From a candidate division WOR-3 bacterium (GTDB lineage Bacteria > Hydrothermota > Hydrothermia > Hydrothermales > Hydrothermaceae), in NCBI GenBank assembly GCA_039803745.1, contig JBDRZD010000047.1, forward strand, positions 1 through 13,624: a stretch of DNA of 13,624 bases. The letters are read 5' to 3'. The position numbers and the translations under genes were made by a program. Below, one piece after another: positions 1 through 13,624 of the stretch. Below the pieces are notes generated by a model that saw only the letters and a list, made by a program, of their open reading frames with translations, made no database searches and had not been told where the DNA came from. Each line of letters starts with the position of its first letter. The stretch's first letter is position 1.

Positions 1-19
1 TATTATCACTTTAAATAGT

Positions 20-1171
20 TTAAGGTTTACCTTCAAGCATTAAAAATTTTTTATCTTCAAGTTCTTTTATCTCTGGAATTTTCTCCCCTGCTATTGCCTT
101 TATTGAACCATAAAATCTCATAAGATTATCAAGAATTTTCTGCAAATCTTTTTCCCTTTCTGCCCATATACTTTGCATTCTCTTCCTTTCCTCAATATAA
201 CCTTTATAAAGTTTTGTAAATCCATCTATAAAAGCACCAAACTGATTTTTAAATTCATTACCTGTTAGGTAATCATAAAGCATTGCCATTTTTGTTTCTT
301 TATCTTCTCTTGAAATTTTTAAATAACTCATTTCTATAAGAAAATATCTCAAAATAAAGGAAAGCGGTTTTAATTCAAAAAAATTACAAATCCACACACC
401 ATCTTTATAAAAAAATCTATCACTTTCCTTTGGCATGGTTTCTGTCACAATGACTAAAAAATCTGCATTTAAATTGAGATTATCCTCTTTTAATTTTGCT
501 ATCCATTTGTTATCAAAATTTTTTGTCCTCTTGCTTTCATAATAAATTTTTCCACATTTAACTCCCTTTTCATTCTTTACAATTTGAATAACATCTGCTC
601 CAAATTCACCTTTACGAACTCTTTTAATTTCATCAAAAGGATATTCAATTTTTAAGAATTTTTCAATCTCTATTTCCTGAATTTCTCCTTTTAATCCTAT
701 TGATACTTTTTCTGCTTTTTCTTGTGCTTCTTTAAGTTCTTTCTTTAAATCTTCAATAGTCTTTTCTTTTTCCTTTAACTCAAAATAAAATTTTTCTTCT
801 AATTCTTTCTTTAATTTTTCCCTTTCTTCTGAAATTCTTTGAGAAAATTCCTTTTCCTTTTCAAAAATTATTCTTTCCTTTAATTCTTCTTTTTCCCTTT
901 TTATTTTTTCATATTCTGCTTGAAGTTTATAATAATCCTTTATTTTTTCTGTTTTTTCCATAATTTCTTTTTTAAGCTCCTTTATGTATTCAGCCATTTC
1001 ATTTTCTATTTTTTCTCGCGCTTCCTTTTCAATTTTTTCTTTTTCAATCTCTATTTTCTTTTTAAATTCATCATCGTATTTTATTTTGATTTCTCTCTCA
1101 ATCTGCTCGTAAAGAACTTCATTCACATCAATCTTCGTTCCACATTTTGGACATACAATTATATTTTTCAT
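20..1171 (-). CDS. DUF2130-family protein: N-terminal CxxC knuckle, long coiled coil, C-terminal PD-(D/E)xK-like domain
   Basis: 383-aa ORF. Starts IVCPKCG, has a ~130-aa E/K-rich heptad region, then KGEIQE..IE..L...YPFD.I..V.KG..GAD, IYYESKRTKNF...WI.KLKED and LVIVTETMP, a pattern I recognise as DUF2130. AGGGGG SD lies upstream of the ATG. Confidence 0.82.
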   Translation of the reverse strand: MKNIIVCPKCGTKIDVNEVLYEQIEREIKIKYDDEFKKKIEIEKEKIEKEAREKIENEMAEYIKELKKEIMEKTEKIKDYYKLQAEYEKIKREKEELKERIIFEKEKEFSQRISEEREKLKKELEEKFYFELKEKEKTIEDLKKELKEAQEKAEKVSIGLKGEIQEIEIEKFLKIEYPFDEIKRVRKGEFGADVIQIVKNEKGVKCGKIYYESKRTKNFDNKWIAKLKEDNLNLNADFLVIVTETMPKESDRFFYKDGVWICNFFELKPLSFILRYFLIEMSYLKISREDKETKMAMLYDYLTGNEFKNQFGAFIDGFTKLYKGYIEERKRMQSIWAEREKDLQKILDNLMRFYGSIKAIAGEKIPEIKELEDKKFLMLEGKP

Positions 1172-1204
1172 TTTGCCCCCTATCTAACATTTATTTTTAA
1201 AATT

Positions 1205-1789
1205 TTATTTTTTAACTAACTTGAATGCAAATTGGAAAATTAACCCTGCTAAAAATATTTTTAACAAATCACCAATTATGAATGGATAAAAACCTGCTTT
1301 TAAGGCATTTTCAAATCCGATAAACTTTGAAAGCCATAAAATACCGGGAATATATATAGTTATATTTCCAATAAGCATTGCAAAAATTGAAGTAATTAGA
1401 TTTTTGTCAAAACCTCTTTCAAAAAGAAAACCTACTGTATAAGAGCAAAAGATAAAACCGATTAAATAACCAAATGTTGGAGAAAATAAATAAAAAATTC
1501 CGCCTCCCCTTGAAAACCACGGAATTAAAGTTAAACCAAATATTAAATAAACAATTTGGGAGAATGTGCCTCTTTTTGAGCCAAGCAACGCACCCGAAAG
1601 CAAAACAATAAAAGTCTGCATTGTAACAGGAACAATACCGATTTCAATTTTTAATTGAGCAAATATACCTGTCAGAAATGAAAAAGAAAAAATTAAAAGG
1701 ATATCTTTTAAAATGGATAAAACCCTGCTCTGGATTTCCGGAATTACTAAATCAATCAAGGAGAGGCTTTTAAATTTTTTCTGGTTCAT
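1205..1789 (-). CDS. bioY: Biotin transporter BioY (ECF S-component)
   Basis: Hydrophobic 194-aa protein with BioY motifs VPVTMQTF, GALLGSKRG, Y...G...IPWFSRG and SPTFGYLIGF, plus C-terminal PFIIGDLLK. SD AAGGGAGG. 4-nt ATGA overlap with the upstream gene. Confidence 0.93.
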   Translation of the reverse strand: MNQKKFKSLSLIDLVIPEIQSRVLSILKDILLIFSFSFLTGIFAQLKIEIGIVPVTMQTFIVLLSGALLGSKRGTFSQIVYLIFGLTLIPWFSRGGGIFYLFSPTFGYLIGFIFCSYTVGFLFERGFDKNLITSIFAMLIGNITIYIPGILWLSKFIGFENALKAGFYPFIIGDLLKIFLAGLIFQFAFKLVKK

Positions 1790-2952
1790 TTTCCTCCCTT
1801 ATCAAATAAAATTTTTGTCTTTATATTTTCTCCATCACTATCAACGATAACTTTTCCTTTTTTATTTTTCCCGAATATATTAAAGGCAATTCTTTCAAGT
1901 TCTTTTAAAAGAGCACTCTCAATTCCTCTTGCGCCAACCCCTTTTTCAAGTGCCTTATCAACAATAAAATCTTTTGCCCTTTCTTTTAATACAAGTTCAA
2001 AACCTTCAAGTAAAAATTCTGTTTTTAATTTTTCTATTTTTAACTCAAGTATTTCTTTCAAAGTTTTTCTATCAAGGGGCTCAAAAGGGATTATTCTTTG
2101 AAATCTTGCAATGAGTTCCGGTAAAAAACCATATTTAAAGAAATTGGAAACATCTTCTTCTTCGCCTTTTAATCTATAAGCAATTACATTACCTTCTTCA
2201 TCAAACTCTTTTAAAAATCCAACATCCTTTGGAGAGAATTCTTTTGTAAATCCACTGAAGGCACCAAGCGCAACAAATAAAATTTCCTGAGTATTTATTC
2301 TGCCTTCAACATTATGGTCCTCTCCATACTCAAAAATCCCGTGCTCTAAGAGTTTGAGCAATTCCCTTTGAACTCCGTATCCAGAAACATCCTTCTGTGT
2401 CCCCGCACCTGCAAATCTTAAATTACTTGTAGAGCCTGCTATTTTATCAAACTCATCAATTATTATTGCTCCAATCTGGGCTAAATATTTGTTTCCCTTT
2501 GCTGCCTGAATCAATTTATAAGGAATATTTATAACATTTTCGCCAACATATCCTGTTTCACTGTATTTTGTTATATCAATTATCACATAAGGAATTTTTA
2601 AAATTCTTCCAAAAAGAAGTTCCATTATATATGTTTTTCCACAACCTGTTGGACCTATAAAAATATAATTAACTCTCTCAGGTAAATTTTCTGGAGGCAC
2701 TCTATATTCATAAATCATCTTTATTCTTCTTAAATGTCTGTAAACTGCCACACAAACCATCTTTCTCGCTTCTTCTTGACCCCTATACCCTTCTTTTTCT
2801 AATAAATTGTAGAGTTCTTCAGGAGAATACAAAGGGAGATTTTTTATAAATTTCTCAAATTCCTCTTTTTTCATGCTATCAATCGCACTTATCTTTTTAT
2901 AAATAAACATAAATTCATCCCTTTCATCATATTTAAAATTTTTATCTTTCAT
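1786..2952 (-). CDS. ClpX-like AAA+ unfoldase lacking the N-terminal C4 zinc-binding domain
   Basis: GQEEARKMVCVAVYRH (ClpX GQE.AK..LAVAVYNH), Walker A GPTGCGKT, pore-1 GYVG, Walker B IIIDEFDKI, KDVSGYGVQRELLKLLE, GAFSG, VGF (IGF-like loop), YGFLPELIARF and sensor-II GARG. No Cys4 ZBD and no RKH loop. SD AAGGAG. Confidence 0.85.
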   Translation of the reverse strand: MKDKNFKYDERDEFMFIYKKISAIDSMKKEEFEKFIKNLPLYSPEELYNLLEKEGYRGQEEARKMVCVAVYRHLRRIKMIYEYRVPPENLPERVNYIFIGPTGCGKTYIMELLFGRILKIPYVIIDITKYSETGYVGENVINIPYKLIQAAKGNKYLAQIGAIIIDEFDKIAGSTSNLRFAGAGTQKDVSGYGVQRELLKLLEHGIFEYGEDHNVEGRINTQEILFVALGAFSGFTKEFSPKDVGFLKEFDEEGNVIAYRLKGEEEDVSNFFKYGFLPELIARFQRIIPFEPLDRKTLKEILELKIEKLKTEFLLEGFELVLKERAKDFIVDKALEKGVGARGIESALLKELERIAFNIFGKNKKGKVIVDSDGENIKTKILFDKGGK

Positions 2953-3490
2953 TTTTCTCCTTTATAATTTGTGATAAAACTTTTTCATGTATTTTAAAAT
3001 CTTCCTCTGTATATAAAACAAATCTTATTCTTTTTACATATTTTAATTCTGGTATCATTTCAATTATTGTTTTAAATGCAACTTTTGCTGCTTCTTCAAC
3101 TGGATAACCAAAATAGCCTGTTGAGATTGCGGGAAAAGCAATTGAATCTATTTTATACTCTTCTGCAATCTTTAATGAATTTTTATAACAATCTGAAAGA
3201 ATCTTATCTTCTGGTTTATCCTTTCCATATACAGGTCCTAATGTATGAATCACATATTTGTTGGGCAAATTATATCCTTTTGTTATAACTGCCTCTCCAG
3301 GCTTTATTGGTGCATATTTTTTACACTCCTCTTCTAAAAGTGGACCTGCTGCTTTATGAATTGCACCTGCAACTCCACCACCCGGCTTTAGCCATGCATT
3401 CGCTGCATTTACAATTGCAGTAAATTCATTCTGTTCTACTATATTTCCTTTTACACATTCAAGTATAACATTGCCTATTTTTATTTGCAT
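2942..3490 (-). CDS. Macrodomain protein (MacroD/YmdB-like O-acetyl-ADP-ribose deacetylase / ADP-ribosylhydrolase)
   Basis: IVNAAN, GGGVAGAIH, GEAVIT.GYNL..KYVIHTLGP and SIAFPAISTGYFGYP. Start reassigned from 3553 to ATG 3490 (MQIKIG...) because the fold begins there and a promoter sits immediately upstream. Confidence 0.92.
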   Translation of the reverse strand: MQIKIGNVILECVKGNIVEQNEFTAIVNAANAWLKPGGGVAGAIHKAAGPLLEEECKKYAPIKPGEAVITKGYNLPNKYVIHTLGPVYGKDKPEDKILSDCYKNSLKIAEEYKIDSIAFPAISTGYFGYPVEEAAKVAFKTIIEMIPELKYVKRIRFVLYTEEDFKIHEKVLSQIIKEKNER

Positions 3491-3496
3491 AAATGA

Positions 3497-3526
3497 ATTA
3501 TAATAAAAAATAACTTTTTCTTTCAA
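3497..3526 (-). promoter_or_regulatory. Sigma70-type promoter for the macrodomain-clpX-like-bioY-DUF2130 unit (probably leaderless)
   Basis: Minus strand TTGAAA (3526-3521), 18 nt, TATAAT (3502-3497), 6 nt, ATG (3490). No SD. Confidence 0.7.
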
Positions 3527-3534
3527 ATCTGGTC

Positions 3535-4860
3535 TCATAATTCTACTTCCCATACTTTCTTTGCAATATTTATGAATGAATTCCTTATTATTTTAAACTT
3601 TTGCCTTTTTCTTAAAATTATTATATAAACTTCAATTCCTTTTTCAACAATTTTATCTCTGTTAATTTTTGATATATTTGCATAGCCATCTGTTATAACA
3701 AGTATTTTTTTAAAATCATTTTGAATTGCATGTTTTGCAATTGAATCAAAATCTGTCCCATAGGTTGTCTTTATTTTTCCTTCTTTTAAATCTCTTAATG
3801 TAATCTCATATACTTTATTTGAAAATATATAAATTGGCTCTAAAATAACATCTTTTAAAAAATAACATATTTCGTAAACAAAGGACCAGTATTCTTTTGT
3901 GGAACCTGAAACATCTATGTAAATTTTTGGTCTTTTGTAAAAAGGCACTCTCTGAATTAAAATTCTGGAAAAAAAGAAAGGATAAATGCCTCTACAAATA
4001 AAAAGTGTTTCTCTTCTTGAAGGAAAGGGAATAACACTTCTTGATTTATTCATTTCATAAACAAGGTAAAATTTATCATCTTTTGTAATTGCCTCTTTTA
4101 TTGCTTCTTTAAAAATATGAATTGTTTCATTCTTAATATTTTTTCCATCTATTATTTTGACCTTTTCAAATTTTTCTTCCTCATTTTTACCTCCTTTATG
4201 GGATTTTCTCAAATAATCCTTCAAAAAATCAGGTATTTTTGATTCTATCTTTTTTATTTCATCAATGAATCTTATTTTATATAAATTTTCAAAATTTTTC
4301 AAATATTTTTTTATGAAATTTATGAAATTATGGATATCTTCATTCTCCTTATAAAGAAAATTTTTTATGTAATAGGCAACTTGGCGGTATTTAAAAACTT
4401 TTTTCTTTTTAAGGAAAAAATTTAAATTGTTTATTATTTTTCCATCTTTTATAACCTTATAGGGATTTAAAAATACTCTAATTGAAAATGGTAAATTTTT
4501 ATAAAACTTTTTGAGAAATTCTGGCTCTTTTAAGAAAAGTTTTTTTGCTATAAAGTAATTAACGATTGAATCAAATATAAAATTCATAAAAATTTTCCCA
4601 TTCTTTTCTTTTTCAATGTAATATTTTCCAACATAAAATTGAGATAAAAGGGCATGAAGATATTCATGAAGCAAAACAAAATAAAGGTCGTCTTTTTTCT
4701 TTAAATATCTTTCTTTAAACTTCTTTCCAATTTTTATAGAGTAAAAACCATTTGAATTGGAAATTAAAGCAGTTTTGACCTTCTCATCCTCTGTTATCTC
4801 AACCTGAGAAAAAATTAATCTCAAAATTTTTAAACCGAGCCCTGTTAAATTTTCTCTCAT
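3535..4860 (-). CDS. HExxH zincin-like metallopeptidase + C-terminal vWA domain protein (DUF2201-like MoxR partner)
   Basis: LLHEYLH (H65/E66/H69) followed by NFIFDSIVN, similar to the N.A.D..IN motif of DUF2201-type peptidase domains. Complete MIDAS: IYIDVSGST, GTDF, LVITDGY. 4-nt overlap with the upstream ORF. Confidence 0.78.
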   Translation of the reverse strand: MRENLTGLGLKILRLIFSQVEITEDEKVKTALISNSNGFYSIKIGKKFKERYLKKKDDLYFVLLHEYLHALLSQFYVGKYYIEKEKNGKIFMNFIFDSIVNYFIAKKLFLKEPEFLKKFYKNLPFSIRVFLNPYKVIKDGKIINNLNFFLKKKKVFKYRQVAYYIKNFLYKENEDIHNFINFIKKYLKNFENLYKIRFIDEIKKIESKIPDFLKDYLRKSHKGGKNEEEKFEKVKIIDGKNIKNETIHIFKEAIKEAITKDDKFYLVYEMNKSRSVIPFPSRRETLFICRGIYPFFFSRILIQRVPFYKRPKIYIDVSGSTKEYWSFVYEICYFLKDVILEPIYIFSNKVYEITLRDLKEGKIKTTYGTDFDSIAKHAIQNDFKKILVITDGYANISKINRDKIVEKGIEVYIIILRKRQKFKIIRNSFINIAKKVWEVEL

Positions 4861-5954
4861 AATCCTGCAATCATTAAAAATTCTGTATTTTGTTTAACAG
4901 ATGGGTGAAAATAAACAAGTGGAAAATTTTCCAAACTTTTCTCTTTTTTTAATAAGTAATTAAAAGCATAGATTATCCTCTCATCATCTATAACCTTTAT
5001 TTTTTTGAAGTTTATTGGCACTCTTGAATCAAAGGCAAAAATAACTTTTGAATTAAAGGGATTTTTAATTGTTTTATGATTTATTTTATTTTTTATCTCT
5101 TTTTTGAAAGGAATAAAGCATTCAAAATTTAAGAAATTGTATCCAACGAGATATTCAAAATCTGATTTTCTGTTTATCTTCCCATCTTTATCAAACCTCT
5201 TTATAATTTCAGGAGATAGATTTCTTAAAATTCTGAAACGATTGGCATCGTAATGAATAACACTTAAATTCCTCTTATAATGAAAGGGATTATCCCTTTT
5301 TAGTATCCTTTTTATTTTTCTTCCTCTTCTCCACATAAAAGAAGGAATATAAGGAATATCCAGTCTCTCTGGGGGAATATATGGAAAAAGTAAAAATTCC
5401 ACTCTTGGAATTTTATAATTTTTAAACTTGATAAATTTCTCCCTGTAAATTAGGAAAATATTTTCCCTGTCCAAGGAATAAGTAAAGATAAGATTCCCTT
5501 TATAATTTATAAAGGGATATTTTCCTTCTATGGAAAAATATTCTTCTTCTGGAAAGTATTTTATAAAGTTTAATGTTTTTTTCTTAACAGCAATTTCTAT
5601 TCCTTTTTCCTTTGAACCAATATTTTTTATCAAGTTATCTATTTCTTTATTTCCGTCTACATAGTGTTCACATAAAAAAGAAACTACCTTGGGTAAAGAA
5701 GAGGTAAATATAACACCTTTTATTTCTTTTATTTCACCATTTATTTTTATGCGAAATTTTCCTATATAAGAGTGAATATCTTCACAGGAAAATAAGGAAT
5801 CAAAGGGTAAATTTTCCCGATAATAAAAAATGACTTCTTCCACATTACACATTCCATAATTTACCACATCTTTTAACGGAACTTCCAGTTCACAAATTTC
5901 ATAGAGTTTAACATCCTTTTTATCTAACAATTTTGAAAGACCAGTTATTTTCAT
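4857..5954 (-). CDS. Hypothetical protein (365 aa), middle gene of the MoxR-vWA cassette
   Basis: Long uninterrupted ORF with 4-nt ATGA overlaps to both neighbours. No motif recognised. The N-terminal part is more acidic and Cys-containing; the C-terminal half is basic and aromatic-rich. Confidence 0.75.
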   Translation of the reverse strand: MKITGLSKLLDKKDVKLYEICELEVPLKDVVNYGMCNVEEVIFYYRENLPFDSLFSCEDIHSYIGKFRIKINGEIKEIKGVIFTSSLPKVVSFLCEHYVDGNKEIDNLIKNIGSKEKGIEIAVKKKTLNFIKYFPEEEYFSIEGKYPFINYKGNLIFTYSLDRENIFLIYREKFIKFKNYKIPRVEFLLFPYIPPERLDIPYIPSFMWRRGRKIKRILKRDNPFHYKRNLSVIHYDANRFRILRNLSPEIIKRFDKDGKINRKSDFEYLVGYNFLNFECFIPFKKEIKNKINHKTIKNPFNSKVIFAFDSRVPINFKKIKVIDDERIIYAFNYLLKKEKSLENFPLVYFHPSVKQNTEFLMIAGL

Positions 5955-7285
5955 TTTTCCCTCCCATTCATTTTTTCAATCAAATCTTTATATTCATAAA
6001 AAATCTCTTTAATATCTTCGCTCTCATTATAAAAATCTCTTGAATGGATACCTTCATAAATCAAAAATTTTAAAGCAAGGGAGTCGGATTTTTTATTCAA
6101 ATCCGGTGGAAAAGGAGAATCAAAAAGTTCAAAGATTGCTAAAGGTGAGGCTTCTTCAAAGAATCTTTCTGCAAATATTCTCAGACATTTTGAAAGGAAA
6201 CTTTTTGAAACTTTTTCATTGCCTGTAAATACTTTTTTAAGAAAAGAATAAAGGGAAACATTTTTCTTTATCTTTTTATCAATTTCAACCTCCTGTGAAT
6301 ATTCATCACATAATTTTGAAAGAATCTTTTCATAATCAATCTCTTTTTCTGTTTCTTTTTCTTTAAAAGAATCAAAAATTTTTGTTATTTCATTATGAAT
6401 TAAAGAAAAATTTTCATTTTCAAATTTTTGACCTGTTACTTTGAAAGGAAGGGAAAGAAGAAAGGTCTTATAAAATATACTGAATAAATTATCCTTTTTA
6501 AATATACCTTTTGCCATTTTTACTGATATTACAGAAATTATATTTCTTCTAATCATTCCTGCTCTTCTTCCATCTATTTCAATTTCCTCTTTTTTTAATT
6601 CTTCAATTAAACTGTAAATATAATTTGTAATAACATTGTTATATTCCTGAATAACTTTTTGAAAATTTAACTTTGCCTTACCAATAAAAGTTCTTAAGTC
6701 AAAAGATCTTTTATTTTTCTTCTTTTCTATCATAGGAGCGTCCTCCTCTGAAATAGCCCTTATCACCTTTTTTACATTTTTTTCATTCATTGATATTAAC
6801 GGAGGAATTTCTATGAATAAAGAGAACCTCCCTGCAAGCGCTTTATCAAGATAATTTGTTCCAAGATAATTTTTTGGTGGATTCATTGCACCAAATATAT
6901 ATTTTAGATTGGTTAATTTTTTACCCATTAATTTTCTCTCTCTTATTATTTCAAGCCATTTATTCTGCATTGTGGGTTCTGCTCTTGAGATTTCATCTAT
7001 TAATATAAATTCTTTATCCCATATAGAGATATCTGTGATTGCATATTCCACTCTTCCTTCTTTAAAACTATCAGGATTTGGAAAACCAATAATATCCTCA
7101 AAAAGGGCTTTTGATGCATCATAAGAATGAAATTTAAGTTTTAATGCTTCTGCAAGCCTTCTTGAAAGCAAAGTCTTGGCACTCCCTATTTCTCCAATTA
7201 AAAGGATAGGGTCACCTGTTACAAGGCTTGCAAGGATAAAATCCTCTACCTCATCCATTCCATATATACCTAACTTTTCCAGCAT
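5951..7285 (-). CDS. MoxR/RavA-type AAA+ ATPase with C-terminal extension
   Basis: ILLIGEIGSAKT (RavA-like GxxGxAKT Walker A), EDIIGFPNP, Walker B ILIDEISRA, MQNKWLEIIRER, sensor-I GAMNP, Arg finger LDKALAGRF and DGRRA sensor-II. Strong SD AAGGAGGTG at 7298-7290. Confidence 0.88.
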   Translation of the reverse strand: MLEKLGIYGMDEVEDFILASLVTGDPILLIGEIGSAKTLLSRRLAEALKLKFHSYDASKALFEDIIGFPNPDSFKEGRVEYAITDISIWDKEFILIDEISRAEPTMQNKWLEIIRERKLMGKKLTNLKYIFGAMNPPKNYLGTNYLDKALAGRFSLFIEIPPLISMNEKNVKKVIRAISEEDAPMIEKKKNKRSFDLRTFIGKAKLNFQKVIQEYNNVITNYIYSLIEELKKEEIEIDGRRAGMIRRNIISVISVKMAKGIFKKDNLFSIFYKTFLLSLPFKVTGQKFENENFSLIHNEITKIFDSFKEKETEKEIDYEKILSKLCDEYSQEVEIDKKIKKNVSLYSFLKKVFTGNEKVSKSFLSKCLRIFAERFFEEASPLAIFELFDSPFPPDLNKKSDSLALKFLIYEGIHSRDFYNESEDIKEIFYEYKDLIEKMNGREK

Positions 7286-7311
7286 ATTACACCTCCTTTT
7301 TAATCAGTTAA

Positions 7312-7343
7312 ATATTAATTTTTAAAAATGACAATTTTTGACA
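7312..7343 (-). promoter_or_regulatory. Candidate regulated promoter/operator of the MoxR cassette: TGTCA-N5-TGTCA direct repeat followed 11 nt later by TAATAT
   Basis: Minus strand TGTCA(7343-7339)AAAAT TGTCA(7333-7329) TTTTTAAAAAT TAATAT(7317-7312), then about 20 nt of leader containing the SD. There is no good -35 at 17 nt from this -10. Confidence 0.45.
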
Positions 7344-7344
7344 C

Positions 7345-7374
7345 TTGATTATTCTAAAAAAATTTTTGTATAAT
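7345..7374 (+). promoter_or_regulatory. Sigma70-type promoter of cas6
   Basis: TTGATT (7345-7350), 18 nt, TATAAT (7369-7374). ATG follows 11 nt later with no SD. Confidence 0.55.
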
Positions 7375-7385
7375 TAAAATATAAA

Positions 7386-8123
7386 ATGAGACTTAAAATC
7401 TTAATGGGTGAAGAAGAAAAATGGTATAAGTTTCCATGGGGATATCCATATCATGTTTCTTCTTTAATTTATAACCTTTTACATAAAGTTGAACCTGAAT
7501 TAAGTTTTCTACTTCACACTTTTGGATTTCAAAAAGGAAACAAAAAGTTTAAAATTTTCAATTTTTCCCCGTTATTACCTAAAAAATTTATAGGAAGGGA
7601 AGACTTCTGTTATCTTCTTGCCCCATTCACTCTTTATTTTTCAACACCAATTGAGGAAATAATTGAAAAAATAGTTAAAGCAATAAAAAAGGAAGGAAAA
7701 GTAACCCTTCTTGGATATATTTTACCAATTATAAAAATTAAGGAAATCCCGGTTTCTATTGATAAAGAGGTTATAACATTAAGGACACTTTCTCCTTTAA
7801 CGATTTCAAGGAAAATAAAAATAAAAGATAAGATAACTTCTCTCTATTTAACTCCTGAAAATGAAGATTTTATTCCAAGAATTAAAGAAAATTTAATTGA
7901 AAAATTTTCAATATTTTACGATGTGCAAAAAGATGAAATTGAATTAGAAATTGAACCAATTTCTTATCATGTTAAACTTGTAGAAATTAAAAATATAAAG
8001 GTTAAAGGAGTGATGATGGAATTTAAGGTAAAGGCATCTTTAAAGGAAATTATAAAATTTGGATACGAGGCAGGTTTTGGAGAAAAAACTTCAATGGGTT
8101 TTGGTTTTGTTGAGGAGTGTTGA
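7386..8123 (+). CDS. cas6: CRISPR-associated endoribonuclease Cas6 (Pyrococcus-like Cas6; solo in this window)
   Basis: C-terminal G-rich loop GYEAGFGEKTSMGFGFV, plus SLIYN, LLH, FKIFNFS, LYFST, TLSPL and ENLIEKF. Y29/H44/K56 appear to match the P. furiosus Cas6 Tyr/His/Lys catalytic triad. Confidence 0.93.
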   Translation: MRLKILMGEEEKWYKFPWGYPYHVSSLIYNLLHKVEPELSFLLHTFGFQKGNKKFKIFNFSPLLPKKFIGREDFCYLLAPFTLYFSTPIEEIIEKIVKAIKKEGKVTLLGYILPIIKIKEIPVSIDKEVITLRTLSPLTISRKIKIKDKITSLYLTPENEDFIPRIKENLIEKFSIFYDVQKDEIELEIEPISYHVKLVEIKNIKVKGVMMEFKVKASLKEIIKFGYEAGFGEKTSMGFGFVEEC

Positions 8124-8149
8124 AAAATTGGTTTTAAAAATAATATAAT
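8120..8149 (+). promoter_or_regulatory. Sigma70-type promoter of hsp20-lon-dapA (near-leaderless)
   Basis: TTGAAA (8120-8125, overlapping the cas6 stop), 18 nt, TATAAT (8144-8149), 9 nt, ATG 8159. No SD. Confidence 0.6.
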
Positions 8150-8158
8150 AAAATTATT

Positions 8159-8560
8159 ATGAAAGATTTTTTATTTGATGAAATTTTTGAGGAAATGAGA
8201 AGCACTTTAAAAGAATTTTTTTCCTATAGAGATGTGGAAACTGTAAGACCTCCTGCAAATATAAAAGAAACAAAAAATAAATTCATAATAGAAATTCTTT
8301 TGCCCGGTGTTAAAAAAGAAGATATAAGAATAAAAATAGAAGAGGATAATGTGCTTACAGTTGAAGGGGAAGCACATTTAGAAGAGGAAGAAATCGTTTG
8401 TTATCACAGGCTTGAATGGTCTTTAAAGAAGTTTAGAATAAGATTTGAACTTGGTCCTATGGTTGAATTTTCCCAAATTGCATCAATTTTAAAGGATGGA
8501 ATTTTAAAAATAATAATTCCTAAAAAAGAAAAAAAGGAAATTGAACTTATTATTGAATAA
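8159..8560 (+). CDS. Small heat-shock protein, Hsp20/alpha-crystallin family
   Basis: PPANIKET...FIIEILLPGVKKEDIRI, LTVEGE, HRLE...KKFRIRFEL, IASILKDGILKIIIPK and a C-terminal IxI-like motif (IELIIE). Confidence 0.93.
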   Translation: MKDFLFDEIFEEMRSTLKEFFSYRDVETVRPPANIKETKNKFIIEILLPGVKKEDIRIKIEEDNVLTVEGEAHLEEEEIVCYHRLEWSLKKFRIRFELGPMVEFSQIASILKDGILKIIIPKKEKKEIELIIE

Positions 8561-8562
8561 AT

Positions 8563-10950
8563 ATGGAAGGAATTAAAATACCAAAAACATTGAATATATT
8601 GCCTGTAAAAGGAGGGGTGATATTCCCGAATATGACAATCCCTCTTGTTATAAAGGAGAAGAATATACAGGAACTTATTGATGACGCCCTTAAGAAAGAG
8701 AAAATGGTTCTTACAATCACCCAGAGGGATGAAAGTATTGAAAATCCTAAATTTAAGGATTTGTATACAGTAGGTACTGTTTCTTTGATCCTGAAAATGA
8801 TGAGGGTTCCTGATGGGACAATGAGACTCATAATCCAAGGAATTAAAAGAGCAAGAATTAAAAAAGAATTAAAAGAAGAACCCTTTCTTGTTGCAGAAAT
8901 TGAAGAACTTGAAGATATAATTAAAACTAAAAATGAAAAAGAAATTGAAGCATTAAAGACAAATGTTTTAAATCTTTTAAAAGAAATAGTTCAAAATATT
9001 CCTTATATTCCTGAGGATTTCCTTCTTATAGCCCTTAATATACCCGAAGCAGGTAAACTTGCTGATTTTGTTGCTGGTTATATGCAATTCCCTGTTGAAG
9101 AAAAACAGAAAGTTTTGGAAACACAGGATGTTATTGAAAGACTCCGAAGTGTATTAAGACTATTGGCACAGGAAAAAGAATTGATATCTCTTTCTCAAAA
9201 AATAAGAGAGGAAATAAGTGAAAAGATTGATAAAGAGCAAAGGGAATATTATTTAAGACAGCAATTAAAGGCAATACAGAAAGAACTTGGAGAAATTGAT
9301 GAAAAAACAAAAGAAGTTGAAGAATTGAGGAGAAAAATAGAAGAGGCAAAAATGCCAAAAGAGGTTCATGAAATTGCATTGAAAGAACTTTCTAAACTTG
9401 AAAGAATACCACCCGGTATGCCGGAGTATACAGTAGTAAGAAATTATCTTGATTGGCTTATTGAACTTCCCTGGTCAATAGAAACAGAAGATAATCTTGA
9501 TTTAAAAAGAGCAAGAAAAATACTTGATGAGGACCATTTTAATCTTGAAAGGGTAAAGGAAAGAATATTAGAATTTCTTGCAGTTAGAATTTTGAAAAAG
9601 GGGGAAATAAAAGGACCTATACTCTGTTTTGTTGGTCCACCCGGTGTTGGTAAAACTTCCTTGGGTAAATCAATTGCAAGAGCACTTGGAAGAAAATTTA
9701 TAAGGATGTCATTGGGAGGAATAAGGGATGAAGCAGAGATAAGAGGACACAGAAGAACATATGTTGGAGCACTTCCCGGAAGAATAATTCAGGGAATAAG
9801 GCAGGCAAAAAGTAAAAATCCTGTATTTATGCTTGATGAAATAGATAAGATTGGAATTGATTTTAGAGGGGATCCATCCTCTGCCCTTTTAGAAGTTCTT
9901 GACCCTGAACAAAATTATTCATTTTCAGACCACTACCTTGAAGTTCCTTTTGACTTATCAAAAGTATTTTTTATTGCGACTGCAAATACCACATATACAA
10001 TACCACCTCCACTTTTAGATAGAATGGAAATCATAGAAATTCCCGGATATATAGAATACGAAAAAATAGAGATTGCAAAAAAATATTTAATACCAAGACA
10101 AATTGAAGCAAATGGACTTTTAGGTTATGAAATTATATTTGAAGAAGAAGCGATAAAGAAAATTATAAGGGAATATACAAGGGAAGCAGGATTAAGAAAT
10201 GTTGAAAGGAAAATCGGAACAATTTTAAGGAAAATTGCCGTTGAAATTGCTGAAGGTAAAAAAATTGATAAAGTTATAATAAAAGAGGAAGATATTGAAA
10301 AATATCTTGGGCCGAGAGTATTTTTCTCTGAAACAAAAGCAAGAGAAGGAATACCCGGTATTGCAACAGGTATGGCATGGACACCCACAGGAGGCGAAAT
10401 ACTTTTCATAGAATCAACAAAGATGCCCGGTGGAAGAAATTTAATTTTAACAGGACAATTAGGAGAGGTTATGAAAGAAAGTGCACAAGCCGCCCTTTCA
10501 ATAATAAGAAGTAAATCAGAACAACTTGGAATAGAAAAAGATTTCTGGAATAAATATGATATACATATTCATGTTCCGGAAGGCGCTGTTCCAAAGGATG
10601 GGCCTTCTGCAGGAATAACAATATTTATTTCCCTTGTTTCACTTTTGAAAAATCAGCCTGTTAATCCTGAAATAGCAATGACAGGGGAAATTACATTAAG
10701 GGGAAAGGTTATGCCTGTTGGTGGAATAAAAGAAAAGGTTTTAGCAGCAAAAAGAGCAGGAATTAAAGAAATAATTTTACCAAAATTGAACGAAAAAGAT
10801 TTGGTTGAGATACCTGATTATGTTAAAAAGGATTTAAAGTTCTATTTTGTTGAAAATGTTGATGATGTGTTAAAAATAGTTTTTAAAGATGAAAAAAAAT
10901 TGAAAAAGAGAGGGACAAAGAAAGGAAATAAAGGAGGAAAAAATGATTGA
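8563..10950 (+). CDS. lon: ATP-dependent Lon protease (LonA, peptidase S16)
   Basis: LON N-domain (ILPVKGGVIFP), QREYYLRQQLKAIQKELG, Walker A GPPGVGKT, RGHRRTYVGALPG, Walker B MLDEIDK, catalytic PKDGPSAG and GGIKEK. Confidence 0.98.
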   Translation: MEGIKIPKTLNILPVKGGVIFPNMTIPLVIKEKNIQELIDDALKKEKMVLTITQRDESIENPKFKDLYTVGTVSLILKMMRVPDGTMRLIIQGIKRARIKKELKEEPFLVAEIEELEDIIKTKNEKEIEALKTNVLNLLKEIVQNIPYIPEDFLLIALNIPEAGKLADFVAGYMQFPVEEKQKVLETQDVIERLRSVLRLLAQEKELISLSQKIREEISEKIDKEQREYYLRQQLKAIQKELGEIDEKTKEVEELRRKIEEAKMPKEVHEIALKELSKLERIPPGMPEYTVVRNYLDWLIELPWSIETEDNLDLKRARKILDEDHFNLERVKERILEFLAVRILKKGEIKGPILCFVGPPGVGKTSLGKSIARALGRKFIRMSLGGIRDEAEIRGHRRTYVGALPGRIIQGIRQAKSKNPVFMLDEIDKIGIDFRGDPSSALLEVLDPEQNYSFSDHYLEVPFDLSKVFFIATANTTYTIPPPLLDRMEIIEIPGYIEYEKIEIAKKYLIPRQIEANGLLGYEIIFEEEAIKKIIREYTREAGLRNVERKIGTILRKIAVEIAEGKKIDKVIIKEEDIEKYLGPRVFFSETKAREGIPGIATGMAWTPTGGEILFIESTKMPGGRNLILTGQLGEVMKESAQAALSIIRSKSEQLGIEKDFWNKYDIHIHVPEGAVPKDGPSAGITIFISLVSLLKNQPVNPEIAMTGEITLRGKVMPVGGIKEKVLAAKRAGIKEIILPKLNEKDLVEIPDYVKKDLKFYFVENVDDVLKIVFKDEKKLKKRGTKKGNKGGKND

Positions 10951-11824
10951 AGGGGTTATAACTGCACTTGTAACACCATTTAAAAATGGAAAAATAGATG
11001 AAGAGGGATTTGAAAAAATTATAGAATTTCAAATAAAAGAAGGTGTTGATGGAATTTTAATTGCAGGAACAACAGGTGAAAGTGCAACACTTGATGTAAA
11101 AGAAAAGGAATTTTTATTTAAAAAAGCAAAGGAAATCATTGGAAATAGAACAAAAATAATAGCAGGATGTGGAACAAATGATACAAAAAAGAGTATTGAA
11201 CTTGTTAAAATTGCAGAAAATTCAGGGATTGATTTATTCTTGCTTGTTTGCCCTTATTATAATAAACCTACACAGGAAGGACTTTATAGACATTTTGGAG
11301 AAATAGCAAAGAATACAAATGGTAAAATAATTTTATATAATGTTCCGGGAAGAACTTCATCAAATCTTGAACCCAAAACTGTTAAAAGGCTTGTTGATGA
11401 TTTTGATAATATAATTGCAGTTAAAGAGGCATCAAAAAATTTAGACCAGATGATGGAACTTTATGAGCTCGTTGGAGAAAAAATATCCCTTATGTCAGGA
11501 GATGATTCGTGGACATTTCCCCTTTTAACACTTGGATATAAAGGGGTTATCTCAGTACTTTCAAATATTTTAATAAAACCATTAAAAGAAATGATAGAAT
11601 ATGTTAAAAATGGGAAAATAGAAGAAGCAGCAAAAATCCATTATAAATATTTGCCATTAATGAAAGATTTATTTATAGAAACAAATCCTGTACCTGTCAA
11701 AACAGCAATGGAAATTTTAGGATGGATAAGCGGAGAAGTAAGACTACCCCTTGCTCCAATGAAAGAAGAAAATAGAAAAAAACTTGAAAAAACTTTGAAA
11801 AATTATAATTTTCCAAAATTTTAA
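10943..11824 (+). CDS. dapA: 4-hydroxy-tetrahydrodipicolinate synthase
   Basis: TALVTPF, GTTGES, PYYNKPTQEGL, LYNVPGRT, Schiff-base KEAS, SGDD and FIETNPVPVK. SD AAGGAGG lies within the end of lon. Confidence 0.95.
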   Translation: MIEGVITALVTPFKNGKIDEEGFEKIIEFQIKEGVDGILIAGTTGESATLDVKEKEFLFKKAKEIIGNRTKIIAGCGTNDTKKSIELVKIAENSGIDLFLLVCPYYNKPTQEGLYRHFGEIAKNTNGKIILYNVPGRTSSNLEPKTVKRLVDDFDNIIAVKEASKNLDQMMELYELVGEKISLMSGDDSWTFPLLTLGYKGVISVLSNILIKPLKEMIEYVKNGKIEEAAKIHYKYLPLMKDLFIETNPVPVKTAMEILGWISGEVRLPLAPMKEENRKKLEKTLKNYNFPKF

Positions 11825-11861
11825 AATTATTTTCTAAAATTTAAAAAATTTTTAAAAAATC

Positions 11862-11890
11862 TTGACAAAATAGAAAAAATCCTTTATAAT
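11862..11890 (+). promoter_or_regulatory. Consensus sigma70 promoter of the SHOCT/DUF4097/DUF2089 operon
   Basis: TTGACA (11862-11867), 17 nt, TATAAT (11885-11890), with an A/T-tract UP-like region upstream. SD GGAGGTG at 11914-11920. Confidence 0.85.
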
Positions 11891-11926
11891 TTATAAACTC
11901 AAATTTAAATTTTGGAGGTGATAAAT

Positions 11927-12640
11927 ATGGAAGAGGCAATTAAAAAAATAATTGAAATGCTTGAAAAAGGGAAAATAACAGCAGAAGATGCGGAAAGGCT
12001 TATAAAGGCGGTAAAAGAGGCAGAAAAAAAAGAAAGAGAATACAGATTTTTTGATTTTGGATGGATATCAGAAATGGTAAAGGACGCGATTCATTCAGCC
12101 TTTATTTCTAAAAAGGGAGGTTTTGAAGAGGTAATTACAGAAATTCCATTAAAGGAAATAATAAAAGTTACATCTTATAGCGGGGATATAAAGATAAAAA
12201 CTCAAAAAAGAGATAATATAAAAATAGAGGCAGAAGGGGCAAATTTTAAGGAAGAAGAAAATGAAATAATAGTAAATTCTTATGGAGATACAGAAATTTT
12301 TATGCCTGAAGAAAACAATCTGATTATTATTTATAATTACAGTGGGGAGATTGAACTTGAAGGCAATTTTAAGAAATTAAAAATAAATACTTATTCAGGT
12401 GATATAAGTATTGATGGCGAATTTGATGAAATGGATTTGGATACATATAATGGAGATTGCAAAGTAGAAACAAAAAGAAAGCCAATAATGATAAATTTTA
12501 ATACTTATAGTGGTGAAATAGAATTGCCTGAAGGATTTAAAAAAGAGGGAAATGTTTATATTTATGGGGAAGGTGAATATAAAAGGATTGGTGTCAGAAA
12601 TTATAGTGGTGATTTTGAATTAAAATTTAAGGAGGAATAA
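11927..12640 (+). CDS. SHOCT-like N-terminus + DUF4097 (Toastrack-like beta-repeat) protein, LiaX/YvlB-like
   Basis: IKKIIEMLEKGKITAEDAERLIKAV, then about 7 repeats of (S/T/N)Y(S/N)G(D/E)h.h. Start moved from TTG 11912 to ATG 11927 because GGAGGTG is its SD. Confidence 0.78.
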   Translation: MEEAIKKIIEMLEKGKITAEDAERLIKAVKEAEKKEREYRFFDFGWISEMVKDAIHSAFISKKGGFEEVITEIPLKEIIKVTSYSGDIKIKTQKRDNIKIEAEGANFKEEENEIIVNSYGDTEIFMPEENNLIIIYNYSGEIELEGNFKKLKINTYSGDISIDGEFDEMDLDTYNGDCKVETKRKPIMINFNTYSGEIELPEGFKKEGNVYIYGEGEYKRIGVRNYSGDFELKFKEE

Positions 12641-12993
12641 TGAAAGAAGAAATTAAAAAAATACTGAAAATGGTGGAAGAGGGTAAATTAAAAAGTGAAG
12701 AGGCTGAAAGACTTATTGAAGCAATCCTTGATACAGAGAAAAAAACTTATTCAGGTAAATTCTTAAAAATAAAGATTGAAGATAAAGAGGAAGGAGACAA
12801 GGTAAATATAAATATTCCGATGGCGCTTGTAAAAATGGCCACAAAATTTATACCAAAGGATAAAAAAGAGTATTTAAAAGAAAAAGATATAAATATTGAT
12901 GAAATACTCTCCTCAATTAAAGAAGCAACAGAAGGTGAAATTATGAATATTGAAGATGAAAATGGCTCTTACATTAAAATATGGATTGAGTGA
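12640..12993 (+). CDS. SHOCT-like domain protein of DUF2089-associated operons
   Basis: EEIKKILKMVEEGKLKSEEAERLIEAI, then KFLKIKI...KVNINIPMALVK and a C-terminal IKIWIE. 1-nt TAATG overlap with the upstream gene. Confidence 0.75.
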   Translation: MKEEIKKILKMVEEGKLKSEEAERLIEAILDTEKKTYSGKFLKIKIEDKEEGDKVNINIPMALVKMATKFIPKDKKEYLKEKDINIDEILSSIKEATEGEIMNIEDENGSYIKIWIE

Positions 12994-12994
12994 T

Positions 12995-13258
12995 ATGAAA
13001 ACAGGGATATTTTTAATCGTTTTAGGGCTTTTTATATGGTTTTTGAATCTTGGAGTTTTCTCTTTCTGGAAATGGGAAAGGGACTGGCCATGGATTCTTG
13101 TGATAATTGGCATTTTCTCCATTATTGGATATTTTAAAAAGAAATTTAGAAAAAGCAGAAAATTCAAAAAAGAAAAAATTAAGGATATACTTGATAAAAT
13201 TGAAAAAGGCGAAATAAACATAGAAGAAGCAATAAAAAGAATTAAAAAAGAAGAATGA
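12995..13258 (+). CDS. Small membrane protein: LiaI/LiaF-like two-TM hairpin + C-terminal SHOCT-like motif
   Basis: GIFLIVLGLFIWFLNLG...WPWILVIIGIFSII (LiaF/DUF5668-like), followed by IKDILDKIEKGEINIEEAIKRIK. ATG 12995 is preferred over 12950 because it follows the upstream stop by 1 nt. Confidence 0.7.
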   Translation: MKTGIFLIVLGLFIWFLNLGVFSFWKWERDWPWILVIIGIFSIIGYFKKKFRKSRKFKKEKIKDILDKIEKGEINIEEAIKRIKKEE

Positions 13259-13617
13259 AAGGGATAATTGGGAAATGTCCTTTATGTTCTGAAAAATTAA
13301 AAATAAAGGTTCTTGAATGTCCTGCCTGTAAAATAAAAATAGAAGGTGAATTTGATATTCCTTCTTTGTTTTTATTATCTGAAGAAGAACTCAATTTTTT
13401 ATTTTTATTTTTAAAAACAAGAGGAAATCTCTCAGAAATTTCAAAAATTCTTGGTCTTTCCTATCCTACTACAAGACAGAGATTTGAAGAATTTTTAAAA
13501 AAGATAGGCATTGAACCTTCTCATTCAAAAAATGAAATAATGGAAATACTTGAACTCCTTGAAAAAGGAGAGATAACTGCTAAGGAGGCTGAAAAGAGAA
13601 TAAAAGAGATTAAATAA
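13255..13617 (+). CDS. DUF2089-family protein (Zn ribbon + HTH + SHOCT-like), putative regulator
   Basis: CPLC...LECPACKIKIEGEF, LSEEELNFL..FLKTRGNLSEISKILGLSYPTTRQR, and C-terminal EILELLEKGEITAKEAEKRI. Confidence 0.88.
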   Translation: MKGIIGKCPLCSEKLKIKVLECPACKIKIEGEFDIPSLFLLSEEELNFLFLFLKTRGNLSEISKILGLSYPTTRQRFEEFLKKIGIEPSHSKNEIMEILELLEKGEITAKEAEKRIKEIK

Positions 13618-13624
13618 ATTTACT

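Follow-up and report, generated by a model that had tools for sequence, protein, structure and literature searches.

A stand-alone cas6 gene among housekeeping genes of a Hydrothermales bacterium: a probable trans-acting crRNA maturase for type III CRISPR-Cas loci

The DNA analysed here (the window) is the entire contig C47, 13,624 bp, of a hot-spring Hydrothermales metagenome-assembled genome (MAG), and the cas6 gene that it carries is probably a crRNA maturase that acts in trans for type III loci elsewhere in the genome. We infer its activity, its substrate and the trans relationship, and this reading is supported by the finding that the assembly has type III-B cmr genes that are not accompanied by cas6, and only a single cas6 gene overall. 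A trans-acting maturase was one of two readings that an initial annotation of the window had offered, and it is the one that we prefer. The assembly (G000) consists of 100 contigs with a total of 1.67 Mb at 29.7% GC, with 93.5% completeness and 0.21% contamination. The features of the window to which the text refers are the following.

7386..8123, + strand: cas6 (245 aa), stand-alone CRISPR endoribonuclease gene with Tyr29/His44/Lys56 and a C-terminal G-loop
7345..7374, + strand: promoter-like site of cas6, TTGATT-18-TATAAT (10/12 in a consensus scan; putative function)
8120..8149, + strand: promoter-like site of hsp20-lon, TTGAAA-18-TATAAT (11/12)
8159-8560, + strand: hsp20 (Pfam HSP20)
8563-10950, + strand: lon (Pfam Lon_C and LON_substr_bdg; TIGR00763)
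5951-7285, - strand: MoxR-like AAA gene (Pfam AAA_5, bpMoxR)
3535..7285, - strand: MoxR cassette (MoxR-like AAA, 365-aa unknown protein, 441-aa ORF)

Results

The window encodes an intact Cas6

By family models, fold and residues, the ORF at 7386-8123 is a genuine, full-length and intact Cas6. It matched Pfam Cas_Cas6_C (PF01881; 3.6e-28, 99.3 bits against a cut-off of 23), the Cas6_I-A N-terminal domain (PF21350; 5.7e-13, 49.4 bits, cut-off 27) and NCBIfam TIGR01877 cas_cas6 (1.7e-37, 129.8 bits, cut-off 58.65), and PADLOC called it Cas6b (2.8e-52). The Cas6 fold is made of two RRM/ferredoxin-like domains. When the AlphaFold2 model of the window protein (mean pLDDT 88.0, pTM 0.81) was compared with the PDB by Foldseek, the best nine matches were all Cas6 or Cas6-related chains (TM 0.78-0.86), the topmost being Cas6 at TM 0.81-0.84, and a phmmer comparison with solved Cas6 structures gave 1.1e-30 to 5yi6 and 4.2e-16 to 3pkm. 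Y29, H44 and K56 align with Tyr, His and Lys of Pyrococcus furiosus Cas6 (3pkm_A), the catalytic triad of which is given as Tyr31/His46/Lys52 in PMC3652601, and they likewise match the residues of Methanocaldococcus jannaschii Cas6-1 (5yi6) in the alignment. The G-loop GFGEKTSMGFGFV, residues 230-242, aligns with the loops of 5yi6 and 3pkm. The three residues are unchanged across eight aligned orthologues, in which G230, G232, E233 to G240 and V242 of the G-loop are also invariant. The dN/dS values of 0.093 and 0.128, against the orthologues of G002 and G010:C56, respectively, indicate that selection on the gene is purifying. The window gene had been described at first as a full-length Cas6 with a G-loop and an equivalent of the Tyr29/His44/Lys56 triad, and this description was borne out by the Pfam and NCBIfam matches above their cut-offs and by the alignments to solved Cas6 chains.

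With regard to characterized proteins, the window Cas6 has its family and fold (Foldseek TM 0.81-0.86) in common with P. furiosus Cas6 (PDB 3i4h, 3pkm) and M. jannaschii Cas6-1 (5yi6), as well as the positions of the Tyr/His/Lys triad and the G-loop, though the identity is 25-33% and the window protein is bacterial (Hydrothermales). Cas6 of this kind acts as a free enzyme and not as an effector subunit (PMC5965381), as the window Cas6 would too. On the other hand, the non-catalytic paralogues P. horikoshii PH0350 (3qjj/3qjp) and the P. furiosus Cas6-related protein 3ufc resemble the window Cas6 in fold and G-loop but have neither Tyr nor His at the aligned positions of Y29 and H44. The window Cas6 retains both residues and therefore groups with the catalytic forms.

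The gene stands among housekeeping genes

The seven upstream ORFs on the - strand encode a MoxR-like AAA protein, the 365-aa and 441-aa proteins of the cassette, a Macro protein, a ClpX-like AAA protein, BioY and a DUF2130 protein, while hsp20, lon, dapA, a DUF4097 gene and genes for three small SHOCT/LiaF/DUF2089 proteins follow cas6 on the + strand. No cas family was matched by any of the 14 flanking ORFs, seven per side (Pfam on all, PADLOC on eight of them), and no repeat-spacer structure was present within the window; Pfam, PADLOC and the repeat scan of the window thus agree with what had been noted by eye. In PADLOC, the ClpX-like gene, the DUF2130 gene and lon gave weak or partial matches to other families, none of them a cas family, and the MoxR cassette, the Macro gene and hsp20 gave no match. 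Rfam also gave no match in the window, in contig C93 or in bases 1-2510 of contig C94 (locus L080). This setting differs from that of the P. furiosus and M. jannaschii genes: the window cas6 lies amid housekeeping genes, with no adjoining array or cas genes. It is separated by 100 bp (7286-7385) from the divergent MoxR-like gene and by 35 bp (8124-8158) from hsp20, and no terminator-like site was found on the + strand in the latter gap. The coordinates and the scan are in accordance with the arrangement first reported, that is, divergence from the MoxR-like gene and a position 35 bp upstream of hsp20 without a visible terminator.

Some of the neighbours deserve mention in their own right. The 441-aa ORF of the MoxR cassette has HExxH and DxSGS (vWA-like) motifs, as read from its translation, and the MoxR-like AAA protein matched Pfam bpMoxR (2.6e-09), the name of which refers to MoxR-vWA ternary systems; by this match, the cassette may be a conflict system rather than a part of proteostasis. 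A paralogous MoxR cassette in another genome of the order (G001:C64, L077) adjoins genes for WYL-type proteins, as judged by eye. ClpX models match the ClpX-like AAA protein (1786-3553, - strand, including Macro; L076 2-1643, - strand) only from about model residue 50, so that it may be without the N-terminal zinc-binding domain. Its gene overlaps the Macro-domain gene, and the pair is kept in G001. At 11912-13617 (+ strand), the DUF4097 'toastrack' gene, genes for two small SHOCT-like/LiaF-like proteins and a gene for a DUF2089 zinc-ribbon HTH protein form a cluster that is also kept in G004 and looks like an envelope-stress module.

Type III-B genes without cas6 are present in the same assembly

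The window cas6 is the only cas6 in the assembly, and cmr genes were found on two other contigs, both of which are cut at both ends. C93 (3,191 bp), found by a RAMP search, carries cmr3(part)-CARF/RelE-cmr4-cmr5(part), and C94 (3,148 bp), found by a Cmr2 search, carries cmr2(part)-cmr3-CARF(part); neither of them carries cas6. Cmr2 on C94 scored 173.6 bits, above the cut-off, Cmr3, Cmr4 and Cmr5 were also above their cut-offs, and the Cmr2, Cmr3, Cmr4, Cmr5 and CARF genes on these contigs have no internal stops. The two contigs overlap by 1,281 nt at 85.6% identity, which indicates that a single type III-B locus is represented by two diverged copies, from strains or as paralogues. The initial statement that there is no array and no other cas gene is thus right for the window but not for the genome, which has the cmr genes. 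Likewise, the search of the whole genome for type I/III loci that it had recommended did yield cmr genes without cas6 on C93 and C94, with no array assembled. As a side observation, a CARF-RelE fusion gene (PADLOC CARF7-CARF_RelE, 6.4e-123) lies between cmr3 and cmr4 on C93 (L006 1304-2488, - strand) and is also found, in part, on C94, and G009:C30 shows the same order with a CARF gene between cmr3 and cmr4.

C93 and C94 are 3-kb metagenome contigs that are assigned to this genome by binning only. C93 is syntenic with G009:C30 at 73-75% nucleotide identity, and 84-95% identity was found between a part of it and a contig from the other family (G007), so that the C93 cassette may be mobile or mis-binned. 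C93 was covered in all 30 bins in each of four hot-spring runs (4/4) from four studies, as 189, 149, 44 and 45 variant pieces; these runs were selected for containing the window and provide contigs with no RNA information. The pieces that cover C93 are small and have many variant letters. A polymorphic locus of this kind breaks short-read assembly, which makes missing parts of the locus and missing arrays unsurprising but does not prove that they exist.

As for the remaining components, Cas1 (two models), Cas2 and Cas5d gave no match in the assembly, the Cas3 core model gave three matches that were all below the cut-off, and Cmr1 and Cmr6 were not found, with a single RAMP match in the genome. 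A search of all 100 contigs for k-mers recurring at 45-110 or 40-120 bp spacing gave nothing array-like, and a fuzzy search of the assembly with four repeat sequences of relatives and their shared core gave chance-level matches only. Over the 11 genomes of the order, the repeat core detected arrays only in genus g3 of family f2. A three-repeat pattern (GTTTNAA x3), which detects only repeats ending in TTNAAAC, gave 53 matches in the G009 control and 0-2, the control level, in the genomes of the window's family (f1). No scan found an array in the assembly, and hence none gave a substrate repeat, which counts against the maturase reading. One array candidate on C87 was rejected, the contig being a 63% GC contaminant. 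Contigs C69, C87 and C98 of the assembly, with 58-68% GC in a 30% GC bin, are likely contaminants, and C87 has a large ORF, transposase-like by eye, plus a masked stretch.

The stand-alone cas6 is a resident gene of the order

The collection has 11 species genomes of the order Hydrothermales, which were searched with a profile of the stand-alone Cas6 clade. The clade was found in 9/11 genomes; the profile did not find it in G001 (93% complete) or G003 (67% complete). A Cas6 tree was made of 21 sequences, namely the loci of the Cas6 search plus L066, L069, L079 and L088, with G002, G012 and G023 (stops) and weaker matches without loci left out. All nine stand-alone copies group together in a single clade (support 98/97), which is split by family, and the Cas6 proteins encoded beside cas1/cas2 in G007:C40 and G008:C58 are placed elsewhere in the tree. 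We conclude that the stand-alone cas6 has long resided in the chromosome of Hydrothermales and has been inherited vertically. Another cas family is present in eight of the nine genomes that have it, as follows.

G000 (the window's assembly): Cmr genes on C93 and C94
G002: Cmr4, Cmr1, Cmr5, Cas4-Cas1b
G005: a RAMP fragment and one repeat, both at contig ends
G006: one RAMP, three Cmr2 fragments, Cas5 with a stop
G007: RAMPs, Cas1, arrays
G008: Cas1, Cas2, Cas5, a second cas6
G009: two Cmr loci, arrays
G010: RAMPs, one array

The arrangement is clearest in G009, where cmr2-cmr3-CARF-cmr4-cmr5-cmr6 on C30 has no cas6 and the second Cmr locus, also without cas6, has at its end an array whose repeat is GTTGCAATGTGCCAAAGAGGAATTTAAAC. 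The arrays of this genome have 62 repeat cores, and the orthologue of the window gene is the one Cas6 match in it. Two other genomes deviate from this pattern. G004 (Ca. Hydrothermus pacificus JdFR-72; 95% complete, 20 contigs), a family-level relative, has an intact orthologue with 66% identity, and there the Cas1, Cas2, RAMP, Cmr2 and Cas5d models gave no match and neither the repeat core nor the three-repeat pattern detected an array. In G001, a type III-D-like locus encodes Cas10, three Csx7-like proteins and a protein that weakly matches Csx10, and no cas6 was found beside this locus or elsewhere in the genome. Thus, cas6 occurs without other cas genes in G004 and type III without cas6 in G001, and the pairing of cas6 with type III is not strict. 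In G002, cas6 is interrupted at codon 120 by a nonsense mutation (GAA to TAA), and there are 40 nucleotide differences in total, 27 of them silent. The stop reflects either recent inactivation of the gene or an error in the assembly.

Two further observations concern the cas loci of the relatives. In G002:C155 (L059), at 1148-2831 (- strand), Cmr1 is fused to an MntA-like nucleotidyltransferase and is followed by a HI0074/HepT-like gene, inside the Cmr operon. In G006, solitary exact copies of the 18-nt repeat core occur outside arrays (G006:C1 near 413672, L095; G006:C3:11825), one of which lies near the Cas5 gene with a stop, and they may be remnants of decayed arrays.

These genomes also bear on the idea that the window cas6 is a leftover, the CRISPR-Cas partner of which has been lost or is decaying while the gene persists before its own loss. 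The lack of any array, Cas1, Cas2, Cmr1 or Cmr6 in the window's assembly is what this idea would predict, as are the absence of cas6 in G001, the nonsense codon in G002 and the presence of cas6 alone in G004. However, the window ORF is intact with its key residues kept and a dN/dS of about 0.1, and the Cmr2-Cmr5 and CARF genes on C93/C94 are free of internal stops and recur in four independent runs. Moreover, missing parts are to be expected of a bin of 100 contigs that is 93.5% complete. We therefore regard a leftover cas6 as quite unlikely, and prefer the trans-acting maturase.

The link to hsp20-lon is confined to one family

The initial annotation had proposed that cas6 is tied to stress regulation, and had pointed to conservation of cas6-hsp20-lon in relatives as informative. 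In G004, the order cas6-hsp20-lon-dapA-DUF4097 and onward is kept and the cas6 stop overlaps the hsp20 start by 4 nt, and G002 and G010:C56 likewise retain the junction of cas6 with hsp20. G010:C56, 4.2 kb long, was assigned to an f2 bin with 8% contamination and thus probably comes from a co-binned f1 organism, and the adjacency of cas6 and hsp20-lon is found only within f1. In G001, which is of the same genus as the window, hsp20-lon on C80 (L076) faces the ClpX-like and Macro genes head-to-head, with cas6 and the MoxR cassette missing. In all six f2 genomes, on the other hand, the cas6 orthologue immediately follows tRNA-Arg(TCT) and is itself followed by cheW-cheY-cheA-cheC and two TPR genes. 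Conservation of the junction therefore holds for G002, G010:C56 and G004 but fails in G001 and in f2. Conserved adjacency as expected of an hsp20-lon operon with cas6 as one functional unit was seen in f1 only, and neither in G001 nor in the six f2 genomes. Since the f2 neighbours differ and G001 keeps hsp20-lon without cas6, cas6 can be lost without disturbing hsp20-lon. From these gene orders, the position of cas6 beside hsp20-lon appears to be synteny rather than a regulatory or functional tie, and we treat hsp20 and lon (8159..10950) only as neighbours, outside the function of Cas6.

As observations on the two arrangements, the MoxR cassette (3535-7285, - strand) and cas6 together represent a joint insertion or deletion relative to G001. 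In f2, the tRNA-Arg(TCT) genes are at L030 10336-10411 (- strand), L033 9513-9588 (+ strand) and L034 10375-10450 (- strand), and cas6 starts a few bases after them; mechanical ORF calling extends the cas6 N-terminus into the tRNA-Arg. The f2 cas6 may be transcribed together with tRNA-Arg(TCT).

With regard to transcription in the window, the -10 hexamer of the cas6 promoter-like site ends 11 nt ahead of the ATG, and TTGATT-N17/18-TATAAT is found close before the ATG in all four f1 orthologues (window, G002, G010:C56 and G004). The promoter of its own that had been ascribed to cas6 is thus represented by a promoter-like site that is kept in f1, though such matches in this AT-rich stretch are not above the level of shuffled sequences (9 found against 7.3 +/- 3.3). 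The 35-bp gap between cas6 and hsp20 is occupied by the promoter-like site of hsp20, the first hexamer of which overlaps the cas6 stop codon. In G001, hsp20 is preceded by the same architecture, TTGAAA-N18-TATAAT-N9-ATG. The presence of this site in a genome without cas6 suggests that hsp20-lon needs no cas6 promoter.

These data also speak to a stress-coupled maturase, that is, a cas6 co-transcribed with hsp20-lon so that crRNA maturation would rise with heat or proteotoxic stress. The same strand, the 35-bp gap with no terminator-like site and the adjacency kept in G002, G010:C56 and G004 (with the 4-nt overlap) are compatible with such coupling. However, the gap is filled by the near-consensus promoter-like site of hsp20, which is also present in G001, and the downstream operon in f2 is quite different. 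The restriction of the adjacency to f1, the order cas6-cheW-cheY-cheA in f2 and hsp20-lon without cas6 in G001 do not support the proposed tie to stress regulation, and we consider coupling of this kind highly improbable.

Discussion

We propose that the stand-alone Cas6 would mature pre-crRNA in trans for the Cmr genes (type III-B) of C93 and C94. If it works like P. furiosus Cas6, its substrate would be a repeat with little structure, and cleavage would give a crRNA that carries a repeat-derived handle at its 5' end. The crRNA would then be passed to the Cmr complex, of which Cas6 would not be a stable subunit. The gene stands at the start of a housekeeping operon, which is a different one in each family. 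According to the 2025 CRISPR-Cas classification (PMC12669027), the majority of type III systems apparently rely on Cas6 provided in trans. The Cmr loci without cas6 in the window's assembly and in G009, with a single cas6 elsewhere in the genome, are likewise of this type. On the other hand, the trans Cas6 described in that classification comes from other CRISPR-cas loci, whereas the donor gene here is outside any cas locus and, unlike those donors, is a fixed chromosomal gene that is vertically inherited across an order. In the literature on orphan or stand-alone cas6 we found no cas6 embedded among housekeeping genes, which does not by itself show that the idea is unpublished.

The second reading of the initial annotation was an exapted or moonlighting Cas6 with a non-CRISPR RNA substrate, for example its own transcript (cas6-hsp20-lon in one family and tRNA-Arg-cas6-cheWYA in the other). 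Exaptation would explain the retention of cas6 as a core chromosomal gene. It is consistent with vertical inheritance and with a housekeeping position that is fixed in each family over family-level divergence, and with the invariant triad and G-loop and the low dN/dS. In G004, moreover, the copy is intact with its stop overlapping the hsp20 start, while five cas family models gave no match. A non-canonical regulatory role has been reported for a type III-associated Cas6 of Thermus thermophilus (PMC12102369), and this report also speaks for exaptation. However, G001 lacks cas6 but retains intact hsp20-lon with its promoter-like site, and the G002 gene has a nonsense codon at residue 120. In addition, the neighbours differ between the families, which leaves no shared target operon; there is no repeat-like site in the window; all carriers except G004 have other cas genes; and G004 is itself a MAG, in which CRISPR loci may be unbinned. 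Exaptation thus gained the intact G004 copy without other cas genes found, and was disfavoured by the loss in G001 and the nonsense codon in G002. A core, vertically inherited Cas6 whose gene invariably leads the protein genes of its housekeeping operon (hsp20-lon-dapA or tRNA-Arg-cas6-cheWYA) and is intact even in G004 could have a second, non-CRISPR role in RNA processing, but we regard this as unlikely. If it were true, the second role might be, for example, the cutting of its own polycistronic transcript.

Provision of Cas6 in trans to type III systems is known biology, and if the trans-acting maturase is the right reading, the window gene exemplifies a familiar arrangement and nothing out of the ordinary. 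When a fragmented metagenome bin has a 'solo' cas gene on one of its contigs, that gene should be assessed in the context of the entire assembly, in which polymorphic CRISPR-Cas loci and arrays are the parts that assemble worst. The new value of the present case is modest: the donor cas6 is outside the other cas loci and is a stable gene of the core genome, while the Cmr cassettes vary. Only the copy of G004, for which no partner was detected, points towards something new. If the maturase reading is true, the cas6 of Hydrothermales would neatly illustrate how one fixed maturase of the host can serve exchangeable effector modules.
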